Assembly (NCBI GenBank): GCA_016188265.1 | Contig: JACPID010000001.1 | Location: forward strand, 1,674-65,673 | Length of the DNA stretch: 64,000 nt | Direction of reading: 5' to 3' | Source: Candidatus Woesearchaeota archaeon | Lineage (GTDB): Archaea; Nanobdellota; Nanobdellia; Woesearchaeales; ARS49 | Part shown: positions 1 through 64,000 of the stretch, in pieces | Position numbering within the stretch: the stretch's first letter is position 1 | Layout: every line of letters starts with the position of its first letter | Program-made: the position numbers and the translations under genes | The notes under the pieces: generated by a model | What the model was told of the DNA's origin: nothing | What the model saw: only the letters and a program-made list of their open reading frames with translations | Databases searched by the model: none

Positions 1-900
1 ACTACTCTGCTGTTTGCTTTATTATCAATAATTTTAAAACCACCAGTTTGTGCTATTTTTTGTGCAAAGTTTTGTATTTCTTCATGTGTTGGCATTGCAT
101 CAATAGTTAATCTTTCTCTACTGTGCCCAATCCACATGTATCCTTTAAGTTCAACAAAAGTCATGTCAAGTTTGCTTAAGAATTTACCCCATAATTCAGG
201 TTCTACCATATTGTAGCCTTTTGTTAATGTTAAGCGCACAACACTTCTATTAAACTCTCCTAACTTGTTTAGTGTTGCTTGTAAATTATCCCATGCTTGC
301 TTTGGCAGAGGCATTGCTGTTTTTTCGTAAATCGCTTTTGCAGGACCGTACACGCTTACATAAATTTGTGTTGGTTGATGTTTTGTAAGTTTGTCAATCA
401 TTTCAGGAATAGTACCATTAGTAACAAGAAATGAACTTATTTTTTTTTCTTTAAGCACATCAATCATTTCAGGAAGTTTTGGATACATTGTTGGTTCTCC
501 TGTAAGAGAAATTGCAAAATGCAGGGGGTCTCTTGTTTGTTTAAAACGTTCTTGGTCTGTTCTCTCATTGCCTTTAAATCCATTAAGCAATCCTTGCCAC
601 GCTTTAATGCATCCTTCAACAATATCTTTAGGATTATCAACAGGGCCAATCCATTTAGGCCAAGAATATTTAGTATTGCGCCAGCAGAAAACGCAGCGGT
701 GATCACAAAGCCATGTTGGGCTCATTTCAACACAGCCCCAACTTTTAATGCCATAAAACTGGCATTTGTAACAAACATCTTCACTTTTCAAAGATTTTTT
801 AGTCCAGTGGCAGACTTTAACAACAGAATGATTGCCCACTACTCTGTATCCTTGATTTTCTAAATCTTTTTTTTCTAAATTACTTATTGTTGTTATTGCC
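1..900 (-). CDS. taw1: tRNA 4-demethylwyosine synthase Taw1/TYW1 (radical SAM), 3' end runs off the window
   Basis: Minus-strand ATG at 900..898. By-eye translation gives MAITTISNLEKK...CHWTK...CDHRCVFCWRN (radical-SAM CxxxCxxC) ...SLTGEPTMYP. Not in the ORF track because no stop lies within the window. Confidence 0.7.
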
Positions 901-947
901 ATTGTCTTAGTATCTTACCATTTGCTTTACCTGCAGACTACCAACTG

Positions 948-1502
948 TTGACCGACTATATAGTTGCCATAAATTATATAAAGCTTATATATTATTTCCA
1001 GCAAATGACATTACATTCTGCTCTTGAGAAAGTTCTTTCTTCAGAAATGTTTCGTTCATGGATATCTTTGCACTCTAAAGCTTTTCTTGCTCATGCTTTT
1101 TTAATGAGTGAAAATGCGTGGCAGTTTGGATGGTATAATCCTGATAATAACAAAATAACAACCTTTATTGTTGAAAAGGATATTAGTAAAATTGAAAATC
1201 AGGAAATTTTTTCCACAGGAGAGCCTGTTAAACCATTGCCAGTTGATAAAGTTAAAGTTACTGAAACAATTGCAATACAAAAAGCTAAAGAAGTTTTAGA
1301 AAAAAATTATAATAATGAACAAGTTTTGAAAATTTTTCTTCTGTTACAACTTTTAGGTGAACTGCCAATTTACACAATTACTTTTTTCACAAAATCACTT
1401 AATGCAATTACTGTCAAAATCTCAGCCATCGACGGAAAAACAGCGTCACACACTAAGAGTAGTTTCACAGACTTCTCAAGAGTAACAACACAACAACTGT
1501 AG
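948..1502 (+). CDS. hypothetical protein
   Basis: 184-aa ORF with no recognisable motifs. It lies in the otherwise non-coding span between taw1 and tmk. Confidence 0.2.
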   Translation: MTDYIVAINYIKLIYYFQQMTLHSALEKVLSSEMFRSWISLHSKAFLAHAFLMSENAWQFGWYNPDNNKITTFIVEKDISKIENQEIFSTGEPVKPLPVDKVKVTETIAIQKAKEVLEKNYNNEQVLKIFLLLQLLGELPIYTITFFTKSLNAITVKISAIDGKTASHTKSSFTDFSRVTTQQL

Positions 1503-1771
1503 TCTATATTTTTTTTGCTCTATTTTATTGTTCAACATTATTTATAAATAAGAAATTCTAAAATTTTGTTACATAGTAACACAAAAAGAGGTCAAGTCAA
1601 CACTGCCCTTGTTGACGCAGCGGGGATAAATCCTCGCTTGTTAAAAAAGAAAGAGAGGTGTAGCTCTATGCAAGCAGTAAACTGGAAACAAGTTCGTGAA
1701 AATAAAAATCTCAGCTCTTTTTTAGAAGAAGAAAGTGAAGAAAAAAGTAAAGAAGAATAGTTTAACAAAAA

Positions 1772-2413
1772 TCATTTCAACTCCTCCATAACATATTCTT
1801 TTAGTTCTTCATGAACTTCTTGAACAAGCCTATTTGCATCTATTATTAATATGTTTTCTTCAGGCAATTGTGATTGAAGTTTAAGATAATTTTCTCTCAG
1901 CTGTTTTTGAAATTCAATTTTTTCAAATACTTCTTTATATTCTCTTCCACTGTCTTTTGCAATTCTTTGTAATGCTATCTCAGCAGGAATATCAAGAATA
2001 AATACTATGTTTGGAACTATTAATCCTTTGTGCATATCAATAAGTTTTTGCAAAAAAATACCTTGTGTTTGCTGGTATGCAAGTGTTGAATATTTATAGC
2101 GATCGCTCACAATTATTCTTCCATGATGTAGCGCTGGCGCAATGAGGTTTGAGCAGTGTTCTTTTCTATCTTCAACAAATAGTTCTGCAAGTTGTTCTGC
2201 ATTTTCTTTAGGATCTTTGCTTTCTTTAAGAATACGCCTTATTTCGCGTGTATAGACAGTATTGTCTGGCTCTCTGGTCAAAATAATTGTAAAATATTTA
2301 TTATTATCAAACAGCCAATTTGCTAGTAACTTGATTTGAGTTCCTTTACCAGAGCCATCTAAGCCATCCAATACAATAAACAATCCATCATTAAGTACTT
2401 TTTCAAGAGTCAC
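1772..2413 (-). CDS. tmk: thymidylate kinase
   Basis: P-loop LDGLDGSGKGTQ and dTMP-kinase length and layout. Confidence 0.8.
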   Translation of the reverse strand: MTLEKVLNDGLFIVLDGLDGSGKGTQIKLLANWLFDNNKYFTIILTREPDNTVYTREIRRILKESKDPKENAEQLAELFVEDRKEHCSNLIAPALHHGRIIVSDRYKYSTLAYQQTQGIFLQKLIDMHKGLIVPNIVFILDIPAEIALQRIAKDSGREYKEVFEKIEFQKQLRENYLKLQSQLPEENILIIDANRLVQEVHEELKEYVMEELK

Positions 2414-2417
2414 TTTT

Positions 2418-2957
2418 TTAACGCCTCACGTATGTTGCAAATGAATAACCTGCATGATCTTCTCTTTTAATTTCTTTCCAGATTTCATCTATTTTTGGAA
2501 AAAATGCATCAGCATCATCAACCACTTGATCAACATGAGTTATTTCTAAACAATCTGTTAAAGGCATGGCTTTTTTGTAAACGTTTTCTCCACCTATAAT
2601 GTAAGCAGGTCTATGAATTAAAATCTCCATTGCAGCGGAGTATAGTAGTTCTGTAGAATGTATTGCTTCGTCTAATGAGTTAACAATAACAATACCTTCT
2701 TCAAAATAATCTTTTTGTCTTGTGAGAACAATGTTTAAACGATTTTTCAAAGGTCTGAAATTTTTAGGTATGCTTTCATAAGTTTTTCTACCCATGATTA
2801 TTGCATGATTTTTAGTTAATTGCTTAAATCTCTTCAAATCTTCAGGAATATGCCACGGAATTTTTCCATTTTTTCCAATAGGATATCCTTTAGTTTCAAC
2901 ATAGTTTTTTGCTACGGCTGCAATGATTGTTAATTTCATTTTAAACTGCAATTTCAA
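2418..2957 (-). CDS. folA: dihydrofolate reductase
   Basis: IIAAVAKN...IGKNGKIPWHIPEDLKRFKQLTKNHAIIMGRKTYESIP, the classic DHFR N-terminus. Overlaps thyA by 17 nt. Confidence 0.8.
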   Translation of the reverse strand: MKLQFKMKLTIIAAVAKNYVETKGYPIGKNGKIPWHIPEDLKRFKQLTKNHAIIMGRKTYESIPKNFRPLKNRLNIVLTRQKDYFEEGIVIVNSLDEAIHSTELLYSAAMEILIHRPAYIIGGENVYKKAMPLTDCLEITHVDQVVDDADAFFPKIDEIWKEIKREDHAGYSFATYVRR

Positions 2958-3807
2958 ATTTTATTGCTGGGTGGCTTTGATAATTAACAATCTTTGTATT
3001 ATTATGAGTCCAATTCCAGATTGATGTAAAGTTTTCAGTAATGATTTCAGGCAATTGCAATGGTTCTCTTTTTAATTGTTCTTCAGATCTTTCAATATGG
3101 TTTAAGTAAATATGTGTGTCTCCTAAAAATCCTGTTAATGTTCCTTCTTTTAAATTAGCCTCTTTTGCTAACAAGTGCAGCAGTGTTGCATAACTTGCAA
3201 TATTAAAAGGCAATCCCAACATTGTGTCTACGCTTCTTTGATACCATATTAAATCTAGTTTTCCACTCTGCACTATTGTTTGATATAATAAATGGCAGGG
3301 AGGTAATGCCATTTGATCTAACTGTTCAGGATTCCAAGAACTTACAATTATTCTTCTATCATTGGGCTTATTTTTCAATTTATCAATCATTTGTTCTAAT
3401 TGATCAACCCCTTTTCTAGTATAATCTGTTTGTTCACCAACATAATCTGCATTCCAGTGCCTCCATTGAAATCCATAAATTGGTCCTAAATCTTGTTCTT
3501 CTAACATTTTTTTTTTTGTTTCACCATCATGAGAATAAGGCACTTTCTTAGGATTGCACCATTCATCCCAAATATGACATCCATTTTCTTGATACCATTT
3601 CTTGTTAGTTATCCCTTTGATAAAGCCCTCTAATTCAACTTTCACACTTTTATAAGCCATTTTTTTTGTTGTTAATAAAGGAAATCCTTGACTCATATTG
3701 TGTTGAAATCTTTCTCCAGTTATACCTATTGTTCCAACACCAGTTCTATCTAGTTTTTCAACACCATTTTCCAAAATGTTTTGAACAATTCTTAAGTATT
3801 CTTTCAT
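2941..3807 (-). CDS. thyA: thymidylate synthase (folate-dependent ThyA)
   Basis: ThyA motifs: PLLTTKK, catalytic-Cys region LPPCHLLYQ, FNIASYATLLHLLA. Confidence 0.85.
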   Translation of the reverse strand: MKEYLRIVQNILENGVEKLDRTGVGTIGITGERFQHNMSQGFPLLTTKKMAYKSVKVELEGFIKGITNKKWYQENGCHIWDEWCNPKKVPYSHDGETKKKMLEEQDLGPIYGFQWRHWNADYVGEQTDYTRKGVDQLEQMIDKLKNKPNDRRIIVSSWNPEQLDQMALPPCHLLYQTIVQSGKLDLIWYQRSVDTMLGLPFNIASYATLLHLLAKEANLKEGTLTGFLGDTHIYLNHIERSEEQLKREPLQLPEIITENFTSIWNWTHNNTKIVNYQSHPAIKFEIAV

Positions 3808-3811
3808 GTTA

Positions 3812-4642
3812 TCATTTCTTTTTCAAATCTTTCGACAATCTTGGAAGCATTGCATAAGGCGTCCATGACGATTTTAATTCTTCAAGAGTTTTTCCCTGCT
3901 GATATTTTCCTTTTGAAGTATAATCATCACCTAATATTTCTTCTACTTCCATAAAAACAACTTGCCCGATTTTTGCTCCAACTGGAAGCACTATCTTTTT
4001 ATCAGAATTATTTGTTATTTCTAAAGTCCACCTGTTAAAATAAGGCACATCTCCCCATCCTGCGCATTTTGCTATTTCTATAAAATTGCGCCCCCATGAA
4101 GAGCGCGCTTTCATCATTGTTGTAACATTTCTTCCACTGCCACCAATATACTCTTGAGTGTGCGCAAGAATTGTTTCTTTTGGTTCAAGTAAAATGATTT
4201 GAGAATTAGGAGTTACTAAAGTGTTTTTTCCAAAAACATCTTCAAAAAAAAGTTTTGTCCATGCTTGATGTCTTGCGTATGTTTGTGATCTTAATTCTTC
4301 AAATAATTCCAGTGCAGTTTTAGCATATAAAGGTTCACCCCATACCTTGCTTACATGTTCATCATTATAAGGGTTATAAATATTAAATGGAAGCTCAACT
4401 TTCTGTTCTCTGAAATAATTTTCTCCAAGAGAAACATCATAGCTTGATGTGTTTAATTTTTTTTCATCAAATGGGTGTATTGTTATTGTTTTATTTTCTA
4501 AATGCCTTAAAATTGCAGTGTTTGAAAGCACAGATCGTGTTCCATATTTTTCAACAAGTGAATTAATAACTAGTTTTAATTTAGGTTCAATATCTAATTC
4601 TTTAATTAATTCTTCTAGATCTTTTTTAGTTAAATCTGCCAT
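3812..4642 (-). CDS. dcd: dCTP deaminase family protein (long form)
   Basis: C-terminal half aligns by eye with E. coli Dcd: ARSSWGR (GRSSLAR) and GWGDVPYFNRWTLEITNNSDKKIVLPVGAKIGQVVF. Carries an N-terminal extension of about 70 aa. Confidence 0.65.
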   Translation of the reverse strand: MADLTKKDLEELIKELDIEPKLKLVINSLVEKYGTRSVLSNTAILRHLENKTITIHPFDEKKLNTSSYDVSLGENYFREQKVELPFNIYNPYNDEHVSKVWGEPLYAKTALELFEELRSQTYARHQAWTKLFFEDVFGKNTLVTPNSQIILLEPKETILAHTQEYIGGSGRNVTTMMKARSSWGRNFIEIAKCAGWGDVPYFNRWTLEITNNSDKKIVLPVGAKIGQVVFMEVEEILGDDYTSKGKYQQGKTLEELKSSWTPYAMLPRLSKDLKKK

Positions 4643-4759
4643 AAAACCATCCTTTTATACAAAAATACTGACTATGCTTTTTAATGTTTTATAGTGTTAA
4701 ATTTGTAGGTTAAATACTTTATTTTAGAATCTCGCTTTTTATTTTCTTGTCTTGAAATT

Positions 4760-5071
4760 TCATGATTTAACACTCATTTCTAACAGTTTTGGGTTATGCG
4801 TCCATAATACCGAACCATCTTTATCAATAACTATTTTCCCAGAACTTTCCAAATAATTAAGAATTATTTTAAAAGTTTGATACATTATTTTTTTAGGTAA
4901 AGACTTCCATAACTGCATCTTATTAGGATACTCTCCTGATTTTTTAATTGCATTTTCTACCATTAAAATAGTATCCAAACGAGGATAATGTATAACTTCA
5001 ACTTTTTGTTTTTTCATTAATAATTGCATTTCAACCACCTTGCATAAACTTATATAATTATATAAACGCAT
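4760..5071 (-). CDS. small winged-helix-like protein, paralog of 15575..15859
   Basis: PRLDTILMVENAIKKSGEYPNKMQLWKSLPKKIMYQTFKIILNYLE matches PTLDTVLMVERIIEENSGEYNRTELWKNLPRKVMWQTFLVILDYLE at the second locus. Confidence 0.5.
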   Translation of the reverse strand: MRLYNYISLCKVVEMQLLMKKQKVEVIHYPRLDTILMVENAIKKSGEYPNKMQLWKSLPKKIMYQTFKIILNYLESSGKIVIDKDGSVLWTHNPKLLEMSVKS

Positions 5072-5193
5072 ATAATATATAAATCTTTTGTTTAAAAACC
5101 AGAAAAACTCACCATATCTTTAGCGAGTTGTAAATTTGCAAATCTCTTGTGTTTCTTTGAGTAAATAGCTTTTCTATAAATATTTAGAGAGAA

Positions 5194-5934
5194 TTATTCT
5201 TTTGCTGTTTGCCATAATATGTTGAAGTAGGATTTGAATGACGCGCTTATTTCTTTGCTTTGTATTAGTATTGCAAATGGTCTGTCTCCTGCTAACCATA
5301 AGAGTAGAACCGTTTTATTTCCATAAATATATATAGTCATAGGGCTTTCATGTGTTTTAGGAAGATATTTTACTTCTGTTAAAGAATAAGTCTTAAATTC
5401 TTCACCTAGTTTGACTCCTTCTCCTGTTTGGTTAATGAGTGTTTTAAGTTTTATTTTGTTTTTTATTCTTTCTTTATGAAATCTCTGAATAAAAAATAAT
5501 GGTAAGATCTGTCTACTTTTTCCTGTGGTTCCTATGGCAAACCAATCTTTTCTGGTTCTTAGAATATCATTAAGAATTGTTTTCATTCCTTCTTTATCTT
5601 CATAAACTTCAACAAATGGCTTTGAGAATGCTATTTGATGAAACGCTTTAAGATTAGGTAAAATGCTTAATATAGAATGTTCTTTTTCTTTTAAGTAATC
5701 TAAAATCTTTTCAGGAGGTGCTGCATGAAAAAATTTAATATTATTTTTGACAACATAAGAAACCAATCCGCGGCTTATGAGACTTCTTAATGTATCGTAT
5801 AGGTGTGTTCTGGATTCATTTGTTTTCTTTGCTATATCCGCTACAGTTGCTTCTTGGAGCTGTAATAGTGCTAAATATGCGTCGGCCTCTCTGTTTGATA
5901 GTCCAATTCTTATTAATTGATCTTTCTCGCTCAT
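5194..5934 (-). CDS. TrmB-family HTH transcriptional regulator (paralog 1)
   Basis: N-terminal TrmB wHTH: LSNREADAYLALLQLQEATVADIAKKTNESRTHLYDTLRSLISRGLV. Confidence 0.7.
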   Translation of the reverse strand: MSEKDQLIRIGLSNREADAYLALLQLQEATVADIAKKTNESRTHLYDTLRSLISRGLVSYVVKNNIKFFHAAPPEKILDYLKEKEHSILSILPNLKAFHQIAFSKPFVEVYEDKEGMKTILNDILRTRKDWFAIGTTGKSRQILPLFFIQRFHKERIKNKIKLKTLINQTGEGVKLGEEFKTYSLTEVKYLPKTHESPMTIYIYGNKTVLLLWLAGDRPFAILIQSKEISASFKSYFNILWQTAKE

Positions 5935-6033
5935 TTTAGCATCTTAATTGCTTTTTTTATTTAAATCTTTACTTTATTAGTCCATTAATGGACAAATATG
6001 TTTTTTATACTATGACTATTGTGTAGTGATTAA

Positions 6034-6786
6034 ATGATGCTTTTAAATAAGGTTGGGATTGTAACAGGATCTTCCCGAGGAATTGGAAGAGCAACAGCAA
6101 TAGAAGCAGCTAGAAAAGGTGCTAAGATAGTCATTAACTATAAAGAAGACGTTGAATCAGCCCAAAAAACATTAGAGCACGTTGAACAAGCAGGCAGTCA
6201 AGCAATTATTGTACGAGCTGACGTTTCTCAACAAGATCAAGTTGAAAAATTAGTAGATACAAGTTTTAAAAGATTTGGCAGAATTGATTTTTTAGTTAAT
6301 AATGCCGGAATTATAAGAGATTCTTTGATTGAAAACATGAGTTTTGAAGATTGGGATGCAGTGATTAGAACTAACTTGTATGGCCCTTTTTACATTATAA
6401 AATATGCAATACCTTACTTAAAACAAAGTAAAGGTGCCATTGTTAATGTATCTTCAAGTGCAGGTAAAAGAGGAACATTCGGTCAAGCTAATTATGCAGC
6501 AAGCAAGTCTGGTCTTGAAGCACTTACAAGAGTTGCAGCAAGAGAACTAGGAAGGCATGGTGTTAGAGTTAATGCAGTTTCTCCACCTTTTATCAAAACA
6601 GATTCTTTTTACAGACACAAGAAAAAAGAAGTTATTGAACAAAGAGCTGTGGGAGAAAGTGCTCTTGGAACTCACGGAGATCTTGAGGATTTTGCTAATT
6701 TTATTATTTATTTATTATCAGATAGAACCAAAAATGTTACTGGAAAAACATTTTGGTTTGATTCAAGAATGTACACACTAAAATGA
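6034..6786 (+). CDS. fabG: SDR oxidoreductase, 3-oxoacyl-ACP reductase FabG-like
   Basis: GIVTGSSRGIGRATA (TGxxxGIG) plus NNAG and the catalytic YAASKSG (YxxxK) motif. Confidence 0.75.
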   Translation: MMLLNKVGIVTGSSRGIGRATAIEAARKGAKIVINYKEDVESAQKTLEHVEQAGSQAIIVRADVSQQDQVEKLVDTSFKRFGRIDFLVNNAGIIRDSLIENMSFEDWDAVIRTNLYGPFYIIKYAIPYLKQSKGAIVNVSSSAGKRGTFGQANYAASKSGLEALTRVAARELGRHGVRVNAVSPPFIKTDSFYRHKKKEVIEQRAVGESALGTHGDLEDFANFIIYLLSDRTKNVTGKTFWFDSRMYTLK

Positions 6787-8012
6787 CCCGAAAAATAGTA
6801 GTTACTGGAATTGGAACAATATCCTCCACAGGAAAAGATAAAGAAGAGTTATGGACTAATTTACTTAATGGTAGGTCTGGAATTAAAACAATTACTCAGT
6901 TTGATGTTTCTAAGTTCCAAACAAGAATTGGTGGAGAAATTAACCCAACTATTGTTGAACTTTTTTTACAAAGAGAAAGAAGACCTTTAGATTTATGTGC
7001 TGGTTATGCTTTATACGCTGCAGATCAAGCAATTAAAGATTCAGGAATAGAATTATATAAGGTTGATGCCGAGAGAGTTGGAGTAGTTATTGGTTCTTCA
7101 AAAGGACCATTTGCAACAATATGCAGTGCAATAAGAAAAATAAGCGTAGAAATACCTATTGATTCTTATCATTTGTCTGATTGTTGTCATGGGAGTTTAT
7201 CAACGACTATTGCTATAAAATATGGCTTAAAGGGAGTAAATCATTTGATTTCCTCAACTTCTGCGTCTTCAGCTCACGCTATAGGTTTGGCTTTTGAAAA
7301 AATAAAGTATGGCAAACAAGATGTTGTAGTTTGTGGTGGTGCAGAAAATCCATTGCTTCCTGAGATTTTTGCTATGTATGAAGCAACGAGAATCATGTCC
7401 AGAAAAAATGAAAACCCGGAAAGAGCTTGCAAACCATTTGATAAAGAAAGGGATGGTATTGTTTTAGGGGACGGTGCAGGAATCCTTATTCTAGAAGAGT
7501 TAGAACATGCAAAAAGAAGAGGAGCTAATATTTATTGTGAACTTGCAGGTTATGGAGCGACTTCTGATGCTTATCATCCTGCAAGTATACCTCCTGATGC
7601 AAATGGAATGATTAGAGCAATGAAGTTAGCGTTACAAGAAGGAGAAATTAATCCTGAAGAAGTTGGATATATTAATCCTCATGGAACAGCAACAAGATTA
7701 AATGACAGAATGGAAACCTTAGCAATTAAAAGGCTGTTTGGTCAAAGATCTAGCCAAATACCTGTTAGCTCAACAAAATCTATTACTGGGCATTTATCAG
7801 GAGCTTCAGCAAGTTTAGAAGCAGTAATTTGCAGTTTAGTAATTTCTAGAGGAATTATTCCTCCAACAATTAACTATCAAAATCCTGATCCAGATTGCGA
7901 TTTGGATTATGTTCCAAATCAAGCAAGAGAGCAAAAAGTTGATGTTATTCTTAAAAACTCTCTTGGTTTCGGAGGAACAAATGCATCATTAGTATTCAAC
8001 AGGTACTATTAA
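6783..8012 (+). CDS. beta-ketoacyl synthase (FabF/FabB-like KAS) with Ser in place of the nucleophilic Cys
   Basis: KIVVTGIGTISSTG N-terminus, INPHGTATRLND and GHLSGASASLEA His motifs, GFGGTNASLVF C-terminus. The active-site block reads LISSTSASSAHAIG and contains no Cys. Confidence 0.75.
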   Translation: MTRKIVVTGIGTISSTGKDKEELWTNLLNGRSGIKTITQFDVSKFQTRIGGEINPTIVELFLQRERRPLDLCAGYALYAADQAIKDSGIELYKVDAERVGVVIGSSKGPFATICSAIRKISVEIPIDSYHLSDCCHGSLSTTIAIKYGLKGVNHLISSTSASSAHAIGLAFEKIKYGKQDVVVCGGAENPLLPEIFAMYEATRIMSRKNENPERACKPFDKERDGIVLGDGAGILILEELEHAKRRGANIYCELAGYGATSDAYHPASIPPDANGMIRAMKLALQEGEINPEEVGYINPHGTATRLNDRMETLAIKRLFGQRSSQIPVSSTKSITGHLSGASASLEAVICSLVISRGIIPPTINYQNPDPDCDLDYVPNQAREQKVDVILKNSLGFGGTNASLVFNRYY

Positions 8013-8013
8013 T

Positions 8014-8577
8014 ATGATTGAACAATTATCAAGATATCAAGCATTGTTGGAAAAACGAATAAATCAAGGACTAATTAAAAGAGAAGATGTTCCAGAAAAT
8101 CTAACTGATAAGATTGTTTTAGAGAAATTGTTAGGAGTTAGCGAAGAGTATGGACGGATTCCTTTATGTTTTGAAGAAATTAATGTTGGAGACTTATGCA
8201 GGTTACCAAAAGTAAGAATAACTCAGGAAATGCGTGATAGACACGTGCAGATTTATGGTGAAGATTGGCCAAACAAAAGGTTGGAAGAAGTAAGAAAACA
8301 AAAAATAATTCCTGCACCTATTGTTTTATCAACAATTGCCGGTCAAGGAGGAAGCGCGGGTTGGTTAAATGTATACTTAGCACACTCTTACACAGCAAGA
8401 TTTCTTAAACCTATTTTAGTCGGAGATACTATTGAAACTCTTTGTGAGATCATTGGAGTTTTACCTTGTAAAGACAAAAATCATGGTTTTGTAACAGTTC
8501 ACCAAGAAATATTTAATCAGCAGAGTGTTTTAACATATTTTAGAAACATAATTTATGCTGTACTCAAGAAATCCTAA
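8014..8577 (+). CDS. hypothetical protein, possible hotdog-fold partner of the KAS
   Basis: Abuts the KAS gene with a 1-nt gap. Weak MaoC-like resemblance around YGEDWPNKRL...IVLSTIAG. Confidence 0.3.
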   Translation: MIEQLSRYQALLEKRINQGLIKREDVPENLTDKIVLEKLLGVSEEYGRIPLCFEEINVGDLCRLPKVRITQEMRDRHVQIYGEDWPNKRLEEVRKQKIIPAPIVLSTIAGQGGSAGWLNVYLAHSYTARFLKPILVGDTIETLCEIIGVLPCKDKNHGFVTVHQEIFNQQSVLTYFRNIIYAVLKKS

Positions 8578-8868
8578 TCAAAAATTATTAGTGACATTAA
8601 GTGAGAGAAATCAACCCAAAAGACAGGTTTCTCTCCAATTTTTATTATTACTTAATCCCTCCATTATTTACATTCAAAATCTCTCTTAAAAAATAGTCCC
8701 TAAAACAGCATAGGATTATTTGAACTTACAGTTTAACCACTCACCACCAACCAAACTATGGGTTTATTTTAACATACAATCAAACCGACAATTTTTTAAT
8801 TTAAGGCAAAAAAATAATTGTTAAGCTAGTCTGGGAATGGCTGTTGTAATTAAAATCTAACTATTTTT

Positions 8869-9294
8869 TTAAGGTAAGTGCGTCAAAGAGTTATGCATTA
8901 GTTCTGCGCCTAATCCAAATAAACCCCAGAAGGGTGCGTAGCTTAGGCGAGTAAGTCCTGCGATTGTATCTGGTTTTCCTTTATAATGTTCTTCCCAAGG
9001 AGCTTCATTAAAAAATATTCTAAGTAAATAACCAGATATTAATTCACCAGTCATTATTAAACCAGCATACACTACTGCTCTTGAAAACACATTTATGTTA
9101 TTAATATTTAGTTCAGGTACAATATATTCAAACATTGGAGCCATTGCTGCATATATTGGAAACATAATAGGATAACTATAACCTGTTAAGTGCTTTTTTT
9201 TATTTGAAAAATAATCAAAAACAGAAGTGAACATAACTTCTGCAGTAACACCTAAAGAACCCATTATAATCATTTCAAGAGTAATATTTTTCAT
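8869..9294 (-). CDS. small integral membrane protein
   Basis: Several hydrophobic segments; no catalytic motifs recognised. Confidence 0.4.
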   Translation of the reverse strand: MKNITLEMIIMGSLGVTAEVMFTSVFDYFSNKKKHLTGYSYPIMFPIYAAMAPMFEYIVPELNINNINVFSRAVVYAGLIMTGELISGYLLRIFFNEAPWEEHYKGKPDTIAGLTRLSYAPFWGLFGLGAELMHNSLTHLP

Positions 9295-9395
9295 TAATTA
9301 AAAACTAATAAAAATTTATTTATAAGGCTTTTGAACAAGCAAACTATTCATTCTAGCAGATATAATTTTAAAAACTGTAAAAAAAAAAGATAATT

Positions 9396-9956
9396 ATGCT
9401 TATTGGTTTAACAAGTTTTATTGGGGCTGGAAAAGGAGTTGCTGCAGAGTATTTTGAAAAAAAAGGTTTTAAAAGAATACCTCTTAGTGATTTTTTGAGA
9501 GAAGAATGCATAAAAAGAGGATTAAGTGTTACTAGAAACATGCTTATTGAGATTGGCAATGAATTAAGATTAAATGAAGGCCCAGGTGTTTTAGCAAAGC
9601 TTGCTTTAAAATCTTTAAAAAATAATGAAAATGCAGTTATTGAATCCATTAGAAGTCCTGAAGAAATTAATGAATTAAGAAAAAGAAAAGATTTTATTTT
9701 AGTAAGCTTAATTTCAAGCCAGCAAATAAGATTTGAGCGTGTAAAATGCAGAGGAAGAGAAAATGATCCTCAAACATTTGAAGAATTTAAAAAACTAGAT
9801 GAGCGTGAAGCTAACAGAAAAGAAGCTCATGGCCAAAAAATTGCGCAGTGTATAGAACTTGCAGATGTTATGATTGTTAATGAAGGATTGTTTGAAGAAT
9901 TATATAAAAAACTTGATCAATTAGTTGAAAATGCTAAACACAAGCGATTATTGTAA
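9396..9956 (+). CDS. P-loop nucleotide kinase-like protein (dephospho-CoA kinase-like N-terminus, degenerate Walker A)
   Basis: MLIGLTSFIGAGKGVAAEYFEKKGF resembles the CoaE IGLTGGIGSGKS motif, but the Walker A is atypical. Confidence 0.35.
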   Translation: MLIGLTSFIGAGKGVAAEYFEKKGFKRIPLSDFLREECIKRGLSVTRNMLIEIGNELRLNEGPGVLAKLALKSLKNNENAVIESIRSPEEINELRKRKDFILVSLISSQQIRFERVKCRGRENDPQTFEEFKKLDEREANRKEAHGQKIAQCIELADVMIVNEGLFEELYKKLDQLVENAKHKRLL

Positions 9957-10671
9957 TCTTTTTCAAGATTCTGTAAAGAGGGGAGAGTCTGTTGTTATTG
10001 CGTGCAAGTGTAGGATTAGGTATTCTGGAAGAGCTGAAAGCTTTTTAGATACTGGCGATAGACTAATTATAGTTAAAAGCGATGGGACTTTATTAGTTCA
10101 CCAGCCAGCAGGCAATAGTCCTATTAATTATATGAAAACACAATCTGTGCATAGTTTAATCATGTATAATGATAAACTTGTTTTGAAATCGCAGAATTCT
10201 TTTCAAAAAGAAAATATTAACATAAATATTGATCGTATTTATTTTTTTAATTCATATAAACTTGAAGATGGCCAAACAATTTCAATAATGGGTACAGAAT
10301 TTGATATGTCAAAAATGATTTATGAAAATCCATCTATTGTTGAAGAAGGATTGAAGCCAGTGAGTCAGGAAGAGCAAACAAAATATGGTTTTATTGATGT
10401 ATTGTGTACTGATAAAAATGGTATTCTGGCAATAATTGAATGTAAAAGATATCAAGCAGATCTTAATTCAGTAACACAATTAAGAAGATATGTTGAAAAG
10501 CTAATGGAAAGCAAAGGAATAAATTCTGTTAGAGGTATATTAGCTGCTCCAAAAATAACACAAAATGCACTTAAAATGCTTCAAGATTGGGGATATAAAT
10601 TTGCAAAAGTTCAACCTCCAAAATTATATGAAGAATTTGACAAGAAACAGCAAAGGCTTGATTTTTTTTAA
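9925..10671 (+). CDS. nucS: endonuclease NucS/EndoMS
   Basis: C-terminal RecB-like nuclease motif IDVLCTDKNGILAIIECKR (D...ExK) with NucS domain organisation. The true start is probably an internal Met. Confidence 0.65.
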   Translation: MKMLNTSDYCNLFQDSVKRGESVVIACKCRIRYSGRAESFLDTGDRLIIVKSDGTLLVHQPAGNSPINYMKTQSVHSLIMYNDKLVLKSQNSFQKENININIDRIYFFNSYKLEDGQTISIMGTEFDMSKMIYENPSIVEEGLKPVSQEEQTKYGFIDVLCTDKNGILAIIECKRYQADLNSVTQLRRYVEKLMESKGINSVRGILAAPKITQNALKMLQDWGYKFAKVQPPKLYEEFDKKQQRLDFF

Positions 10672-11543
10672 CAACTCAAATTCAATCTCATATCTTGCTG
10701 TTATAGATTCAATACATCATCCTTCACAAACATCTCTACTGAAAAACAATCCTGAGCATTGATTATTTGTTTTTTATTTAAATCAAGTAAAATATATCCT
10801 CCGTCTAAGCTTGATTTTTTTGAGACTGATGAAAGTATTCTTTTAATATCATTTTTTAGCAAGGTTATTATTTTTGTGTAATGTGAATTAATAGTGTATA
10901 TGTAATTTTCATGAATTATTATAAGTGTTACATAACTCATAAAAGTAGTTTAAAATAATCATTTAATTGTGTTGTGGAAAATTTTTTGAAAAATAAACAA
11001 TTGATCTAAAATTATTCTAATATTTCCACAATTTTTACATTAGAAGTTAATCCTGACAGAATCTTTACTGATTTACCGGTGTATTTATGCAGGAATTTAA
11101 GCAGTTCTAAATTTGCTTTTTAGTTTCTGGCTGGTTTGATTTAACTTTAATTGTTATTCGCATATTAGTTATAGTACGCGCCATAATTTGTAGGACACTC
11201 TTTATGACGCGTACTATTTAGAAAACGAAACTATTGTCCTATTATTTATTTCGTTTTCTATTATTTTAAAGTAAAATATTCAACACCGCACCATTCCAAG
11301 CTATAATCATACTTATGCTCTTCAATTGAATGAATAAATTCTATTATTTCACCGGGTTCAAGAACTCGGTATGCAACAATATCCTCCAATTTACACTTTT
11401 CATGAGTTAATGCACGAGTTACTCCATAACCAATACACATTTCTATTGATTGTTTACTTTGATCTGGAATTTTTTGAAACCATTGCCCTAATGACTTATA
11501 ATCTGATGAGTAACATTTAGGTATTTCTTTTTCTTAGAAAATT

Positions 11544-11855
11544 TCATTTATACTCCCTCCAAGTATGCTTGCACTTTTCACACTTGTAAAAACGAGTTGG
11601 AGCTTCATCACTTGCCCTTGTTTGAACAATCCAATGATATGCTTTAGTGTGATGGCATTTTGGGCATTCAGCATCTATTAAAGGAAGTAATTCTTTTTCT
11701 TCAACAACTTCAATTTGTGCTGATTCTTTTGTTTGTTCTTTGATTTTTATTTCTTCAACATCTTTTTTTTTATAGCCACAACTGCATGAAAGCAGGTTTT
11801 TTCCTTTTTTATCTGGTTTTGGTACCAGTATTGAACCGCATTTTGGACAAAACAT
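11544..11855 (-). CDS. tfs: transcription factor S / RNA polymerase subunit M (TFIIS-type Zn ribbon)
   Basis: N-terminal CPKCGS...CSCG and C-terminal CPKCHHTKAYHWIVQTRASDEAPTRFYKCEKCKHTWRE. Confidence 0.8.
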   Translation of the reverse strand: MFCPKCGSILVPKPDKKGKNLLSCSCGYKKKDVEEIKIKEQTKESAQIEVVEEKELLPLIDAECPKCHHTKAYHWIVQTRASDEAPTRFYKCEKCKHTWREYK

Positions 11856-11859
11856 TTTA

Positions 11860-12498
11860 TCACCACTGATTTTTTAGTATTTCTAAGAGGGAAACAAATC
11901 CTAATTTAAGCCAGCCTAAGTAAGGAATTTTGAAGACTGCTTTTCCGAAAACATTTTCTTTAGGAATGTTTTCCTCAAAATCATGTATACCACAGTTTGC
12001 GTCACCTTTTGTTTTAAAAACTTTTCCATTTTCTTTTATTTTTATAACTCTGTGGATAACTGGATCAAATTTTTGATTGCCTTTAAATACTATAATATCG
12101 CCAACTTTTATGTTTGTTGGACGAGAAACAATCATTATATCACCTTTATTAAAGCCATTTTTAAAAGGGTATTTTTTAAAATCTTCAAGTGTTAATTGAA
12201 TTGGGAAGTATAATTCTGATTGAATTTTTTTAATAATGCAGGTATTTTCACAACATGTAAAACCATTCCACCAGTCATCAAGTGAGCTTTTATGTTCCAT
12301 ACTTCCAGAAATAACTGCAACTATGGGGTATGGCGAACCAAATATTAAGCCAAGAACTGGATAAAAAACGTATTTTATTAAAACAAAAGAAACAATTAAA
12401 CAAGTAAACCAACTTAAAGCACCTTCGCCATACCAAGTAAAATGCCAAAATTGCTTAAAGTATTCCCATGCTTTTTTTAACATAAATAACAAAAACAT
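11860..12498 (-). CDS. signal peptidase I (archaeal Sec11/S26B type)
   Basis: N-terminal TM followed by VISGSMEH (SGSMEP-like) and GDIIVFKG...HRVIKI. Confidence 0.65.
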   Translation of the reverse strand: MFLLFMLKKAWEYFKQFWHFTWYGEGALSWFTCLIVSFVLIKYVFYPVLGLIFGSPYPIVAVISGSMEHKSSLDDWWNGFTCCENTCIIKKIQSELYFPIQLTLEDFKKYPFKNGFNKGDIMIVSRPTNIKVGDIIVFKGNQKFDPVIHRVIKIKENGKVFKTKGDANCGIHDFEENIPKENVFGKAVFKIPYLGWLKLGFVSLLEILKNQW

Positions 12499-12696
12499 AA
12501 TTAAAGTTTAAAATAGTTTCCATCACTCTGGAATTATTTTAATCCATTCTTTTTCTGGAATCAATTTGACTTTTGTTGATGGCTTCAATTTATATTTGCT
12601 TGTTAATTCTTTAGGTAATCTAAAGCATCTAGCCTTATTTGAGCATCTATGGCGAGATCCACATTTATTTGTATAATTAGTTAATTATAAAAAGTA

Positions 12697-13158
12697 ATGC
12701 TTCTTTTTAGTATTATGAAACTGTTAAAACAAAGACATCCAAATTATTTTGAAGGAATCATTCAGTTAAGAAATCCTAGTGAAGAAATTGTAGATTATAC
12801 TAGAAAAACCGCGGTAAAAGATGCAAGGGCAGTAATTAGTAAAATTAAAAGAGTTAAAAACGGTTTAGACATGTATGTAAGTTCTCAAAAGTATGTTCAA
12901 ACAATTGGAAAAAAAATTAAAGAAAAATTTCCAGGCATATTAAAGGTTTCAGCTACTCTTCACACACAAAAAAAAGGAAAAGACTTATACAGAGTTACTG
13001 TTTTATTTAGATATGTTCCTATAAAAACTGATAAAATAATAAAGTTTAAAGGTGAAGATTACATTATTTTAAGTTGGGAGAAAAAAGTACGTTTGAAGCA
13101 TGCTAAGTCAGGTAAAAAAATAGAAGTTAGTTTTGATCAAATCAGTTTAACACAATAA
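12697..13158 (+). CDS. hypothetical protein, possibly NMD3-family-like
   Basis: NYFEGIIQLRNPSEE resembles the YFEAxxQLR block of archaeal NMD3-like proteins. Recalled from memory. Confidence 0.3.
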   Translation: MLLFSIMKLLKQRHPNYFEGIIQLRNPSEEIVDYTRKTAVKDARAVISKIKRVKNGLDMYVSSQKYVQTIGKKIKEKFPGILKVSATLHTQKKGKDLYRVTVLFRYVPIKTDKIIKFKGEDYIILSWEKKVRLKHAKSGKKIEVSFDQISLTQ

Positions 13159-13825
13159 TATTTCCTCTTCCTTTTTTTATTTTTTTAATTTTACCTTCAG
13201 ATTCTAATTGCGTTATAACTAATGATATTTTTGCTTCTGAATAAGGAATATTTTTTCTTAAATCTTTTTGAGATGTTCTTCCGCCTTCTTTTTTAATAAA
13301 TGAAATAATAATTTGTTCAAGTTTATCTGCTGGTGGTTTTATTTCTGTCAAAACTTGTGGCTGATAATTATCAGATTTTTGTTTAACTTCTTGTTTTCGC
13401 TTTTTTTTAATGAAGAATATAATTGAAAGTATGAATAAAACAAGTATTGTAAGCCACCAATAAGATATTTTTTGTTTTTCCTCTTTTTCTAAAGAAACTC
13501 CTGTTTCCTGTAGCAGATAAGTTTCTTCACTAATATCTGGAAGAAGTATAAGATCAATAGTATAATTTTCTTTTTGTTTGACTATTATTTGTTCTTCAAT
13601 TTTCAAATCTGGTTTTTTTGTGGCTTGAAGAATATAAGTTCCTTCATTAACTGTGAAAGAATAAATTCCATCTTGAGAAACATATACTTGTCGTTCAGGA
13701 AAAATTTCAACAACAACTCCTTCTTGAGGCGTTAATTCAATATCATAAATTCTACCTTGAACAATGGCGCTATAAGCTGAAGTTATGCAAGTTAATAATA
13801 GAATTGCAAAAATTATCCACCTCAT
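13142..13825 (-). CDS. membrane-anchored protein: secreted beta-domain, one TM, cytoplasmic winged helix
   Basis: Signal peptide, carboxypeptidase-regulatory-like N-domain, TM WWLTILVLFILSIIFFI, C-terminal wHTH ISLVITQLESEGKIKKIKKGRGNII. Confidence 0.45.
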   Translation of the reverse strand: MRWIIFAILLLTCITSAYSAIVQGRIYDIELTPQEGVVVEIFPERQVYVSQDGIYSFTVNEGTYILQATKKPDLKIEEQIIVKQKENYTIDLILLPDISEETYLLQETGVSLEKEEKQKISYWWLTILVLFILSIIFFIKKKRKQEVKQKSDNYQPQVLTEIKPPADKLEQIIISFIKKEGGRTSQKDLRKNIPYSEAKISLVITQLESEGKIKKIKKGRGNIIVLN

Positions 13826-14040
13826 AATTGCTTTAAAATATAATTAGTATATAAAACTTAAGACAGTAATGAATAAAAAATGGCTGAAAAATCCTTATTT
13901 TCGATAAAAAAACAATTTTAAAGTTTTATAAAGCTTCAAAAGGAGTAATAATTAATTAAAAATTTTTCAAAAATAAGTATATTTATAAAGAAAATGGTTA
14001 ATTTTAGAACTAAAGATTTGGCTATCTGAACTAAAAGTTG

Positions 14041-14079
14041 TTGTGTGAAGTAAAATGCTTCACACAATATTTTTTTTTT
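14041..14079 (+). promoter_or_regulatory. perfect 10-bp inverted repeat followed by T10, immediately upstream of the start of 14084..15163
   Basis: TTGTGTGAAG-TAAAATG-CTTCACACAA then TTTTTTTTTT. Confidence 0.3.
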
Positions 14080-14083
14080 AAAG

Positions 14084-15163
14084 ATGAAAAAAATAATAAC
14101 TGCATCATTAATTACCTTAATTATTATATTGCTTCTTCCAGCTGTATTTGCCGAGAAAGAAGATAAAAGAATGCAAAGAGCTGATATTGCTAAAGATAAA
14201 GCAGCAGATATTATAATAAGACCATATGTAGAAAAAAAGCAAGAATCTCAGAAAGAAATAAGCGAGTTAAGAGAAAAGTTAAAAGAAGCAAAAGATGAAG
14301 AAGTAAGATCAGAATTAAAAGAAGCTATTAAAGAAAGACAAAAAATAACAGAAACACAAGTAAAAGAATTAAGAGAACGTGTAAAAGAAAGAAGTGTTGA
14401 AAAAGAAAAAATAAAACAGTTTTCAGAAGAAACGCGCAAACAATATAAAACAATAAAGGAAAAAGCAAATGAAACAAAAGAAAGATTAAAGGATGTGCGA
14501 GAAAAATCAAAAGAATGTAAAGATAAAGCATCAGAAGAATGTAAAAAATTAAGTGAGAAAGTTAAAGAGAACGCAAATGATTTCTTATTAAGAACATCTG
14601 AACAAATTATTGGTTTATTAAGTAAAGCAAAAGAAAATGTAGAACGTTCTCCGCTTGATCAGGAACAAAAACAAGAAGCATTAGCCAGACTTGATTCTAG
14701 AATTGAAGAAGTTGCAAAATTAAAAGAAACTTTAGCAACAGATGAAAATGTAACAAAAAAAGAAGTAAAAGAAGCTTCAAGATTAATGAGAGAAGAATGG
14801 CAAAAAGCAAAACAAGATGTACGTAGTGCAGTAGGTTTAGTAGCAGCTTCAAAAATAGGCGGAGTGCTGAAAAGAAGTGAAAAATTAGAAGAAAAATTAA
14901 ATAAAATTGTTGAAAGAGCAAAAGAAACTGGAGAAAATACACAAACAATAGAATCATTATTAAAAGAATTTAAAGTATATGTTGAGAAAGCAAAAGCATT
15001 GCATAAAGAAGCGCAGGAATTATTTATAAAAGAAAAAACAAGTGAAACAATGCAAGAAGCAACAGAAAAATTAAAATTAGCACAGGAAGAACTTAAAAAT
15101 GCCCAAGAAGTGCTTAAAAAAATAACATTAGAACTTAGAAAAAAACAAGGAGATAAAAAATGA
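14084..15163 (+). CDS. secreted Lys/Glu-rich coiled-coil protein
   Basis: Signal peptide MKKIITASLITLIIILLLPAVFA followed by low-complexity KE-rich heptad-like sequence. Confidence 0.5.
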   Translation: MKKIITASLITLIIILLLPAVFAEKEDKRMQRADIAKDKAADIIIRPYVEKKQESQKEISELREKLKEAKDEEVRSELKEAIKERQKITETQVKELRERVKERSVEKEKIKQFSEETRKQYKTIKEKANETKERLKDVREKSKECKDKASEECKKLSEKVKENANDFLLRTSEQIIGLLSKAKENVERSPLDQEQKQEALARLDSRIEEVAKLKETLATDENVTKKEVKEASRLMREEWQKAKQDVRSAVGLVAASKIGGVLKRSEKLEEKLNKIVERAKETGENTQTIESLLKEFKVYVEKAKALHKEAQELFIKEKTSETMQEATEKLKLAQEELKNAQEVLKKITLELRKKQGDKK

Positions 15164-15384
15164 AAAATTTAGGATTGCTAATGATATTATTATTGCTTAT
15201 ATCTGCTTGCCAAAAACCTTTAGCTAAAGAATCTAAAGCTCCTGAGTTTAATAATGAAGTAAGTGAAGGAGCGCAAACAGTAGAAAAAGAATTAAATGAA
15301 GTATCTCAAGTAAATGAAGAACTTGAAATAAATGAATTAGATGATTTAGATCAAGAATTAAAATCTTTAGAAGAGTTGGAATAA
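15160..15384 (+). CDS. small acidic putative lipoprotein
   Basis: MKNLGLLMILLLLISAC lipobox-like start. ATGA overlap with the upstream gene. Confidence 0.4.
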   Translation: MKNLGLLMILLLLISACQKPLAKESKAPEFNNEVSEGAQTVEKELNEVSQVNEELEINELDDLDQELKSLEELE

Positions 15385-15574
15385 CAAAACATCACAACAT
15401 TTCCAACATTATTGGTTTTCTCTTTTTTCTTATTGCATTAAACCCTCGATTATTTGTTTCCCTTCACAAAACAAATATAGAGTGTAAAACTTTGAGAGTT
15501 TTATCGATTTGCTGCAAGTTCTAAAAATACTATTCTGTGAATGCAAAGATTTATATATCAATTGATATATTGTA

Positions 15575-15859
15575 TTGTGTATGAAAGCTGAACTTTTAGA
15601 GAATCCTTTTGTAAGATCTCCTACTTTAGATACTGTTTTGATGGTGGAAAGAATTATAGAAGAAAATAGTGGAGAATATAACAGAACTGAACTATGGAAA
15701 AACTTACCAAGAAAAGTAATGTGGCAGACTTTTCTCGTCATTTTGGATTATTTAGAAAACATTAACAAAATTGCTTTTGATAAAGAAGGAAAAATTGCCT
15801 ACATATGGAATCCTGATCTTGCAAAAAAGCTTAGACAAAGAAAGGAGATTAAAGTATGA
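15575..15859 (+). CDS. putative antitoxin, small winged-helix protein (paralog of 4760..5071)
   Basis: Paralogy with 4760..5071. 4-nt ATGA overlap with the downstream RelE-like gene. GGAG Shine-Dalgarno-like motif before the toxin start. Confidence 0.5.
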   Translation: MCMKAELLENPFVRSPTLDTVLMVERIIEENSGEYNRTELWKNLPRKVMWQTFLVILDYLENINKIAFDKEGKIAYIWNPDLAKKLRQRKEIKV

Positions 15860-16182
15860 TTAAGGCATCAAAAGTCGTATTTATCTCGCAAGAGTTAGAA
15901 GACGACTTCAACTCACTTAAACCAGATGATCCCATCAAGAAAGCAATGATTAGAGCCATTCAAGACTTAAAACAAAATGCGTTCTCAGGAATACAAGTAC
16001 CAAAAAGACTGTTTCCTAAGGAATATGTTCAAAAGTATGGAATAACCAACTTATGGAAATACGACCTACCTAGAGGCTGGAGACTTTTGTATACAATAAC
16101 TGCAGACAACGAAGTAGACTTAATCTCAGCAATTCTAGAATGGTTCAACCATAAAGATTACGAAAGAAAATTTAGATATTAG
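15856..16182 (+). CDS. RelE/ParE-superfamily toxin
   Basis: VVFISQELEDDFNSLKPDDPIKKAMIRAIQDLKQNAF...NLWKYDLPRGWRLLYTITADNEVDLISAILEWFNHKDYERKF fits the RelE/YoeB pattern. Confidence 0.6.
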   Translation: MIKASKVVFISQELEDDFNSLKPDDPIKKAMIRAIQDLKQNAFSGIQVPKRLFPKEYVQKYGITNLWKYDLPRGWRLLYTITADNEVDLISAILEWFNHKDYERKFRY

Positions 16183-16204
16183 TATAATTCACCCAATAAT
16201 TGAC

Positions 16205-16987
16205 TTAATTGTTGAGTGTGAACTGTTGAAGGATATTTGAGCATTTGGTTTGTTCTCTTGTTTTTCGAGTTGTATTTTTGTGTTTCCATATTTTATTGAA
16301 ATATTCTTGGTACATTTGGCTTATTTGTTTTGATCTTATTAAGTAGCCTATTGGTTTTTCTGACCAAGCTATTAATGCTACTTTGCTTTGGCATATACTT
16401 ATATCTGAAGGTATTGGAAAGTCTGCATATTTCATGTGTAGTATTTTTCTTCCAATAAATAATTCTTTGATATCTTTTTGGGCGATTCCTCTGACGTATA
16501 AACCTTTTTCAGCCCTTTTAATGTCAAATTTTCTGAAAAAGTCTTGTATTTCTTTATTTTTATCTTTTAAGTATGTTGCAAAAAAATAGTATTCATCGCC
16601 TTTTTTTGCATCTTCAATAAGTAAAGTAAGCATCACCATAATTCCTTTAATTCCTTCAAAAATCTCAGCTTCTTGTCTTTCAACACCTTTTCGTTTTATT
16701 TCAAGTTCTGGAAGAATGTTGGACAATCTTTTTTTCTTTTCTTCAATAAAATCGAGTAATTGCTTTGGAGGAACTGCTTGGTATTGCTTGATTTTTCCTT
16801 TTTTAATGTATGAAACCAGTCCTTTTTCGATTAATGTGTTTATTGAATTATGAACTGCTGAACTTGCCATTCCTGATTTCTCTATTATTGCGCCAACTTT
16901 TGTAGTTCCGAGTTCAAGAAGAGTTAGGTATGTTTTGATCTCTCCTTTACTAAGCCCTAAATCTTCAAGTATTAAAGTATCCATCAA
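16205..16987 (-). CDS. TrmB-family HTH transcriptional regulator (paralog 2)
   Basis: LSKGEIKTYLTLLELGTTKVGAIIEKSGMASSAVHNSINTLIEKGLVSY. A/C-ending codon usage. Confidence 0.7.
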   Translation of the reverse strand: MMDTLILEDLGLSKGEIKTYLTLLELGTTKVGAIIEKSGMASSAVHNSINTLIEKGLVSYIKKGKIKQYQAVPPKQLLDFIEEKKKRLSNILPELEIKRKGVERQEAEIFEGIKGIMVMLTLLIEDAKKGDEYYFFATYLKDKNKEIQDFFRKFDIKRAEKGLYVRGIAQKDIKELFIGRKILHMKYADFPIPSDISICQSKVALIAWSEKPIGYLIRSKQISQMYQEYFNKIWKHKNTTRKTREQTKCSNILQQFTLNN

Positions 16988-17085
16988 AACTTCATAGTTT
17001 AATCTTATTTATAAAATTTTCTATTTAACTCTCTATTTTTAGAGAGTTAATATTTATATACTCTAACATTAACTATTATAAAGTA

Positions 17086-17742
17086 ATGAATTGGAGGTGT
17101 TTCAAAATGAACCTTAAACAAAAAATACAAAACATATTACTTGCAACAACACTCACTTTTACAGGTTGTGCTGAAACAAAACCTTTTGGAAAAGTAGCAA
17201 GCTACTACGACACCAAAGGACAACCAACAGCAACAATAGCTGGAGGAGCTACAGACTTACCACTAGGAACTAAACTATTTGGATTTGCAGATGTTGAAAC
17301 AGAAAAAGAAAATCCAGATAACTTACAAAATCCTTACATAGAACTTCAACTTTCAAAAAAAGCAAGCAATGGTCTAGGAATAGCTACAGAATACAACAGA
17401 AATTTCTCACTTGAAAAAGGAATTACAAGAGCTGGATTTGTTTATGAACCAAATCTTGCAGAAATACTAAAAAATACAAGAATAGGATTAAAATTCTACC
17501 CAACAGCCACAGACAATCATGGAATGCAAGCAGGATTCTATGGAAGCAAAAGCTTCAACAAAGGAGACATAACTCTTGATACATTTCTTGACTACAATAT
17601 AGATGCAAAAAGAATTGTCAGTGACTTACAAGTTGGAAAAAAACTTGGAGAAAACTTCTACTTTGTATTAGAAGGAAGACACAACGGATTCAAGAAAAAA
17701 GACAAAGAAGGCTTAGGAATTGGATTTGAATGGAGATGGTGA
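17086..17742 (+). CDS. putative lipoprotein with beta-rich, OMP-like composition
   Basis: Lipobox LTFTGCAE, alternating beta-strand-like segments, aromatic C-terminus GFEWRW. The start is more likely the second Met, at 17107. A/C-ending codon usage unlike neighbouring genes. Confidence 0.5.
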   Translation: MNWRCFKMNLKQKIQNILLATTLTFTGCAETKPFGKVASYYDTKGQPTATIAGGATDLPLGTKLFGFADVETEKENPDNLQNPYIELQLSKKASNGLGIATEYNRNFSLEKGITRAGFVYEPNLAEILKNTRIGLKFYPTATDNHGMQAGFYGSKSFNKGDITLDTFLDYNIDAKRIVSDLQVGKKLGENFYFVLEGRHNGFKKKDKEGLGIGFEWRW

Positions 17743-17802
17743 TTTAAAATTATTAGTGATATTTTTGGGGAGAAACTGGCATTTTAAGCTGGTTTTCTCT
17801 TC

Positions 17803-18153
17803 TTATTTTCTAACATAAAGATCAACTCTGCAAGGCCCAAAACCAATCCTATCACAAGTTTGTCCTCTATCTTTTAGCATTTGATAACCTTCTTGAGAAA
17901 TTATTATCAAATACTTTGTTATTGCTTCAAAACAAGCACCTTTAGGCAGACTTTCCATTTCAACAAAAAGATTATTTTGTAATCTTCCAAGAAATAACTC
18001 AATTTCTCTCATCGGATTCAATTCTGCAGGTAATTCTCTAACTTTAGCTGTTCCTTTAAGAGTTTCATGCTCAAGCATAGACAATTCATCAACACACAAA
18101 TCAATACCAATCTCTAAACCAAGACTTATACTCGCTTTCATTTTAACAAGCAA
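17803..18153 (-). CDS. hypothetical protein
   Basis: 116-aa ORF with host-like codon usage. No motif recognised. Confidence 0.35.
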   Translation of the reverse strand: MLVKMKASISLGLEIGIDLCVDELSMLEHETLKGTAKVRELPAELNPMREIELFLGRLQNNLFVEMESLPKGACFEAITKYLIIISQEGYQMLKDRGQTCDRIGFGPCRVDLYVRK

Positions 18154-18244
18154 ATAACATTGTTAAATTTAAAATTATTGATTAAAAAAGAAAAATAAAG
18201 AGAAGACACCAACCAATTTAGTGATTGATACTCTCTTAATGTCA

Positions 18245-18805
18245 CTAAAAATAAACAGTAGTCTTTTTTAGACTGTTTAGATATTCTCTTGGGTTTTTAA
18301 AGCCTAATACTTCTAGTACTTCTATTGCTGCTTTGTTTACTTGAGAAGAACCAAAAAAGTCTCTTATATCATAATGTTTTGTTATATCCTTTAGCCCTTT
18401 AATAAATGCTTTTTTTAGTTTTTCTTGAGTTTGAGTTGAGCGTGGATGATATCTTATAGGTTTAGGTGTGTAATTGTAATCTCCCCAATAACTTCCTCCC
18501 CTAAATGTCCTCTGTTCAGGCTGGTAACTTCTAGTTCTATTAATTTGTTGAATTAAATCTTTTAAACAAGGAGCTTTTTCTCTTGACACATTTGAGGCAC
18601 TAATAATAATACCATAGTGAACTCTGCTTAGAAAAGGATTTTTAAAACTTTTATATTCATTAATTCTATGAGTTTTTACAAGTAATTCTAAAACTTTTAA
18701 TGGATCTTCTCTACAATACCAAATTTCTTTAGGTACTGAATAAATATATCCATCACTGTCTTCAAGAATTCCTTCTAAACTTATTTTGGTTGGCATTTTT
18801 TCCAT
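18245..18805 (-). CDS. hypothetical protein (downstream member of an overlapping pair)
   Basis: Overlaps the upstream ORF by 25 nt in a different frame. Confidence 0.4.
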   Translation of the reverse strand: MEKMPTKISLEGILEDSDGYIYSVPKEIWYCREDPLKVLELLVKTHRINEYKSFKNPFLSRVHYGIIISASNVSREKAPCLKDLIQQINRTRSYQPEQRTFRGGSYWGDYNYTPKPIRYHPRSTQTQEKLKKAFIKGLKDITKHYDIRDFFGSSQVNKAAIEVLEVLGFKNPREYLNSLKKTTVYF

Positions 18806-19428
18806 ACTCCCAAAAGTTTTTTAGGATGTGCAATCTCTAGTCTTGGTGATTCATTTGGTGAAGGAATTTCTAAATCCACAAAATGGCCACTCCAGCCACC
18901 GAAATCACTACTGTAATAAGATGTTACAGCTTTTATGCATTCATCATAACCAAAAAGAAGAGGCATAAATTGAGGTCTTGATTCATATCTGGTTAAGTTT
19001 AAAAATATTTCATCACTATACCAAAAATGATATCTATCTTTATTACCTCTATCTTTTTTTAGTAATGCTTCTAATTCTGAAGGATTAAGCATCTCTCTGC
19101 CTTTTTTAGTTTCTTGAAATGCTTTTGCATAATTAACCCCAAAATTATGAACTATTGCTAAAACTCTTGAATTTTCTGGTGGAGCTTTGTAAGATTCATC
19201 ATTAATGTATGTTGGACTTCCTTTAACAACCACATTTCGACCATTAATTTTTAGAACAATATCTGCCAAATCTTTATTTTGCTCTACTTTTCTTGAGCTT
19301 TCGTCAATTGCTTTGTGAGCTGAAGAAATCACACCTTCATACATTGAGTCTAACATTTGTGATAGAGTTTGCCCTCTTTGACTTGGTGAGTGATCACACA
19401 TTATTTTTCCACAAATTGAACAAGTCAT
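18781..19428 (-). CDS. hypothetical protein with N-terminal Cys cluster (upstream member of an overlapping pair)
   Basis: Begins MTCSICGKIMCDH. No further motif recognised. Confidence 0.4.
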   Translation of the reverse strand: MTCSICGKIMCDHSPSQRGQTLSQMLDSMYEGVISSAHKAIDESSRKVEQNKDLADIVLKINGRNVVVKGSPTYINDESYKAPPENSRVLAIVHNFGVNYAKAFQETKKGREMLNPSELEALLKKDRGNKDRYHFWYSDEIFLNLTRYESRPQFMPLLFGYDECIKAVTSYYSSDFGGWSGHFVDLEIPSPNESPRLEIAHPKKLLGVWKKCQPK

Positions 19429-19556
19429 TTTGAAACACCTCCAAAGTGTTAAATTTCACTACAATACTATCGTAACAACAGAATATTTAATACTTTGTTG
19501 TCCTAAAAGGTCGACAAATAGAAAGTTTTATAAACTTTGAAACACAAATACAACTC

Positions 19557-20291
19557 ATGATTGACAAATATAGTGAAGTTTTGAAAGAGTTTGGACTTTC
19601 AGAAAATGAAGTTAAAGTATACATAACTCTGTTAAAAACTGGAGAATCCGGTGTTCAAAATCTGGCTAAAAATGCAGGACTTCCAAGAACAACAACATAC
19701 CACCTCCTAGAAAGCTTATCACAAAAAGGTCTTGTAAGCCACATCGATAAAAATAAAATAAGATACTTCCAAGCAGCAAATCCTAAAATAATTCCAGAAA
19801 TTCTTGAAGAACAGAAAAAACACATCAAAGAAATAATTCCAGAACTCTTAACAATCGCAGAAACCTTTACAGAAAAGCCCAAAGTTGAAGTTTACGAAGG
19901 AATCAAAGGAATAAAAACAATTCTGGAAGACACACTAGAAACAAAAAAAGAAATACTTCATTATGGAGACATAATATCTTTACAAAACTCATTAAAATAC
20001 ATATTTCCTCAATTTATCAACAAAAGAGTAGAAAAGAAAATACCAATCAAAATACTCTGCAAAAAAGAAGCAGCACACAAAGAATTACTAGAAACAGCTA
20101 AAAAACAATACCGAGAATTCAAATTTATACCATCAAACTACACATTCAAATCAAGCATATTCATCTACAACAAAAAAGTAGCAATACTAAGCCTTCAACA
20201 AGAACCATACTACGGAATCATAATAGACAACGAGGATTTTCACCAAACACAAAAAAACATGTTCGAACTATTATGGCAAACAAAACACTAA
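19557..20291 (+). CDS. TrmB-family HTH transcriptional regulator (paralog 3)
   Basis: LSENEVKVYITLLKTGESGVQNLAKNAGLPRTTTYHLLESLSQKGLVSH. Strongly A/C-rich coding strand. Confidence 0.7.
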   Translation: MIDKYSEVLKEFGLSENEVKVYITLLKTGESGVQNLAKNAGLPRTTTYHLLESLSQKGLVSHIDKNKIRYFQAANPKIIPEILEEQKKHIKEIIPELLTIAETFTEKPKVEVYEGIKGIKTILEDTLETKKEILHYGDIISLQNSLKYIFPQFINKRVEKKIPIKILCKKEAAHKELLETAKKQYREFKFIPSNYTFKSSIFIYNKKVAILSLQQEPYYGIIIDNEDFHQTQKNMFELLWQTKH

Positions 20292-20358
20292 ATCCCCCCA
20301 ATTATTTTACCATTAAAAGTTTACTCAAAAAATACTGGTCTACAACAACACAGGATTA

Positions 20359-20486
20359 TGTCAAGAACCACTGGTCAATAGACCAGTGGCATGAAACTTA
20401 GGTTTCAGCATCCAGTGGTTCTTGAGCACACCAAGATTCCACTACTAAACCACTAGTGAAACACTAGTGGAATCTTAGTGTTTGAA
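20359..20486. repeat. structured intergenic repeat element, copy A (inverted-repeat termini plus a second composite hairpin)
   Basis: Inverted repeat TGTCAAGAAC...GTTCTTGAGCA closes an ~70-nt hairpin, followed by a second composite hairpin. Same termini and two-hairpin architecture as copies B and C. Confidence 0.6.
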
Positions 20487-20559
20487 ACATTATCTTCACC
20501 ACAAACCACCAACCATAAACCACAAACTAATTAAATATTACTTCTGGTTCTGCAAGTAA

Positions 20560-21645
20560 ATGCTGACAATAGATGGCTCTTATCTTGAAGGCGGCGGGCA
20601 GATTGTTCGTACTGCTGTTGGAATGTCTGCTTTGCTTGGAGAACCAGTTAAAATAATTAATATTAGAAGAAATAGGCCTAATCCAGGATTAAAAGCTCAG
20701 CATTTGCATGCAGTTAAAGCTTTGCAAGAACTTTGTGATGCTGATGTTGTTGGTTGTAAAGAAGGTTCTGATGAAATAATTTTTGCTCCAAAACAATTGA
20801 AAGCTAAAACATTAAATATTGATATTGGAACTGCTGGATCAATAGGTTTAGTGCTTCAGGCTATTCTTTTACCGTGTTGTTTTCTTGATAAATCAATTAC
20901 AATTCGTTTGAAGGGAGGTACTCATGGTAAATGGGCGATGCCTATTGAGTATATTCAAAATGTTTTAGTGCCTCATATTCAGAGATTTTGTGAAAAAATA
21001 AGCATTAATCAAGAAAAAAGAGGGTATTATCCTGCAGGAGGTGGAAAAGTTGAAGTTAAGATAAAGCCATTAATACATAGAGAAGAGTATAGTAAAGAAG
21101 ATTTCTTGAAAAAAATTGAAGAATTAAAACCAATACAATTGTTAAATCAGGGAAAGCTTTTATTTATTAAGGGAATTTCTCATGCATCAGCTTCTTTAGC
21201 AGAACGTGAAGTAGCTGAAAGACAGCTAAAATCAGCAAAAAATATTTTAAAAGAATTCAATGTTCCTGTTAATATAAGTGTTGAGTATAGTGATGCAATA
21301 TCAAAAGGTTCTGGAATTGCTTTATGGGCTGTTTTTGAAAATAAATATGGGGAAGTTGATCAGTTTAATCCTGTTATTCTTGGTTGTGATGCATTAGGTG
21401 AAAAAAATATTTCTGCTGAAAGTGTAGCAGGAATTGCTGCAAAAGAATTATACAAAGAAATAAAACAAAATGCTTGTGTTGATAGGCATTTAGCTGATAA
21501 TCTTATTCCTTGGATGGGCTTGCTTTCTGGAAGTGCATTTAAAACAAGTCTTATAACAGATCATACTAAAACAAATATTTTTAGTGTGGAAAATTTTTTT
21601 GGAAAAATGTTTAAAATTAATGAGAATGTAGTGAGAAGAATTTAA
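20560..21645 (+). CDS. rtcA: RNA 3'-terminal phosphate cyclase
   Basis: MLTIDGSYLEGGGQIVRTAVGMSALLGEPVKIINIRRNRPNPGL is the typical RtcA N-terminus; length 361 aa. Confidence 0.8.
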   Translation: MLTIDGSYLEGGGQIVRTAVGMSALLGEPVKIINIRRNRPNPGLKAQHLHAVKALQELCDADVVGCKEGSDEIIFAPKQLKAKTLNIDIGTAGSIGLVLQAILLPCCFLDKSITIRLKGGTHGKWAMPIEYIQNVLVPHIQRFCEKISINQEKRGYYPAGGGKVEVKIKPLIHREEYSKEDFLKKIEELKPIQLLNQGKLLFIKGISHASASLAEREVAERQLKSAKNILKEFNVPVNISVEYSDAISKGSGIALWAVFENKYGEVDQFNPVILGCDALGEKNISAESVAGIAAKELYKEIKQNACVDRHLADNLIPWMGLLSGSAFKTSLITDHTKTNIFSVENFFGKMFKINENVVRRI

Positions 21646-22505
21646 GCTAATCTTGCTATTTTCAGGTTTGTTTTTAATTCTTTTAATTCAAACTCGTACT
21701 CAGTTCTTTTATCTTGATTAGTTTCTTTTTTAACTATTTTTTCTGCGTTTTTGATTTCTTGTTCTGCTTTTGCAAGATCTCTAAAATCAAGTGCTTGTTG
21801 AGCAGATTTTATTAATTCATCTATGTTTGATTTTTCTTCAGAGTTTAGAAGAGCTTTTTTAGCATTTATAATAGGTTTTTTTAGAAAAGGCATTGCTTTT
21901 TCTTTTGATAATTTATTTTTTTTCATTATTTTTTTGACTTCAATCACTGCTTGTTGTTCTTTTTTGAAATGTTCTTCTTGCTTTTTTAAGGCTTCCTCTA
22001 AAATTTTTACTTTAGCTAATTGCTCTTTATTTTTAGTAATATCCTCTTTTTCTTTATTGATAGATTCAATATCGTGGCTTAATTTATGTTCTTTTTCGTA
22101 CAGTAAATGAAGATCTGATTCAATTAATTTTGAAACATGTTGTACTTCGCGAGATATATCTGCTTTAACCTGCATTAATCTTTCAAAGTGTTTATGCCAT
22201 ATTTCAGCAACATTATGAAATAATAGTTTTTTTTCGCGTGTTTGTTCAGTTAATTCTTCTTTTTCTTTTCTTAAATCATCAATAAGTTCATTGATTTGTT
22301 TTCTATGTTCAAGTGATTTTACTTCGTTTTGTACTGCTAATTTTTCTTTTTCTTGAGCTTCACTTATGCGTTTTTTAAGTTCTTTTTGTTTTTCATCAGA
22401 AAGCTTTTCTAATTCCAGCAGGTGTTCTTCTTTTTTTGTAAGTTGCTTAAGTGTAAATTCGTGCTCATTAATATCACTATTAGAATCATCGCTCTTTTTT
22501 AGCAT
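21642..22505 (-). CDS. Lys/Glu-rich coiled-coil protein
   Basis: Low-complexity heptad-like sequence; no enzymatic motif. Confidence 0.4.
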   Translation of the reverse strand: MLKKSDDSNSDINEHEFTLKQLTKKEEHLLELEKLSDEKQKELKKRISEAQEKEKLAVQNEVKSLEHRKQINELIDDLRKEKEELTEQTREKKLLFHNVAEIWHKHFERLMQVKADISREVQHVSKLIESDLHLLYEKEHKLSHDIESINKEKEDITKNKEQLAKVKILEEALKKQEEHFKKEQQAVIEVKKIMKKNKLSKEKAMPFLKKPIINAKKALLNSEEKSNIDELIKSAQQALDFRDLAKAEQEIKNAEKIVKKETNQDKRTEYEFELKELKTNLKIARLA

Positions 22506-22621
22506 AATCCAGTAGGATGTTTCTGGATTTATAAGTTTTTCCAGAATTAACAGTAAGCTTTTTAAACAAAATAGTGTTCAAAACATTAATGAAGCAGTGC
22601 ATGTCTTGCAGGAAGAGTATA

Positions 22622-22753
22622 ATGAATGATCGGGGAAGTGTATTTTTTAAATGCCCTAAGTGCTTAAAGGAAGATATTGTTCGTTGTTCTTCGTGCAGAA
22701 AAAATGCTGTGAAATTTACCTGTCCTCAATGTGAATTTACAGGCCCAAATTAA
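22622..22753 (+). CDS. small Zn-ribbon protein (43 aa), upstream of aEF-1beta
   Basis: MNDRGSVFFKCPKCLKEDIVRCSSCRKNAVKFTCPQCEFTGPN has four CxxC pairs. Below the ORF-track size cutoff. Confidence 0.5.
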   Translation: MNDRGSVFFKCPKCLKEDIVRCSSCRKNAVKFTCPQCEFTGPN

Positions 22754-22754
22754 A

Positions 22755-23042
22755 ATGTCTAGAGTTGTTGTAACTTTAAAAGTAATGCCTACAAGTCCAG
22801 ATGTAGATCTTGATAGCATAAGTGAAAAAGCAGTGAAAGAAGTTAAAGAATTTGCTGAAATTAAAGATGATGAATCTTTAAGAGTTGAGCAAAAACCTGT
22901 TGCTTTTGGATTAAAAGAAATTGTTATTATGTTTGCTATGAATGAAAGCAAGGGAGACACAGAAAAATTAGAAAAAAAAATAAGTTTATTAGAAGGAGTA
23001 AGTTCTGTTGAAGTTACTGATGTCAGAAGAGTTGTTGGTTAA
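22755..23042 (+). CDS. ef1b: translation elongation factor 1-beta
   Basis: MSRVVVTLKVMPTSPDVDLD...FGLKEIVIMFAMNESKGDTEKLE. Typical archaeal EF-1beta of about 95 aa. Start is at the MSRVV Met, not the upstream Met of the ORF track. Confidence 0.75.
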   Translation: MSRVVVTLKVMPTSPDVDLDSISEKAVKEVKEFAEIKDDESLRVEQKPVAFGLKEIVIMFAMNESKGDTEKLEKKISLLEGVSSVEVTDVRRVVG

Positions 23043-24130
23043 AATAATAATTTAAATTCATCAAGAGGCATTGTTGTTTTTATTGCTTCTGGAGTAAAAT
23101 GAGTTCCGCTGGCTAAATATTTTTTATTTTGAATTGTTTTTATGAGAACTTCTTTTTTTGGCGGTTGTTTTCTAAGAAGTTTGGCTATTTTATGTATGTG
23201 AAAAAATCCTACAACTGGAATTTTTGCTTCTTGCTGAATCAGCTCTAAAAATTGTTTGTGTTTTGTTGTTTGATCTATCATTAATGATAAGAGAGATTCG
23301 TCCCAAAGATTGCCTGTCCATAATGGTCCTGCACTTTGCATTGTTTTACTGCAACAACTTATTTTATTAGATTGAGAAATTTGTGTTTTATGGCAGGTCT
23401 TGCAAAAATTTAAAAAAAGGTGATTTTCTAGTATTTTATCAACATTGCTTTTGCCAGTTGCAACCTTTAAATAAGCTCTAAGATAATGATTTGTTGAATG
23501 AACAAAAATAGGAGAAAGCGCTTTATCATATTGGGCAGCAATAAGCTGTGCTTTTCTAATTAAAATTCTTACTCCAATCTCATGCATAATTTCATTTCTT
23601 AAAGGCAGAGCCCAATACTTGCGCAAACAAGCATTCTTATACGTTCCTGCAAGTGCTGCAACGTCGGTAGCAGTTATTGCTAAAATTCCATTCTTTGCTA
23701 TTTTTTTTATAGCATTATCTAAAAATGGGTTTGGGCTGCCAAATGGATCAATATCAATATAGTCATAAATTGAGCCTTCTAAAAGCGCTTTATTTGTATC
23801 TTTATTAAGAATTATTGCTTTTTTTGTAGGAATTTTGTTTTTTTCAAATAAGATTTTTATTAATTTAACTGCTTTGGGATTTCCATCATTTATTAGGATA
23901 GATGAAATTTTGTGTTCAGGAAGTTCTTTTAACATTCTTAAAGAACGAATTCCAGAACCTGCTAAAGGATCTGCAATGCATAAATCATTTTTTTCCCAGC
24001 ACTTAAGAATTAGCAATGCTAAATTTCTTTGAAATTCCATTACAGGATTATAGAATACAGGCATGCTTTTACTGATTTTTTCAGAATAAAATATAAAAAG
24101 AGATATATCTCCTTCAACATGAGATTTCAT
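23039..24130 (-). CDS. trm1: tRNA (guanine26-N2)-dimethyltransferase Trm1
   Basis: PVFYNPVMEFQRNLALL block near the N-terminus, SAM-MTase core, and a C-terminal Cys cluster (FCKTCHKTQ...CCS). Start chosen at MKSHVEG by comparison with Trm1 length. Confidence 0.7.
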   Translation of the reverse strand: MKSHVEGDISLFIFYSEKISKSMPVFYNPVMEFQRNLALLILKCWEKNDLCIADPLAGSGIRSLRMLKELPEHKISSILINDGNPKAVKLIKILFEKNKIPTKKAIILNKDTNKALLEGSIYDYIDIDPFGSPNPFLDNAIKKIAKNGILAITATDVAALAGTYKNACLRKYWALPLRNEIMHEIGVRILIRKAQLIAAQYDKALSPIFVHSTNHYLRAYLKVATGKSNVDKILENHLFLNFCKTCHKTQISQSNKISCCSKTMQSAGPLWTGNLWDESLLSLMIDQTTKHKQFLELIQQEAKIPVVGFFHIHKIAKLLRKQPPKKEVLIKTIQNKKYLASGTHFTPEAIKTTMPLDEFKLLF

Positions 24131-24510
24131 TGAGCGTGTTTTTTTTCGCCTTTGCGTGCACACTTATCAGAACAGTACCAGTGCAATTCTCCGTGAGTTT
24201 CTGTTTCAATAATTTCATCTTTATTTTGGCTTAAAACTTTTCCGCAAGAAGCACATTTAGTTAGTTCTCCTGTTTCTTCACTGCCTTCACTAAAACCTTG
24301 CTCCCAATCAGCAATATCATCATCTTCTAGAAGTTGTTCTCTGCCTTCTTCAGTGTAAACATCTTCATCTCTTTCTCCTGTTTCAATTTTTTGCTTAAAT
24401 TCTTCTTTTGACTCTTCATGCTCTTCAGGATCTAGAAACTCGTTTTTTTCAGGGCGCACTCCTGTTTTTCTAGGATCATCAGTTTTTAAAACACTTTTTT
24501 TATTGGGCAT
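24127..24510 (-). CDS. acidic protein with C-terminal Zn ribbon
   Basis: CASCGK...HWYCSDKCARKG at the C-terminus; Asp/Glu-rich middle. Confidence 0.4.
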   Translation of the reverse strand: MPNKKSVLKTDDPRKTGVRPEKNEFLDPEEHEESKEEFKQKIETGERDEDVYTEEGREQLLEDDDIADWEQGFSEGSEETGELTKCASCGKVLSQNKDEIIETETHGELHWYCSDKCARKGEKKHAQ

Positions 24511-24535
24511 AAATTACTGTATTAAGATCAAATAT

Positions 24536-26365
24536 TTAAGCGTTTTGGTTGACAAATTGCTGTATTTCTTTCATGTAATTTAAAGAAGATATAAGATTCC
24601 ATTCTCTTGGAAATAGTTTTTTGTATCTTGGCCAGTCATATCTTTCATCTAAAAATACCAACACTCCTTTATCTTTTTCATTTCTTATGCATCTCCCTGA
24701 ATTTTGAAGTGTTTTAGTTATAGCTGGAAGCGTGTATCCATAATCCCATCCTTTGCCAAATAATTCATCATAATATTGTATTAATTCTCTAGACCTAAGA
24801 TTAGGTTTATCTAAAGGGAGGCCAATAACTATTACACATTTGTTTATTCCAGGGAGATCTATCCCTTCGCCAAAAGAACCTGTTGCAGTACATAACATTA
24901 CTGCTCCTTTATAACTCGAATATTTTTTAAGTAATTCTTCTTTTTGTTTTTTTTGCAAGTTAGGCTGCTCAAAAAGAATTGTTTTGTTGCTATATTCTTG
25001 AAAGAAAAAAGCCACGTCATCACGAATTTTGTAGCTGGGAAAAAACAAAAGACTATTTCCATGAATTTCATTGGTTATTTGTGCACAAATTTCTGCAATA
25101 TTTTTATACTGCTCTGGTGATCTTAAAGTAAACTTTGTTGTTGTTTTAGGAATTATCAAAGTGAGCTTGTTTTTTTCAGGAAATGGAGAACTGTATTCTT
25201 GCTTAAAAGTTCCATCTTGAAAACCCAGCACATCCTGATACATTATTGTTGGAAGAAGTGTGCCTGACATAATAATCATAGAATGGCATTGATTAATTAC
25301 CGGCTTTGTAATAATTGAAGGATCTAAGCATTGCAGAAAAATTTTAACATTTTCTTTTTCTTTTTTCACATAGCGAATAAATCCTTTTTCACCTTCAGGC
25401 CATTTTTTAAGAAAGCTTGCAATTACTCCCAGAGAACTTTGCTTTTGTTCATTTCTCACTAAATCTGCACTTGTTTCTAGCTCTGCAATAAATTGCTGCA
25501 GAGGTTTTATTTTATCAATTTCATTTACTAAAAATTGTGATGATATTTTTTTTTCTTCGTCAACTAATTTACTCCCTATTTGTTGAATTAAATGAAGCAA
25601 TTCTATAAGTGGAAGAATAACTGGTTCTATATTGTACTTTTTTGCTTCTTTTATTGCACGCTGAATAATATTTGTACTTAATATAGAACTCATTAAATCT
25701 CTGACTCTTTCAGGAAGATTGTGTGCTTCATCAACTATAACTATGCAGTCTTCAAGATTCTTATTAATCTTGCTTAAAAAGTTCTTCCTTATTGATTCAT
25801 TAAAAATGTAAAAATAATCTGCAATAATTATTGTAGAATTACTTGCCAAGTGTAATGCGCTTTCATATGGGCAAATTTTGTGCTTCATTGATGTTGTTAC
25901 AATATTTTCAGTTGTTGGAATAATTTGTAATAGTTCATCATTACAAACTGAAACTTTTGTTTTAGATTTAGAATTCAAATAATATTCACATTTCTCGTCT
26001 TCACGTAAAGAACGGCAAAACTCAACAAAATCTTGTGTTGGCATTGTTGAAGCACCTTCTTGCGCACACATCCATTTTTTTCCAATAAAAGAAGCAACAT
26101 TGAAGTTTACACAATATTTTTGCTTAATATTTTGAACAGTTTCAAGAACAATTTTGTGTTGAGTGTGCCTTGATGTTAAAAATAATATTGTTAATTTTTT
26201 TTCAAGAGCAGCAGTTAGCGCAGGTGAAAGAGATGCTGCAGTTTTTCCCATTCCAGTGGGAGCGTGGATAATTGCATGTTTTTTTTGTTGAATAACTTGA
26301 AAGATCTCTTTCATAATCTGCTCCTGAGTAGGACGCAGTTTTTCATATGGGAAAAAAAAAACCAT
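24536..26365 (-). CDS. xpd: XPD/Rad3-family 5'-3' DNA helicase (FeS domain)
   Basis: Walker A HAPTGMGKT, DEAH, four-Cys FeS cluster (CAQE...FC...KCEY...VC), C-terminal VLVFLDERY block. Confidence 0.7.
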   Translation of the reverse strand: MVFFFPYEKLRPTQEQIMKEIFQVIQQKKHAIIHAPTGMGKTAASLSPALTAALEKKLTILFLTSRHTQHKIVLETVQNIKQKYCVNFNVASFIGKKWMCAQEGASTMPTQDFVEFCRSLREDEKCEYYLNSKSKTKVSVCNDELLQIIPTTENIVTTSMKHKICPYESALHLASNSTIIIADYFYIFNESIRKNFLSKINKNLEDCIVIVDEAHNLPERVRDLMSSILSTNIIQRAIKEAKKYNIEPVILPLIELLHLIQQIGSKLVDEEKKISSQFLVNEIDKIKPLQQFIAELETSADLVRNEQKQSSLGVIASFLKKWPEGEKGFIRYVKKEKENVKIFLQCLDPSIITKPVINQCHSMIIMSGTLLPTIMYQDVLGFQDGTFKQEYSSPFPEKNKLTLIIPKTTTKFTLRSPEQYKNIAEICAQITNEIHGNSLLFFPSYKIRDDVAFFFQEYSNKTILFEQPNLQKKQKEELLKKYSSYKGAVMLCTATGSFGEGIDLPGINKCVIVIGLPLDKPNLRSRELIQYYDELFGKGWDYGYTLPAITKTLQNSGRCIRNEKDKGVLVFLDERYDWPRYKKLFPREWNLISSLNYMKEIQQFVNQNA

Positions 26366-26478
26366 AGATCTTGCTCTTCACAAGCATTTATAATATTTTC
26401 TGGCTAATAAAATTTTAATTTCGAAACCTTTAAATATATGGTGCAGTATATTCATTACAATATTAAGATTAGGGGTGT

Positions 26479-26631
26479 GTCAAGAACTACCTATTAAATT
26501 AGGCAGCGTGTTTTCACACAGCTACTAAATCATCTGGTAGTTCTTGAGCATGATCAAAAATCACTTGTCATTTTTACTGATTAAAATCAGTAGTGTATGT
26601 TAAGGGTGATTTTTGACATGTCAAAAACATG
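26479..26631. repeat. structured intergenic repeat element, copy B
   Basis: TGTCAAGAACTACC...GGTAGTTCTTGAGCA hairpin followed by AAAATCACTTG...GGGTGATTTTT hairpin with inner TACTGATTAAAATCAGTAG stem. About 85% identical to copy C over the 5' half. Confidence 0.6.
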
Positions 26632-26947
26632 CCAAAAATTGCATGTTTTTATAAAAATATTAAGAAGGTGGTTTGCTTTGAAAAATAAAGAAATTTTTAA
26701 AACATTTTTTAGAGAGAAACCAGCTATGATGTTGGTTCACTTGCGTAATGCAAAGTCAGAAGTATATGCTTCTTCTTTAGCAAAACAAATTGATTGCACA
26801 TATTCTCATGTTGTAAAAGTTCTTCAAGAAATGCAGAATGAAGAATTAATTAATTTTGACAAGCAAGGCAGATTAAAGCTGCTTTCTTTAACAAAGAAAG
26901 GACAAGATGTTGCAAATAAAATTACAGATATAAGAAATTTGTTATAA
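26597..26947 (+). CDS. small winged-helix transcriptional regulator (start uncertain)
   Basis: YSHVVKVLQEMQNEELINFDKQGRLKLLSLTKKGQDVANKI wHTH. The N-terminal part of the ORF overlaps repeat copy B, so the true start may be the internal MM near 26726. Confidence 0.45.
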   Translation: MLRVIFDMSKTCQKLHVFIKILRRWFALKNKEIFKTFFREKPAMMLVHLRNAKSEVYASSLAKQIDCTYSHVVKVLQEMQNEELINFDKQGRLKLLSLTKKGQDVANKITDIRNLL

Positions 26948-27254
26948 ATTCAGTTTCTCTGCAACTTGACAAATTTAGCATTTTTATAAAAAAAATGCAA
27001 TTATTTGTTTTTTAATTTCTTCACTTCAAAAAATAGTAAATAGTATCTTGATAGGCGAGGATTGTTTTTTTTTACTGTGTTATTCTTTTGGAAAAATTTT
27101 TCAAATGGTACAAAAATAAATGAACAAATCTCGATAATAAACCAAACACCCAAAAATTTCCGAGAATTTAACACACCGTCCATAAAATACAACTATTGGT
27201 GCATTTTCAAAAACCAAAACATTTATATATTTTCTTACTTTTCTTACTTGTAAG

Positions 27255-27512
27255 GTGATAAATATGGCTTTACTTGAAATTAAAACAACCAAAATAACAG
27301 ATAAAGGACAGATATCCATCCCAAAGGATATTCGTGAAAAAAAAGGCTTTAAAGAAGGACAAAAGTTAGCAGTTATTGCTTTTGAGAACCGAATAGAATT
27401 AATTCCTCTAAAAGAATTTAATGAGAAAATGTTCACTGCATTTGCTAGCGAAAAATCTTTAGCAAAAGACTGGCTTAGTGAAGAGGACGAAAAAGCATGG
27501 AAGACCTTGTGA
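27255..27512 (+). CDS. mazE: MazE/AbrB-type antitoxin
   Basis: ITDKGQISIPKDIREKKGFKEGQKLAV swapped-hairpin motif. Overlaps the toxin gene. Confidence 0.6.
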   Translation: MINMALLEIKTTKITDKGQISIPKDIREKKGFKEGQKLAVIAFENRIELIPLKEFNEKMFTAFASEKSLAKDWLSEEDEKAWKTL

Positions 27513-27829
27513 AAGGAAATGTAGTTATTTTATTATTTCCCTTTTCAGATCTTAGCTCAGCAAAGAAAAGACCTGCAGTAATAGTCGCAAAACTTACTGG
27601 AAATGACTCAATACTTGCCCAAATAACAAGCGTAGAAAGGAAAGACGAATATGCAATAAATCTAACGAGTAAAGACTTCAAACAAGGAAGCTTACCTCAA
27701 GAAAGCATAATAAAACCAAATAAATTATTTACTGCAGATAAATCATTAATTTTTCACAAAGCAGGAACACTCAAAGAAAACAAAATAAAAGAAGTTGAAA
27801 ATGCATTGATGACAATTTTCAAACAATAA
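27497..27829 (+). CDS. mazF: MazF/PemK-family toxin
   Basis: GNVVILLFPFSDLSSAKKRPAVIVAK matches the MazF N-terminal pattern. A/C-ending codon usage. Confidence 0.6.
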   Translation: MEDLVKGNVVILLFPFSDLSSAKKRPAVIVAKLTGNDSILAQITSVERKDEYAINLTSKDFKQGSLPQESIIKPNKLFTADKSLIFHKAGTLKENKIKEVENALMTIFKQ

Positions 27830-27897
27830 ACCACCCAATAATTGCATTTCTTATTTTAGTTTGAATCTGAATTCAGTTGCCACAGAAAGTGATTTGA

Positions 27898-28356
27898 TTA
27901 TTGTGTTAGAAGTGTGCTTAATTCTTCTGGTTTGTACTTCCATTCTAAAGGTAATTTCTTTTTTCTTTTAAAGTAATTGGTAAGTCTTTGTATTTTTGAT
28001 TCAGTGAGTTGAAGCCCACGTTTTGCATGCATGTCATGCTTGTTTTTTTCCATGTGTTTTTTGATAAGCATCACTCTCTTCATTAGCAAAGTAATATCTT
28101 CAGGTATTTCTGGCGCTAAATTTTTTTCTTTTAATAATTGAGTTATTGTTTTGCCTGTAAGAAGTTTTACATCAGGAATTCCATAATTATCTCTTAAAGC
28201 AAGGCCTATTTGGCTTGTTGTTTTTCCTTCTTTTGCAAGTTTTGAAATTAATAGCTCTATTTCTTTTTGTTTGTACCTTACCCATGTTGTAGGTTTTGGT
28301 GTTAAGGGTTTATGGCTGCCACTTTTGCCACGAGCTCTGCTGTGCCTTTTTGCCAT
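27898..28356 (-). CDS. rps15: 30S ribosomal protein S15 (uS15, S13e type)
   Basis: MAKRHSRARGKSGSHKP N-terminus and typical length. Confidence 0.8.
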   Translation of the reverse strand: MAKRHSRARGKSGSHKPLTPKPTTWVRYKQKEIELLISKLAKEGKTTSQIGLALRDNYGIPDVKLLTGKTITQLLKEKNLAPEIPEDITLLMKRVMLIKKHMEKNKHDMHAKRGLQLTESKIQRLTNYFKRKKKLPLEWKYKPEELSTLLTQ

Positions 28357-28425
28357 AAACCTTTGAAATTTGATAATATTTATAAAGGTTTTCCTCTTAA
28401 ATAACTGTATAAGAGGTGATATTTT

Positions 28426-28665
28426 ATGAAAAACCAGAAAGTAAAATGTGTTTGTTCATGGACTAATCTTGTTTGGTATTTATTAGGAGTGCTTGTTATT
28501 GGTTTAGGGCTATGGGGAATGCTAAATGCAGTATTGCTACAAGTTTTAGGAGAAACATGGTATTATCCTTGGTTGTGGTATTCTGTAAGTGTATTATTGC
28601 TTTGCGTAGGCAAATGCATGAAATGCAAGCCTTCAGAAGCCTGTCAATTGCACAGGAATATGTAA
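28426..28665 (+). CDS. small membrane protein with Cys-rich termini
   Basis: KCVCSW at the N-terminus, one TM, CVGKCMKCKPSEAC at the C-terminus. Confidence 0.3.
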   Translation: MKNQKVKCVCSWTNLVWYLLGVLVIGLGLWGMLNAVLLQVLGETWYYPWLWYSVSVLLLCVGKCMKCKPSEACQLHRNM

Positions 28666-28685
28666 TAATATAGCAAAGGAATGCA

Positions 28686-29762
28686 TTATAAAACAAACTG
28701 TAATGCATGCCAATCTTCTTTGCCTTGTTTTATTTTAATTTCTTTTTTTAACTTAAATCCTAAGGCTAACTCTATAATTTGTTTTTTATTTTCATGAATA
28801 TATAAAACTATAATTCCTTTTGGAGACAATAATTTTTTAGACTGCTCAAAAAATTGTGAGTATAATTTTATCATTGTTTTGTCATTATTTTTTAGCCAAT
28901 TAGGAGGTTGAGTTATAATACAGTCTATGCTTTGGTCATTAAATTTTAAATCCAACCAGTAAAGGTCTTTTCTACTAAAATTTATAATTTTATTAACTCC
29001 AGCAAGATTTGCATTTTTTTTAGATGATGCTATGTTTTTAAATTGAGGATCAATTGCATAAATAAAAGGATTTGTTTCTTCTTCATTTCTGTCAATATTT
29101 TCTAAAACATTTTTCCAATTGTCATATAACTTTATTTTTGTAAATGCAAAATTATTTTTATTAAAAAAATGCGGTGATTTGTTTTTTGCAATCAGGGCTG
29201 CTTCTATTGGAATTATTCCTGTCCTGCAAAAAGGATCAATGATTTTTTTATTAGCGGAATATTCTGCAATTAAAAGCAGTGAAGCTGCAATATTGCCTCT
29301 TAAGCTATCTGGGCCTAAAAATAATCTATATGCTCTTTTGCCAAGATCAAATCCTGAGATATCTATGCCAAAATAAAATATATTATTTTCAACTATGAAA
29401 TAATAATGAATAATTCCTTGTTTAGGATTATAGCTGCCTTGTATTTTTTTAGCTAAAAGATTTGAAAGCTCAAAGCTTGTAAAAAAGTGCGTTCCTTCTC
29501 TTTGCCCGTTAATTTTAAAGGATTGTTCTGTTTTGAATGATTCAAATTTTTCTAATGGTGTTTTGTCAAAAGAAAATGACTGAATTAATACTATAACCCT
29601 ATTAATTGTTCTTAGCATATAACACAATTCTAAAACTTTTTCGTCAATAACATCACACAAAAGCTTTCCTTCAGAAAGTTCACAATTTAGATTAAACAAA
29701 ACTTTAATCTCCTGAGCACTAATTGCTTCCAGGCCCGGATTGGTTAGAATTAAGATTTTCAT
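28686..29762 (-). CDS. THUMP-domain RNA methyltransferase (tRNA m2G methyltransferase-like)
   Basis: N-terminal THUMP-like region. MTase core with FCRTGIIPIEAALIA and a substrate-binding block ITQPPNW (DPPY/NPPY-like). Confidence 0.55.
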   Translation of the reverse strand: MKILILTNPGLEAISAQEIKVLFNLNCELSEGKLLCDVIDEKVLELCYMLRTINRVIVLIQSFSFDKTPLEKFESFKTEQSFKINGQREGTHFFTSFELSNLLAKKIQGSYNPKQGIIHYYFIVENNIFYFGIDISGFDLGKRAYRLFLGPDSLRGNIAASLLLIAEYSANKKIIDPFCRTGIIPIEAALIAKNKSPHFFNKNNFAFTKIKLYDNWKNVLENIDRNEEETNPFIYAIDPQFKNIASSKKNANLAGVNKIINFSRKDLYWLDLKFNDQSIDCIITQPPNWLKNNDKTMIKLYSQFFEQSKKLLSPKGIIVLYIHENKKQIIELALGFKLKKEIKIKQGKEDWHALQFVL

Positions 29763-32700
29763 CAGGTTCTTCTTGAATAAGTGCTATACTTGTTACTTCA
29801 TCAGGTTCTTCAATTCGTATCACACGAACACCTTGCGTATTTCTTCCTACTGAACTTATGCCTTTAACAGCTGTTCTGATTGTAATTCCATTTTTTGTTA
29901 TTAACATGATCTCATCTCTATCTGAAACTTGTTTTATTCCTATTACTTTTCCATTTTTATCTATTATATTTATGTTGCGCACTCCACTTCCACCCCTATT
30001 TATTAATCTGTACTCAGTGATGGGGGTTCTTTTTCCATAACCCTTTTCTGTTATTGTTAACAATTGTTTAGTTTCATCTGTTGCAACTGCACCAACAACT
30101 TGATCATTTTCTTTAAGTTTTATTCCGATTACTCCTTTAGATGTTCTTCCAGTAGGCCTTATATCTTCTTCACTAAATCTATTTGCTACACCATTTGCTG
30201 TTGCTATCATTATTTGTTTTTGGCCGTCTGTTAGTATGACGCTGATTAATTCGTCATTTTCATCAATTGTTATTGCAGCAATGCCTCCTCTTCTTGGTCT
30301 AGAAAATTCTTCTAGTGATGTCTTTTTTACAGTGCCTAATTTTGTAGTCATGAATACAAATTTATCTGGATTAAACTCAGTTACATTAACATGAGCAGTT
30401 ACTCTTTCGCCAGGTTCAAGCGATAATAAATTTATTATTGCAGTTCCTTTTGCATATCTTCCTGCTTCTGGAATTTGGTAGACTTTAAGCAAATGAACCT
30501 TTCCTTTATTTGTAAAAAATAAAACAGTATCATGAGTGTTGGCAACAAAAATATCTTCAATAAAATCCTCTTCTTTTGTTTCAGCGCCAATAATTCCTTT
30601 TCCACCGCGACGCTGTTGTTTATACATATCAGCAGATAATCTTTTTACATAATTAGCATGAGATATTGTGACAGCCATATTTTCAGATTTTATGATTTGC
30701 TCCTCCTTAAAATCTGCAGTTTCATCAAGAATAATTTGTGTTCTGCGATTATCTCCGTATTTTTCTTTTAAATTATTAAGCTCATCTTTTATTATTCCTA
30801 AAATTCTTTGTTCACTTGCCAATATCTGTCTAAGTTCGTCTATAAGTTTGATCAGTTCTTTATGCTCATCCTTAATTTTTTCTTGTTCAAGGGCTGTTAA
30901 TCGTTGTAAACGCATTTCGAGAATTGATTTAGCTTGAATTTCTGTTAATTGATAATCTTGAACTAAGCCAGTTATTGCTTGCTGTACTTCTTTTGATGCT
31001 TTTATAAGAGAAATTACATCATCAATATTGTTAAGCGCTATTATAATCCCCTCAATAATGTGCGCTCTCTGTTCTGCCTGCCTACAGTCATACTCTGTTC
31101 TTTTACGAACTATGTTTTGTCTATGCTCAATAAATTTTTGAAGTATTTCTTTAAGCGTAAGTATTTTAGGTTGTTGATCATCAAGCGCTAAGAGAATTAT
31201 TCCAAAAGTTTCTTGAAGGCGTGTATAACGGTACAGCTGGTTTAAAACAATATCTTGATTTGCTCCGCTTTTAAGTTCAACAACTATTCTTATTCCTTCT
31301 CTATCACTTTCATCACGCAAATCACTAATGCCTTCAATTCTTTTTTCTTTGACAAGTTCAGCAATATTTTCTATAATCTGAGCTTTATTAACCATATAAG
31401 GAATTTCTGTAATTATTATGCGAAATTTATTTTTATTCTCTTCAATATGTGCTTTTGCTCTTACAGTGATTTTTCCTTTGCCAGTTTCATATGCCTGTTT
31501 TATTCCAGATGATCCGCAAATCAGTGCACCAGTGGGAAAATCAGGGCCTGGTACTTTTTGCATCAACTCATTAACATCTGCACTTGGATTATCAATAAGA
31601 TGAATAACTGCTGAGCATATTTCAACAATATTATGTGGTGGAATGTTTGTTGCCATTCCAACTGCAATGCCTGAACTGCCATTAATAAGTAAATTTGGCG
31701 CTGTGGAAGGCAAGACTGTTGGTTCTTTTCTTGTAGTGTCGTAATTATCAACAAAATTAACTGTTTCTTTTTCTATATCTTCAAGCATTTCTTCTGCTAA
31801 TTTACTAAGTCTTGCTTCGGTGTTATGATTAATAAAACCATTTGCAACAAAAGAATGGCATTTACTGTCTACTTTAATAGAAAATACTTCTTTGAGTTGT
31901 TCTGTTTTTTCAACTTGAATTATTTGGTCAAAATAAAACCTGTTTTTTAATAGCCAATCAATTAACTTCTTGTCTTCTTTATCGATGATTTTTATGAGTT
32001 TCAAATAATTTTTGCTTAATGAATTATATCTGTCTAAATTATTTTTTGACAAAAATTCTTTTGAATACTTGTTTCGTAAATAATCGTTCAAAAAAGGAAT
32101 GAAATCGTACTTGCTCATTCGAGAAGAATTCATGCTGAGTATATTGCTGAGCTTTTTTTTCTTTCTCTCTGAAAAAAATCCAAGTTCTTCATGAAACTTT
32201 TTCAGATTAGCGAATGAAGATACTATTAGTTTTTTGCAATCATTTCTTTTGTCTAAATGAGGAATGTTAGAGACAATTCCAAAATTTAGAAGCGCTATTT
32301 TTAATTGTTTAATTAATTTTTCACTTTTTGAATCATAACAAACCAATAAGTTTTCTCCGCCGTGTCTTTTGTCAAAATGGTGAAGAACTGAGCCGTCTCC
32401 TTCAAATAAAGAAACAAGAAAACTTTGTAAGTCTTCTTTTTTTGACTGCAATACTGAAAATGGGATTTCTTTGCCGTCTGCTTTTGATTCGTTGAAACCT
32501 ATATTCTTTAAGAATAAAACGACCTTTTGCTCGTAAATACTTAATTCAGTGCACTCTCCCTTAATTTTCCTTTCATAAAGTTTTATTCCTTTAAATTGCT
32601 GTTGAATTATTTTTTTAACTTTATTATAAAAGAGTTTATCTTTGTTATTGAATAAAATTTGTTTATTGTGAAAACTTCCTTCACTCACTAATGCGCCAAG

Positions 32701-33513
32701 CAAAAAGGCTAAATTTTTATTCATTATTTTTGGCAGACTAACATTGTTTTTGAACCCATCTTTTGGATAAAAATTTTCTAAATTCAAAGAATCTTCAGAA
32801 AACATGGCGTTTCTATTAATTGTTGCTATATCTCCTTCTTCTAAATTCTCTAAAAGCTTCCAAGAAATTTCCGGCTTAAAATTAAGTCCAACTCTCCAGG
32901 TCAGTATTGGATGATTGTAAGAACCTTCTAATTCGTAACCTGTTTTAGTTTTTATTTTTATTGTTTTGTGCTTGCCTGAATTGAAGAATTTAGAGGCTCT
33001 GTTTATATTTCCATCGTGCGACAATATTTTTAAATTAATTTTTTCTTCTTTTCTTTTTGAAATATCTTTTATTTCTATTAGTCCTTTGTCTGTTTGCAAA
33101 AGAGAATCTCCTGTGATGCAGTAACGATACGCAGCTGCAGAATCCCCGTCGACAGAACCAAAATTTCCTTGTCCTTCAACTAATAGATATCTTAAATTCC
33201 AGGGCTGCGCCATTCTAACAAGAGCGTCATAGACTGCTGTATCTCCATGAGGGTGGAATTTCTTCAAAACATCTCCTATAATACCTGCACATTTTGAGTA
33301 TCTTTTGTTTGAAAGCAGCCCTTCTTGAAACATTGAGTAAAGAATTCTTCTATGAACTGGTTTTAAGCCATCTTTGACATCAGGTAAAGCGCGACCTACG
33401 ATTACTGACATAGAATAAGCTAAATATGCTTTTTTTACCTCATTTTCAATGAGTTTTGGTATGATCTTTCCATCTACAGGCGTTGTAGGCTGCTGGCTTG
33501 TTTCAGTGTCCAT
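29719..33513 (-). CDS. gyrA: DNA gyrase subunit A containing an in-frame intein
   Basis: GyrA N-terminus and catalytic AAAYRY, then C-ITGDSLL...VANGFINHN before [12 protein letters not shown]. GyrA C-terminal beta-pinwheel repeats follow. Confidence 0.85.
31822..33120 (-). mobile_element. GyrA intein (433 aa) with LAGLIDADG homing endonuclease domain, inserted right after the catalytic Tyr
   Basis: Splice junctions Y/CITGD and [18 protein letters not shown] blocks [14 protein letters not shown] and [15 protein letters not shown]. Same insertion point as the known Mxe GyrA intein. Confidence 0.8.
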
Positions 33514-33532
33514 TTTCTCAAATTAAGAACAT

Positions 33533-33554
33533 CGATTTTCCGACGAGAAAATCG
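33533..33554. promoter_or_regulatory. perfect 8-bp palindrome 20-40 nt upstream of the gyrA start
   Basis: CGATTTTC-CGACGA-GAAAATCG. Confidence 0.25.
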
Positions 33555-33614
33555 TATTTTTAGAATAATTTTGGTATTTATAAGTATTGCGCTTGTAGAG
33601 TGTAATTTTTACAG

Positions 33615-33833
33615 TTATCTGTCATGTACTATGTTGTCTTTAATAGAATAATTTTTTCCGCAATAAACACATTTCTTATGCTTTTCTGAAAGAGCAAGGT
33701 CTTTTGATTGGTAAAGCATGGTGTTTTTACACCTAGGACATCTTAATTTAATGCGTATCATTTTGTTCATTATCTGTTTGTTCTTGAAAAATTTCTGCTT
33801 TAACTTCACTTTCTGAATTTTTTTCTTTAGCAT
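33615..33833 (-). CDS. small Zn-ribbon protein
   Basis: CPRCKN...CVYCGK. Real start probably the internal MIRIKL. Confidence 0.4.
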   Translation of the reverse strand: MLKKKIQKVKLKQKFFKNKQIMNKMIRIKLRCPRCKNTMLYQSKDLALSEKHKKCVYCGKNYSIKDNIVHDR

Positions 33834-34353
33834 CTTCTAAATGGTTAAGTTTTGAAAACTCCTGTTTTAGTTTTTCTTGATCAATATCAAAATAATCGTA
33901 AAACTTTTGAGTTAATTTTATGAGTTTTGTTCTGCCATATTTTTTTCTAGATACGTAACCTAATTTTTCTAGCTCATTTAAATGATCATATCCTTTATTA
34001 GTACGAATCTTAATTACTTCACTTTGTTTAACAGGTGCTTTGTAAGCAATAACTGCAAGTGTTTCTAAGATGGATTTTGGCAGTTCTGTTTTTGTCACGA
34101 TTTTACGAACAAACTGCAAGTATTCATCTTTAACAGTCAATTGCCAATTATCACTGTCTTGGAAAAGCATTAAAGAACTTCCTTTTTCTTCTAATTCTTT
34201 TTTTAAACCAAGAAGTGTTTGCTTTACTAAATCAATATCTCTAGTATGAGCTAATTTTGCTAATTCTTTAATATCCATTTTTTTGCCAGTAGAAAAAAGC
34301 AGCGATTCAAGCGTGTTTTTCAATTCCTTGGAGGACATATTTTCCGTTTTCAA
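33748..34353 (-). CDS. scpB: segregation and condensation protein B
   Basis: LESLLFSTGKKMDIKELAKL...LETLAVIAYKAPVKQSEVIKIR tandem wHTH typical of ScpB. Confidence 0.7.
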   Translation of the reverse strand: MKTENMSSKELKNTLESLLFSTGKKMDIKELAKLAHTRDIDLVKQTLLGLKKELEEKGSSLMLFQDSDNWQLTVKDEYLQFVRKIVTKTELPKSILETLAVIAYKAPVKQSEVIKIRTNKGYDHLNELEKLGYVSRKKYGRTKLIKLTQKFYDYFDIDQEKLKQEFSKLNHLEDAKEKNSESEVKAEIFQEQTDNEQNDTH

Positions 34354-34882
34354 CGTTCACCCTTTTTTTTTCTTCTAATTTTTTAACAAATGGCAATAAT
34401 TCTGCAGGGGTTAAACCTACTGGTTGGGATAATTCTTCCAGTGTTTTTGGGCCTTGTTTAAGTAAATATACTATGAAGTTATTAAATATTGCTTGAGTAT
34501 TTTGATCCAAAATGTTATTTTGAGCTTTAAAATTTTTAACTATTAAATCTGCTTGATGTACTCTTGCTTGTAGGTCGTTAAGAAAATCATTTAAGTTTAC
34601 TGCATTAAACATCAAATGCTCTGGTGATAATATCTCAATAGAAGAAGGCATTGCATCAAAGCAAAAATTTAGCAGTTCATTTGGTTTTTGAAAAAGTATT
34701 TCAACTTCTGCAAAAGTGCTGAATAGCTTTTGTTGTGGAATAGCTTCATGATAAACTTCTGAGAGCAAATTAGTGCCTTCTTTTTTGAGTTTTTCAATGT
34801 AATTTTTAAGAGTATTTTCAATATACTCTTTTGGCGCTCCAAGTATCTCAATAATAGCTCGAATATGAATAGGTCTATCCAT
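34307..34882 (-). CDS. hypothetical protein with C-terminal wHTH, directly upstream of scpB
   Basis: KTLEELSQPVGLTPAELLPFVKKLEEKKRV wHTH-like. No ScpA GPLDLL motif seen. Confidence 0.35.
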   Translation of the reverse strand: MDRPIHIRAIIEILGAPKEYIENTLKNYIEKLKKEGTNLLSEVYHEAIPQQKLFSTFAEVEILFQKPNELLNFCFDAMPSSIEILSPEHLMFNAVNLNDFLNDLQARVHQADLIVKNFKAQNNILDQNTQAIFNNFIVYLLKQGPKTLEELSQPVGLTPAELLPFVKKLEEKKRVNVENGKYVLQGIEKHA

Positions 34883-35013
34883 TTATGAAAAGGAGTTTTA
34901 AACAATTTATAAAGGTTTTCACAATGCAAATAATTTAATCACTATTCTCTAATGGTGATAAAAGTTTATAAGTTAGGAAATAGTAATTAAAAATAAAGGG
35001 GTGTATAAAGGGC

Positions 35014-35457
35014 ATGCCATTTGATTTTTTAAAGAAGAAAAAAGAGTCTGAACTACCTCCACCGCCGCCACCTCCAGCAGATATTAGCGAATCTGGAGGG
35101 CTTGAATTTCCTGTTATGCCCGATATTCCTCCAATTCATGCAGAAGAAGGGGAATCAGAAGAATTTCACCCATCAGTACGTGAACACCATCCTTTAGAGC
35201 AACTGCCAAAAGTCAAAGCATTAAGAAAACCAACAGAGCCTATTTTTGTTTCTCTTGATGATTTTAAAAAAGTCAATGATCACTTGAATAAAATTCGTTC
35301 AAGAGTAGAAGAAGCAAATACGTTTATTAAAGAACTTGAAAAGTTGCATGATGAAGAAGAAAAAATTGTTGAATCTTGGATAGAGTATGTTCAAGAAGTT
35401 GAGAAAAAATTAACATTAGCAGATGAAATTATTGAAAGTCATGAAAAGAGGCAATAA
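35014..35457 (+). CDS. hypothetical coiled-coil protein with poly-Pro N-terminus (tandem paralog 1)
   Basis: PPPPPPPAD. C-terminal half resembles the next gene (IFVSLDDFKKVN...ESWIEYVQEVE vs VFVKIAEYEKLD...EEWSKEITEVD). Confidence 0.4.
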   Translation: MPFDFLKKKKESELPPPPPPPADISESGGLEFPVMPDIPPIHAEEGESEEFHPSVREHHPLEQLPKVKALRKPTEPIFVSLDDFKKVNDHLNKIRSRVEEANTFIKELEKLHDEEEKIVESWIEYVQEVEKKLTLADEIIESHEKRQ

Positions 35458-35673
35458 ATGGCAGTTTTTGTAAAAATTGCAGAGTATGAAAAATTAGATA
35501 AATTACTTGAAGAAACTAAAGAAAAAATTACAGAAATAAAAGAAACTCTTAGCAATATTGAAGATATAAGGCAAAAGGAAAATGACCAAGTTGAAGAATG
35601 GTCAAAAGAGATAACTGAAGTTGATGAATTAATGAATGAGGTTGATGAATTATTGCTAAGCAACAAAGAGTAA
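35458..35673 (+). CDS. hypothetical coiled-coil protein (tandem paralog 2)
   Basis: Starts 1 nt after the previous stop; similarity to 35014..35457. Confidence 0.4.
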   Translation: MAVFVKIAEYEKLDKLLEETKEKITEIKETLSNIEDIRQKENDQVEEWSKEITEVDELMNEVDELLLSNKE

Positions 35674-35687
35674 ATGAAGAAGAACAT

Positions 35688-36038
35688 TTGTATGTTAATA
35701 TAGAAGATCCAGCTGAATTAAGAAGAAAATTCTTGCTAAGTATTAAAAAAATAGTTCAGAACCAAAAAAAGCATCATGAATTTAAAAAATTAAGAGAACA
35801 AAAATTCAGTCTTTTTAAAAAACTAAATTATCAATTGCTTGAGCTTCGTGATTATACTGTAAAAATAGATAAAACATTTCCAAGCAGTGCATTAAGAAAA
35901 ATAAATGAGATAACACCTGATATTTCTTTAAGAAAAGAGAAAATCAGTGTTAAAAAGCCAGTTGAATCTAAAAGAATTGAGGATATTTTAAGTGAAAAAT
36001 TATATGAAATAGAAAAAAGATTAAATGCTCTTCGTTAA
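35688..36038 (+). CDS. hypothetical basic coiled-coil protein
   Basis: ORF sits in a tightly packed same-strand series. Confidence 0.35.
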   Translation: MYVNIEDPAELRRKFLLSIKKIVQNQKKHHEFKKLREQKFSLFKKLNYQLLELRDYTVKIDKTFPSSALRKINEITPDISLRKEKISVKKPVESKRIEDILSEKLYEIEKRLNALR

Positions 36039-36090
36039 CTATTACTAAAGAACAATAAATAATTTAAATATTTAATTCTAAAAATAATGT

Positions 36091-36711
36091 ATGGGAGATT
36101 TGGAAGAAAGAGTTGAAGAATTATCTTATTTATTAGGTTTTAAAAAAAATCAGGAAAATGCAAAAAGAGTTTGTTTAAAAGATAGATTCAAGTATAAATC
36201 TGAAGTAGGAGGTATTTTATTAAAGCATGATTCAGATTTGTATTTTCATATTGTAAGATCTTATTATGACCGGCTTATTGATTTTTCCCACAAATTTGTC
36301 AAAACAGGCAATAGATGGTATGCAAATAGATTGATTGCTTTGATAAAACAAGATATTAAGATACGTGATTCAGAAGATTATGGCATAATTCAAGATAAAG
36401 AAGCTATTGAATTATTAAGAAATGTAGATGCAAGATACAGGTTTCCTGAAAAAAAATTAATCAAAATGTGTGAAGATATTGCCAGTCGAATTTATCTTCA
36501 AGAAGGCCCAATCAGCATTCCGGAAGATAAAGGCGAAAAATACATGGAATTTCACGTACATACAGGACAACCTCCTTCAAATGCAGATTTAACAAATAAT
36601 AACGAATTAGTCCTATCATACAAACTATTCAACAACTCCAAAGAATTTCATTTTATTACAGCATACTTCATCAACAATGGAGAGTACAAAAAGGCGATAA
36701 CATTCAGATAA
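36091..36711 (+). CDS. hypothetical protein
   Basis: 206-aa ORF. The 3' third has A/C-ending codon usage. Confidence 0.4.
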   Translation: MGDLEERVEELSYLLGFKKNQENAKRVCLKDRFKYKSEVGGILLKHDSDLYFHIVRSYYDRLIDFSHKFVKTGNRWYANRLIALIKQDIKIRDSEDYGIIQDKEAIELLRNVDARYRFPEKKLIKMCEDIASRIYLQEGPISIPEDKGEKYMEFHVHTGQPPSNADLTNNNELVLSYKLFNNSKEFHFITAYFINNGEYKKAITFR

Positions 36712-36754
36712 ATGAAAGTAATACTTAAATACTAGTATTACTTTAATACTTAAT

Positions 36755-36997
36755 ATGACTTTGAAGACTATTAAAAACGTTGATGAAGAAACTTGGTATA
36801 GATTTAAAACTTTGGCAGTAAAGAATAAGCTTGTTATGGGAAAATTATTAGAAAAAATGATAATATCATATGAATCAGAATCAAATAAATTTTGGAAAGA
36901 AGTTCTAGAAGGTGATAAAATACTAAGCGATAAAGAAGCTAAAGATTTGTCAGAGGACCTAGAAAAGTTAAGAAAAGAACATGGGTTTAGATTATGA
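36755..36997 (+). CDS. vapB: VapB-type antitoxin (RHH/CopG-like)
   Basis: Small protein 4-nt-overlapped with the PIN gene; N-terminal beta-strand and helix pattern. Confidence 0.5.
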   Translation: MTLKTIKNVDEETWYRFKTLAVKNKLVMGKLLEKMIISYESESNKFWKEVLEGDKILSDKEAKDLSEDLEKLRKEHGFRL

Positions 36998-37386
36998 TTC
37001 TAGTTCTTGATACTTCAATACTCATAGAATTAGAAAGAAAAAATATATCAGTTATTGAGAAGCTAAGAAAATATGTTGAACTATATCCATCTCCTGCACA
37101 AATAACATTTATGAATTATTTTGAATTTTATCATGGTTTGCAGAATAAAAATATTAAGAATAAGGAAAAGGTTCTCTCTTTTATTAATAAATTTAACATA
37201 CTAAAATTAACTAAAGAAACCGCAAAGTTTCTAAGTGATTTAAAGACCAAATATGATAATCAGGGTATTTCTATTTCATTGGCAGATCTAATAATAGCAA
37301 GTCAAGTTATAGAGAATAATCTTATATTAATAACATTAGATAAAGATTTCGAAAAAATAAAAGAATTAAAAAAGATAATTTTGTGA
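36994..37386 (+). CDS. vapC: PIN-domain ribonuclease VapC toxin
   Basis: MILVLDTSILIE with conserved acidic positions. Ends 1 nt before tRNA-Leu. Confidence 0.65.
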   Translation: MILVLDTSILIELERKNISVIEKLRKYVELYPSPAQITFMNYFEFYHGLQNKNIKNKEKVLSFINKFNILKLTKETAKFLSDLKTKYDNQGISISLADLIIASQVIENNLILITLDKDFEKIKELKKIIL

Positions 37387-37470
37387 TGCAGGAGGCAGGA
37401 TTCGAACCTGCGAAGGCACTAAGCCAACAGCTCTTGAGGCTGCCACGTTTGACCACTTCGCTACTCCTGC
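37387..37470 (-). tRNA. tRNA-Leu (anticodon CAA), no encoded CCA
   Basis: Reverse complement folds as GCAGGAG acceptor, D arm, anticodon stem GCAGC / loop CTCAAGA / stem GCTGT, long variable arm, T arm GCAGG-TTCGAAT-CCTGC, discriminator A. Confidence 0.85.
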
Positions 37471-37548
37471 ATAAAACAAGTAAAAGATCAATAAAATATA
37501 AATGTTTACTTAAAAACCTTTAAATAATTAGAAAAATCTAGTACGTTA

Positions 37549-38886
37549 ATGGAAGTTTGTGCTGTTGGTGGTTTTGGCGAAGTTGGTAAAAATATGAGCG
37601 CAGTGAAGATCGGCGAAGATGTTATAATTTTTGATATGGGTTTACACTTGCCAAATTACATAAAACTTACTGAAGAAGAAGAAGCTGAATTATTATTGCT
37701 TAAGAGAAAAGATCTTATTAAAGCTCAAGCAGTGCCTAATGATGAAGTTATATCTGATTGGAAAAATAATGTTCGTGCAATAATTCCTTCACATGCTCAC
37801 CTTGACCATATTGGAGCAATTCCTTATCTTGCTTCAATTTATGATGCTCCAATTATTTGCACTCCATTTACAGCTGCAGTGCTGAAAGCTATTTTAAAAG
37901 ATCAAAAAGCAAGTATTCCTAATAAAATAATTTGTGTGCCAATTAATAGTTCTTATAAAATAAATAAGAATTTGAAAGTTGAATTTGTTAATATGACTCA
38001 TTCAACTCCTGAGACTGCAATGGTTGCACTACACACACCTGAAGGTATAGTAATTTATGGAACTGATTTTAAACTTGATAATACTCCTACTTTAGGGAAA
38101 AAACCAAATTATTCTGCTCTTGAAAAATTAAGTAAAAAAGGAATTAAACTGGCAATTATTGATTCATTATACTCGCATGCAGCTATGAAAACCCCAAGTG
38201 AGTGTGTTGCAAAAGAAATGCTTAGTGATGTTTTATTGGGTGTAGATAATAAAGGAAAGGCAATTATTGTAACAACATTTTCATCTCATATTGCAAGATT
38301 AAAAAGCATAATTGAATTTGGAAAGAAATTAAATAGAAAAATTGTTTTTTTAGGGCGCTCATTAGCAAAATATTGCTTTGCTGCAGAAGATACTCAAATA
38401 AGCTTTTTTTCAAAAGAAGTTGAAATAGTACAGTACTCAAGCAAAGTTGCTAAAAAATTAAAGCAAATAATGAAAGAGGGTAAAGAAAAATATTTACTAG
38501 TTGTTACAGGACATCAGGGTGAACCAAAAGCTATACTCTCTAAAATCGCCAAAGGAGAATTGCCATTTAAATTTGATCCTGAAGACAATATTATTTTCAG
38601 CTGCAATGTTATTCCAACACTAATTAATCAACAGCATAGAAAATTGTTGGAAGAACAATTACATTCTTTTCATGTTAGAATATTTAAAGGGGTTCACGTT
38701 AGTGGCCATGGAAGCAGAGAGGATATTCATGAACTTATTCACGTATTAAAACCTAAACATCTTATTCCAGCACATAGTGAAAAACATGTTATTGATAAGT
38801 TTCAAGAAATTGCTTGTGATCTAAAGTATGAACAAGGAAAAAACACTCACACTCTACTTAATGGCTTGAGAGTTAGAATTGAATGA
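37549..38886 (+). CDS. rnj: RNase J-like beta-CASP metallo-beta-lactamase ribonuclease
   Basis: HAHLDHIGAIPYL (HxHxDH) plus beta-CASP C-terminal half ending with His motifs. Confidence 0.7.
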   Translation: MEVCAVGGFGEVGKNMSAVKIGEDVIIFDMGLHLPNYIKLTEEEEAELLLLKRKDLIKAQAVPNDEVISDWKNNVRAIIPSHAHLDHIGAIPYLASIYDAPIICTPFTAAVLKAILKDQKASIPNKIICVPINSSYKINKNLKVEFVNMTHSTPETAMVALHTPEGIVIYGTDFKLDNTPTLGKKPNYSALEKLSKKGIKLAIIDSLYSHAAMKTPSECVAKEMLSDVLLGVDNKGKAIIVTTFSSHIARLKSIIEFGKKLNRKIVFLGRSLAKYCFAAEDTQISFFSKEVEIVQYSSKVAKKLKQIMKEGKEKYLLVVTGHQGEPKAILSKIAKGELPFKFDPEDNIIFSCNVIPTLINQQHRKLLEEQLHSFHVRIFKGVHVSGHGSREDIHELIHVLKPKHLIPAHSEKHVIDKFQEIACDLKYEQGKNTHTLLNGLRVRIE

Positions 38887-38944
38887 TTTATTACAATAAT
38901 CCTTTTATACTAGTACTTTGTCATCAAAACGAGGGGGTTTGATA

Positions 38945-39688
38945 ATGAAACTAGTATTGCAAGATCCAACTTATTTAAAAGATAGTATTACAGTTATTTC
39001 TGAACTTGTTAATGAAGCGAGATTTACTGTTAACAAAGAAGGCTTGGAGCTTGTTGCAATGGATCCTGCAAATGTTGCAATGGTTGTGTTTAAATTATTA
39101 TCAAGTAATTTTTCAGAATTTCAAGTTGATGATAAAAAAGAACTTGCATTAAATCTTGCTAATTTAAAACAAGTGCTTAAACGATCTTCTGCTTCAGATG
39201 TTGTAAGTCTTGAAGTTGAAGATAATAAGTTAAAAGTTCAATTACGTTCTAATTCCACAAGAACATTTCATCTGCCATTGCTTGATCTTGAAGAAAGAGA
39301 ACAGAAAATACCAAACTTAAAATTTCCAGTGCAAGCAGAAATGCCGAGTGATGTGTTAAATCAAGCAGTTGAAGATTCTACAGTTGTTTCAGAAAGTGTA
39401 ACCCTGGAAATTGAACCGCAAAAATTCAGTGTGCTTGCAGAAGGAGATTTAAGTAAAGCTCATGTAGAAATTCCAGCAGATGAAACAGTAAAAATAACAA
39501 GTGAAACAAGTGCAAATGTAAGAGCAAAATATTCTGTTGAGTACTTAAAAAAAATGATGCAGGGAAGTAAATTAGCTGATAAAGTTACTGTTTTCTTAAA
39601 TCAGAATTATCCGTTAAAATTAGAATATAAAGTTGTTGATAAGTTATTACTTAACTTTATTCTAGCTCCCAGAGTAGAAAATAATTGA
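38945..39688 (+). CDS. pcn: DNA polymerase sliding clamp PCNA
   Basis: MKLVLQDPTYLKDSITVISELVNEARFTVNKEGLELVAMDPANVAMV and two-domain PCNA layout. Start at the internal Met. Confidence 0.75.
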   Translation: MKLVLQDPTYLKDSITVISELVNEARFTVNKEGLELVAMDPANVAMVVFKLLSSNFSEFQVDDKKELALNLANLKQVLKRSSASDVVSLEVEDNKLKVQLRSNSTRTFHLPLLDLEEREQKIPNLKFPVQAEMPSDVLNQAVEDSTVVSESVTLEIEPQKFSVLAEGDLSKAHVEIPADETVKITSETSANVRAKYSVEYLKKMMQGSKLADKVTVFLNQNYPLKLEYKVVDKLLLNFILAPRVENN

Positions 39689-39707
39689 ATACTTTGTTAT
39701 ATCTTAG

Positions 39708-40103
39708 CTAAAAATACCCTTTCCACAACCCAGATATTACACCAATATACTCAATTATCACATACAACCAGATAACGTAAAGAATCATTGCAGTTATTAC
39801 TAAAATAAGGAATAAGTTTATTATTTTATTTCTCTGTTTCTTTGCTTGATCTAAAGTGCAAATGCCTTTTTTTCTCAAATAAAAAATAAATGCAACTAAT
39901 AAAAAGAAAATTCCTGCAAATCTAAAAAACCATTTATATTGCCCATAGAACACGTCCGCTAAACTTGATGCAAAAGATGCTGTACTTAATCCGAGTAGGA
40001 ATAAAATCAATGGTGCAAAACAGCAGAGAGAGGCGACAAAAGCGCTAATGCTACTTAAGAAAAATATTTCTCTTTTATCAGGCTTTAAAATATCGTTAAC
40101 CAT
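39708..40103 (-). CDS. integral membrane protein
   Basis: Three or four hydrophobic helices. Confidence 0.4.
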   Translation of the reverse strand: MVNDILKPDKREIFFLSSISAFVASLCCFAPLILFLLGLSTASFASSLADVFYGQYKWFFRFAGIFFLLVAFIFYLRKKGICTLDQAKKQRNKIINLFLILVITAMILYVIWLYVIIEYIGVISGLWKGYF

Positions 40104-40133
40104 GCTTTTCCAATTTTTAGTGTTTTAAAATAT

Positions 40134-40472
40134 TTAATTTTTTTCTTTAATCGCCCACTTCATTAAAGGGATGGTTGCTTTTCTTAAGCTAACTCCTTTC
40201 TTTGTTAAAGAATATTCAACTCTTAGGGGTGTTTCTGCATAAACTGTTCTTTTGATTAAATTCATTTTTTCAAGTTCTTTAAGCCTGTCTGTTAATGTTT
40301 TTGGATTTATCTTTATTTTTGAAAGTAAATTATTAAATCTTAATTTCTTAAAATTTCCTATAGTTACAAGTATAGATAAAGTCCACTTCCGGCTTAACAC
40401 CTCTGCAGCGCCTTCTAAAGGACACGGACAATAACCTTCACCAACCATCTCACAGCTTTCATTACTTACCAT
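40134..40472 (-). CDS. HxlR-family wHTH transcriptional regulator
   Basis: CPLEGAAEVLSRKWTLSILVTIGN...LTDRLKELEKMNLIKRTVYAETPLRVEYSLTKKG. Confidence 0.75.
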   Translation of the reverse strand: MVSNESCEMVGEGYCPCPLEGAAEVLSRKWTLSILVTIGNFKKLRFNNLLSKIKINPKTLTDRLKELEKMNLIKRTVYAETPLRVEYSLTKKGVSLRKATIPLMKWAIKEKN

Positions 40473-40556
40473 TTTACCACTTACACATTTATATACCAGT
40501 ATTACTTTACTTCAGAAAGTAACTATACTATTTAAATCTATCGAGGTGAAAATAAA

Positions 40557-40679
40557 ATGGTTGAAAAGAAAGAAAATTGTTGTGCTGGAGGAATTTGTCC
40601 TTGCTGCTCGTGTTGTATTTGTGTATGTACAAAAACATTAAAACCAGAAGCTCGAAAATTATTAAAAGAACTATTGTAA
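40557..40679 (+). CDS. Cys-rich 40-aa peptide
   Basis: MVEKKENCCAGGICPCCSCCICVCTKTLKPEARKLLKELL has 10 Cys in 17 residues (positions 8-24). Below the ORF-track cutoff. Confidence 0.4.
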   Translation: MVEKKENCCAGGICPCCSCCICVCTKTLKPEARKLLKELL

Positions 40680-40700
40680 TTAGAATGTGGCGGATGGGTA

Positions 40701-41189
40701 ATGAAAAGAGTATTTGGTGCAATAAAACTAACATTAACTTCTAAGAAGCATTTAGCAATAGTCATGCTTTCTTCACTTATTATAATTTCTTTAGCTGTTT
40801 TTATTCCTGTATTTACTATTCCCGGCAATAGTTTAAGTTTTCAGCTTTCGTTATTGACTTGGGATAGTCTCGCGTTAACTATTTTATTTTCATTACTTTT
40901 TGGACTTTCAATTGCAATGCACATTTATGCTTCTTCATTAAACAAAAAAGTTGCGATAGGAAAAAAAGCAGGCACTAGTTTTGTTGGTTTTATTGCAACA
41001 TTATTTTCAGCAAAGCTGTGTCCTGTTTGTCTAATAACTCTCTTTAGTATACTTGGTATTGGAGGTTCTATACCCTTATTTTTATTCTCACACAGAACTA
41101 CAATATTAATTACAAGTTTAATTTTACTTTTAGCCTCTATATCTTTAGCTAGTAGAAGTATTTTTGTGTGTAAGCAGTGTGTTAGGTGA
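40701..41189 (+). CDS. membrane protein with intramembrane CPVC motif
   Basis: Several TM helices; LFSAKLCPVCLITLF; C-terminal CKQCVR. Confidence 0.45.
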   Translation: MKRVFGAIKLTLTSKKHLAIVMLSSLIIISLAVFIPVFTIPGNSLSFQLSLLTWDSLALTILFSLLFGLSIAMHIYASSLNKKVAIGKKAGTSFVGFIATLFSAKLCPVCLITLFSILGIGGSIPLFLFSHRTTILITSLILLLASISLASRSIFVCKQCVR

Positions 41190-41374
41190 TAAAAATAGAA
41201 AGCACTCTAACCTGTCCTGAATGTGGGGGTAAACAGAAAAAGAAAATTCCTGTAAATATATGCGTGCAAGTCTACAGGTGCAGTAATTGTAATAAACTGG
41301 TTTCAAGAAAAAAAGGATGCTGCGTATTTTGTGATTATGGAGACAAAAAGTGCCCTTCAGCTAAACAACATTAA
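41186..41374 (+). CDS. Cys-rich Zn-ribbon protein
   Basis: CPECGG...CSNCN...CCVFCDYGDKKC. ATGA overlap with the upstream gene. Confidence 0.45.
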   Translation: MIKIESTLTCPECGGKQKKKIPVNICVQVYRCSNCNKLVSRKKGCCVFCDYGDKKCPSAKQH

Positions 41375-41674
41375 ATTCAATTGTTCATCTCCTTCTTTAA
41401 AGGATATTATTAATTTCTGTTTTCCTAATTCTTTTACAAATACTTTTTGGTATGAATGAAGTATTTTTCTCCTTTAATTAAATAAGTTTCATAATCTTTT
41501 TTACTTAATGTTTCTTTATGCTCTCTCCTATTTCCAGATATTTTTCATCTTTGTTTTGGTGGTTGATGAATATTTTGTTTGGTCATATGAACTCCAATCA
41601 GGTTATTTAAAAAAGACTTAATCTGTTCAGGAACACCTAAAAAATTTTCTATTCAAAAACATAAAAAAACAAAA

Positions 41675-41832
41675 CTAGCTCACCGACGAAAAGTGCAAAA
41701 GTCTAGGTACAGTAATGGCCGTAATCCTTAGAGATAGGCATAATGTATTCAAGAGTGTAGGAGAAGGTATCTTCGGACTTACTTCTTTCAAGGAGGCTGG
41801 TGAGCCTTCCAGCATTTAGCTACTTTCCTGGA
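41675..41832. ncRNA. candidate structured RNA (GC-richer than the surrounding intergenic DNA)
   Basis: Long-range pairing GCTCACCG...GCTGGTGAGCC, inner stems TTCCAG/CTGGAA and GAAGG...CTTCGG. Lies in a roughly 600-nt ORF-free span. Confidence 0.3.
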
Positions 41833-41886
41833 ACAATAAGGAGGATGATTTATAGAGGCGTTTAAACTTGGTAAATACTTCCAGTT

Positions 41887-41974
41887 ACTTCTAATTACTA
41901 CTAATTTACTTCTAATCTTTGAAAATCAGATGAAAAATAGAAATACTTTTAAAATACTTCTAATTTACTTCTAA
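41887..41974 (+). promoter_or_regulatory. four ACTTCTAA direct repeats abutting the start codon of 41979..43382
   Basis: TTTACTTCTAA-like units at 41887, 41908, 41956 and 41967. Confidence 0.3.
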
Positions 41975-41978
41975 CAGA

Positions 41979-43382
41979 ATGGATGCTATACAACTTAAAG
42001 AAATAATAAGTCATGAGGAAAATCAAGAAGTTGAATTTAAGCAGTCTTTTCACAGTGCTCAAGATGTAAGCAAAATTCTATGTGGACTTGCCAATACATT
42101 GGGAGGCATTTTGATACTTGGCGTTGATGATGCTGGTCAGATTATTGGTTTGCATGAGAATTTGGACAAGCTTCAACAGAACATTTCTGCAGCAAATCAA
42201 TCAATTTCTCCTGTGCCGTTGATTAATGTAGAAATGCACAAGGTAGAAGAAAAAGACCTTGTTGCTGTTATTGTACAGAAAGCACCAGACAACTCATATC
42301 ATACATTCCAAGGGGCAATTTATGTAAGAATCGGAAGCACAACAAAGAGAATTGAAGGCAACACGCATTTAGAGTTTCTTAGAAATCGGCAAATCCTCTC
42401 ATTTGATGAATCATACGAGCTTTCCTGTAAAGTTGAAGACTTGGATATAGAAAAAATCAAGAGATACCTCAAAATAAGAAAGCAAGAGAATTATCTTGAT
42501 GAACATTCAGTTGAGGATTTTCTCATAAGTTCAAAAATAGCAACTCAGAATGGCCAGTTTAAGATAAAGAATCCAGCTGTACTTCTATTTGCTAAGGATC
42601 CTATAAAATTCCATCCTCAAATTGAACTAAAACTTGTTCAGTTCTCGGGCATTGAACCCGTCAATATTGTTGCACATAAACTTGTCCAGGAAGATTTGAT
42701 GGATGCTATTGAACAGGCAATTTCTTTTGTCGAAAAATATTTGAGTAAAGGAATCGAGATAAAATCCAAAGCTCGACGAGACGAAATTTATGAATATCCG
42801 CTAAATGTTATAAGAGAAGCAATTGTCAATGCAGTTGCCCACAGAGATTACTTCAGTAAAGATGCCATTCAGATTTATTTATTCGATGACAGAATAGAGA
42901 TCACCAATCCAGGATCGCTTCCGCACAATCTTCCAAGAGAACTCTTCGGGACAATATCTGTACAAAGAAATCCCATCACATATCGTTTTCTCAGAGACTT
43001 AGGTTATGTTGAAGGCTTGGGAACAGGCATTCCAAGAATGAAAAATGCTATGCGACAGGCTGGTTTGAATGATCCAGATTTCAAATTTACAGAGAGCTTT
43101 TTCAGAGTTGTTTTGTTTAATGCTAAAGGCAAGAAAAAGCCAATTGACAGTATTAAAGATTTGAATGACAGACAAAAAAAGGCACTGGAGTATTTGAAGA
43201 AACATAAATCGCTCAAGACTCAAACTTATTCAGAAATCAATAATGTTTCTCGTGCAACTGCAGTCAATGAGATTAATGAGATGATCCAGTACAAATACAT
43301 CAAAAAAGTAGGTGCTTTCAGAGGAGCGTATTACGTTCTTGAAGATGGAACTGCAGAACAATTGGAACAGGAGAAAAAATGA
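41979..43382 (+). CDS. AlbA_2 (Schlafen-like) plus HATPase_c_4 domain protein, putative ATP-dependent transcriptional regulator
   Basis: N-terminal AlbA_2-like block NQEVEFKQSF...LCGLANTLGGILILGVDD. C-terminal EAIVNAVAHRDY...IEITNPGSLP is an HATPase-like motif, followed by a wHTH. Noticeably higher GC and different codon usage than neighbours. Confidence 0.55.
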   Translation: MDAIQLKEIISHEENQEVEFKQSFHSAQDVSKILCGLANTLGGILILGVDDAGQIIGLHENLDKLQQNISAANQSISPVPLINVEMHKVEEKDLVAVIVQKAPDNSYHTFQGAIYVRIGSTTKRIEGNTHLEFLRNRQILSFDESYELSCKVEDLDIEKIKRYLKIRKQENYLDEHSVEDFLISSKIATQNGQFKIKNPAVLLFAKDPIKFHPQIELKLVQFSGIEPVNIVAHKLVQEDLMDAIEQAISFVEKYLSKGIEIKSKARRDEIYEYPLNVIREAIVNAVAHRDYFSKDAIQIYLFDDRIEITNPGSLPHNLPRELFGTISVQRNPITYRFLRDLGYVEGLGTGIPRMKNAMRQAGLNDPDFKFTESFFRVVLFNAKGKKKPIDSIKDLNDRQKKALEYLKKHKSLKTQTYSEINNVSRATAVNEINEMIQYKYIKKVGAFRGAYYVLEDGTAEQLEQEKK

Positions 43383-43459
43383 TTCAGACTCAAATATGAA
43401 AAATGTGCTGTACAAAATACTCTCATCCAATACGCTGCGAAGTTGGAAGGTGAATTGTC

Positions 43460-44254
43460 TTGAATATAACTAAAATGATGTCTCTTGAGGAAAAAATTAA
43501 TCTTGTTAAAGATGTGAAGAGATTTAGTGTTGAAGATTTAGGAATTGCTTCTAATTCTTCTTTTGAGAGAGTGAGTGATTCAGAAGTTCTTTATTTTTTG
43601 TATGCTTCTAGAAAAAATAAAATTGAAAGTGTAATTAACAAAGGATCTTATGAGTTTAAATTTTTTAAAAAAGAGGAAGAATGTGATAATGCTAAAAAAG
43701 AATTAGAAGAACAAGATTATGATACTTTTAAATTTGTTAGTGAACTTTATGGAAGTGAGGATTGCCAAATAAGTAAGCAATTATTAGAAAGATCAATAAC
43801 AAAAATAGCATTTAATGTTCTTCATGAAAATTTTCACATTCATTGTAGAAAAAATGGCATTTATTTAAATTATCCTATTGAAGAGGCTACAGCAAATTAT
43901 TTAGGATATCAGGGATCAATAATGTATTTCAGCAATAAAGATAAAAGTATAATGCCTTTTGTTGAGAAAGATTTGCATGAATGGATAAGATTTGTTAATT
44001 TTGTTAATAAATATAAAAGGCGTTTAAGTAAAGCTTATGAGAAAAATAAAATAAAACATATAAATAAATTATTTAAAAAAGCAATAAAAAGAGCTAGAAT
44101 TATGGGAATAAGATGTGAGTTAAATAATGCTTTTTTTATAAGATACAGTCATTATACAGCTAATCATCATTATGTTTTTAATGCTCTTAAAGAAATAAAT
44201 CCTAGAGTTTGGTTAGAGAAAGAAGAATTGTATGAGATATTAAATAAAGTATAG
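43460..44254 (+). CDS. hypothetical protein with HExxH motif (possible Zn-metallopeptidase, ImmA/IrrE- or SprT-like)
   Basis: AFNVLHENFHIHCRKNG contains an HExxH motif. Confidence 0.35.
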   Translation: MNITKMMSLEEKINLVKDVKRFSVEDLGIASNSSFERVSDSEVLYFLYASRKNKIESVINKGSYEFKFFKKEEECDNAKKELEEQDYDTFKFVSELYGSEDCQISKQLLERSITKIAFNVLHENFHIHCRKNGIYLNYPIEEATANYLGYQGSIMYFSNKDKSIMPFVEKDLHEWIRFVNFVNKYKRRLSKAYEKNKIKHINKLFKKAIKRARIMGIRCELNNAFFIRYSHYTANHHYVFNALKEINPRVWLEKEELYEILNKV

Positions 44255-44276
44255 GTAGGCTGCAAAATAATGACAA

Positions 44277-44795
44277 TTAATTATTTCTCACATACCTGAA
44301 TAATTCTATTGTTTTTATTACTATATCTTGTAATTGTTTTTCTCTTTCTATTTTTAGTTTTTTAAGTGCTTTTTTGTCCAATGTTTTTTGAGTTTGAATA
44401 TGGTGTTGATTAAATACTGGTGTTACTGGCACTGTGAATTTTTGCAGTTCTGGAATAACTTTTTCAATACATAAAGGGTGTAGTTCTGCATAGCTTAAGT
44501 TTCCAAAACGTTTTTTCCATTCTTTTACAGGTATGGTTGTGATTTGTGAGAGTGTTATTATTTCTTTGCCTGGTTGTATAATATCTGTATTCCAGTTATA
44601 CCCGTATCCTGCGTATGGATCAAGGTAAAGTAATAAGTAAATAGGTTTTATATCTTGTTTAGGTTGGTGTGCATCAGAAACATATATTACAAAATTAGTT
44701 AATTGTTGCAAGTTTGGCAGTTCTAGGTCTTTAATTAATTCTAAATATGTTTCTATACTGGAGTCAAATATGTCAACAAATCTTTTTATTACCAT
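44277..44795 (-). CDS. hypothetical protein
   Basis: 172-aa ORF, no motif recognised. Confidence 0.35.
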   Translation of the reverse strand: MVIKRFVDIFDSSIETYLELIKDLELPNLQQLTNFVIYVSDAHQPKQDIKPIYLLLYLDPYAGYGYNWNTDIIQPGKEIITLSQITTIPVKEWKKRFGNLSYAELHPLCIEKVIPELQKFTVPVTPVFNQHHIQTQKTLDKKALKKLKIEREKQLQDIVIKTIELFRYVRNN

Positions 44796-44838
44796 AAAAA
44801 AATATTTATGATAAAATAATTATTTAAATTTATCTACT

Positions 44839-45882
44839 TTACCAGTATTTATATTTCCAAACTATTGCTTTTTCTATTATTTTCTTTAGTGCTGCCCCGA
44901 GAAGTCCTCCCCATGCAAATTCATTATATGTTATAATGCTGTACCAGTCTCCTAAGCTAATTACCATTAATCGATTGCCTGGTTTATATGTTAATAATTT
45001 TTTTTTATTTGCCAAGTTTAAAATATTTTTTGCAATAATTTGTCCATGGTATTCTGCATTTTGAGCGCTTTTTTCTTCTGGCAAATCAGTTAAATCACCG
45101 CCAACAAATATGTTAGGATTGTTTTTTAAGTTTAATGTTAATGTTGTTTTAATATAACCTTTCTTTGTTAGGTGTGAAGAAAATCCTTTAAGAAATTGCG
45201 TGTTGGGCTTTATTCCAGTGCACCATATTACGCAATCAGAGTAGAGCATTTCTCCCCCTGAAGTATGTAAATGCTTTCCTTGAAAATGTTCAGCTTTTTG
45301 ATTGAAATATATTTTAACTCCTTTTTTTGTAAGATACTCAAAAGCTAATAAGGAGGCTCCTTCATATTGTCTTTCTAATAATCTTGAAGTATATTGAATA
45401 ATTACAATGTGTTTATCTGTTTTTGTTGAAAGCTCTCCTGCAACTTCTGTGCCTGTATAACCTCCTCCAACTATTACTGCATTATTTGTTTTTTCAAGAA
45501 TTTTTCTAATATTATGCGCATCTTCAATTGTTTTTAATACATGCACTCCATTCATAATTGGTTTTGCTGTATGAGCGCCTGATGCTAGAACAAGATAGTC
45601 AAAAGAATATTTTTTGTTTTTTGTTTTAATTGTTTTTTTTGTTATACTTATGACTTCTTCTTGGATGATATTTGTATTTTTGAGAAAGTGTGAATAAGGT
45701 ATTTTTATTTTTGATTCATAGTATTTATTTGTTAGAATTTTATGAATTGAAGGGGTGTACTGAAAATAATCTTTTTTATCAAAAAGCAAAATTTTGTAGT
45801 TTGTAATAGGAATTTTTTTATCTAAAATTTTTGCGCATTGTGCTCCGCAAAAACCTCCCCCTATAATTGCAATTACTTTCAT
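44839..45882 (-). CDS. FAD/NAD(P)-dependent oxidoreductase (type II NADH dehydrogenase / SQR-like)
   Basis: MKVIAIIGGGFCGAQCA (GxGxxG) at the N-terminus and a second dinucleotide motif VIVGGGYTGTEVAGEL. Confidence 0.6.
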   Translation of the reverse strand: MKVIAIIGGGFCGAQCAKILDKKIPITNYKILLFDKKDYFQYTPSIHKILTNKYYESKIKIPYSHFLKNTNIIQEEVISITKKTIKTKNKKYSFDYLVLASGAHTAKPIMNGVHVLKTIEDAHNIRKILEKTNNAVIVGGGYTGTEVAGELSTKTDKHIVIIQYTSRLLERQYEGASLLAFEYLTKKGVKIYFNQKAEHFQGKHLHTSGGEMLYSDCVIWCTGIKPNTQFLKGFSSHLTKKGYIKTTLTLNLKNNPNIFVGGDLTDLPEEKSAQNAEYHGQIIAKNILNLANKKKLLTYKPGNRLMVISLGDWYSIITYNEFAWGGLLGAALKKIIEKAIVWKYKYW

Positions 45883-45977
45883 GGTAATAATATATATTTC
45901 AGTATAAAACAAAAAATAATGAAATAAAGATATAAAATTTTGCTAAAAATCAATGTAAAAAATTGTTAGTTTGGTTT

Positions 45978-46433
45978 TTATGTACATTTTTTGCTTTCAC
46001 TAAAAACCAAAGAGACTAATGCACCAAAGTAAGCAAAATTAACTGCAGTATTTCCACCGCCAGTGTTCATTACCATAATCTCTCGTAAAGTGCCTATTAT
46101 GTTGGTAGATGGTCCTAGTTTAAATGTTGAAATAAAAGCTATTAAAATTAAAAATGCAAGAAGTCCTGCTGCATATCTTGTATTATATCCTAAAAGAAGC
46201 GATATTCCTGCACTAAGTTCAATTAATATTGCAATAACTAAGATAATTTCTCCTAAATTAGCAAAAATGTTTTCAAACATTTCTTTAGCCATTCCAAAAG
46301 ATAATATTTTGTCAAGACCTGCCACTATAAATGCAACTCCAAAAAATGATCTTAATACTAAGTTTCCGGACTCGCTATAGCAGTTAGCTAGTTTACATTC
46401 ATCTAATTTCATTAAAACCACCTTAACAAACAA
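45978..46433 (-). CDS. DoxX-family membrane protein
   Basis: Four TM helices and size typical of DoxX. Confidence 0.5.
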   Translation of the reverse strand: MFVKVVLMKLDECKLANCYSESGNLVLRSFFGVAFIVAGLDKILSFGMAKEMFENIFANLGEIILVIAILIELSAGISLLLGYNTRYAAGLLAFLILIAFISTFKLGPSTNIIGTLREIMVMNTGGGNTAVNFAYFGALVSLVFSESKKCT

Positions 46434-46482
46434 AAAAAAGAATTTATTTATTAATTTAATGTTTAATTGTTAAAACTTAGTT

Positions 46483-47130
46483 TTAATTTTGTTGTGTGAT
46501 TATTCCTTTGATGATAAGTTTGCCTAGCGTTGAAAGTTGTACTGAAATTCTGCCTTTTTTTTCATTAGTTTCAATAATCCCTAGAGAAATAAGTCCTTCT
46601 GATTTATAATTGCCATTAATATGATATGAAATTAATGGAAGACTCATTTTTGTTTTTTTTGCTAAATCTTCTAAAGAAGCACAACAATTCTTGTCTTTCC
46701 ATAACAATTCAAGAATTTTTAATTTTCTATCTGTTAATAGTTTATAATATGAAAATTTCATTACTGGCAATAGCATTACTTGGTTATTCATAATAGAGAA
46801 TGCTTTTATTCCGTGAACAAATGCCGCGCTTGTTACTGCACAAGTTGTTATTTTATCTCCTGTTGCAGTATTGATAAGAATGTCTTTTTCAATATATCTT
46901 TTTTTTATTTTTCCAATATTTTCAAATGAGTTTTCCCAAATGTCTCCTTGAATATTTATCACTTCATAAGATATATTAAATCTAGCAAGATCTTTTTTTA
47001 ATTGCTCAGTTTCTTTTTTTTTGTAGTTTGGAGCAAGAAGAACTACATGCTCTGTTGGAAACTCTTTTATTCCTACAAATAATAAATTAGGTTCATCTCC
47101 AACTGGAGCAATAATTACATATTTTTTCAT
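46483..47130 (-). CDS. Csa3-like CARF-domain plus wHTH transcriptional regulator (orphan)
   Basis: N-terminal Rossmann-like MKKYVIIAPVGDEP...ILINTATGDKITTCAVTSAAFVHG (CARF core pattern). C-terminal wHTH KILELLWKDKNCCASLEDLAKKTKMS. Start placed at the internal Met to avoid a 74-nt overlap. Confidence 0.45.
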   Translation of the reverse strand: MKKYVIIAPVGDEPNLLFVGIKEFPTEHVVLLAPNYKKKETEQLKKDLARFNISYEVINIQGDIWENSFENIGKIKKRYIEKDILINTATGDKITTCAVTSAAFVHGIKAFSIMNNQVMLLPVMKFSYYKLLTDRKLKILELLWKDKNCCASLEDLAKKTKMSLPLISYHINGNYKSEGLISLGIIETNEKKGRISVQLSTLGKLIIKGIITQQN

Positions 47131-47134
47131 TAAA

Positions 47135-47584
47135 TTATTTTTTACTTTGAAGGTTGTCAAGGCTCCAAGGGCCAGATCCTGATAATAAAAGGCTGGCTGT
47201 TGCGCCAAGTAATCCTAGATCTTTAAGCAAGTTCATTGGATCTTTCCAAGTTACTGTTGATATTGCAACAATAAGAACAATTGTTAAAGGCAGTGATGCC
47301 CATCTTGTCAAGAGTCCTAAAAGAACTAATAGTCCTCCAACAAGTTCTGTTAGCGCTAAAAGCCATGCCCAAAGCATTACTGGTGAAAATCCTAAGCCTG
47401 AAAGAAGCCCTATGACAAAAGACTGGCTTCCATCTTGTAATAAGCTAGTTGTTTTCATCCATCCAAATAATAAAAACATTACACCAATGCCTAATCTAAC
47501 AAGCAATGGTGCATAATTAAGTTTTTGCACTGTAGCTTGTAATAGTTTTTCTGTTGTTTTTTTCTTTTTTGCCATAATTATCAC
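47135..47584 (-). CDS. DoxX-family membrane protein
   Basis: LLVRLGIGVMFLLFGWMK...LVGGLLVLLGLLTRWASL is a typical DoxX fold. Confidence 0.55.
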   Translation of the reverse strand: MIIMAKKKKTTEKLLQATVQKLNYAPLLVRLGIGVMFLLFGWMKTTSLLQDGSQSFVIGLLSGLGFSPVMLWAWLLALTELVGGLLVLLGLLTRWASLPLTIVLIVAISTVTWKDPMNLLKDLGLLGATASLLLSGSGPWSLDNLQSKK

Positions 47585-47640
47585 CCAATAAAGAATTAAA
47601 TTGGTTTTTTTTATAAATATTATGTTATACTAGAGCAGCA

Positions 47641-48564
47641 TTATATAATTCCATCTCTTTTTAATTGATTAATTGTATCTTGAAGTAGTTCTTTAACATG
47701 TTTTGAATGTATGGTGAATCCTACGCCTTCAAATTCTTTTAGTTTCATTGTATTGATGCCAATTACTTTTCCAAGTTTATTAATTAATGGTCCTCCGCTA
47801 TTTCCGGGATTAATTGGAACATCTGTTTGTATATAAGTTCTTCCGTTAAGTTTTCTTTCAGATGCGCTAACAATTCCTTGGGTTACAGTAAAGTCAAGAC
47901 CTCCTGGATTGCCAAAAGCCATAACTGATTCTCCTGTTTTAACTTCAGTGTCAATTGCTAATGAAGGAAATTTATCTTCTTCACTTACTATACGTAATAT
48001 TGCAAGATCATTTTCTGGTCTTACTTTAATAACTTGAACAGGATAAATTTTAGTATTGTATAATAGTGCAGAACCAATATTTGCATTTTTAACAACATGG
48101 TAATTTGTTACAATAAGGCCTTTTTGGTGAACAATAACTCCGCTTCCAATTCCTGTATCTGTTCTTATGCTTACAACTGATGGTAGGACTATTTTTACTA
48201 TTCCTGACAGGTCTTCTCCTCCAGGTGCAGTATATTTTAGTTGTTCTTCAAATTTTGATAGTTCAACTAAGTTTTCTTTTTTAACTTCAGAAATTTTTTC
48301 TGTTAATATTGCAAAATTTTTTTGAATTTGTTCATTTAATGTGTTTAAATAATTTTCAAGTGTTTGAGCTTCTTTTATATTCTCCCTTATAATAATGCTG
48401 TTTTGTAAGTCAATATAATCTCTTAAGCCAATTTGAGACTGCATTAAGTGATTTATTTCACGTTCTTGCATGTATAACTGCACTTGTTGAAGTATTATAA
48501 GAACAATAAATGCTGTAATTGCAACTCTTAAAAAAATTTTATATTTAGTATGCACCTCTTTCAT
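47641..48564 (-). CDS. HtrA/DegP-family trypsin-like serine protease with N-terminal TM and coiled coil
   Basis: Catalytic-triad blocks TNYHVV, D-containing region, GNSGGPLIN. Confidence 0.7.
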   Translation of the reverse strand: MKEVHTKYKIFLRVAITAFIVLIILQQVQLYMQEREINHLMQSQIGLRDYIDLQNSIIIRENIKEAQTLENYLNTLNEQIQKNFAILTEKISEVKKENLVELSKFEEQLKYTAPGGEDLSGIVKIVLPSVVSIRTDTGIGSGVIVHQKGLIVTNYHVVKNANIGSALLYNTKIYPVQVIKVRPENDLAILRIVSEEDKFPSLAIDTEVKTGESVMAFGNPGGLDFTVTQGIVSASERKLNGRTYIQTDVPINPGNSGGPLINKLGKVIGINTMKLKEFEGVGFTIHSKHVKELLQDTINQLKRDGII

Positions 48565-48649
48565 TAATGTATTTTAAGTAATTGAGATTTAAAAGATTTA
48601 TGTTTAATTGATAAAAACATATTGTTTTAGAAGTAACTTAATAATTAAA

Positions 48650-49102
48650 TCATTTTTTCCCAAAATAAAAGAATTTTTCTATGCTTACTTCTTCTAATTT
48701 TACTGTATTTTGTGGTGGCAGAGGTATAGGCTCTTTTTGTGGCGGTGTTGAGTTTTGCTGCTTTTGTTGCTGGCTTGTTTGTTGTTGAGGGCTTTGCTCT
48801 GTTTTTTGAGAATATTGTAGTTTTGCAACATTTTGTTGAAGCATACTTACTTGGTCTTGAAGCAAAGAAATTTTTTCACTTAGTTGAGAAAATTCATTTT
48901 TAAACTGTTTTGTACTCATATCTAGTAAAACCTGCATTTTTTTTTCTAAAAAGGCTGTATTTGATTGTGTTTCTTGATGTACATTTGTATTTTGTTCTCT
49001 TTCAACTATTGTTTGTTTGGCAACATTAAGAGCTGGATTTTCTCTCATTCTTTTTGTCAGCTCATTTAATTCTTTTATTTTATTTAAATCCATTTCACAC
49101 AC
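48650..49102 (-). CDS. Gln-rich coiled-coil protein
   Basis: Q-rich low complexity plus heptads. Confidence 0.35.
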   Translation of the reverse strand: MCEMDLNKIKELNELTKRMRENPALNVAKQTIVEREQNTNVHQETQSNTAFLEKKMQVLLDMSTKQFKNEFSQLSEKISLLQDQVSMLQQNVAKLQYSQKTEQSPQQQTSQQQKQQNSTPPQKEPIPLPPQNTVKLEEVSIEKFFYFGKK

Positions 49103-49238
49103 CTAGAGATTTTACACACTTATCACAATAGTATTTTTTTCCTTGTTGTTTAGCTATGCAAAGTTGGCATAACATTTTGCCGCACCACATACAGCTTCCA
49201 ATACTTTCTTTTTTGTGATCTATACAGGGGGATGTCAT
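49095..49238 (-). CDS. small double Zn-ribbon protein (47 aa)
   Basis: By-eye translation MTSPCIDHKKESIGSCMWCGKMLCQLCIAKQQGKKYYCDKCVKSLGV. Below the ORF-track cutoff. Confidence 0.4.
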   Translation of the reverse strand: MTSPCIDHKKESIGSCMWCGKMLCQLCIAKQQGKKYYCDKCVKSLGV

Positions 49239-49966
49239 CTTAGATTTGATTTAAAGTTTTCTTTCATAAATGCAACCATTGCTTGATTTTGTGCAAGTTG
49301 ATATGCGCGTAGAGCAAGTGTTAAAAGGCCTTCTTTTAAACACTGGTCTCCCAGAGTGTTTAACTTATCAAGATCTCCTGCAAGTTCATATGATTGAAAG
49401 GCATATGCAAGTTGTCTTTCATTCATGCATTGATCCCCAACTTTTGATAGTTTAGTATTATCTCCTAGTGCTTTAAAAACTTCAATTGCATATTCCCATT
49501 TTCCTCTTGAAAGACACTCTTCTCCTACAACTCCGAGCATTTCTGTATGATTCAGCGCTTTAAATGAAGTCATAGCATCTTTAAACTTACCTTCTTCAAG
49601 GCAGCGTTTTCCTAAAGAGTATAATTTATTTCTTTCTTGGGCTAGTTCATAGCATTCAATTGCATTGCCTAATTGTCCAATACGGTCATAATCATCTCCG
49701 ATTTTAACAAGTTTAGCCTGGTTTCCAGCGAGAACATATGATTTGACTGCTTCATGAAGGCGTCCTTTTCTTAAATATTCATCACCTAATACATTAAGAA
49801 TTTGAGATTTTATTTCTTCAGAAAACATAGATAAATTGATATTGTCTATGCCTTTTTCAATAAGTGTTGGAACTAAACTTTTAAACTGGTTTGAGCTGTC
49901 TTGTTTTTTCACAAGTTCATTATTATTAAGAATTTCATCCATCAATGAATCAAATTCGTCACCCAT
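49235..49966 (-). CDS. internal-repeat protein (about six repeats of ~38 aa, alpha-solenoid-like)
   Basis: Recurrent [LV]G[DEK]xC[LM]xxG[KR]...A[IL]xx[FY]x[LA][LA] units, for example LGDEYLRKGRLHEAVKSYVLAGN / IGDDYDRIGQLGNAIECYELAQE / LGKRCLEEGKFKDAMTSFKALNH. Confidence 0.45.
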   Translation of the reverse strand: MGDEFDSLMDEILNNNELVKKQDSSNQFKSLVPTLIEKGIDNINLSMFSEEIKSQILNVLGDEYLRKGRLHEAVKSYVLAGNQAKLVKIGDDYDRIGQLGNAIECYELAQERNKLYSLGKRCLEEGKFKDAMTSFKALNHTEMLGVVGEECLSRGKWEYAIEVFKALGDNTKLSKVGDQCMNERQLAYAFQSYELAGDLDKLNTLGDQCLKEGLLTLALRAYQLAQNQAMVAFMKENFKSNLR

Positions 49967-50077
49967 TTTAAATTAAAAAGTAGTGAATTGATTTATAATA
50001 ATTTCGTTGGTTGAATAGTTGTTCTAAGGCATATAAGATAGAAAAAATATTAAAACTCTATTTATTTTACTTAGTTT

Positions 50078-50503
50078 ATGCCTTTATATCTTAAAAAGTG
50101 GATTGTTGATTATTTAAAGTATCGTGATAGTATAGCCCTAGATATTCTAGAATTTCAAGAAAATAAGGATGGTTATGATTATGTTGTTAAGCGTAAGCGT
50201 GGAGAACAGTTTATAATAGTTCAAAATGATTTTAAATGGAAGGATATTGAAAATAAAATAAAAAATGATACTGTTATTGTTGTTGAAGATACAACAAAAA
50301 ATATTGATGAGCTTGTTAAAAATTGGGATAAAATAATAAATCATAAAATTCTAACAATAGTTTTTGTGCATTCTGCTGGAACAAAGTGGGTTTTAAACCC
50401 TTATACTCATGCTTTAATTTCTAATAAAGCAAATCTAAAACAAGGGTTATTATCTATAGCTTCAACATCAAGAGGTGAAGAAATACTCTTAAAAAGCGTT
50501 TAG
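50078..50503 (+). CDS. hypothetical protein
   Basis: 141-aa ORF, no motif recognised. Confidence 0.35.
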   Translation: MPLYLKKWIVDYLKYRDSIALDILEFQENKDGYDYVVKRKRGEQFIIVQNDFKWKDIENKIKNDTVIVVEDTTKNIDELVKNWDKIINHKILTIVFVHSAGTKWVLNPYTHALISNKANLKQGLLSIASTSRGEEILLKSV

Positions 50504-50514
50504 TAAGTTATTAA

Positions 50515-50856
50515 TCAATATTCTTCAGTAGTTGTTGCTAATGGTGCAGCTGTTTTTTCTTCTGTTTCTTCATCTGCGCTTGGAACTGCTGCTTTGCTGA
50601 TTATGAATATGTCTCCTACTGCTTTTACGAACTGGTGAGGCACAATTACTCCTTTTGCAGTGCCTAAAACTCTGCTTAAAAAAGAGTTTTTAGTTGATTT
50701 AACTCTCCAGCCATAAACTTTGTTCATAGAAAGAATTGTTTCTTCAATATCTCCAAAATAGTCTCCTTGATCTGTAAATACTTTCATATCATATGTTTCT
50801 GAGATTTTTTTAACGCGAAGCATGGATGTACAAGAATATTTTATATATTTAAACAT
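50515..50856 (-). CDS. PRC-barrel domain protein
   Basis: Roughly 80-aa PRC-barrel-like core followed by an acidic tail. Confidence 0.4.
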   Translation of the reverse strand: MFKYIKYSCTSMLRVKKISETYDMKVFTDQGDYFGDIEETILSMNKVYGWRVKSTKNSFLSRVLGTAKGVIVPHQFVKAVGDIFIISKAAVPSADEETEEKTAAPLATTTEEY

Positions 50857-50870
50857 TTTGATACTCGAGT

Positions 50871-51563
50871 ATGCGTTTTAAAAATATTATGTTAATAGGC
50901 ACATCACATATTGCAAAACAAAGTGTTCAAGAGGTTAAAAGAGCAATTGAGGAAGAGCGTCCTGAAATTGTTGCATTAGAGCTTGATCCTAAAAGGCTTC
51001 AAGCATTGTTTAGTAATAAAAAAGGAAGTAGATTAACTTGGAAAGATATTAAAAAAATAGGAGTAAAAGGCTGGCTGTTTTCTATAATTGGTTCATGGAT
51101 CGAGCATAAATTAGGCCAAAAAGTTGGAGTTGCTCCTGGTACTGAAATGTTAAATGCATTTAAGATTGCAAAAAAACAAGGTGCAGAAGTTGCATTAATT
51201 GATCAAGATATAGAAATTACTTTGCGTAAGTTTAGTAAAGCATTATCTTGGAAAGAAAAATGGTATTTTATTGTTGATATTGTTAAAGGTTTGTTTGGAA
51301 GAACAGAGATAACTTTTGATATATCAAAAGTTCCAGATGAAAAACTTATTCACGAACTGCTTAAAAAAGTCAAAAAAAGATATCCTAATTTGTATAGAGT
51401 TTTAGTTTTAGAACGCAATAAAGTTATGGCGCGCAGGCTTGCAACACTTTCTGCAAAATTCCCAGAAAAGAATATTGTAGCTGTTGTTGGTGCAGGCCAT
51501 GAAAGTGATATTATTGAATTACTCAAAAAGTATTTAAACAAAAGAACAGACATTATTATATGA
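50871..51563 (+). CDS. TraB/PrgY/GumN-family protein
   Basis: IMLIGTSHIAKQSVQEVKRAIEEERPEIVALELD and a GAGHE block near the C-terminus. Confidence 0.55.
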   Translation: MRFKNIMLIGTSHIAKQSVQEVKRAIEEERPEIVALELDPKRLQALFSNKKGSRLTWKDIKKIGVKGWLFSIIGSWIEHKLGQKVGVAPGTEMLNAFKIAKKQGAEVALIDQDIEITLRKFSKALSWKEKWYFIVDIVKGLFGRTEITFDISKVPDEKLIHELLKKVKKRYPNLYRVLVLERNKVMARRLATLSAKFPEKNIVAVVGAGHESDIIELLKKYLNKRTDIII

Positions 51564-51564
51564 A

Positions 51565-52374
51565 ATGTATAAAGATCAGTTTGTAAATTATTGGTTTTCT
51601 AAACTTTTGCATTTTTTTATTAAAATTAGGCAAAAGTTTAGAACCTACACTTTTGCCAAAATCAAATATAAAATGCAAAAGTGTAGATTTTCTAAAAATG
51701 AGTGGAAAATTTTCATAATAACTGTTTTTTTATTTGCGTTTATGTTTTCTTTTAATGAATGGGGTGTTGAAAAATTTGATTTAATAATTGGGTTAGAAAA
51801 TTATTTGCTTGCGTTATTTATTGTAGGATTATCAGTTTTTGTTCATCATTCTACTCAACGCATTACTGCGATCTTGCTTGAGTATAAGCCAGAGCATAAA
51901 ATATGGTGGCGTGGTTTAATAATAGGATTAATTATAACTATTATCACAAATGGAAAATTTTGGTTTTTTGCTGCAAGTTCGTTTTGGATTTTAATTCCTG
52001 AAAAAGGCAGGTTTAGGCGTCCTTCTGGGCCAAATATGAAAGATTTTGCAATAGCTTCTTTAAGAGGGCCTTTGTCTAATGTTGCTTTAGCAGCTTCAGT
52101 TAAAACACTTTCTTGGATTATTCCTATTAATGAATTATTTGTTCAAAAATTATTTGTATTTAATTTATTGTATGCTTTTTTTCAATTGCTTCCAATTCCG
52201 CCTCTTGATGGTAGCCGAGTTTTTTTTGCTTCAAGGCAATGGTATGTTCTTTTAGTTGGTTTTTTTCTATCTTATATTTTTCTTTTTGCAGTGTTTAGTA
52301 TATTTTCATTTATATGGGCATTTTTAATTGCTTTTATAATTTGGTTCTTATATTACACTTTTGTGGAATTATAG
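51565..52374 (+). CDS. polytopic membrane protein
   Basis: Multiple TM helices; no HExxH motif. Confidence 0.4.
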   Translation: MYKDQFVNYWFSKLLHFFIKIRQKFRTYTFAKIKYKMQKCRFSKNEWKIFIITVFLFAFMFSFNEWGVEKFDLIIGLENYLLALFIVGLSVFVHHSTQRITAILLEYKPEHKIWWRGLIIGLIITIITNGKFWFFAASSFWILIPEKGRFRRPSGPNMKDFAIASLRGPLSNVALAASVKTLSWIIPINELFVQKLFVFNLLYAFFQLLPIPPLDGSRVFFASRQWYVLLVGFFLSYIFLFAVFSIFSFIWAFLIAFIIWFLYYTFVEL

Positions 52375-52412
52375 CAAAGTTTTACGAAAAAGTATATAAA
52401 CAGAAAAAATGA

Positions 52413-52694
52413 ATGTTTTCTAAAATGGGTGATAAGTTAGTTATGTTTTATGGAGAAGAGTGTGATGTTTGCCATGATATGTTTCCATTACTTGATAAGC
52501 TTGAAAAAGAGTTAAATGTTAAAATAGCTCGTTTAGAAGTATGGCATAATTCTAAAAATGATGAGCTTCGTCAGGAATATGATAAGCATTTTTCTTGTGA
52601 AGGTGTGCCTTTTTTCTTTAATACGCAGACAAAAAAGGGATTGTGTGGCAGGCAGGATTATAAAAAATTAAAAGAGTTTTTTGGAGGAAAATGA
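52413..52694 (+). CDS. thioredoxin/glutaredoxin-fold protein (CDVC)
   Basis: FYGEECDVCHDMFP (CxxC) in a 93-aa protein. Confidence 0.45.
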   Translation: MFSKMGDKLVMFYGEECDVCHDMFPLLDKLEKELNVKIARLEVWHNSKNDELRQEYDKHFSCEGVPFFFNTQTKKGLCGRQDYKKLKEFFGGK

Positions 52695-53743
52695 AAAAGA
52701 TTTTGGCTGAGTTTAAAGTAAACTATATTCAAGTACTTGATGAAAGAGGTGAAGTGGACAAAAAATTAATGCCAAAATTTTCAAAAAATCAAATTAAAAA
52801 TATGTATTAATTAATGCTTTTAACTCGTGCTTTTGATGAAAAGGCTCTTTTACTTCAAAGGCAAGGGCGTTTGGGAACTTATGCTGTTTCAAGAGGCCAA
52901 GAAGCTGCGCAAATTGGTTCTGCTTTAGCTTTGAAAAATGATGACTGGGTTGTGCCAAGTTTTCGTGAGCAGGGTGTTTTTATTGCATTGGGATATCCTT
53001 TGCACCAGTTATACCAGTATTGGGGTTGGGATGAGAGAGGTATGAATATTCCTAAAAAATTTAGTATTCTTCCAATTACTATTCCTGTTAGCGCTCAAAT
53101 TCCTCATGCTGTTGGAATTGCATATGCATTAAAGTTAAGAAATGAAAAAAAAGTAGTTGCATGCTATTTTGGTGATGGGGGAACAAGCAAAGGAGATTTT
53201 CATGAAGGCCTAAATATGGCAGGTGTGTGGGCTCTTCCTGTTGTTTTTATTTGCCAAAATAATCAGTGGGCAATAAGTGTTTCTAGAAAAAAACAAAGTG
53301 CTTCAAAAACATTGGCGCAAAAAGCTATTTCTTATGGATTTGAAGGTATTCAGGTTGATGGCAATGATGTTTTTGGTATTTACAAGGTTGTTTCTGAAGC
53401 TGTAAAAAAAGCAAGAAGCGGAAAAGGGCCTAGTTTAATTGAGTGTTTTACTTACAGAATCGGAGATCACACAACTTCTGATGATGCTTCACGTTATCGT
53501 TCAAAAAAAGAAGTTGAAAGCTGGATTAAAAAAGATCCTATTGAACGCTTAAGAAAGTATATGAAAAAAAAAGAAATGTGGACAAAGATGTATGAAAAAC
53601 AATTGAAAAAAAAAATAGGCAAACAAGTAAAAGAAGCTGTTGAAAGATTTGAAAAAATCCCTAAACAAAATCCAGAGGAAATGTTTAGATATGTTTATGC
53701 TGAAATGCCTTGGTTTTTAAAAGAAGAGATGAGAGATATATGA
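52691..53743 (+). pseudogene. pdhA: 2-oxoacid dehydrogenase E1 alpha subunit interrupted by an in-frame TAA at 52808..52810
   Basis: The upstream 39 codons (MKKILAEFKVNYIQVLDERGEVDKKLMPKF...) and the listed ORF LMLLTRAFDEKALLLQRQGRLG are in one frame. Together they reconstitute the conserved E1alpha N-terminus. The TPP motif YFGDGGTSKGDFHEGLNMA is intact. Confidence 0.6.
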
Positions 53744-54489
53744 GTATTTTGCAAGTTATGAATTTAGGATTGAAAAGATATTATGAAGTGTTAAAATTAC
53801 AAGAAGAACTTGTTAAAAAAAGATTGGAAAATAAAATTCCTGATACTCTTATTATAACAGAACACCCGCCTGTTATTACTTTTGGCTTTAATAAAAAGTG
53901 GAATAAAATGCATGTATCTATTGATGAACTTGCAAAAAGAGGTGTTGAATTTTATTATTCATCAAGAGGTGGAGGTGCTACTTGTCTGGCTCCTGGAACT
54001 ATTGTTTGTTATACAATTATTGATTTAAATGAAAGAAAAATAAGTATTGGCAATTATATGAATCTTATTGAAAAAGTTATGCTTAATGTTTTTAGTTCAT
54101 ATAATCTTAAGGCATATATTCGTACAGGTTTTAATCCAACAACACAAAGGCCTTATAAGGGTGTGTGGTATTTTTATAATGAAAAAGAAAATAAGTTAGG
54201 TGCAAAAGGAGTGTTTATTAAAAAGTGCAATGGAAGAGATGTAACAATGTATGGATTTTCAATGTATTTTAAAAAAGAAGGTTTGCAATATTTTGATTTA
54301 ATTGATCATTGCGGGTTTAAAAGAGAACAAGTAGGTGTGATTTCAATGGAAGATATACTAGGTTATACTCCTAATAAAGAAGATGTTGTTAAAAAAATTG
54401 TTGAGAGTTTCAAAAAAGAGTTAAATTATGATTTTGTCAAGAACTACATACTAAAGGAGGTAGCGTGTTTACACACAGCTACAAAATGA
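53740..54489 (+). CDS. lipoate-protein ligase / octanoyltransferase family protein
   Basis: BPL/LPL catalytic-domain layout with SRGGGATCLAPGTI. The last ~18 codons lie inside repeat copy C. Confidence 0.55.
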   Translation: MSILQVMNLGLKRYYEVLKLQEELVKKRLENKIPDTLIITEHPPVITFGFNKKWNKMHVSIDELAKRGVEFYYSSRGGGATCLAPGTIVCYTIIDLNERKISIGNYMNLIEKVMLNVFSSYNLKAYIRTGFNPTTQRPYKGVWYFYNEKENKLGAKGVFIKKCNGRDVTMYGFSMYFKKEGLQYFDLIDHCGFKREQVGVISMEDILGYTPNKEDVVKKIVESFKKELNYDFVKNYILKEVACLHTATK

Positions 54490-54575
54490 TCAAGTAGTTC
54501 TTGATCACTGTTGAAAACTGCTTGTCGTTTCTACTGACTTAAGTCGGTAGTGTACCTCAAGAGCAGTTTTCAATG
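54435..54575. repeat. structured repeat element, copy C, overlapping the 3' end of the lipoate-ligase gene
   Basis: TGTCAAGAACTAC...GTAGTTCTTGATCA hairpin; block GGTAGCGTGTTTACACACAGCTACAAAATGATC matches copy B (GGCAGCGTGTTTTCACACAGCTACTAAATCATC). Second hairpin TTGAAAACTGCTTG...CAAGAGCAGTTTTCAA with inner CTACTGACTTAAGTCGGTAG. Confidence 0.6.
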
Positions 54576-54593
54576 TATTAAAGGTGAAATTGT

Positions 54594-55562
54594 ATGCCAG
54601 TTATGAATATGGTTAATGCATTGAATCTTGCATTAAGGCAAGAAATGAAAAAAGACAATAGTGTTGTTGTTTTAGGTGAAGATGTTGGCATTAATGGCGG
54701 AGTTTTCAGAGTTACAGATGGCTTATTGAAATTATATGGTAAAAAAAGAGTTATTGATACCCCTCTTGCAGAGTCTGGAATTATTGGCGCTTCAATAGGC
54801 ATGGCTATTAATGGTTTAAGGCCTGTTGCAGAAATCCAGTTTAGTGGTTTTATGTATTCTACTTTTGATCAAATTATATCTCATGCATCTAGAATAAGAA
54901 ATCGTTCAAGAGGAAGATATTCTTGCCCTGTTGTTATTAGAACTCCTTATTCTGGAGGAATAAAGGCTTTAGAGCATCATTCAGAAAGCATGGAAGCATT
55001 ATATACACATATTCCGGGAATTAAGGTTGTTATTCCTTCAACACCGGCTGATGCAAAAGGTTTATTGATTAGTGCTATTCGTGATCCTGATCCAGTTATT
55101 TTTTTAGAACCAAAGAGAATATACAGGGCTGTTAAAGAATATGTTCAAGAAAATGAATACATAATTCCTATTGGAAAAGCTAGGCTTGTTCGTGAAGGAA
55201 ATCAAGTTAGTATTATTTGTTGGGGTGCTATGGTCCGTGAGTGTGAACGTGCTGTATTGCAGTCAGGAATTGATGCTGAAATTATTGATTTAAGATCATT
55301 AAAACCTTTTGATGTTGATTTAATAATTGAAAGTGTTAAAAAAACTCGCAGAGTAGTTGTTGTTCATGAGGCTCCGAAAACAAATGGTTTTGGTGCAGAA
55401 ATTATTGCAACCATAAATGAAAATGCATTATTATATTTGGATGCTCCGCCAATAAGAGTAACTGGTTTTGATAGTGTAATTCCTCTTGGAAAACTTGAAG
55501 ATGTTTATTTGCCTAATGTTGAAAGAATTAATAAAGCATTGCAAAAAGTGGTGAGTTTTTAA
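54594..55562 (+). CDS. pdhB: 2-oxoacid dehydrogenase E1 beta subunit
   Basis: VVVLGEDVGINGGVFRVTDGLLKLYGKKRVIDTPLAESGIIGASIGMA is the typical E1beta N-terminus. AGGTGA Shine-Dalgarno-like motif upstream. Confidence 0.8.
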   Translation: MPVMNMVNALNLALRQEMKKDNSVVVLGEDVGINGGVFRVTDGLLKLYGKKRVIDTPLAESGIIGASIGMAINGLRPVAEIQFSGFMYSTFDQIISHASRIRNRSRGRYSCPVVIRTPYSGGIKALEHHSESMEALYTHIPGIKVVIPSTPADAKGLLISAIRDPDPVIFLEPKRIYRAVKEYVQENEYIIPIGKARLVREGNQVSIICWGAMVRECERAVLQSGIDAEIIDLRSLKPFDVDLIIESVKKTRRVVVVHEAPKTNGFGAEIIATINENALLYLDAPPIRVTGFDSVIPLGKLEDVYLPNVERINKALQKVVSF

Positions 55563-56761
55563 TGATTTTTCAATTTAAACTGCCAGATATTGGTGAAGGA
55601 ATTACAGAAGCTGAAATTGTAGAATGGCTTGTTAAAGAAAAAGAGAATGTTAAAGAAGACCAGCCTATTATTAAAATAGAAACAGATAAAGCTGTTGTTG
55701 AATTGCCATCGCCTCATAAAGGAAAAATAGTTAAATTATACTGCAGAAAAGGCGATGTAATAAAAGTTGGTTCTGTTATTGCAGGTATTGAAGTTAAAGA
55801 AAAAAGAAAAAAAACAGGTGCAGAAAAAGCCGGAGGAGTTGTTGGATTTTTAGAAGAAGCTTCTTCTGTAGTTGTGGTGCGTGCAAAAAAAGTTAATAGT
55901 GTTTCAAAATTATCTCCGAAAATTTTAGCTTTGCCTTCTGTTCGTGAATTATCAAAAGAAAAAAATATTGATATTTCAAGTATTAAAGGCAGCGGTCTTG
56001 GTGGCAGAATAACTAAAGAAGATATTTTGAAAGCAGTTGAAGCAAAACCTATTATTAAAAAGAAATATGACCTTTATGGCCATATTAATAGAATTGCTTT
56101 GAAAGGTGCAAGAAAAACCATTGCTAAGAAGATGTTAGAAAGTAGTAAAAAAGCTGCTAGTGTTACACACATTGATGAAATTGATGTAACTGATCTGGCT
56201 AAATTGAAAGAAGTTGAACATAAAAGAGGAATTAAAATAACATATCTTCCTTATATTATAAAAGCAGTTGTTCTTGCATTAAAAAAATATCCTGTAATTA
56301 ATAGCTCTCTTGAAGGCGATGAAATAATAATTAAAAAATACTACAATATAGGCATAGCTGTTGATACTAAAGATGGCTTAATAGTTCCTGTTCTAAAGGG
56401 TGCTGATAAAAAAGATTTATACAAAATAGCTAAAGAAATTGCAGAGTTAGCTGATAAGGCTAGAAATAGAACTATTGATTTAGCTGATTTGAAAGGAAGT
56501 AGTTTTACAATCACTAATATAGGGTCTATTGGTGGGTTATATTCTACTCCTATTATTAATCCTCCTGAAGCTGCAATATTAGCACTGGGACGAATTATGG
56601 AAAAACCTATTGTAATGAATGATAAAGTTATTATTAGAAAAATACTTCCAGCATCACTCACATTTGATCATCAGATTCTTGATGGAGCAGAAGCAGCAAG
56701 ATTTATTAATAAAGTTAAAAGTTTACTTCAGAATACTAAAGAGGTGTTTAATAAAAAATGA
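55562..56761 (+). CDS. pdhC: dihydrolipoamide acyltransferase E2
   Basis: Lipoyl domain with IETDKAVVELPSP, E3-binding region, catalytic domain with DHQILDGA. Confidence 0.8.
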   Translation: MIFQFKLPDIGEGITEAEIVEWLVKEKENVKEDQPIIKIETDKAVVELPSPHKGKIVKLYCRKGDVIKVGSVIAGIEVKEKRKKTGAEKAGGVVGFLEEASSVVVVRAKKVNSVSKLSPKILALPSVRELSKEKNIDISSIKGSGLGGRITKEDILKAVEAKPIIKKKYDLYGHINRIALKGARKTIAKKMLESSKKAASVTHIDEIDVTDLAKLKEVEHKRGIKITYLPYIIKAVVLALKKYPVINSSLEGDEIIIKKYYNIGIAVDTKDGLIVPVLKGADKKDLYKIAKEIAELADKARNRTIDLADLKGSSFTITNIGSIGGLYSTPIINPPEAAILALGRIMEKPIVMNDKVIIRKILPASLTFDHQILDGAEAARFINKVKSLLQNTKEVFNKK

Positions 56762-57573
56762 AAATAATTGATGCACATATACATACAAATTTTGAGATTG
56801 CTGATAGTAAAGCCTTTGCTAAAAAATATAATATTGATTTTTCCTGGAAAGGTTTACAAAATCAATTAAATAAAAATAATGTTATTGCTGCCATAACAAT
56901 ATCATCATCTGAAAAGTCACAAACACCTGGAGAAAGTAAAGAATTATGCCAGCAGGCATTAAAAGAGAAAAGATTATTGCCGGTTTGCAGTGTTCATCCT
57001 AATTATGTTAGTAAAAAATACTTAAATGCAACTAAGAAACTGTTTGATGAACATTTAATTTATGGAATTAAAATATTTGCAGGATACCATCCAGTATATC
57101 CTAGTAATAAAAAATATTTTCCATTTTATAAATTAGCTGCCAAATATGATGTTCCTGTTGTTATTCATACTGGGGATACTTTTGGATCTCAATATTTAAT
57201 AAAGTATGCTCACCCTCTTGATGTTGATGAAATTGCAGTTCGTTTTCCTAAAACAAAATTCATAATAGCGCATTCTGGCAATCCTTGGGTTAGAGATACT
57301 GCTGAGGTTGTTTACAAAAATGAAAATGTTTATGCTGATGTTTCTGCTTTCTGCATTGGGCACTTTAATAAAGTTTCAAAAAACACTTTGCATGATATTC
57401 GTTTTGCATTGGAGTATAGCCATAAGCCAGATAGATTTCTGTATGGAAGCGACTGGCCGCTTGTCTTGATGAATCAGTATATAAAATTAATTAAATTAGC
57501 AATTCCTGAAAAACATCATAAGAAAGTTTTTTTTGAAAATGCAAATAGAATTTTTAAACTTGGATTAAATTAA
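56758..57573 (+). CDS. amidohydrolase-family metal-dependent hydrolase (TIM barrel)
   Basis: MKIIDAHIHTNFE start with later His/Asp positions. ATGA overlap with E2. Confidence 0.5.
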   Translation: MKIIDAHIHTNFEIADSKAFAKKYNIDFSWKGLQNQLNKNNVIAAITISSSEKSQTPGESKELCQQALKEKRLLPVCSVHPNYVSKKYLNATKKLFDEHLIYGIKIFAGYHPVYPSNKKYFPFYKLAAKYDVPVVIHTGDTFGSQYLIKYAHPLDVDEIAVRFPKTKFIIAHSGNPWVRDTAEVVYKNENVYADVSAFCIGHFNKVSKNTLHDIRFALEYSHKPDRFLYGSDWPLVLMNQYIKLIKLAIPEKHHKKVFFENANRIFKLGLN

Positions 57574-57971
57574 TTTCCTAAGAGTTCATCAAGAGTTTTT
57601 TTATAACTTTTTTTCCATTCTTTTTCTCTATTTTTTTCAAGTTCAATTAGTATTTTAAAGTATTCTTCAAAATATTCTTTGTTCTTTTTAATAAATTTTA
57701 ATCCAGCATAACGAGCTGCCTCTCCTAAAACAATAAAAGGAAGTAAAGAATAAATGTTTTTAAATGAAAGAAATAGTCCTGTTGCTTCTAATATTGCCGG
57801 AAATACTGCTCTAACAAAGTAGAATTTGTACATGTCTTTCTTTAACTCAACGTCAAGCACAACAAACAAATCAGGATAAGCATAAAATTCGCGATATTTT
57901 GCTTCAGTGTATTTACATAAATTTTCAACATCTTTGCAGAAGTAATAATCAATAATACTTTTAAGATTCAT
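57570..57971 (-). CDS. hypothetical protein
   Basis: 133-aa ORF, no motif recognised. Confidence 0.3.
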   Translation of the reverse strand: MNLKSIIDYYFCKDVENLCKYTEAKYREFYAYPDLFVVLDVELKKDMYKFYFVRAVFPAILEATGLFLSFKNIYSLLPFIVLGEAARYAGLKFIKKNKEYFEEYFKILIELEKNREKEWKKSYKKTLDELLGN

Positions 57972-58093
57972 CTGTATATTTTCAGAATATCTTACTTATA
58001 TATTTATTGACAAGATATATCCTCACTGGCCACTGGACATTTATACACGTAGGTTTTTTAAACACTAAGAATTCCACCAATCAAATCAATAAA

Positions 58094-60292
58094 ATGTTAA
58101 AAGAATTTATTCCGCGGTTATATCAAGAAACTATTTTTGATACTTGCACTAAAAAAAACACCCTCGTAGTGCTTCCAACTGGTATGGGAAAAACTGGTGT
58201 TGCTTTAATGCTTTCAGCGCATCGTTTAAAATTGTTTCCACAATCAAAAGTTCTTGTTTTAGCTCCTACAAAACCTTTGGTTCAGCAGCATTTTGAGACT
58301 TTTAAAAGACATTTAGATTTTCCTAATGAAAAATTTGTTTTATTTACTGGAAATGTTAGCCCTGAAAAAAGGGCTGAGATGTGGAAAAATTCTCAAATAA
58401 TTATGAGCACACCTCAAGGCCTTGAGAATGATAGTTTAAGTAGCAAGATCTATTTAAAAGACGTTTCATTGCTTGTTTTTGATGAGTCTCATCGGGCTGT
58501 TGGGGATTATTCTTATGTTTTTATTGCAAAGCAGTATGTTAAACAAGCTGATTTTCCAAAAATACTTGCATTAACTGCCTCGCCAGGTGATGATTTAGAA
58601 AAAATAACTGAAATATGTAAAAACCTGCATATTGAAGAAGTTGAGATAAGAACTGAGGACGATCCTGATGTTGTTCCTTATGTTCAAGAAATGAATACTA
58701 AGTTTGTAAAGGTTGATTTTCCTGTTGAGTTAAAGGATGTTAGAAAATTTTTGAGCAATTGTTATAAAAGCAAGCTTGAAGAAATTCAAAAATATGGTTA
58801 TCTTAGTTCTATTTCTATAAATAAAACTGAACTTATTCATTTGCAAGGGCAATTATTTGGCCAAATGAGTAATGGAGATCATTCTATTGAGCTTATGAAA
58901 AGTATTTCTTTGCTTGCAGAGGCTCTTAAGATTGAGCATGGTTTGGCTCTTCTTGAAACTCAGGGAATTCAGCAGCTTAAACAGTATTTGGAAAAACTTG
59001 ATAATGAAGCTTTGATAAGCAAAACAAAAGCTGTTAAGAATCTTGTTAGAGATTTAAATTTTAGAAGCGCTTTAATTAAGTCAAAAGCCATTGCTGAAAC
59101 AGGCTTGGTCCATCCAAAACTTTTAAGAGCAGTTGAGTGCGTAAAAGAAGAGCTGGGAAAAAATCAAAAATCAAAAATTATATTATTTACTCAGTTTAGA
59201 GATACTGCTGTTTTGATGAAAAATTCTTTTGAAAAAGAAAATATTTTATCAGAGATTTTTGTTGGTCAAACAAAAAAAAAAAAAACTGGATTAAGCCAAA
59301 AAGAACAAATTGCAATAATTGGCCAGTTTAGGGATGGATTTTTTAATGTTTTAATTTCAACTTCTGTTGGTGAAGAAGGGTTGGATATTCCTGCTGTTGA
59401 CCTTGTTGTTTTTTACGAGCCAGTTCCAAGCGCAATAAGATACATTCAAAGGCGAGGAAGAACTGGAAGGCAGGAAAAAGGTCGTGCAGTTGTGCTTATA
59501 ACAAAAGGAACACGTGATGAAGCTTATCAATGGAGCGCTGATCATAAAGAAAAGAGAATGAAGACTATTCTTCAGAATATGAAAACAAAAATAAATTTGG
59601 GGAATATAAAACAAACAAGCATTTCACAATATTCTTCTTTAAGCAGTGTTAGGATTATTGCAGATTATCGTGAAAAGGGCAGTGGAGTTCTGAAAGCGCT
59701 TGTTGATATGAATGTAAAGATTGAATTGGAACAATTGCGTGAAGCTGACTATGTTTTAAGTTCAAGGGTTGGTGTTGAGTTTAAGACTGTTGATGATTTT
59801 GTTAATAGCATTATTGATGGAAGATTATTAGAGCAAGTTAAGTATTTACGCAGACAATTTGAAAGGCCAGTTATACTGATAGAAGGAGAACAAGATTTGT
59901 ATAGTGTCAGGAAGATTCATCCGAATGCAATAAGAGGCATGCTTGCAACAATAATTGTAAGCTTTGGAATTCCAATAATCCAAACAAAGAATTTTAAGGA
60001 AACTGCTGAATTGATTTATTTGATTGCTAAAAAAGAGCAAGAAAAAGATGGAGATTTGTTCCATCTGCATTCTGAAAAAAGATTGAGTTCATTAAAAGAA
60101 CAGCAGGAATATATTGCTTCTTCATTTCCAAATATAGGGCCTTATCTAGGAAAAGCATTGCTTAAGAATTTCAAGACAATTAAGAACATAGCCAATGCCT
60201 CTGAAGAAGATTTGAAAAAAGTTGAAGGTATTGGAGAAAAATTAGCTAAAGGAATTAAAGATGTTAGTGAAAAAGAGTGGAATGACTTATAA
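58094..60292 (+). CDS. hef: Hef-like helicase-nuclease (DEAH helicase + ERCC4 nuclease + HhH2)
   Basis: Walker A PTGMGKTG, DESH, helicase motif VI QRRGRTGR, ERCC4 block IIADYREKGSGV...ADYVLSSRVGVEFKTVDD, C-terminal HhH IGPYLGKAL...VEGIGEKLAKGI. Start placed at MLKEF. Confidence 0.75.
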   Translation: MLKEFIPRLYQETIFDTCTKKNTLVVLPTGMGKTGVALMLSAHRLKLFPQSKVLVLAPTKPLVQQHFETFKRHLDFPNEKFVLFTGNVSPEKRAEMWKNSQIIMSTPQGLENDSLSSKIYLKDVSLLVFDESHRAVGDYSYVFIAKQYVKQADFPKILALTASPGDDLEKITEICKNLHIEEVEIRTEDDPDVVPYVQEMNTKFVKVDFPVELKDVRKFLSNCYKSKLEEIQKYGYLSSISINKTELIHLQGQLFGQMSNGDHSIELMKSISLLAEALKIEHGLALLETQGIQQLKQYLEKLDNEALISKTKAVKNLVRDLNFRSALIKSKAIAETGLVHPKLLRAVECVKEELGKNQKSKIILFTQFRDTAVLMKNSFEKENILSEIFVGQTKKKKTGLSQKEQIAIIGQFRDGFFNVLISTSVGEEGLDIPAVDLVVFYEPVPSAIRYIQRRGRTGRQEKGRAVVLITKGTRDEAYQWSADHKEKRMKTILQNMKTKINLGNIKQTSISQYSSLSSVRIIADYREKGSGVLKALVDMNVKIELEQLREADYVLSSRVGVEFKTVDDFVNSIIDGRLLEQVKYLRRQFERPVILIEGEQDLYSVRKIHPNAIRGMLATIIVSFGIPIIQTKNFKETAELIYLIAKKEQEKDGDLFHLHSEKRLSSLKEQQEYIASSFPNIGPYLGKALLKNFKTIKNIANASEEDLKKVEGIGEKLAKGIKDVSEKEWNDL

Positions 60293-60319
60293 GAACTAAT
60301 ATATTAATCGTTCTATGCT

Positions 60320-61171
60320 TTATAACTTGACTTCTTTCAATCGCTTTATTCTGTCAGCAGTACTGGGATGTGTGCTGAATAAATTAACAAGTCCTTGATT
60401 CTTGAAAGGATTGCTGATAAATAAGTGTGCTGTTGATTCTGTAATTCCAGATGGTTTAAGTGGATAGTTATGAACGCTTGCTTCTATTTTTTGTAATGCA
60501 GTTATTAATCCATTTGAGTTTCTCAGTGTTCTTGCTGCTGATTCATCTGCTAAATATTCTCTGCTTCTTGAAATAGCAAGTTGAATTATCGTAGCTAGTA
60601 TAGGCGTTAAAACCACTAGAACTAATAATCCAACAATATTATTTTCTCGTTCACCATTTCTTCCGCCAAATATTGCAGACCACTGAGCCATATAAGCAAT
60701 ATAAGATATTACTCCTGCAATTGTTGCAGCAATAGTGGATATTAGTGTATCTCTATTTTTTATGTGAGATAATTCATGTGCTAATACTCCTTTTAGTTCT
60801 TCTTTATCAAGTAATTGCAGTATTCCTTGAGTGCACGCTACTGTTGCTCTTTTTGGGTTTGGTCCTGTTGCAAAAGCATTTGCTTGGTGTGTTGGAATAA
60901 TATAGAGTTTTGGTTTTGGTATTTTTGCTTTACGAGCTATATCTTCTATGATTAAATGAAGTTCTTGATGGCTTGTCTTTGTAGCTTCTTTTGCTTTGTA
61001 CATTGCAAGAACAATTTTATCACTCCACCAATATGCTCCAAAATTCATTAAAATAGAAAATAATAGCATAAATGTTAATCCTGAATTTCCCCCAACTAAT
61101 TGGCCAACCCATAATAATAGTCCTGTAAGCAATCCTAACAATAGCGCTGTTTTAAGCTGGTTTTTAATCAT
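60320..61171 (-). CDS. htpX: HtpX-like M48 zinc metalloprotease
   Basis: HELSHIKNRD (HExxH) in a protein with four TM helices. Confidence 0.75.
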   Translation of the reverse strand: MIKNQLKTALLLGLLTGLLLWVGQLVGGNSGLTFMLLFSILMNFGAYWWSDKIVLAMYKAKEATKTSHQELHLIIEDIARKAKIPKPKLYIIPTHQANAFATGPNPKRATVACTQGILQLLDKEELKGVLAHELSHIKNRDTLISTIAATIAGVISYIAYMAQWSAIFGGRNGERENNIVGLLVLVVLTPILATIIQLAISRSREYLADESAARTLRNSNGLITALQKIEASVHNYPLKPSGITESTAHLFISNPFKNQGLVNLFSTHPSTADRIKRLKEVKL

Positions 61172-61326
61172 TTCTAAACCTTCAAAGTATTGATTATTTC
61201 AGTGTTTAAATAATTTACTGATGTTTTTTTATTTTTAATAATGCCTCTGTCAAAAAGAAAAAATAATTTAAGAAATTTTTTAGAATTATAGAAATATTTA
61301 AATATTAGATTACCTTTAAAGGTAAT

Positions 61327-62199
61327 ATGAACCTATATTTATTAAAAAAAATATTGTCGAAAGAGAGCATGTTTATTCCCCTCATCTTTACTAGAAAGCA
61401 ATTCTTTGTTCTGAAAAAATATAATAATAAGAAAAAGTTGTCAAATGCTGAAAAGAAAGCATTGTATACTTCAATTAAAAAAAAGTTAAATGCATTAAAT
61501 TATTTGCATAGAGAAAGCAGTGAAAAAGAGTACTTTTTTCAAGGAAAAGAAAACATGATTACTAAAAGGATAGAAGAAGCCAAAAGAATGATTGAAGAGT
61601 ACAGAAAAGATTATGAAAAAATATTTGTAAGCGGATCATTCCTTTTTTCAGGAAAATATCATGATATCGATATATTTATAATAACAAAAAAAGGATATAT
61701 CGAAAAGTTTGAAGGGAAAAAACATTTAATATTTTTAACTGAAAAAAAACTAGCACAACCAATTTTCCAATCAGCAGCATTAATATCAGTCTCAAATTTT
61801 TCAATACACACTGCATTAGTTAAAAAAAAAATGAAATTAATTGAACTTATCTCTACATACCATGAAGCAATAATTGAATTAATGATGTATGAAGAAAAAC
61901 CTGAAGCTGCAAGAAGGCTAATTTTTGATTATGAACTATACTGCAAGAATAATTTGTTAAATCCAAAACAATTACAAGAAAAAACTAAAAAGACAAATAC
62001 CAAAATATTAAGTGAAAATATTAAAGAACTGTTAAAGCACTTTTTCTCAAAAAATTATATATATGTCGAATTACATAAATATATTAAAACACTCACAGAA
62101 TCAATCAAAAAGATAACTCCTAATTTTCATTTAAAACTTTTCAAAAGAACTTACGAGGAACTAATCTATGGAGCCGCAAAGAAGTTAAGCATAGATTAA
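61327..62199 (+). CDS. nucleotidyltransferase-domain protein
   Basis: Minimal NTase motif FVSGSFLFSGKYHDIDIFII (G[GS]...DhD). Confidence 0.45.
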   Translation: MNLYLLKKILSKESMFIPLIFTRKQFFVLKKYNNKKKLSNAEKKALYTSIKKKLNALNYLHRESSEKEYFFQGKENMITKRIEEAKRMIEEYRKDYEKIFVSGSFLFSGKYHDIDIFIITKKGYIEKFEGKKHLIFLTEKKLAQPIFQSAALISVSNFSIHTALVKKKMKLIELISTYHEAIIELMMYEEKPEAARRLIFDYELYCKNNLLNPKQLQEKTKKTNTKILSENIKELLKHFFSKNYIYVELHKYIKTLTESIKKITPNFHLKLFKRTYEELIYGAAKKLSID

Positions 62200-62213
62200 T
62201 TGAAATTTTCGGT

Positions 62214-62516
62214 GTGCAAATTAAATTTAATAAGAGTTTTGATGGCCATATTGCTACATTGAAAAAAGGAATGGTTGTTAGTTTTATAGAATGGTGTCAA
62301 AGATGTAAAGACAACAAAGAACTGGGTTCAGTTCCTTCTAGAAAAGAATATAAGCACTTATATATTTTCTTTAGAAAAATAGCTTCTGATGTAAGAGCGG
62401 TATTAATAAAAGAGCAAAACAACAATTTTATTGAAATAATTCTGGATAACCACAAATGCTATGACGATACTAGAATAAAGTATGGCTATAAAAAGAGCTC
62501 TTATTACGGAAGCTAA
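62214..62516 (+). CDS. hypothetical protein
   Basis: 100-aa ORF; may be the substrate-binding partner of the upstream NTase. Confidence 0.3.
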   Translation: MQIKFNKSFDGHIATLKKGMVVSFIEWCQRCKDNKELGSVPSRKEYKHLYIFFRKIASDVRAVLIKEQNNNFIEIILDNHKCYDDTRIKYGYKKSSYYGS

Positions 62517-62587
62517 TGATATTTTTTATGCTCTCAAAATGTTTCTTCAATAAAATTAGTTCTCAGTTTTAATGCTTTCGCTGTGAT

Positions 62588-63898
62588 TTAATTGCCAGTT
62601 CCAATTCCAATATGTTTTATACCTAGTTCTTTTAGATGTTTAGAATCGTATATGTTTCTTCCATCAAAAATAATTGGATTTTTTAATAATTTTTTTATTA
62701 TATTGAAATCAGGAGCTTTGAACTCGTCCCATTCTGTGCATAAAATAATTCCATCGCTGTCTATTAGCGCTTCTTCTTTGGTTTTTGTATAAACTAGCTT
62801 ATCTTCAAATATTTTTTTAACATTATTAATAGATTTAGGATCGTAAACCTTGATTTTACAATTATTTTTAAGCAACTCATTGATTATGCTTAATGAAGGC
62901 GCTTCTCTTATATCATCAGTTTCAGGTTTAAATGATAAGCCCCAAACAGTAAATGTTTTTTCAGATAGTTCGCCAAAATATGATTTTATTTTTTTAACTA
63001 AAATTAATTTTTGTTTTTCATTAATTTCATTTACAGTTTCAAAAATTGTAAGTGGAGACTGATTTTCTCTGGCAATATAGTTAAAACCTTTAACATCTTT
63101 TGGAAAACAACTTCCACCATAGCCCATTCCTGCATATAAAAATAAATTTCCAATTCTTTTATCAGAACCCACTCCAAGAGCAACTTTTTTGTAATCAGCT
63201 CCTAATATTGAACATAGATTTGCAATTTCATTTGAAATAGAAATACGTGTTGCAAGATGTGCATTAGCAGAATACTTAACCAGCTCTGCTTCTAAAGGGC
63301 TCATTACATAAATTGGATTATTATTAAGTACAAATGGTTTATAAAATTCTTTAAGAATTTTTTCAGATTTTTCAGATTCAATGCCAATAACAATTCTGTC
63401 TGGCCTTTCTGTATCATCTACTGCTTTTCCTTCTCTTAAAAATTCAGGATTCATTGCAATGTCAAAAGGTATTTTTATTTTATTCTTGATTTTTTTCTTT
63501 ACTTGCTCTGTAGTTCCTGGAGGCACTGTGCTTTTAACAACAACCAGCTTATAAGAATTAATATGATCTGCAATTTTATCTGCAACATTGTAAACATAAT
63601 TAAGATTAACAGAACCGTTTTCATTTGAAGGAGTGCCTACTGTTATAAAGATTAATTCAGAATTTGTAACTGCTTCTTCAAGTACGTCGGTAATAAAAAG
63701 TTTTTCTGAAGAAATTGTTTCTTCAATTATTTCCTTTAATTTAGGTTCATAAATGTGTATTTTGCCTTTCTTAAGCAATTCTTGGATTTCTTTTACTTTT
63801 TCTGGCAGGTCAACACAATAAACTTTGTGGCCTTTTTTAGCAGTTATAGCTCCGCTTACAGTGCCAACATAACCTGTTCCAATATAAGTTATAATCAT
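62588..63898 (-). CDS. UDP-glucose / nucleotide-sugar 6-dehydrogenase family protein
   Basis: N-terminal GTGYVGTV Rossmann, catalytic GGSCFPKD, C-terminal UDP-binding domain. Confidence 0.75.
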   Translation of the reverse strand: MIITYIGTGYVGTVSGAITAKKGHKVYCVDLPEKVKEIQELLKKGKIHIYEPKLKEIIEETISSEKLFITDVLEEAVTNSELIFITVGTPSNENGSVNLNYVYNVADKIADHINSYKLVVVKSTVPPGTTEQVKKKIKNKIKIPFDIAMNPEFLREGKAVDDTERPDRIVIGIESEKSEKILKEFYKPFVLNNNPIYVMSPLEAELVKYSANAHLATRISISNEIANLCSILGADYKKVALGVGSDKRIGNLFLYAGMGYGGSCFPKDVKGFNYIARENQSPLTIFETVNEINEKQKLILVKKIKSYFGELSEKTFTVWGLSFKPETDDIREAPSLSIINELLKNNCKIKVYDPKSINNVKKIFEDKLVYTKTKEEALIDSDGIILCTEWDEFKAPDFNIIKKLLKNPIIFDGRNIYDSKHLKELGIKHIGIGTGN

Positions 63899-64000
63899 AG
63901 TTGTAAAAAGAAATATTTTATTTAAAAATATTTAGAACATATAATCTTTTATATCTTGATTTCTTTCTATAAATTATGGCTATTGAATTAAGTACTCTGC

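Follow-up and report, generated by a model that had tools for sequence, protein, structure and literature searches.

The three copies in the window

The window, meaning the whole stretch of 64,000 nucleotides that was analysed, carries three copies of a palindromic element, named here A, B and C, all on the plus strand (Table 1). Copy A is flanked by the gene of a TrmB-like regulator and by rtcA, copy B lies in the divergent region of an XPD-like helicase gene and a winged-helix gene, and copy C is found between a lipoate-ligase-like gene and E1-beta, in an operon of the order E1alpha-LplA-E1beta-E2. The first-pass annotation had guessed a DPANN-like host from the letters, and a protein of the window is indeed annotated as Candidatus Woesearchaeota (locus tag HYV79_).

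Table 1 Coordinates of the three elements, their modules and the neighbouring genes in the 64-kb window
Feature	Position	Strand	Description
TrmB-like regulator gene	19557-20291		flank of copy A
Copy A, whole element	20359-20488	+	inner hairpins of GTCAATAGAC type
Copy A, module 1	20359-20428	+	closing stem TGTCAAGAACCAC / GTGGTTCTTGAGCA
Copy A, module 1 interior			P2 hairpin CCACTGGTC-AATA-GACCAGTGG; P3 hairpin TGAAAC-TTAG-GTTTCA
Copy A, module 2	20428-20488	+	stem ACACCAAGATTCCACTA / TAGTGGAATCTTAGTGT
Copy A, module 2 details			inner hairpin CCACTAGTG..CACTAGTGG; 3' tail TTGAAAC
rtcA	20560-21645		flank of copy A
XPD-like helicase gene	24536-26365	-	divergent region of copy B
Copy B, whole element	26478-26626	+	TAAA/CTGAAG-loop inner hairpins
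Copy B, module 1	26478-26550	+	
Copy B, module 2	26549-26626	+	
Winged-helix gene	26597-26947	+	divergent region of copy B
LplA-like ORF	53710-54489	+	
LplA-like ORF end	54436-54489	+	last 17 codons and TGA stop from copy C
Copy C, whole element	54435-54582	+	type as copy B
Copy C, module 1	54435-54507	+	
Copy C, module 2	54506-54582	+	

Each copy folds as two adjoining long hairpins, with minimum free energy z-scores between -5.5 and -8.4 for both strands, and the first hairpin of each is closed by TGTCAAGAAC.AC / GT.GTTCTTGA.CA. Two types are present, 'GTCAATAGAC' in copy A and 'GCTAAAGC' in copies B and C. The latter two agree at 83% of positions in hairpin 1 and at 67% in hairpin 2, while copy A has 50-67% identity to them and shares mainly the closing arms. 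The sites given in the first-pass annotation are correct, with copy B being slightly shorter and copy C slightly longer than was proposed. The arms had also been quoted correctly, except that the 3' arm reads GT(G/A)GTTCTTGA and not G(N)TGGTTCTTGA. The inner stem-loop TACTGA..TCAGTAG, which had been attributed to all three copies, is found in B and C but is absent from A, which has CCACTAGTG-AAA-CACTAGTGG instead.

The window contains three matches to the two-arm pattern TCAAGAAC-N30-60-GTTCTTGA, and none of 100 dinucleotide-preserving shuffles has any. Moreover, a profile built only from copies of other genomes finds exactly A, B and C in the window (E = 1e-22, 8e-13 and 1e-7). Both results speak against chance palindromes, as had already been argued from the letters, although weak inverted repeats are numerous in AT-rich genomes. 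Two contigs of the Logan assemblies begin 12-30 nt past copy A, as might be seen with a collapsed or chimeric repeat; copy B, however, recurs base for base in two Logan assemblies that are independent of each other (L001, L002) and is thus not an assembly artefact, which the first-pass annotation had named as one of the outcomes that would undo its claim. Together with more than 100 homologous copies from 65 other metagenome-assembled genomes (MAGs) of many studies, these observations leave an origin by chance or by assembly error hardly credible.

Anatomy of the element and compensatory change

The element is non-coding, about 130-170 bp long, and is composed of two related modules of 60-90 nt each, which stand in direct and not in inverted orientation. 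Module 1 can be written TG-TCAAGAACCAC ... GTGGTTCTTGA-(G)CA, and module 2 CATG(c)-TCAGAAAT.. ... ..ATTTCTGA-CATG, behind which comes a short tail, W-T-N-AAA. Both modules are approximately long palindromes, each with an inner hairpin and with a variable insert on one side. The two modules of an element have inner hairpins of one type (CCACYRGTC-AAWA-GACYRGTGG or C[CT]AC..GCTRAAGC..GT[AG]G), whose loops GCTRAAGC and GTCAAWAGAC are conserved. The hairpin that directly follows the 5' arm (P2) reads either CCACYRGTC-AAWA-GACYRGTGG or CCACCTGC-TAAA-GCAGGTGG, and is succeeded by CATGA or CGTGA and then by a variable hairpin and a linker. The inner hairpin of module 2 has the P2 type of the same element, from which it differs by compensated changes. 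P2 begins 9 nt from the left end of the element, and about 20-25 nt separate its paralogue from the right end.

Conservation has clear limits on both sides. On the left the edge is sharp, with no conservation upstream of position -1; the base at this position, T(-1), immediately before GTCAAG, is part of the stem, pairing and covarying with the A of GCA (U-A 66, C-G 8, U-G 3). On the right conservation ends about 9-10 nt past the module 2 stem. The left end is TGTCAAGAA, and an approximate inverse, TTTCTGACA, is located 8-10 nt inside the right end, while each module is closed by strong inverted repeats of its own.

Several copies depart from the standard plan. Module 1 of L073 and module 2 of L036, L042, L018, L056 and L085 are plain palindromes, and L108:4038-4072 is a fusion, to which module 1 contributes its 5' half and module 2 its 3' half, joined through both inner hairpins. 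Extra small TCAGAA..TTCTGA hairpins lie between or inside the modules of L092, L114, L028, L098, L111 and L112. A search for distant partners of module 2 arms that do not close yielded only a nested insertion, in L112.

The first-pass annotation had claimed a conserved structure with compensatory changes from three copies, and the claim holds over more than 100. With a criterion of 10 nt and at most one mismatch, the closing stem of module 2 is present at 102 of the 120 sites of the collected set, where chance would give about 6%. Position by position over its first ten, 95-100% of the elements have self-pairing arms, against 28-61% if the 3' arm is taken from another element. Since the variable interiors misalign module 2 in a MAFFT alignment of whole elements, on which RNAalifold recovers the module 1 stem only, pairs were counted on arm-anchored extracts. 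There, 96.1% of cells are paired, 14 of the 15 pairs have changed on both sides, and one-sided changes make up about 1% of cells. The 184 double-change cells compare with 48.5 ± 6.2 in shuffles, none of the 500 reaching the observed value, and sliding the partners lowers the covariation score from 0.641 to 0.065-0.144. Ten of the 15 pairs had served to locate the arms; the 3-bp extension beyond the bulged C, which is independent of arm finding, is fully Watson-Crick in 55 of 62 cases and takes the forms ATG/CAT, ACA/TGT, GTG/CAC and ACT/AGT. Many positions exhibit four pair types.

The arms of module 1 are uninformative on covariation in the main set, because the search itself had fixed them. 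Copies found by profile at the same loci, without selection on the arms, carry compensated arms, GTCAAAAAC/GTTTTTGA in L013 and L021 and GTCAACAAC/GTTGTTGA in L041. Self-pairing, double changes and compensated arm variants thus bear out the claim of structure with compensatory change. The complementarity of the arms can be kept by selection on hairpin recognition or, in principle, by templated repair inside the palindrome, and the covariation fits both.

A family dispersed among DPANN archaea

The description of a three-copy family proved a great understatement. Scanning one genome per prokaryotic species with an exact 21-base two-arm pattern, GTCAAGAACNAC-N35-60-GTNGTTCTTGA, returned at least 114 matching stretches. 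The set of 120 sites comprises the three copies of the window, 113 archaeal sites and four GC-rich planctomycete sequences that lack the architecture. Beyond the window, the architecture was thus met at 113 sites or more, in 65 archaeal MAGs labelled Woesearchaeota, Pacearchaeota, Nanoarchaeota/Nanoarchaeia and Aenigmatarchaeota, and the family is spread across DPANN lineages. Some MAGs bear the label 'Methanosarcinales', which we suspect to be a mislabel. As the search demanded exact arms, it overstates by ascertainment how well the 12-nt arms are conserved across phylum-level lineages. A link to viruses was considered and dropped, all three pattern matches in IMG/VR being chance matches inside GC-rich coding regions.

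Copies can be very close relatives. In L088 two of them, 3.1 kb apart, are 100% identical over 166 nt, and six further MAGs contain pairs of 91-99% identity at unrelated sites. Mean identity is 0.76 inside a MAG versus 0.64 between MAGs; the best match of the 58 elements with a partner in the same MAG lies in their own genome for 35 and in another genome for 23, and identity between species rises to 88-91%, for example between L108 and L067. This pattern of identities and best matches indicates subfamilies that amplify locally and are common to several species.

The element is a feature of intergenic DNA, in which 116 of the 120 sites are located, and it has no preferred surroundings. The flanking genes are divergent at 28 sites, both on the minus strand at 26, both on the plus strand at 24 and convergent at 15. 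The 150 nearest neighbour proteins represent 126 Pfam families, none of which is encountered more than four times and none of which is a transposase family. Of some 5000 pairs of loci, taken from different genomes or sites, none shares both flanks, and in all 13 pairs that have a homologous gene on the same side, its strand or its distance differs.

Copy C offers a view of what the arrival of an element may do to a gene. The LplA-like Pfam domain stops at residue 235 (of 259), ahead of the start of copy C. At 17 related loci E1beta follows 0-20 nt after the upstream gene and there is no element, and the approximately 150 extra bases of the window correspond exactly to copy C. Reading the sequence without the segment GTCAAG..GTATTAA, we infer that its removal would restore an end ...NYDFR-TGA overlapping the AGGTGA ribosome-binding site of E1beta. 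The nearest E1beta locus is 71% identical with an upstream gene that is not clearly orthologous, and a search for a close homologue of the LplA of the window returned only the window's own protein, so that the case for an insertion of copy C into a tight operon is suggestive.

Strand symmetry, probable mobility and relation to known repeats

Two features of the element could point to an RNA, as the first-pass annotation had put forward as one alternative: the very stable predicted folds (z = -5.5 to -8.4) and the massive covariation. The conserved inner loops (GCTRAAGC, GTCAAWAGAC), a GC content of 33-41% against 30.5% for the genome, and a family that spans lineages go in the same direction, and copy C is necessarily transcribed if the operon is read through. 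A structured non-coding RNA family, or a cis-acting mRNA element whose two-hairpin fold is bound by a conserved DPANN protein, would account for these features. The signals proper to an RNA gene were not found, however. Rfam gives no family for the window copies and a consensus-like copy up to E = 10, with miRNA and snoRNA noise only, and a tRNA-Leu alone passes the gathering score in the window. Positions -2 to -45 contain no conserved TATA or BRE signal, and no consistent terminator was found. In the stems of module 2, G·T pairs (30) are no commoner than A·C pairs (42) beside 1307 Watson-Crick pairs, whereas an RNA would favour the former. Both strands fold equally well: with RNA parameters the mean folding energy is -56.9 kcal/mol for the plus strand and -58.1 kcal/mol for the minus strand, the plus strand being better in 47 of 101 elements, and G·U pairs account for 5.6% and 6.9% of pairs, respectively. 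Neither gene orientation, nor a conserved neighbour, nor synteny sets the sites apart, and nested and truncated copies exist. We consequently regard an RNA function as quite unlikely.

More specific RNA roles were also examined. Riboswitch or leader and promoter-donor readings were rejected, as no neighbouring gene is enriched and the genes downstream show no preference for the orientation of the element; C/D or H/ACA guide RNAs were ruled out by direct reading of the sequence motifs. The 3' tail T-W-T-N-AAA has a TATA-like appearance.

Strand symmetry would also suit sites of a host DNA-binding protein, such as a nucleoid protein, a replication factor with ORB-like sites or a global regulator, with each palindrome bound by a dimer. 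The near-perfect palindromes have conserved outer arms, they are intergenic and frequently (28 of 93) lie in the promoter region of divergent genes, and the motif CCAGTGGAA may resemble the core of archaeal origin-recognition boxes. Nevertheless, dimer sites conserve a sequence and not a covariation of arm against arm, and here four pair types are met at many positions; arms 45-60 variable bases apart are not a normal operator geometry, and the positions of the copies are not conserved between genomes. Furthermore, identical and nested copies imply copying rather than selection site by site. Dispersed protein-binding sites are in our opinion very unlikely.

The repeat is multi-copy, dispersed to unrelated sites, sharply bounded, accompanied by nested and deleted derivatives, kept paired, and symmetric between strands. 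We consider it probable, with moderate confidence, that the three loci belong to a dispersed, non-autonomous family of bipartite palindromic repeats, resembling mobile DNA and widespread in DPANN archaea. The element would multiply as DNA and would land in intergenic DNA without duplicating its target. Its folded hairpins, as single-stranded DNA or as cruciforms, would most likely be recognised by an enzyme supplied in trans, by analogy with hairpin-dependent elements such as REP/REPIN and the derivatives of IS200/IS605. One side effect for the host may be that the LplA-E1beta transcript carries a stable hairpin. Orientation-independent effects on mRNA have been reported for bacterial REP/BIME, and such effects of the present element would be a by-product.

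The dispersal agrees in spirit with the 'MITE-like' alternative of the first-pass annotation. The check for target-site duplications proposed there revealed none of 2-5 bp above a permutation control in the 97 elements compared, whichever of the 4 x 22 boundary offsets was taken, which makes a classical DDE-type MITE unlikely. Neither the window nor the 0.82 Mb of loci yielded an autonomous relative or a transposase, no Y1 family is among the Pfam families listed for the neighbours, and a tblastn search for a Y1 enzyme, with an IS608 TnpA query, gave nothing at E < 1 in 0.89 Mb (8-kb tiles around the copies, and the window). The genes between paired copies (L038, L088, L012) encode TIM, PTH2, an aminoacyl-tRNA synthetase and a surface protein. 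Orientation relative to local GC skew, for which an 8-kb skew is a weak proxy, is 42 versus 53 (p = 0.3).

Among the known systems, REP/BIME (REPIN) sequences share several general properties with the element: they are multi-copy extragenic hairpin palindromes whose pairing is maintained, without target-site duplication and in either gene orientation, and they form mosaics of few motif types, with which the variable number of extra hairpins between modules in L092 and L114 may be compared. However, REP units measure 20-40 nt and usually occur as inverted pairs, in contrast to directly oriented modules of 60-90 nt with nested hairpins, and REP belongs to one species group, whereas the present family is found in several archaeal lineages. 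REP is mobilised by RAYT, an IS200/IS605-like Y1 HUH enzyme, while Y1, searched with the IS608 TnpA query, has no match in 0.89 Mb here. A bias of orientation with GC skew, as in IS200/IS605 and REP, was not detected (42 versus 53, by the weak proxy mentioned).

Classical MITEs, such as Correia or the archaeal Sulfolobus and haloarchaeal families, are likewise small, non-coding, intergenic and multi-copy, with subfamilies and near-identical copies in each genome. The ends of the present element might be read as loosely inverted, TGTCAAGAA on the left being answered by the reverse complement of TGTCAGAAA near the right. The differences are the absence of a target-site duplication, a right 'inverted repeat' that is situated 8-10 nt inside the end, strongest inverted repeats that close each half and not the whole element, and a parent IS, of which none was found in the loci or the window. 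MITEs also tend to be taxon-specific (PMC11602168), whereas here 12-nt arms are conserved across phylum-level lineages, a breadth overstated by the exact-arm search. A MITE-Tracker census ranks a Woesearchaeal genome, with 105 MITEs/Mb, among the highest archaeal densities, without describing the families (PMC11602168).

PATEs, which derive from IS200/IS605 and are present in haloarchaea and Geobacillus, have no duplication either, and have two similar sub-terminal hairpins on one strand, at both ends. Here, in contrast, no tetra- or pentanucleotide target is conserved on the left flank, T(-1) covaries with the GCA of the element itself, no TnpA or TnpB is nearby, and the long outer closing stems have no PATE counterpart. 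BOX elements of Streptococcus pneumoniae are similar in their modular A-B(n)-C design, their stable predicted folds, their intergenic dispersal and a mobilising enzyme that is likewise to be named, but their sequences and hosts are unrelated, and BOX modules are not individually palindromic as they are here. Integron attC sites, also reported in Archaea, are imperfect palindromes as well, with conserved structure and outer arms around a variable interior. This reading was rejected: the arms CAAGAAC / GTTCTTG misfit RYYYAAC / GTTRRRY, there are no cassette arrays and no integrase nearby, and the neighbours are housekeeping genes. Resembling BIME and BOX in its mosaic build and PATE and REP in the lack of duplication, and a member of none of them by defining features, the family is best filed beside these systems.

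Arms and loop motifs are kept where neutral intergenic DNA can no longer be aligned, which would be explained by a novel propagation system or by domestication. In the first case, an undescribed enzyme shared by DPANN lineages would copy or move, without target duplication, a bipartite, folded, single-stranded substrate in which long closing stems hold the two paralogous inner hairpins; in the second, the family would have been domesticated for a host function, and the hairpins could serve transcript processing or stability, or chromosome organisation in reduced genomes. We hold either of these to be unlikely. For the non-autonomous mobile-like family that we favour, a literature search with the arm sequences found unrelated primers only, and no paper was found that treats palindromic or intergenic repeats of Woesearchaeota. 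We would place the family, previously uncatalogued, with an already known kind, the small non-autonomous palindromic repeats. The results point to no new principle; the breadth across DPANN archaea, the two-module design and the missing enzyme are what is worth following.

For the host, copy C rewrites how a lipoate-ligase-like gene ends, at the C-terminus and the stop codon, and puts a pair of hairpins of about -50 kcal/mol (RNA parameters) into a 2-oxoacid dehydrogenase operon. For RNA-discovery pipelines the family is a caution, strong covariation and stable folds belonging here to DNA palindromes without a strand signal. The repeat is also useful as a marker of assembly breaks and for binning, and, since copies of different species reach about 90% identity, as a probe of gene flow between DPANN lineages. 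Very little has been described of the mobile DNA and the non-coding repertoire of DPANN archaea, whose genomes are small and streamlined; the repeat family gives a handle on the enzyme that moves hairpin-shaped DNA in these archaea.

Variants of the element and similar palindromes

The hairpin that directly follows the 5' arm of module 1 (P2) is enlarged in several copies of the bipartite element (L004, L027, L051, L054, L057, L065, L081 and L082; L-numbers denote loci or contigs with pattern matches), where an additional insertion of about 20 nt in its loop brings in the motif (A)TCGCTCGCT-N3-6-GCTCGCTCAA. This insert is another nested module. A different perfect palindrome, CATGGTCAAGAACCACC...GGTGGTTCTTGACCATG, that shares its 13-nt arms with the element, was found in at least three copies in the GC-rich, bacterial Phycisphaerales MAG DAOVLE01, where it is not accompanied by module 2. 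It could be an unrelated repeat family that matches by chance, or a distant relative of the element.

Coordinates of repeats, genes and intergenic features
Feature	Sequence	Position	Strand
DAOVLE01 palindrome	L072	3420-3481	
DAOVLE01 palindrome	L086	2891-2952	
DAOVLE01 palindrome	L096	88-149	
706-aa ORF	L088	3007-5127	
872-nt stretch	window	10672-11543	
GC-rich inverted repeat	window	11171-11217	
C/A-rich tract	window	20497-20530	
tRNA-Leu(CAA)	window	37385-37471	-
789-nt stretch	window	41190-41978	
First ORF of 13-mer junction	window	50871-51560	
Second ORF of 13-mer junction	window	51565-52371	
13-mer cluster	window	51597-51687	
Lipoate-protein-ligase-like ORF	window	53710-54489	

Genes and sequences adjoining the element

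Copy C supplies the final 17 codons and the stop codon of a lipoate-protein-ligase-like ORF, which is HYV79_00385 in NCBI, a 249-aa hypothetical protein. In L088, a 706-aa ORF lies between two identical copies of the element. Its product has no match in Pfam. With a hydrophobic N-terminal segment, Cys-rich C-terminal CGN-L-E-GE-C repeats and a hydrophobic tail, it resembles proteins that are secreted or displayed at the surface.

The 3' end of the element reads CAT-W-T-N-AAA, frequently as TTTAAA or TTTATAA (for example at window 20477-20488 and in L021, L023, L027, L047 and L101). As a sequence, this tail resembles an outward-facing archaeal TATA box; the genes downstream of it show no preference for co-orientation. 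Immediately 3' of copy A and 5' of rtcA, the window also contains a C/A-rich tract, caccacaaaccaccaaccataaaccacaaac, made of CCAC and AAAC units, the former being also the junction motif within the element.

Other inverted repeats and RNA genes of the window

The tRNA-Leu(CAA) gene is the sole RNA gene detected across the 64 kb. Two stretches, of 872 and 789 nt, contain no ORF of at least 80 aa, and an Rfam search of both returned nothing at E <= 0.1. Within the longer one lies a GC-rich, near-perfect inverted repeat of 16 nt, ATAGTACGCGCCATAA / TTATGACGCGTACTAT. Elsewhere, the 13-mer GCAAAAGT[TG]TAGA occurs four times in alternating orientation, and the four units make overlapping inverted repeats where two ORFs meet. 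This arrangement looks like a putative operator or other protein-binding cluster.

Contig ends at copies of the element

The Logan contigs L001 and L002, independent short-read assemblies of the window organism, both break off 12-30 nt 3' of copy A (window 20505-20518). Moreover, among the matches listed, about 12 MAG contigs terminate at most about 200 nt from a copy (for example L021, L023, L029, L030, L047 and L061). The repeat family appears to fragment assemblies.

Follow-up and report, generated by a model that had tools for sequence, protein, structure and literature searches.

The window, by which we mean the whole stretch of 64,000 nucleotides of Candidatus Woesearchaeota DNA that was analysed, holds four genes between positions 40134 and 41374, and re-reading their coordinates from the sequence placed all four where a first-pass annotation of the same DNA had put them (Table 1). 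A gene for an HxlR-family regulator diverges from one for a Cys-rich peptide, and the promoter region between them measures 84 nt rather than the 85 nt given earlier. The peptide gene is followed, after 21 nt and not 22 nt, by the gene for a membrane protein that we call TM162. The last gene, previously described as ATGA-coupled, in fact starts with a GTG within a GTGA overlap, and a residue count gives the peptide nine cysteines instead of the ten first reported. A fifth gene, overlooked in the first-pass annotation, shares the strand of the HxlR gene, lies directly downstream of it and encodes a MerT-like protein. Scanning the locus for sigma-70 promoters and terminators revealed nothing beyond shuffled expectation, the sigma-70 model being ill-suited to an archaeon, and an Rfam scan of the locus gave no match. 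Antisense ORFs that our crude longest-ORF caller placed over the peptide gene (family F3) were spurious and were disregarded.

Table 1. Genes and sequence elements of the locus, in window coordinates.
Feature	Position	Strand	Basis
MerT-like membrane protein, 131 aa	39708..40103	-	Pfam (below cutoff) and NCBIfam MerT profiles
HxlR-family winged-helix regulator, 112 aa	40134..40472	-	Pfam HxlR, 75.6 bits
Inverted repeat TTACTTT-N7-AAAGTAA, candidate HxlR operator	40502..40522	.	Read from sequence
Shine-Dalgarno site GAGGTGA	40543..40549	+	7 nt upstream of peptide ATG
Cys-rich peptide, 40 aa, 9 Cys	40557..40679	+	Orthologue conservation
TM162 membrane protein, 162 aa	40701..41189	+	494 cluster representatives; no Pfam/NCBIfam match
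GDCCVxC-family small protein, 62 aa	41186..41374	+	NCBIfam NF041374

The peptide (MVEKKENCCAGGICPCCSCCICVCTKTLKPEARKLLKELL) is the product of a real gene under purifying selection. Searches of related genomes recovered 40 distinct orthologues in DPANN archaeal genomes, to which the family is confined, and in addition 29 protein database clusters; the members are 40–49 residues long. Across the 40 genes pS is 0.84 and pN 0.21, with a median dN/dS of 0.13, and GGAGGT or GAGGTGA stands at the same distance from the ATG in almost all of them, as does the ribosome-binding site found here. The family follows the consensus M-x-K/R-K/R-x-P-CC-x-GG-V-CP-x-C-D-CCICIC-TK-x-LKK-x-L-x-PEARKLL-x-x-x-L, in which eight Cys, arranged in CC, CxxC and CxC motifs, are conserved together with non-Cys residues (GG, P, T, L and PEARKLL). 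Conservation extends over the whole length of the peptide, showing no split into leader and core, and includes an amphipathic C-terminal helix. The first-pass annotation, which proposed this unlisted ORF, was thus right that it is a gene. Its hosts are tiny groundwater DPANN archaea, with genomes that come from the Ag and Hainich sites.

In the window's copy the nine Cys occupy residues 8, 9, 14, 16, 17, 19, 20, 22 and 24, making up 9 of 40 residues, whereas F, W, Y and H are absent. AlphaFold2 predicted a helix at residues 30–39 only, with no regular structure for residues 1–29. Small size, more than 20% Cys in CC, CxC and CxxC motifs, a lack of aromatic residues and a lack of predicted fold over residues 1–29 are all traits of the metallothionein class. 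Neither Pfam nor NCBIfam matched the peptide at E ≤ 0.1, metallothionein and RiPP precursor models included, and a PDB sequence search with the peptide profile gave no credible match; a hit to CagY repeats covered the helical tail only (E = 0.095) and was judged to be due to chance. The exact sequence has no NCBI entry, and our literature searches found no paper on the peptide and none that joins 'metallothionein' with 'DPANN'. Given its genomic neighbours, which are a Cys-bearing regulator and genes for mercury-type transport, the most likely role of the peptide is that of a small metal-binding sponge or chaperone.

TM162 contains an intramembrane C107-P-V-C110 pair, a C-terminal C157-K-Q-C160 pair and an IPGN/FQLS motif after helix 1, and in its AlphaFold2 model (pLDDT 73.9) it starts with a basic amphipathic helix. 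Its family, 494 cluster representatives at E ≤ 1e-3, is spread over DPANN archaea and CPR bacteria, and the clusters bear no database name other than 'hypothetical protein'. All of 30 diverse members have the intramembrane CxxC, and the C-terminal pair is largely conserved among them, with its first Cys present in at least 90%. The distribution of K and R residues predicts four helices with both termini inside the cell: the first CxxC falls within a 36-residue uncharged hydrophobic segment and the second on a K/R-rich C-terminal tail. A five-helix topology that would place both Cys pairs outside the cell was rejected because this tail is K/R-rich across the family.

As the first-pass annotation had stated of both the peptide and the membrane protein, TM162 fits no named family, with no Pfam or NCBIfam match at E ≤ 0.1. 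As to the first-pass question of a MerT-like structure, Foldseek against the PDB gave only generic helical bundles (best E-value 0.15), and none of the 30 diverse members matched the MerT, MerC, MerF or MerE models. Nor does TM162 look like a thiol oxidase of the DsbB or VKOR kind, which would have both Cys pairs on the extracytoplasmic side: there was no HMM match, and the charge distribution predicts a cytoplasmic C-terminal CxxC. A tblastn search of 72,556 plasmids found no match to TM162. A TM162-family gene follows the peptide gene in about 23 of the 37 loci with room downstream (~60%), at a median gap of 14.5 nt, and roughly a third of peptide genes stand without such a partner. Membrane homologues without the peptide do occur (loci L004 and L011), which is one part of the combined condition that the first-pass annotation named as refuting its proposal; the peptide is nonetheless conserved, and TM162 belongs to no characterised family. 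Homologues of TM162 lie directly after MerA in L004, L036 and L048, and distant relatives adjoin genes for DsbA-like, rhodanese or DedA proteins, not mer genes.

The 62-residue protein is Cys-rich, as the earlier label 'Zn ribbon' implied, but it belongs to a family with a name of its own: it matched the NCBIfam GDCCVxC model (NF041374) with 68.9 bits against a cutoff of 40, over model positions 1–57 of 58. Its cysteines are laid out as CPEC…CSNC…GCCVFC…C, the family motif here reading K-G-CC-V-F-C. A GDCCVxC gene is present in the window and in L018, L037 and L061. Homologues are carried by 339 plasmid records, and in the two plasmids inspected the gene comes after merR-merT-merP or arsR-merTP; a literature search on GDCCVxC found nothing. 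The MerT-like protein encoded next to the HxlR gene scored 25.5 bits with Pfam PF02411, below the cutoff of 32.9 (E = 1.5e-5), and E = 2.5e-7 with the NCBIfam MerT model (NF010314). It has a Cys-Cys pair in helix 1 (LCCFAPL) and just one Cys in the loop corresponding to the cytoplasmic pair of MerT, and it is 56% identical to a protein of L042 that passes the Pfam MerT cutoff (34.5 > 32.9). L042 has the order ArsR, peptide, MerC, CxxC53, MerT, and both its MerC and its MerT pass their Pfam cutoffs.

In L014, L036, L038 and L048 a gene for mercuric reductase, MerA, lies no more than 5 kb from the peptide gene, and the MerA of L004 reaches the TIGR02053 cutoff (468 > 454). All four complete MerA homologues (L004, L014, L036 and L038) have the CVNVGC redox site, and all five, the truncated L048 copy included, have the C-terminal Cys-Cys. 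No MerP was found at the MerA loci examined, where recognisable MerT, MerC or MerF is also mostly absent, and the 64-kb window holds no MerA. A YHS-domain P-type ATPase is encoded in three loci. The metal-handling setting proposed in the first-pass annotation is supported, as one of thiophilic metals, by the GDCCVxC and MerT-like genes here and by MerA, MerC, MerT and the P-type ATPase in orthologous loci.

The regulator matched the Pfam HxlR model (PF01638) well above its cutoff of 20.8 bits and has two N-terminal cysteines, C7 and C15, in the segment C-E-M-VGE-GYCP-CP-LE; the pattern C-x-M-x3-4-GYCP-x2-LE is invariant in all 26 HxlR orthologues that adjoin peptide genes. Orthologous loci almost always have the peptide gene in first place behind a gene for a regulator with cysteines. 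In most of them the regulator is a divergent HxlR; in others, six or more, it is a co-directional ArsR/SmtB protein with a C-terminal FCKYLCGC cluster. The core of the inverted repeat, TACTTT-N7-AAAGTA, occurs just three times in 340 kb of loci, each time 52–63 nt upstream of a peptide ATG. A second clade carries TAGTATA-N7-AAACTA at −38 to −41 in 13 loci, and this repeat stays with the HxlR gene where the HxlR and peptide genes are separated. Synteny and repeats that track the regulator and peptide genes agree with the earlier proposal that the peptide is under HxlR control and suggest that ArsR/SmtB takes this role in other genomes; the inverted repeat of the window is a candidate HxlR operator. 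A literature search on HxlR with mercury and cysteine-rich found nothing.

We hypothesize that these genes form a small operon for the handling of a thiophilic (soft) metal, most likely Hg(II), with a metallothionein-like peptide and a candidate transporter, and from sequence evidence we give this reading a probability of roughly 55%. Hg(II) appears to be the best-supported substrate; Cu(I), Cd and Ag are equally conceivable. The HxlR protein would be a Cys-bearing repressor bound to the inverted repeat in the divergent promoter and released once its two conserved N-terminal thiols are occupied or modified. De-repression would give a three-gene transcript for the peptide, TM162 and the GDCCVxC protein. 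The peptide would serve as a cytoplasmic polythiol of the metallothionein kind that buffers or chaperones the metal, with an eight-Cys core that folds only around metal-thiolate clusters and is followed by the amphipathic helix, and it may replace low-molecular-weight thiols and the N-terminal MerA domain, both of which appear to be absent from these reduced genomes. TM162 would give the metal passage through the membrane, handing it by ligand exchange from the mid-membrane CxxC to the cytoplasmic C-terminal CxxC, following the same two-Cys-pair logic as MerT, MerC and MerF, and the MerT-like and GDCCVxC proteins may be accessory thiol ligands. In genomes with MerA the metal would then be reduced; because the window has no MerA, sequestration would be the end point here. 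The first-pass annotation offered, as the first of two options, a metal-binding or metal-export unit with a CPx-type carrier. Nothing indicates export, and the Cys layout of TM162, a candidate new transporter, with one pair in the membrane and one predicted in the cytoplasm beside MerA or GDCCVxC neighbours, resembles that of Mer-type importers more than that of CPx-type ATPase carriers.

The second option of the first-pass annotation was a small redox or thiol-rich peptide system. In that vein the locus might instead encode a response to thiol-disulfide, electrophile or sulfane-sulfur stress, in which the peptide would carry persulfides or serve as a polythiol, either redox-buffering or sacrificial, the HxlR protein would sense oxidants or electrophiles through its Cys, and TM162 would be a membrane thiol oxidoreductase working with DsbD/CcdA, glutaredoxin and thioredoxin-fold partners. 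We think this unlikely, though it deserves serious consideration. HxlR-family regulators are classically sensors of oxidants and electrophiles, not of metals, and the HxlR/DUF24 proteins HypR and YodB sense oxidants via an N-terminal Cys. Glutaredoxin, TrxB-like, TlpA-like or other redoxin, thioredoxin-fold and DsbD_TM proteins recur as neighbours, distant TM162 homologues adjoin a DsbA-like protein in L051 and lie close to a rhodanese in L054, and the ArsR proteins at peptide loci give sub-threshold matches to BigR, a persulfide/sulfite sensor. Such thiol-redox helpers, however, are to be expected near a mercury system as well. Several observations speak for a metal: the MerA homologues have the Hg-specific C-terminal Cys-Cys; the same loci repeatedly contain MerT, MerC, GDCCVxC and P1B-type ATPase genes; vicinal CC and CxC motifs such as the peptide's suit metal-thiolate clusters and are poor disulfide formers; and the C-terminal CxxC of TM162 is predicted to be cytoplasmic, unlike that of DsbB or VKOR.

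Tight gene coupling, at the median gap given above, would also suit a peptide that is the cytoplasmic subunit of a TM162 membrane redox enzyme, binding a cofactor (an Fe-S or other metal cluster) and docking on TM162 through its C-terminal helix; the conserved amphipathic character of that helix and the basic, amphipathic N-terminal helix of TM162 point the same way. Such a subunit would hardly be expected to go without its enzyme in about a third of cases, yet that is what the peptide genes do, and TM162 often occurs alone in a family far larger than that of the peptide. The CC and CxC spacing of the peptide fits no known Fe-S motif, and we regard the subunit role as improbable. We give very little credence to each of two further proposals. 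One makes the ORF a regulatory leader (uORF), short, first in its operon and with a run of Cys codons whose translation tunes the downstream genes while the product has no function; the conservation of non-Cys residues and the excess of pS over pN largely refute this, many peptide loci have no co-directional gene downstream, and the locus shows no terminator or attenuator structure and no Rfam match. The other takes the peptide for a RiPP precursor of the SCIFF/ranthipeptide or thioamide/thiazole type, which its size and Cys density recall (SCIFF stands for 'six cysteines in forty-five residues'). We rejected it on the lack of any Pfam or NCBIfam precursor-model match, the absence from the recurrent neighbour families of any gene for a radical-SAM enzyme, a cyclodehydratase or a protease, and conservation without a leader/core division.

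According to surveys of mer genes, several DPANN lineages have MerA (PMC8261052). At DPANN MerA loci the components for uptake and hand-off are missing, and TM162 and the peptide are concrete candidates for them. The peptide also shows that conserved micro-proteins of candidate phyla go unannotated: annotation pipelines often skip its gene because it is so short. TM162 represents a large unannotated family that occurs in both major groups of ultra-small episymbionts, DPANN archaea and CPR bacteria. To our knowledge no archaeal metallothionein has been characterised. We suggest, tentatively and with less than even confidence, that the peptide founds the first archaeal family of the metallothionein type, that TM162, from which it would receive Hg(II) or other soft metals, is a new class of thiol-relay transporter and that the HxlR clade, in control of the whole unit, has become a two-Cys metal sensor. 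As a metal-binding scaffold the peptide family would be compact, with possible use in bioremediation or metal sensing.

Three known systems offer comparisons. The cyanobacterial metallothionein gene smtA is controlled by a divergent ArsR/SmtB repressor gene, smtB, and MymT is a mycobacterial Cu(I) metallothionein. Like these, the peptide is very small and Cys-rich, contains CxC, CC and CxxC motifs and lacks aromatic residues, and as in smtB-smtA it is the first or only gene under an adjacent, often divergent, thiol-bearing winged-helix repressor, which in six or more loci is literally ArsR/SmtB. It differs in that its sequence resembles no metallothionein family (neither Pfam nor the PDB gave a match), in its conserved amphipathic helix at the C terminus and its usual coupling to a membrane protein, and in that it is restricted to DPANN and has HxlR, not SmtB, as its usual regulator.

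Mercury resistance operons have the order merR-merT-merP-(merC/merF)-merA in bacteria and merR-merH-merA-merI in Sulfolobus. The locus resembles them in beginning with a regulator, after which come small membrane transporters with Cys pairs and a soluble, Cys-containing small protein, in sharing GDCCVxC and MerT-like proteins, with MerA, MerC and MerT in orthologous loci, and in the one membrane and one cytoplasmic Cys pair predicted for TM162. In contrast, the window has no MerR-family regulator, MerP or MerA; TM162 has four predicted helices and no HMM-detectable homology to MerT, MerC, MerF or MerE; and the soluble partner would be a cytoplasmic eight-Cys peptide, not the periplasmic HMA-fold MerP, the TRASH-domain MerH or an N-terminal MerA domain. 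With HypR and YodB, finally, the HxlR protein of the window shares a Pfam family, a conserved N-terminal 'CP' cysteine and a divergent promoter with an inverted repeat that would act as the operator in autoregulation. The peptide-linked clade is set apart by a second invariant Cys eight residues upstream (C-x-M-x3-4-GYCP) and by its probable targets, which are not reductases but a Cys-rich peptide and a putative transporter.

The 40-residue Cys-rich peptide proved to be a real gene that is conserved in related genomes. With a profile built from the four first-found orthologues we retrieved 29 protein clusters of 39–51 residues, all unnamed or 'hypothetical' and all with Nanoarchaeota or other DPANN as their source. 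A Logan assembly is the only record of the exact window sequence, which has no NCBI entry, in agreement with the remark in the first-pass annotation that the ORF track omitted it. When one genome per species was scanned, the peptide turned up at 37 loci (Woesearchaeota, Aenigmatarchaeota, Pacearchaeota, Iainarchaeum, Nanobdellati and MAGs labelled 'uncultured (Methanosarcinales) archaeon'), and six further loci came from a metagenome scan. Among 40 distinct nucleotide sequences, pairwise differences at codon positions 1, 2 and 3 were 0.27, 0.19 and 0.56, and pS was 0.84 versus a pN of 0.21, with a median dN/dS of 0.13. The ribosome-binding site for which a check had been proposed is present in almost every copy, as GGAGGT or GAGGTGA 5–9 nt ahead of the ATG. 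This Shine-Dalgarno-type signal, the spread of loci and the low dN/dS together bear out the ORF.

The window peptide contains nine Cys, not the ten first counted, and eight are kept across the 40 sequences (window residues 8, 9, 14, 17, 19, 20, 22 and 24), as are a GG, one Pro, one Thr and the tail L-x-x-x-L-x-PEARKLL-x-x-x-L. AlphaFold2 predicts only a C-terminal helix (residues 30–39) and leaves the Cys-rich part without regular structure, which is how a domain that needs metal to fold would be expected to appear. The sequence shows neither a signal peptide nor a hydrophobic segment, so the peptide is predicted to be cytoplasmic. Its helical tail (residues 26–40, window 40632-40676; K-x-L-K-x-x-L-x-PEARKLL) resembles KECEKLLTPEARKLLEE, the repeat unit of Helicobacter CagY/Cag7, but at an E-value of 0.095 this is not significant and in our judgement reflects a chance likeness of helix-Pro-helix motifs.

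Features of the locus and other window ORFs mentioned in the text.
Feature	Position	Strand	Size	Remark
Small Cys-rich ORF	22574-22753	+	59 aa
MerT-like protein	39708-40103	-	131 aa
HxlR regulator	40134-40472	-	112 aa
Divergent HxlR/peptide intergenic region			84 nt
Perfect inverted repeat TTACTTT-N7-AAAGTAA	40502-40522			intergenic, 54 nt before peptide ATG
Cys-rich peptide	40557-40679	+	40 aa
Gap, peptide to TM162			21 nt
TM162 membrane protein	40701-41189	+	162 aa
GDCCVxC Cys-rich protein	41186-41374	+	62 aa	GTG start overlaps TM162 stop as GTGA
AlbA_2/Schlafen protein	41979-43382	+	467 aa
Small Cys-rich ORF	49095-49238	-	47 aa

Around the peptide, both intergenic distances are one nucleotide shorter than first reported (85 and 22 nt), and the coupling of the last two genes, described as ATGA, uses a GTG start. 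The HxlR assignment can be regarded as secure (Pfam HxlR, 75.6 bits). The first-pass annotation could name no family for this arrangement; that stands for the peptide and for the membrane protein TM162, neither of which has a match in Pfam or NCBIfam at E<=0.1, whereas its 'Zn ribbon' belongs to NCBIfam GDCCVxC (NF041374; 68.9 bits, cutoff 40). The MerT-like protein scores under the Pfam cutoff (25.5 bits, E=1.5e-5) and carries a helix-1 Cys-Cys pair. Because housekeeping genes flank the locus (RNase J-like protein, PCNA, tRNA-Leu, AlbA_2/Schlafen ATPase) and no GC shift is seen across it in this AT-rich window (GC ~30%), it is not an obvious mobile island. The AlbA_2/Schlafen protein just downstream, with a RecG-C-like HATPase_c_4 domain and a C-terminal HTH, looks unrelated to the locus; proteins of this type are ATP-dependent DNA-binding proteins, often in defence or transcription-factor roles. 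A screen for Cys-rich ORFs also returned the two small ORFs in the table, with CxxC pairs of zinc-ribbon or B-box type.

The window TM162 has an identical NCBI entry, 'hypothetical protein HYV79_00300', from Candidatus Woesearchaeota (DPANN). An exhaustive profile search gave 494 cluster representatives of the family with a threshold of E<=1e-3 and 283 with E<=1e-10; named members are all 'hypothetical', one being from the CPR bacterium Candidatus Roizmanbacteria. Among 30 diverse members none had a relevant Pfam family; I-P-G-N / F-Q-L-S after helix 1 is conserved, the CxxC is invariant, and the first Cys of the C-terminal pair is kept in at least 90%. The AlphaFold2 model is an all-helical membrane protein (pLDDT 73.9) with no significant PDB neighbour. 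Family-wide K+R counts (N-terminus 5.9, loop 1 0.5, loop 2 2.9, loop 3 1.0, C-terminus 3.9) support a predicted four-helix protein with both termini inside, in which the second CxxC would be cytoplasmic and the first would lie mid-way along an uncharged segment of 36 residues. MerT, MerC and MerF use such a layout of membrane and cytoplasmic Cys pairs. TM162 shares it without detectable homology to them; the likeness to MerT, raised earlier as a question, is seen in this predicted layout. Distant members, in CPR bacteria and DPANN archaea, lie beside a DsbA-like thioredoxin, near rhodanese or beside DedA/VTT (loci L051, 3106-4546, L052 and L054; Roizmanbacteria protein P0072), suggesting that the wider, possibly ancestral, role of the family may be thiol-related and broader than mercury handling.

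For context, reference proteins were compared with all loci by tblastn and neighbouring ORFs were clustered. Of the 37 loci with room downstream, ~23 have a TM162-family gene after the peptide, the median distance being 14.5 nt; in locus L028 (5136-5408) this gene is only a 90-aa fragment, perhaps a pseudogene, perhaps the result of an assembly or frameshift error. The peptide gene almost always adjoins a regulator gene, in most loci a divergent HxlR. All 26 peptide-linked HxlR proteins in the clustered set contain C-x-M-x3-4-GYCP-x2-LE, and thus two conserved thiols. Where it is not HxlR, the regulator is a co-directional ArsR/SmtB with a terminal Cys cluster such as FCKYLCGC (L002, L013, L022, L033, L042, L047, L056). 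The core of the window's inverted repeat occurs only three times in the 340 kb of loci, always 52–63 nt upstream of a peptide gene. In a second HxlR clade, 13 loci carry TAGTATA-N7-AAACTA at -38 to -41. In L041 and L045, whose HxlR and peptide genes are apart, this motif adjoins the HxlR gene, and in L045 the peptide gene too; we take this as good indirect evidence for the motif being the HxlR operator and the peptide being the target. Neither an Rfam family nor an attenuator-like terminator was found at the locus.

Several neighbours are mercury markers. Locus L042 reads ArsR, peptide, MerC (37.9 bits > 27.6), CxxC53, MerT (34.5 > 32.9), and a GDCCVxC protein is also encoded in L018, L037 and L061. 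MerA lies <=5 kb from the peptide in L014, L036, L038 and L048, and a TM162 homologue is directly downstream of MerA in L004, L036 and L048. A C-terminal Cys-Cys tail sets mercuric reductases apart from other disulfide reductases. Because some archaeal 'MerA' annotations are in fact other reductases (PMC7278568), a motif check was needed: the CVNVGC redox site is present in 4/4 complete homologues, the C-terminal Cys-Cys-(V/T)-Glu tail in 5/5 including the truncated L048 copy, and the L004 protein clears the TIGR02053 cutoff (468.2 > 454.45). MerA is documented in DPANN lineages (PMC8261052). GDCCVxC homologues occur in 339 plasmid records by tblastn; in both records inspected, mercury transporter genes directly precede GDCCVxC (merR-merT-merP-GDCCVxC in Pseudomonas plasmid pAMBL1, arsR-merTP-GDCCVxC in Adhaeribacter). 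In the window, translational coupling links GDCCVxC to TM162; TM162 thereby takes the operon slot that a Mer transporter has in these plasmids.

Uncharacterised families also recur at these loci. A ~50-aa Cys-rich CxxC micro-protein, absent from the window, adjoins the peptide and TM162 genes in about 15 loci (L008, 3669-3833 (+); L002, 3331-3489 (-)); its pattern is …KNYFxCxxCxF…C(E/K)xxC…H(N/H)SC(S/N)(L/I)EITK(H/Y)A…, and Pfam DUF7128 matches it only weakly, below threshold. The 'CHNxC' membrane family (~150 aa, conserved GGWQ(I/V)CHN(L/I)C, no Pfam or NCBIfam match) is often convergent to the peptide gene (L038, 1389-1871 (-); L020, L024, L030, L034, L037, L041) and may contribute a further thiol-bearing protein to these islands. 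A membrane-anchored, extracytoplasmic family of ~210–250 aa in 11 loci (L030, 4232-4918 (+); L045, 4159-4803 (-)), with His-rich motifs such as HWHP…, IHTHD and HIHADW, a Cys cluster and no Pfam match, may bind metal outside the cell. A YHS-domain P-type ATPase is found at three loci.

The accessory genes tie the locus to mercury-type detoxification, and its plan parallels a metallothionein locus. We therefore favour a soft-metal module with Hg(II) as the best-supported metal, at a probability of roughly 0.55. By synteny and motif logic, the peptide would act as a metal buffer or chaperone and TM162 as a thiol-relay transporter. The main rival, a module against thiol-redox, electrophile or sulfane-sulfur stress, draws on the known biology of HxlR regulators and on the many redox neighbours of the peptide, among them DsbD_TM/CcdA (8 or more loci), glutaredoxin, TrxB-like and TlpA-like thioredoxin-fold proteins; we regard it as less likely than the metal reading. 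The conservation pattern speaks against the leader-peptide and RiPP readings, and no maturase genes occur among the recurrent neighbours; both readings were rejected.

A literature search on the peptide, TM162 and the two-Cys HxlR clade found nothing. The favoured reading describes a known kind of system, metal-resistance operons that include a metallothionein-like protein; the peptide and TM162 are undescribed families, and the two-Cys HxlR clade is an unusual regulator for such an operon. A parallel is the metallothionein locus smtB-smtA, where, as in the window, a Cys-bearing repressor stands beside a tiny, aromatic-free, Cys-rich cytoplasmic protein.

What the first reader, a model, noticed from the sequence alone, without database searches (positions are those of the whole stretch)
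41375..43382. Higher-GC patch: ORF-free 600 nt with a structured GC-rich segment and ACTTCTAA direct repeats leading into an AlbA_2/HATPase gene
From 41375 to 41978 there is no credible ORF. Inside lies a GC-richer segment (41675-41832) with nested long-range complementarity (GCTCACCG..GCTGGTGAGCC, TTCCAG/CTGGAA, a CTTCGG loop). Four TTTACTTCTAA-like direct repeats follow, ending 5 nt before the ATG of 41979..43382. That gene is clearly more GC-rich than its surroundings (codons such as ccg, cgg, ctc, ggc) and encodes an AlbA_2 (Schlafen-like) N-domain, HATPase_c_4 and wHTH architecture. This architecture recurs in defense and mobile-element contexts. The region looks like an imported regulatory unit with its own ncRNA or leader and operator repeats.
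Basis: partly seen in the sequence, partly recalled or inferred. Interest (0 to 1): 0.55.

Follow-up and report, generated by a model that had tools for sequence, protein, structure and literature searches.

The report
Self-regulated archaeal Schlafen defence gene cassette
The supposed structured RNA is the leftover tail of a broken small gene, while the short repeats are conserved control sites built into the promoter of a Schlafen-type nuclease-ATPase gene of a widespread, untested class, which this tiny archaeon probably acquired from elsewhere.

Summary
The window comes from a DPANN (Woesearchaeota-type) archaeon with about 30% GC.

- **Structured RNA: not supported.** Positions 41709-41819 are the last 36 codons plus stop of an 81-aa HARE-HTH gene. 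That gene is intact directly upstream of homologous loci (tblastn E 4e-15). Differences from it fall mainly on third codon positions. The fold is no better than shuffles (z +0.5), there is no Rfam hit, and the long-range helix is absent from homologs.
- **Repeats: real, and more extensive than reported.** There are 4 distal and 3 proximal TACTTCTAA-type units with a 10-11 bp period. The archaeal TATA box is built into the proximal array, about 27 nt before the ATG, which implies a leaderless mRNA.
- **Repeats are conserved.** The same two-array layout precedes this gene in most of 66 unique loci and almost nowhere else. The variable centre of the unit tracks the recognition helix of the protein's own C-terminal wHTH. 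I infer autoregulatory operators.
- **The gene.** 41979-43382 encodes Schlafen/AlbA_2 (intact Ex4ExK motif) + GHKL ATPase + wHTH, a known, common and functionally untested class.
- **Context.** It is fused into R-M operons in about 30% of related loci. Here it is an orphan.
- **Composition.** GC3 is 31% against 19%, so import is probable.

The parts
41709..41819 (+). 3' relic (36 codons + TAG stop) of an 81-aa HARE-HTH gene.
   Evidence: tblastn with the intact L087 protein gives 78% identity over residues 47-82, E 4e-15. BLASTP against the L009 protein gives E 4e-15. Differences from L087 by codon position are 5/2/16. The 5' half of the gene is not detectable (shuffle p 0.2-0.8).
41820..41858 (+). 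Spacer after the HARE-HTH stop. It is homologous at DNA level to the same spacer in L084 and L087.
   Evidence: The local DNA alignment of window against L087 runs from the relic through the stop to TTTATAG.
41876..41915 (+). Distal operator array of 4 direct units: TACTTCCAG, TACTTCTAA, TACTACTAA, TACTTCTAA. Starts at 41876, 41886, 41896 and 41907, spaced 10, 10 and 11 bp.
   Evidence: The units align unit for unit with the arrays of 11 other loci of the same clade.
41944..41974 (+). Proximal operator array of 3 direct units: TACTTTTAA, TACTTCTAA, TACTTCTAA. Starts at 41944, 41955 and 41966. It spans the TATA box to 4 nt before the ATG.
   Evidence: The block AATACTTTTAAATACT..AAT is invariant or nearly so in 12 loci.
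41947..41956 (+). TATA-box-like element TTTTAAAATA, formed by the junction of proximal units 1 and 2. Its centre lies 27-28 nt before the A of the ATG, which predicts a leaderless mRNA.
   Evidence: TTTAAATA is invariant across the clade. The position rule, TATA centred about 26-27 nt upstream of the transcription start in archaea, is established knowledge and was not tested here.
41979..43382 (+). Gene for a 467-aa prokaryotic Schlafen (AlbA_2) - GHKL ATPase (HATPase_c_4) - wHTH protein ('Schlatpase-HTH').
   Evidence: Pfam. 1650 homologs with E <= 1e-20, named Woesearchaeota, Nanoarchaeota and DPANN. AF2 model with pLDDT 80. Foldseek matches to DIP2311 and SLFN11/13/14/5.
42018..42041 (+). 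Codons of the Schlafen catalytic motif E14-x4-E19-x-K21.
   Evidence: E14, E19 and K21 are invariant in 45 homologs. The motif is defined as catalytic in PMC13056530.
43164..43343 (+). C-terminal winged helix-turn-helix (aa 396-455). The recognition helix is aa 425-437 (nt 43251-43289).
   Evidence: Weak Pfam hits to DIP2311-like_C and HTH_DeoR. AF2 secondary structure H397-409, H414-421, H425-437, E441-444, E451-454. Foldseek matches to AspA, CadC and MarR wHTH domains. Residues 425-427 track the operator class.

Best explanation
Positions about 41.7-43.4 kb hold an orphaned cassette of the kind found in archaeal restriction-modification islands. It was probably acquired horizontally. It has three parts.

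1. **A dead gene fragment.** 41709-41819 is the 3' relic of a small HARE-HTH gene. It is not an RNA element.
2. **A promoter made of repeats.** The TATA box is built into arrays of 10-11-bp direct repeats with core TTACTnnnAA. Four units lie 63-103 nt upstream of the ATG. Three units cover the TATA box and the start site. The mRNA is predicted to be leaderless.
3. **The gene.** It encodes a Schlafen nuclease, a GHKL ATPase and a wHTH in one protein.

**Proposed mechanism (inferred).** The protein's own C-terminal wHTH reads the repeat units. Several subunits of an oligomer occupy adjacent units on one face of the DNA. Occupancy of the proximal array blocks TBP/TFB/RNA polymerase, giving negative autoregulation. 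The distal array adds cooperativity, or acts as an activating site at low protein level. This resembles the two-site operators of R-M controller proteins. Where the gene heads or sits inside an R-M operon, the same switch would also govern those genes. The Schlafen-GHKL part would be an ATP-dependent RNase effector or sensor, by analogy with characterised relatives.

**Shown here:** the relic, the repeat architecture, its conservation, its exclusivity to this promoter, its covariation with the recognition helix, the domain content and the compositional deviation.

**Inferred:** who binds the repeats, the sign of regulation, the leaderless start, the nuclease activity and the import.
For: **Relic**
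- E 4e-15. The intact gene lies directly upstream of the homolog in L009 and L084/85/87/88.
- DNA homology continues past the stop codon.
- differences fall mainly on third codon positions (5/2/16).

**Repeats**
- 4 clustered exact copies.
- the two-array layout appears in nearly every locus.
- the best 9-mer occurs at least 5 times in 43 of 66 unique upstream regions. Controls give 0/66 coding, 1/56 downstream and 0/52 far-upstream.
- only 1 extra cluster in 210 kb of flanks, and it is a tandem copy of the same promoter.
- no other cluster in the 64-kb window.
- the TATA box is embedded in the array and invariant.

**Covariation.** Helix residues 425-427 pair with the unit centre as follows:
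- (H/R/Y)AT with T(T/A)CT
- HGT with (C/T)ATA
- FGT with TATC
- LPx with TTAA
- N(A/T)M with AAC
- L059 is only 57% identical overall, yet has a YAT helix and TTCTAA units.

**Protein**
-.
- PADLOC matches the N-terminal SLFN-GHKL part of a pAgo model.
- Literature: PMC13056530 and bioRxiv 10.64898/2026.05.29.728809.

**R-M context:**

**Import**
- GC and GC3 outlier.
- gene GC regresses on flank GC with slope 0.51 over 46 loci.
- PCNA-defined relatives lack the gene within 7 kb.
- neighbours differ between loci.
Against: - No binding, expression or transcription-start data exist. The identity of the binder is inferred only.
- Operator class and helix class both follow the protein phylogeny, so the covariation is not independent of relatedness. 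One locus does not fit cleanly: L030 has an HAT helix with CATA/CGTA-type units.
- Some loci carry two unit types in one upstream region (L034, L035, L061, L064, L051). Simple self-binding does not explain this.
- Import is not proven. No sister genome with an empty site was found, no flanking repeats mark the insertion, and no viral relatives were found. A conserved protein can also be GC-richer than an AT-rich genome, although the GC3 excess argues against that.
- HisKinase-type pSlfns tested in E. coli gave no phage defence in PMC13056530, so the effector role is unproven for this architecture.
Confidence: 0.7

Rival explanations
1. 41675-41832 encodes a structured non-coding RNA or 5' leader that regulates the downstream gene, with the repeats as operators.
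For: The segment is GC-richer than its surroundings.
Against: - The fold is no better than shuffles: z +0.51, -0.17 and +0.79.
- There is no Rfam match even at E <= 10.
- The 5' arm of the helix lies in window-specific sequence absent from homologs. The TTCCAG/CTGGAA pair is broken in L084 and L087. The alifold covariation term is unfavourable.
- The conserved part translates to the C-terminus of a HARE-HTH protein, with substitutions biased to third positions.
- Most homologous loci lack the segment altogether.
- The TATA box lies downstream of it.
Confidence: 0.03
2. The repeats are functional but are read by something other than the encoded protein. Candidates are another transcription factor, a paralogous Schlafen-wHTH protein, or the HARE-HTH protein. 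Alternatively they serve as promoter architecture (multiple TATA-like or bent-DNA elements) and not as operators.
For: - Units are A/T-rich, and one of them forms the TATA box.
- Some loci mix two unit classes, which suggests binding in trans by a paralog.
- A HARE-HTH gene sits next to the arrays in 5 loci.
Against: - Arrays occur only in front of this gene family, with 1 extra cluster in 210 kb of flanks.
- They persist across hosts of 25-54% GC.
- They change sequence in step with the recognition helix of the encoded wHTH.
- HARE-HTH is absent from more than 90% of loci that have arrays.
- The 64-kb window has no paralog.
Confidence: 0.15
3. The gene is a vertically inherited, conserved DPANN regulator and was not imported. 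Its higher GC reflects amino-acid constraint or expression level. The HARE-HTH fragment is local decay.
For: - Homologs at 50-79% identity are found throughout the DPANN lineages.
- The gene's best non-self identity (79%) is similar to that of PCNA (72%).
- No insertion scars were found.
Against: - The excess is strongest at synonymous sites. GC3 z = +2.3 while GC2 z = -0.4.
- The relic next to the gene shares the elevated GC, and GC falls on both sides of the patch.
- Across loci, gene GC follows host GC with a slope of only 0.5.
- The genomic neighbourhood differs in nearly every locus and is often an R-M island.
- The HARE relic is about 80% identical in DNA to loci whose Schlafen proteins are only 50% identical.
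Confidence: 0.25

Closest known systems
Prokaryotic Schlafen proteins of the 'HisKinase-HTH' architecture (pSlfn; Nat Microbiol 2026, PMC13056530), also called small 'Schlatpase'-HTH proteins (bioRxiv 10.64898/2026.05.29.728809)
   Same: Same three-domain order: SLFN/AlbA_2 (PF04326) with Ex4ExK, GHKL ATPase (PF13749), C-terminal HTH. Same tendency to sit next to R-M genes.
   Different: - This architecture has no demonstrated function. The defence-active pSlfns were DUF262 and Ig-like fusions.
- In the text I searched, neither paper assigns a DNA target or role to the HTH.
- The conserved TATA-embedded repeat arrays and their covariation with the recognition helix are described here.
- The host is a DPANN archaeon, and this copy has no defence neighbours.
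SLFN-pAgo (RzAgo) of Runella zeae
   Same: Homologous N-terminal SLFN + GHKL module (PADLOC pAgo model, residues 6-388, E 2e-30). [quoted passage not shown]
   Different: No Argonaute core here. A 70-residue wHTH takes its place, so any sensing or tethering would be through sequence-specific DNA and not through a guide RNA.
DIP2311 of Corynebacterium diphtheriae (PDB 3lmm)
   Same: It is the only solved structure with full-length similarity: phmmer E 2e-11 and Foldseek E 3e-20. It includes the C-terminal wHTH family PF22168.
   Different: It is an uncharacterised structural-genomics target with 16-18% identity and no known DNA site.
Controller (C) proteins of restriction-modification systems, such as C.PvuII, C.AhdI and C.Esp1396I (from my own knowledge)
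   Same: A DNA-binding protein encoded at the head of, or inside, an R-M operon. Its own promoter carries a distal and a proximal operator, so that it feeds back on its own expression and on the expression of downstream R-M genes.
   Different: - C proteins are Xre-type HTH dimers of about 80-100 aa that bind palindromic C-boxes.
- Here the regulator is a 467-aa nuclease-ATPase fusion with a winged helix.
- The sites are 3-4 direct repeats per array, and the promoter is archaeal.
- This is a functional analogy only.
AspA centromere-binding protein of the archaeal plasmid pNOB8 (PDB 5k5q)
   Same: Among the closest structural matches to the C-terminal wHTH.
   Different: AspA acts in plasmid partition, not as a promoter operator, and has no enzymatic domains.

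Membership tests
Prokaryotic Schlafen / Schlatpase-HTH proteins | SLFN/AlbA_2 domain (PF04326) above the Pfam gathering score | tested here: met
   83.5 bits against a cut-off of 25.3, residues 14-125. Foldseek matches to SLFN11, SLFN13, SLFN14 and SLFN5.
Prokaryotic Schlafen / Schlatpase-HTH proteins | Catalytic Ex4(E/D)xK motif | tested here: met
   E14-NQEV-E19-F-K21 in the sequence. E14, E19 and K21 are invariant in 45 homologs.
Prokaryotic Schlafen / Schlatpase-HTH proteins | GHKL-type ATPase domain (PF13749) | tested here: met
   79.7 bits against a cut-off of 26, residues 296-379. E280, N284, G346, G348 and G350 are invariant.
Prokaryotic Schlafen / Schlatpase-HTH proteins | C-terminal helix-turn-helix | tested here: met
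   Sub-threshold Pfam hits to PF22168 and PF08220. AF2 gives an H-H-H-beta-beta topology. Foldseek matches to AspA, CadC and MarR.
Prokaryotic Schlafen / Schlatpase-HTH proteins | tRNA/RNA cleavage and protection against viruses | not testable with these tools
   This needs biochemistry and an infection assay. It has not been shown for this architecture in PMC13056530.
Prokaryotic Schlafen / Schlatpase-HTH proteins | Location in a defence island | tested here: inconclusive
   Not met in this window: no R-M or nuclease homologs nearby. Met in 20 of 65 unique related loci.
Structured cis-regulatory RNA / ncRNA | Match to a curated RNA family | tested here: not met
   Rfam at gathering threshold finds only tRNA-Leu at 37387-37470. 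At E <= 10, 41300-42100 gives only chance miRNA and snoRNA hits in the repeat region.
Structured cis-regulatory RNA / ncRNA | Folding energy below that of shuffled sequence | tested here: not met
   z = +0.51, -0.17 and +0.79.
Structured cis-regulatory RNA / ncRNA | Helices kept by compensatory changes in homologs | tested here: not met
The covariation term is +2 (unfavourable). Only 5 sequences were available, so power is low.
HARE-HTH (PF05066) gene | Full domain above the Pfam threshold | tested here: not met
   The window fragment gives no Pfam hit. The intact L009 homolog scores 42.8 bits against a cut-off of 25.9. The window keeps only residues 47-81, so it is a relic and not a functional member.
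R-M controller (C) proteins | Small Xre-type HTH protein that binds palindromic C-boxes | tested here: not met
   The protein has 467 aa with a winged helix, and the sites are direct repeats. The resemblance is in regulatory logic only.

The most novel reading that the evidence does not exclude
The multi-unit arrays may be more than an autoregulatory operator. They could be a docking platform on which the ATP-dependent Schlafen-GHKL oligomer is held inactive on its own promoter.

A trigger that removes the protein from DNA would then do two things at once. It would derepress the gene, along with any co-transcribed R-M genes, and it would release an active RNase.

Lineage-specific pairs of unit sequence and recognition helix, together with upstream regions that mix unit classes, would form a recognition code. 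That code would wire paralogous Schlafen-wHTH proteins into a cross-regulating defence network in DPANN archaea.
Probability: 0.1. Interest if true: 0.75.

Novelty: new member of a known kind. Interest (0 to 1): 0.4.

Why it matters
SLFN-GHKL proteins with a C-terminal HTH make up a large part of all prokaryotic Schlafens. They are 19% of pSlfns in PMC13056530, and they are most of the roughly 60,000 'Schlatpase' proteins in the 2026 preprint. Even so, the architecture has no demonstrated function, and in the text I searched neither paper assigns a DNA target to the HTH.

This analysis gives a concrete, testable DNA target: TTACTnnnAA units in two arrays that include the TATA box. It also gives a candidate recognition code, pairing helix residues 425-427 with the centre of the unit.

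If the prediction is correct, the HTH makes these proteins self-limiting regulators. Where they sit in R-M operons, they would also regulate restriction-modification in the reduced genomes of DPANN archaea.

There is also a practical lesson. GC-rich 'structured' patches in AT-rich genomes can be relics of imported coding sequence.

Tried and rejected
- **Rfam.** Gathering and E-value modes found nothing relevant.
- **Folding.** Single-sequence folds on both strands and of the exact segment gave no signal. RNAalifold on 5 homologous sequences gave no covariation.
- **Identical contigs.** L001-L003 are 100% identical to the window and carry no comparative information.
- **5' half of the HARE-HTH gene.** I tested whether it survives in decayed form. 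It is not distinguishable from shuffles at protein level (p 0.21-0.48) or DNA level (p 0.77), so I call it a truncation.
- **Insertion scars.** No direct repeats flank the patch.
- **Synteny.**
  - The downstream 259-aa protein has no relatives besides itself.
  - The closest PCNA relatives are about 70% identical. One keeps the RNase J-PCNA pair, but nothing downstream is conserved. No empty-site comparison was therefore possible.
- **Viral contigs.** No relatives were found.
- **HARE fragment against 1.8 billion representatives.** Only 6 weak or short hits, which was uninformative.
- **Genome-contig scan.** It returned only 2 loci.
- **Bacterial plasmid homologs (25-30% identity).** One has its own direct and inverted repeats before the ATG (L092). 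One has none obvious (L093). Three are internal to operons. This is too few to generalise.
- **HARE-HTH protein as the binder of the repeats.** Rejected, because it is present in only 5 related loci.
- **Other motif clusters or paralogs in the window.** None were found.
Full report
**Source and setting.** The window encodes PCNA (38918-39688) and an RNase J-like beta-CASP protein, so it is archaeal. Identical PCNA and related proteins are named Candidatus Woesearchaeota / DPANN in public records. Overall GC is 30.5%. Three public contigs (L001-L003) carry the same region at 100% identity and add no comparative information.

**Checking the observation.**
- No ORF above 46 aa lies in 41375-41978.
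- 150-nt windows reach 38-41% GC at 41650-41874, against 24-29% on the upstream side.
- The gene 41979-43382 is the GC-richest 1.4-kb stretch of the window: 36.1% against 30.5 +/- 2.0%.
- The excess is mainly at synonymous sites. GC3 is 30.6% against 19.2 +/- 5.0%, z = 2.3, rank 2 of 61. GC2 has z = -0.4.
- Pfam confirms SLFN_AlbA_2, HATPase_c_4 and a weak C-terminal wHTH.
- TACTTCTAA occurs four times exactly at 41886, 41907, 41955 and 41966. The window holds 6 exact matches against 1.2 expected, and no shuffle reached 6.

**The 'structured segment' is a gene relic.**
- Rfam finds nothing there at gathering threshold or at E <= 10.
- The exact segment 41675-41832 folds no better than shuffles (z = +0.51). 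The wider 41660-41850 gives z = -0.17 and +0.79 on the two strands.
- The answer came from related loci. In L009, whose Schlafen protein is 79% identical, an 81-aa HARE-HTH gene (PF05066, 42.8 bits) lies directly upstream of the repeats. The same gene is present in L084, L085, L087 and L088.
- Window 41709-41819 translates to TVMAVILRDRHNVFKSVGEGIFGLTSFKEAGEPSSI*. This is 78% identical to residues 47-82 of that protein, with the same stop (tblastn E 4e-15; BLASTP E 4e-15).
- Differences from L087 fall 5/2/16 on codon positions 1/2/3, which is the signature of coding constraint.
- DNA homology continues about 40 nt past the stop.
- The 5' half of the gene is not detectable (shuffle p 0.2-0.8), so the gene is truncated.

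**The repeats are a conserved two-array operator that contains the promoter.**
- I collected 2 genome loci, 4 loci by exact protein look-up and 80 metagenome loci.
- Printing the 200 nt before each start codon shows the same design almost everywhere. A distal group and a proximal group of 3-4 direct units have a 10-11 bp period and the core TTACTnnnAA.
- In the window the units start at -103 (degenerate), -93, -83 and -72, and at -35, -24 and -13, relative to the ATG.
- Quantitatively, the most repeated 9-mer (<= 1 mismatch) occurs 5.3 times on average in the 220 nt upstream. It occurs at least 5 times in 43 of 66 unique loci. The controls give 0/66 for coding, 1/56 for downstream and 0/52 for far-upstream regions.
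- Clusters of a locus's own unit are found outside this promoter only once in 210 kb of flanks, and that case is a tandem copy of the same promoter.
- The 64-kb window has no other cluster.
- Within the window's clade, the block AATACTTTTAAATACT..AAT is invariant or nearly so. It contains a TTTAAATA element formed by the junction of proximal units 1 and 2. In the window this is 41947-41956, centred 27-28 nt before the ATG.
- By the established archaeal rule (TATA centred about 26-27 nt upstream of the start), the mRNA should be leaderless. Proximal units then cover both the TATA box and the start site. The start site is inferred and not measured.

**Covariation with the protein's own DNA-reading helix.**
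- The centre of the unit changes with the protein lineage:
  - TTCT/TACT at >= 66% identity to the window protein
  - (C/T)ATA at 62-65%
  - TATC at 57-61%
  - TTAA/TTTA/TTCA at 48-55%
  - AACA in L067, L069 and L080
- The AF2 model (pLDDT 80) shows a C-terminal H-H-H-beta-beta winged helix with the recognition helix at 425-437. Foldseek matches AspA, CadC and MarR wHTH domains.
- Residues 425-427 sort with the unit class: (H/R/Y)AT, HGT, FGT, LPx and N(A/T)M respectively.
- L059 is only 57% identical overall, yet has a YAT helix and TTCTAA-type units.
- This is the main evidence that the encoded wHTH reads the repeats. It is correlative and shares phylogeny. L030 fits poorly.

**What the gene is.**
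- The N-terminal domain carries E14-x4-E19-x-K21, invariant in 45 homologs. This is the catalytic motif of Schlafen RNases as defined in PMC13056530.
- That paper lists 'HisKinase-HTH' fusions as 19.2% of prokaryotic Schlafens. It demonstrated phage defence only for the DUF262 and Ig-like fusions.
- A 2026 preprint (10.64898/2026.05.29.728809) names the SLFN+GHKL pair 'Schlatpase'. It shows ATP-driven tetramerisation in SLFN-pAgo. It notes that most Schlatpase proteins are small with a C-terminal HTH, and it reports exchange with type I R-M systems.
- PADLOC matches the N-terminal part of a pAgo model. The only full-length solved relative is the uncharacterised DIP2311, PDB 3lmm.
- The gene is therefore a member of a known, abundant class whose function has not been demonstrated.

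**Genomic context elsewhere.**
- Clustering the neighbours of all loci and annotating them with Pfam shows recurrent R-M type neighbours: HsdM, HsdS, two kinds of HsdR, an Eco57I-type methylase with a SNF2+PLD helicase-nuclease, and PD-(D/E)XK nucleases. They are often on the same strand, with stop/start overlap.
- 20 of 65 unique loci have such a neighbour within 3 kb.
- In the window there is none, and no relic of one.
- Instead, the cassette sits inside a redox/metal-type cluster: a MerT-like gene, HxlR, a GDCCVxC protein, a pyridine-nucleotide disulphide oxidoreductase and DoxX.

**Import.**
- The evidence in favour:
  - The GC3 excess.
  - The elevated GC shared by the adjacent relic, with GC falling on both sides of the patch.
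  - Different neighbours in nearly every locus.
  - A HARE relic about 80% identical in DNA to loci whose Schlafen proteins are only 50% identical.
  - Gene GC following host GC with a slope of only 0.51 across 46 loci.
- What remains unproven:
  - No flanking repeats were found.
  - No viral relatives were found.
  - No sister genome close enough for an empty-site comparison was found.

**Mechanism proposed.**
- *Shown:* the cis-architecture, its conservation, its exclusivity to this promoter, and the helix/unit covariation.
- *Inferred:* oligomers of the protein bind adjacent units through their wHTH domains.
  - Occupancy of the proximal array excludes TBP/TFB/RNAP, giving autorepression.
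  - The distal array adds cooperativity or low-level activation.
  - In R-M operons the switch also sets expression of the downstream genes, as R-M controller proteins do.
  - The Schlafen-GHKL part is an ATP-dependent RNase effector or sensor, by analogy with characterised relatives.
- Confidence by step:

| Step | Confidence |
|---|---|
| Gene relic | about 0.95 |
| Repeats as functional cis-elements | about 0.9 |
| Self-binding | about 0.7 |
| Repression | about 0.6 |
| Import | about 0.6 |

**Verdict.** The finding is half right. The repeats and the imported Schlafen-GHKL-wHTH gene stand, and they gain strong comparative support. The ncRNA/leader reading is refuted. The gene belongs to a known class. 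The operator arrays and their apparent recognition code are a useful and testable addition, not a new kind of system.

Noticed in passing
window 41186-41374 (+): A 62-aa ORF matches the GDCCVxC-domain (seleno)protein family (NF041374, E 3.4e-19). It was not called as a gene on the identical public contigs. Its start overlaps the end of the 162-aa ORF 40701-41189.
   Followed up: partly
window 39708-41374 and 44839-46433: The cassette sits in the middle of a redox/metal-type cluster: MerT-like, HxlR regulator, GDCCVxC protein, then pyridine-nucleotide disulphide oxidoreductase and DoxX/MauE. It may interrupt a functional unit.
   Followed up: no
L038 about 1416-1690: The whole promoter/operator unit of about 76 nt (TATA plus three TTACTATCA units) is tandemly repeated three to four times upstream of the homolog.
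   Followed up: partly
L034, L035, L061, L064, L051 (200 nt upstream of the homolog): These upstream regions mix two unit classes, for example a TTACTTAAAG-type distal array with a TTACTATCA-type proximal array. In L051, TTACTTCTAA units lie upstream of TTACTATCAA units. This may mean cross-regulation by paralogs. L045 has a 26%-identical paralog immediately upstream.
   Followed up: partly
L004 1955-1973 and L005 3812-3830: The two loci share GTTCATTCTnGGCTGTTCA (within GGATGTTCATTCT.GGCTGTTCA) upstream of the homolog, at different distances. It is absent from the other 87 loci. Unexplained.
   Followed up: partly
L004 (contig CAYXQX010000227.1): The contig is titled as a Porphyromonadaceae MAG. 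It nevertheless carries a 70%-identical copy of this archaeal-type gene with the same TTACTTCTAA operators. It is probably a mis-binned DPANN contig.
   Followed up: no
L009 98-343; L084, L085, L087, L088 upstream genes: The 81-aa HARE-HTH protein is 80-96% identical between loci whose adjacent Schlafen proteins are only about 50% identical to the window protein. The small gene therefore seems to move or be conserved independently of its neighbour.
   Followed up: partly
46 related loci: Gene GC regresses on flanking GC with slope 0.51 (r = 0.77). The gene is GC-richer than AT-rich hosts and markedly GC-poorer than hosts above about 38% GC. This is consistent with frequent transfer.
   Followed up: yes
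L092 about 2420-2470 (Chlorohelix plasmid NZ_CP128402.1): A bacterial homolog at 28% identity has its own motif, TAATCCCGCA, twice direct and once inverted just before the ATG. A TGTCTGTATATACAGACA palindrome occurs twice further upstream.
   Followed up: no
window 519-863 (+): This ORF has the highest GC3 in the window (45%) and no Pfam match. It could be another foreign or non-coding patch.
   Followed up: no

Follow-up and report, generated by a model that had tools for sequence, protein, structure and literature searches.

The Correia elements of Neisseria and the ERIC/IRU repeats of enterobacteria are bacterial MITEs that reshape gene ends, the former duplicating a TA target, and BOX and RUP of Streptococcus pneumoniae are modular mosaic repeats. 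The right end of IS608 reads ...TCAA. REP sequences are recognized by a palindrome whose 5' end carries the tetranucleotide GTAG or CGTC (PMC3733652). RAYT subclasses have not been reported in Archaea, where the Y1 enzymes on record are limited to TnpA of the IS200 type (PMC6006769). According to a published MITE census, a Woesearchaeal genome carries 105 MITEs per Mb, among the highest archaeal densities; the repeat family presented here is not described there (PMC11602168).

We analyzed a 64 kb stretch (hereafter, the window) of an AT-rich contig from a Candidatus Woesearchaeota MAG, in which a copy of a palindromic repeat forms the end of a lipB-like gene. Like bacterial MITEs, the family to which this copy belongs falls within 100–160 nt, is ORF-less, multi-copy and mostly intergenic, has a stable secondary structure and ends that form an imperfect inverted repeat at consensus level, and can sit between cistrons, where it can supply stop codons or alter the mRNA; it differs from them in its DPANN archaeal hosts, in having neither a target-site duplication nor a matching transposase-bearing parent among the loci searched, and in terminal repeats that each pair with an internal inverted copy, giving two compound hairpins. 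With REP/BIME/REPIN-RAYT systems it shares the short modular extragenic palindromes (here with variable numbers of CAGAAAT...ATTTCTG hairpins), the lack of a target-site duplication, long persistence and conservation across related genomes. Unlike in those systems, the palindrome carries no GTAG or CGTC 5' tag (the element termini are TGTC..., and the feet of the hairpins read CCAC/GTGG or, arranged the other way round, CTAC/GTAG), no RAYT was found in the window and the loci, and the copies accumulate not downstream of genes but on the promoter side, in divergent intergenic regions. Same-sense subterminal hairpins, small size and no target duplication are features in common with the PATEs of IS200/IS605, from which the family is set apart by the inverted-repeat relation of its ends in the consensus, by the lack of a TnpA/TnpB partner in the loci searched, and by having no conserved tetranucleotide target or strand bias. 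BOX and RUP are likewise modular mosaics with variable internal units, a strong predicted fold and intergenic positions within operons, but their sequences, hosts and module logic are different. The family fits the definition of a small, ORF-less, multi-copy palindromic repeat, but every one of the specific classes has one or more defining features that it lacks.

Copies of the repeat in the window

A covariance model built from 13 seed members of the B/C subfamily and searched over the 64 kb window recovered exactly three copies, the next best match having E = 0.57. Copy C, at the end of the lipB-like gene, extends over 54435..54582 on the plus strand (138.9 bits, model positions 1–153), with a T at −1 and a core of 146 bases (54436–54581). 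Its sister, copy B, is found at 26478..26625 (+; 139.1 bits), and copy A, which is canonical for the main subfamily and was outside the seed, at 20359..20487 (+; 51.7 bits, E = 8e−10), with a TrmB-like gene on one side and RtcA on the other. No copy is closer to B than C, or to C than B (74–79% identity over ~145 nt), and copy A has the outer stem and overall architecture in common with them, nothing more. The original prediction, which regarded the block in copy B as intergenic, was right in this respect, as copy B is located between a minus-strand XPD-like helicase gene and a winged-helix gene.

Two compound hairpins are predicted for each copy in the window (−52 to −54 kcal/mol, z ~ −7), the individual values being −54.1 kcal/mol and z = −7.0 for copy C, and z = −6.6 for copy A. 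Domain 1 of copy C (54436..54504, +; predicted fold) has an outer stem formed by GTCAAGAACTAC (54436–54447) and GTAGTTCTTGA (54494–54504), with a degenerate small hairpin (54444–54463, +) and the hairpin GTAGCGTGT-TTAC-ACACAGCTAC (54460–82, +) in its interior. Domain 2 (54511..54573, +; fold and covariation) is closed by a basal stem of TTGAAAACTGC (54511–21) and GCAGTTTTCAA (54563–73) and contains the inner hairpin CTACTGAC-TTAA-GTCGGTAG (54531–50, +). It is followed by the conserved 3' tail TGTATTAA (54574..54581, +; family consensus YRT-N-T-N-AA), which abuts AGGTGA and sets the end of the element at ~54581/54582, not at 54575 as had been proposed. The proposed start at 54435 correctly placed the beginning of the element inside the gene, but was one base off, the boundary of the family consensus falling at T54435/G54436.

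The element sequence of copy C is identical in three independent Logan assemblies from the same population and is therefore not an assembly artefact. Across the 241 nt around this copy, the sole difference is found at 54582, the first base past the element, where the window has an A and the three Logan assemblies a G; this SNP changes the context of the E1beta Shine-Dalgarno sequence from AAAGGTGA to AAGGGTGA.

Other observations concern the surroundings of copies A and B. Copy A follows directly after the gene of the TrmB-like regulator, 72 nt upstream of the RtcA (RNA 3'-terminal phosphate cyclase) gene at 20560–21645. Bacterial rtc operons can have structured Y RNAs alongside; there was no evidence supporting a link between copy A and rtc, and the neighbours of the other copies are unrelated. 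The longest ORF of the winged-helix gene 3' of copy B (26597–26947) has its ATG inside the 3' part of the element, and since its Pfam match starts only at residue 43, the true start is probably further downstream and the annotation may overextend into the repeat. A 78-nt inverted repeat (5546–5623 and 19874–19951, 73% complementarity) lies within two opposed ORFs of ~245 aa, at 5194–5934 (−) and 19557–20291 (+), and is probably due to TrmB-like paralogues, not to a repeat element.

The end of the lipB-like gene

The ORF that runs into copy C (53740–54489, +) encodes 249 residues, ends in ...ELNYDFVKNYILKEVACLHTATK followed by TGA (54487–54489), and has an exact protein match on record (HYV79_00385). 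The Pfam annotation agrees with the previously suggested order of an E1alpha / ligase / E1beta / E2 operon, with the correction that the "ligase" is LipB-like (LplA-B_cat in Pfam, LipB in NCBIfam); by its sequence, the host gene is classified as a lipoyl(octanoyl) transferase of the LipB-like type and not among the ATP-dependent lipoate ligases. The LplA-B catalytic domain is complete (PF21948, profile positions 2–200 of 200 at residues 14–225, E = 3.7e−28), K152 and C191 are invariant across the alignment with 14 homologues, and the best NCBIfam matches are all LipB, although their scores stay under the curated cut-offs (88.7 vs 155 bits). The closest LipB homologues (≤ 36% identity) occur in LipB-LipA or E2-E3-LipB contexts.

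Pfam, NCBIfam and the homologue alignment support residues 1–232 (53740..54435, +) as the native part of the gene. The Pfam match finishes at residue 225, the NCBIfam LipB matches all finish at residues 226–234, and the likeness to the 14 homologues, all of them ≤ 36% identical, ceases at ...ELNYD, beyond which they have unrelated tails of 0–25 aa; an alignment of this kind had been suggested with the original prediction, and its outcome agrees with it. From codon 233 on, beginning with its first base, the sequence belongs to the element, which encodes the tail VKNYILKEVACLHTATK together with the TGA stop (54436..54489, +), without homology to LipB tails. The view that the last ~18 codons come from the element holds for the origin of the tail and needs a small correction in number: G54436 is the first base of a Val codon, so that 17 codons plus the stop are wholly within the element, and the preceding Phe codon contributes its third base only. 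In the predicted fold, the lipB stop codon is found in a single-stranded stretch right before the 3' arm of domain 1.

The neighbouring junctions in the operon overlap, by 4 nt for E1alpha/lipB, 1 nt for E1beta/E2 and 4 nt for E2 and the next gene. The sole gapped junction is that of lipB and E1beta, where copy C occupies the 104 nt; its 3' flank (54582..54596, +) consists of the Shine-Dalgarno sequence AGGTGA (54582–87) and the E1beta ATG (54594). When 54436–54581 were removed in silico, the reading frame ended in ...ELNYDFR* after 233 aa, at the TGA within AGGTGA, 6 nt before the E1beta ATG, and moving the deletion boundaries by up to 2–3 nt still gave 231–244 aa, inside the length range of the homologues. 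The profile ends, the homologue tails, the junction gap and the restored stop all support the proposed insertion of the element into the 3' end of the gene. That it replaced the native tail was overstated: judging from the homologues, LipB is annotated with a C-terminus that is foreign to the protein, but the native residues lost would number at most ~0–12, and most likely 1–2 plus the stop. With the element at the lipB end and so few native residues lost, the change would amount to a displaced stop and a gain of 17 foreign residues.

The family in DPANN genomes

The family was searched with the pattern GTCAAGAACYAC-N30-60-GTRGTTCTTGA, in one genome per species, and the outer-stem pattern was present in at least 114 contig stretches, giving 123 oriented instances. 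Nearly all of the matches listed are from MAGs of Woesearchaeota, Nanoarchaeota/Nanoarchaeia, Pacearchaeota and Aenigmatarchaeota, or from TPA MAGs labelled Methanosarcinales, and viral contigs had no matches to the element pattern. Altogether the element is found at well over 100 unrelated sites in ~65 DPANN MAGs, sharing the sharp 5' end T/GTCAAGAAC (the slash marks the boundary of the element). Its members are 120–160 nt long and without an ORF. The consensus of the 5' half is T/GTCAAGAA-CCAC-(NNGTC-ANAG-ACNN)-GTGG-CATGA-(variable hairpin)-GTGGTTCTTGA-GCATG-c-, and it continues 3' of GCATG-c as TCAGAAAT..CCAC-(spacer)-CCAC-(same small hairpin)-GTGG..ATTTCTGA-CAT-NTNAA/. The outer stem of 12 bp is invariant and the 3' end is conserved across the family. 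Seven of the 12 pairs in the basal stem of domain 2 changed in a compensatory way, and the linker triplet covaries with the 3' triplet (AUG-CAU, ACA-UGU, GUG-CAC, ACU-AGU). We wrote the outer ends of the element as TGTCAAGAACCAC...GTGGAATTTCTGACA; in the consensus, TGTCAAGAACCAC corresponds to the 3' end TGTCAGAAATCCAC read as its reverse complement, a tail of 7 nt coming after the latter, and the two make an imperfect inverted repeat whose ungapped matches in single copies are barely above shuffled controls. The segment TTCCAC...GTGGAA is reminiscent of archaeal origin-recognition boxes (ORB).

Near-identical copies were observed in several places. Locus L089 has two copies of 168 nt that are identical but for the final base, at or beyond the element end; they have unrelated flanks and part company right after ...CATATTAA. 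Near-identical copies, in triplets, are also present in L040 and L075. Several types of domain 2 exist, each of them found again in different MAGs.

Some loci illustrate the variation of the modules. Within MAG PCYA01 (L023, L027, L083, L089, L102), a near-identical domain 1 (no difference over 79 nt between L023 and the two copies of L089, 1–4 differences in L027, L102 and L083) is joined to at least three domain 2 types, a pattern that suggests that modules are exchanged or that each half can move independently. Additional small hairpins (CAGAAAT-loop-ATTTCTG), one to four in number, stand between the domains in L080 (3637–3770), L093 (6121–6281), L099, L114 and L030, which looks like modular growth by analogy with BIME or BOX mosaics. 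Back-to-back inverted copies occur in L042 at 5659–5807 (+) and 5831–5976 (−), and L043 holds three copies within ~1.1 kb (928–1079, 1671–1774 and 1872–1973), all on the minus strand. The 12-bp outer stem with CATG directly after it, but with a different interior, was also found on GC-rich contigs of bacterial MAGs, namely in L072, L086 and L097 (a MAG with the label Phycisphaerales) and in L006 (label Aminicenantes); these may be contamination, a distant bacterial relative or chance matches. The 3' tail (TTTAAA, TATTAA, TTTTA) is similar to an archaeal TATA box, for instance in L005, L023 and L029 (...GATGTTTAAAA), and many co-oriented downstream genes begin 13–60 nt past it, so that, by sequence resemblance, the element might carry an outward-facing promoter.

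The end of lipB is not the only gene end involved. Among 72 elements examined, 16 ORF stop codons were flagged inside the element, of which we set aside three with implausibly long overlaps of 44–53 codons and two whose end coincided with the boundary. This left 11 elements, found in either orientation, that each give 4–17 codons to an ORF of ≥ 100 aa beside them, which means that about one sixth of the elements hold a neighbour's stop codon.

The sole Rfam 15 family to reach its gathering score in the window was a tRNA, while copy C, copy A and L089, scanned by E-value up to E = 10, returned only sub-threshold miRNA/snoRNA noise. In the literature searched, the core GTCAAGAACCAC was met only incidentally, in three unrelated eukaryotic papers, and the search for Woesearchaeota ncRNAs and DPANN MITEs returned a generic census only. 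The family appears to be undescribed and to belong to the interspersed palindromic repeats.

Nature and probable mobility of the element

The large family to which copy C belongs probably consists of non-autonomous, MITE/REP-like mobile DNA elements, and copy C would have inserted between the end of LipB and the E1beta ribosome-binding site. The members are made of two compound palindromes, with outer ends (TGTCAAGAACCAC vs TGTCAGAAATCCAC) forming an imperfect terminal inverted repeat in the consensus, and would be mobilized in trans. One copy would have landed in the tightly packed E1alpha-lipB-E1beta-E2 operon, past the last conserved LipB residues, and cut lipB off from its original stop, probably the TGA at 54585–87 inside AGGTGA. 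Translation of lipB would then run 17 codons into domain 1 up to the first in-frame TGA, and the product would keep the whole LipB catalytic domain and end in 17 residues of foreign tail.

The genomic context of the family was consistent with this reading. Based on our own, approximate ORF calls, elements in tandem gene pairs were co-oriented in 13 cases and anti-oriented in 12, and 26 sites were in divergent and nine in convergent regions. The neighbours of the copies are unrelated housekeeping genes, no flanks are common to two copies, and no recurrent neighbouring protein was detected (the largest cluster had three members among 431 ORFs). Random orientation, unrelated neighbours and near-identical copies are, as far as sequence can tell, the habits of a proliferating non-autonomous DNA repeat, and the near-identical copies with unrelated flanks (L089, L040, L075) suggest that the family was recently active in multiple copies. 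Other results did not support a simple MITE: no ORF-bearing autonomous relative was present among ~120 instances with 8 kb of context each (~0.9 Mb), the HUH/Y1 motif was absent from the window and the loci, viral contigs had no copies, and the flanks gave no sign of a target-site duplication, as the longest words shared by the 5' and 3' flanks were distributed as in shuffled pairs.

The empty allele of copy C would read ...AAATTATGATTTT[A/G]GGTGAAATTGTATG. This predicted site was absent from the metagenome contigs, no flank-spanning match indicative of empty sites was found among the loci, and copy C was present in four of the four assemblies compared (fixed). Exact-protein look-ups of the TrmB-like and E1beta proteins for strain variants gave no match, and no sister genome was found, the nearest LipB homologues being ≤ 36% identical. 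As neither an empty site nor a sister genome was found, the insertion of copy C is something that we infer rather than observe.

A possible but considerably less probable explanation is that the family represents a functional structured RNA, either a protein-binding ncRNA or a cis-acting mRNA element involved in processing, stability or termination, with copy C as an intercistronic module regulating lipB and E1beta. The folds (z ~ −7) point in this direction, and so does the alignment of 13 sequences, in which 95.8% of the cells were paired vs 32–44% with slid partners, and 14 of 37 pairs had compensatory changes vs 1–4 in the slid controls. Also in favour of an RNA are the subtypes with conserved internal loops that were found again across MAGs, the within-genome sisters B and C, which hold their stems by compensatory change, the A-rich loops of the small hairpins, which keep the same strand sense at both ends, and the conserved RUGA and CUGA motifs. 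On the other side, there was no match in Rfam even at E = 10, no TATA box or promoter was found at a fixed distance upstream of the oriented instances, and the orientation relative to flanking transcription is random (13 vs 12 in tandem contexts). The G-U pairs, 201 on the plus strand of the element vs 241 on its complement, are in excess on neither strand, and the best-covarying stem, the basal stem of domain 2, contains solely double Watson-Crick substitutions, with one-sided changes absent and no wobble intermediates. The near-identical copies in unrelated flanks and the non-syntenic positions also speak against a structured RNA.

Particular RNA types were considered as well and rejected. 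For H/ACA, C/D-box and K-turn RNAs, examined by eye, the ACA/ANA boxes were inconsistently placed and RUGA and CUGA were not joined by a stem. A riboswitch or 5'-UTR element did not fit the downstream genes, which are unrelated and to which the orientation of the element is not tied, and an independent sRNA gene was rejected on the absence of a TATA box at a fixed distance.

The mobile-element reading is also not without tension in its simplest, MITE-like form. Copies B and C are 26% diverged, yet their stems were kept through six double compensatory changes, and together with the subtypes recurring across MAGs this suggests that the hairpins are selected or palindrome-corrected and not decaying like those of dead MITE copies. 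It is conceivable, if doubtful, that the family is an undescribed DPANN class with hairpins actively maintained at individual loci, being either a two-hairpin protein-binding RNA with a swappable domain 2, or the substrate of a new hairpin-recognizing mobilization system that works without target duplication or a known transposase.

Derivation from IS200/IS605 elements is unlikely. As a PATE, the element would be moved as ssDNA by a Y1 HUH transposase recognizing two same-sense subterminal hairpins, and the same small hairpin (CCAC..GTC-ANAG-AC..GTGG) indeed stands near both ends in the same orientation, with 8 nt separating it from the 5' terminus and ~17 nt from the 3' terminus. The lack of a target-site duplication and the 3' end of the element, which often reads ...TCAA and resembles the right end of IS608, agree with this as well. 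However, a regex for the HUH/Y1 transposase motif had no matches in the window and the loci, neither tnpA nor tnpB adjoined any copy in the loci, and only base −1 is conserved (T in 86% of the instances, upstream information content ≤ 0.25 bit) instead of a target of 4–5 nt. Neighbouring copies on one contig had the same orientation in ~9 cases and the opposite in ~7, without local strand bias and hence without a replication-strand bias, and the ends form, at consensus level, an imperfect inverted repeat, which is absent from IS200/IS605 elements. Integron attC sites were rejected, as the copies are 6–28 kb apart among housekeeping genes and form no cassette arrays.

The reverse scenario, in which the repeats originated from the lipB 3' end or LipB had the tail ancestrally, has nothing in its favour beyond the overlap itself and is hardly credible, because the element, with its sharp 5' end unchanged, is present at > 100 unrelated DPANN sites in other genomes, none of them beside lipB among the matches listed, LipB homologues have no similarity to the tail, and the profiles end at residues 225–234.

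Conclusions

What happened at the end of lipB would be an ordinary consequence of the insertion of a mobile repeat. The junction between lipB and E1beta would have been remodelled by it, with the translational coupling probably lost and a very stable double hairpin (predicted at −54 kcal/mol) placed in the mRNA. The family, unusually conserved across DPANN lineages, spans ~65 MAGs and combines an invariant stem of 12 bp with a modular architecture and clear compensatory evolution, and the element can serve as a handy marker for DPANN contigs. With about one in six elements changing how a neighbouring ORF ends, these reduced genomes repeatedly acquire annotation artefacts and minor C-terminal changes from it. 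If the hairpins are functional, the family would represent a new class of RNA or DNA elements in poorly understood archaea.
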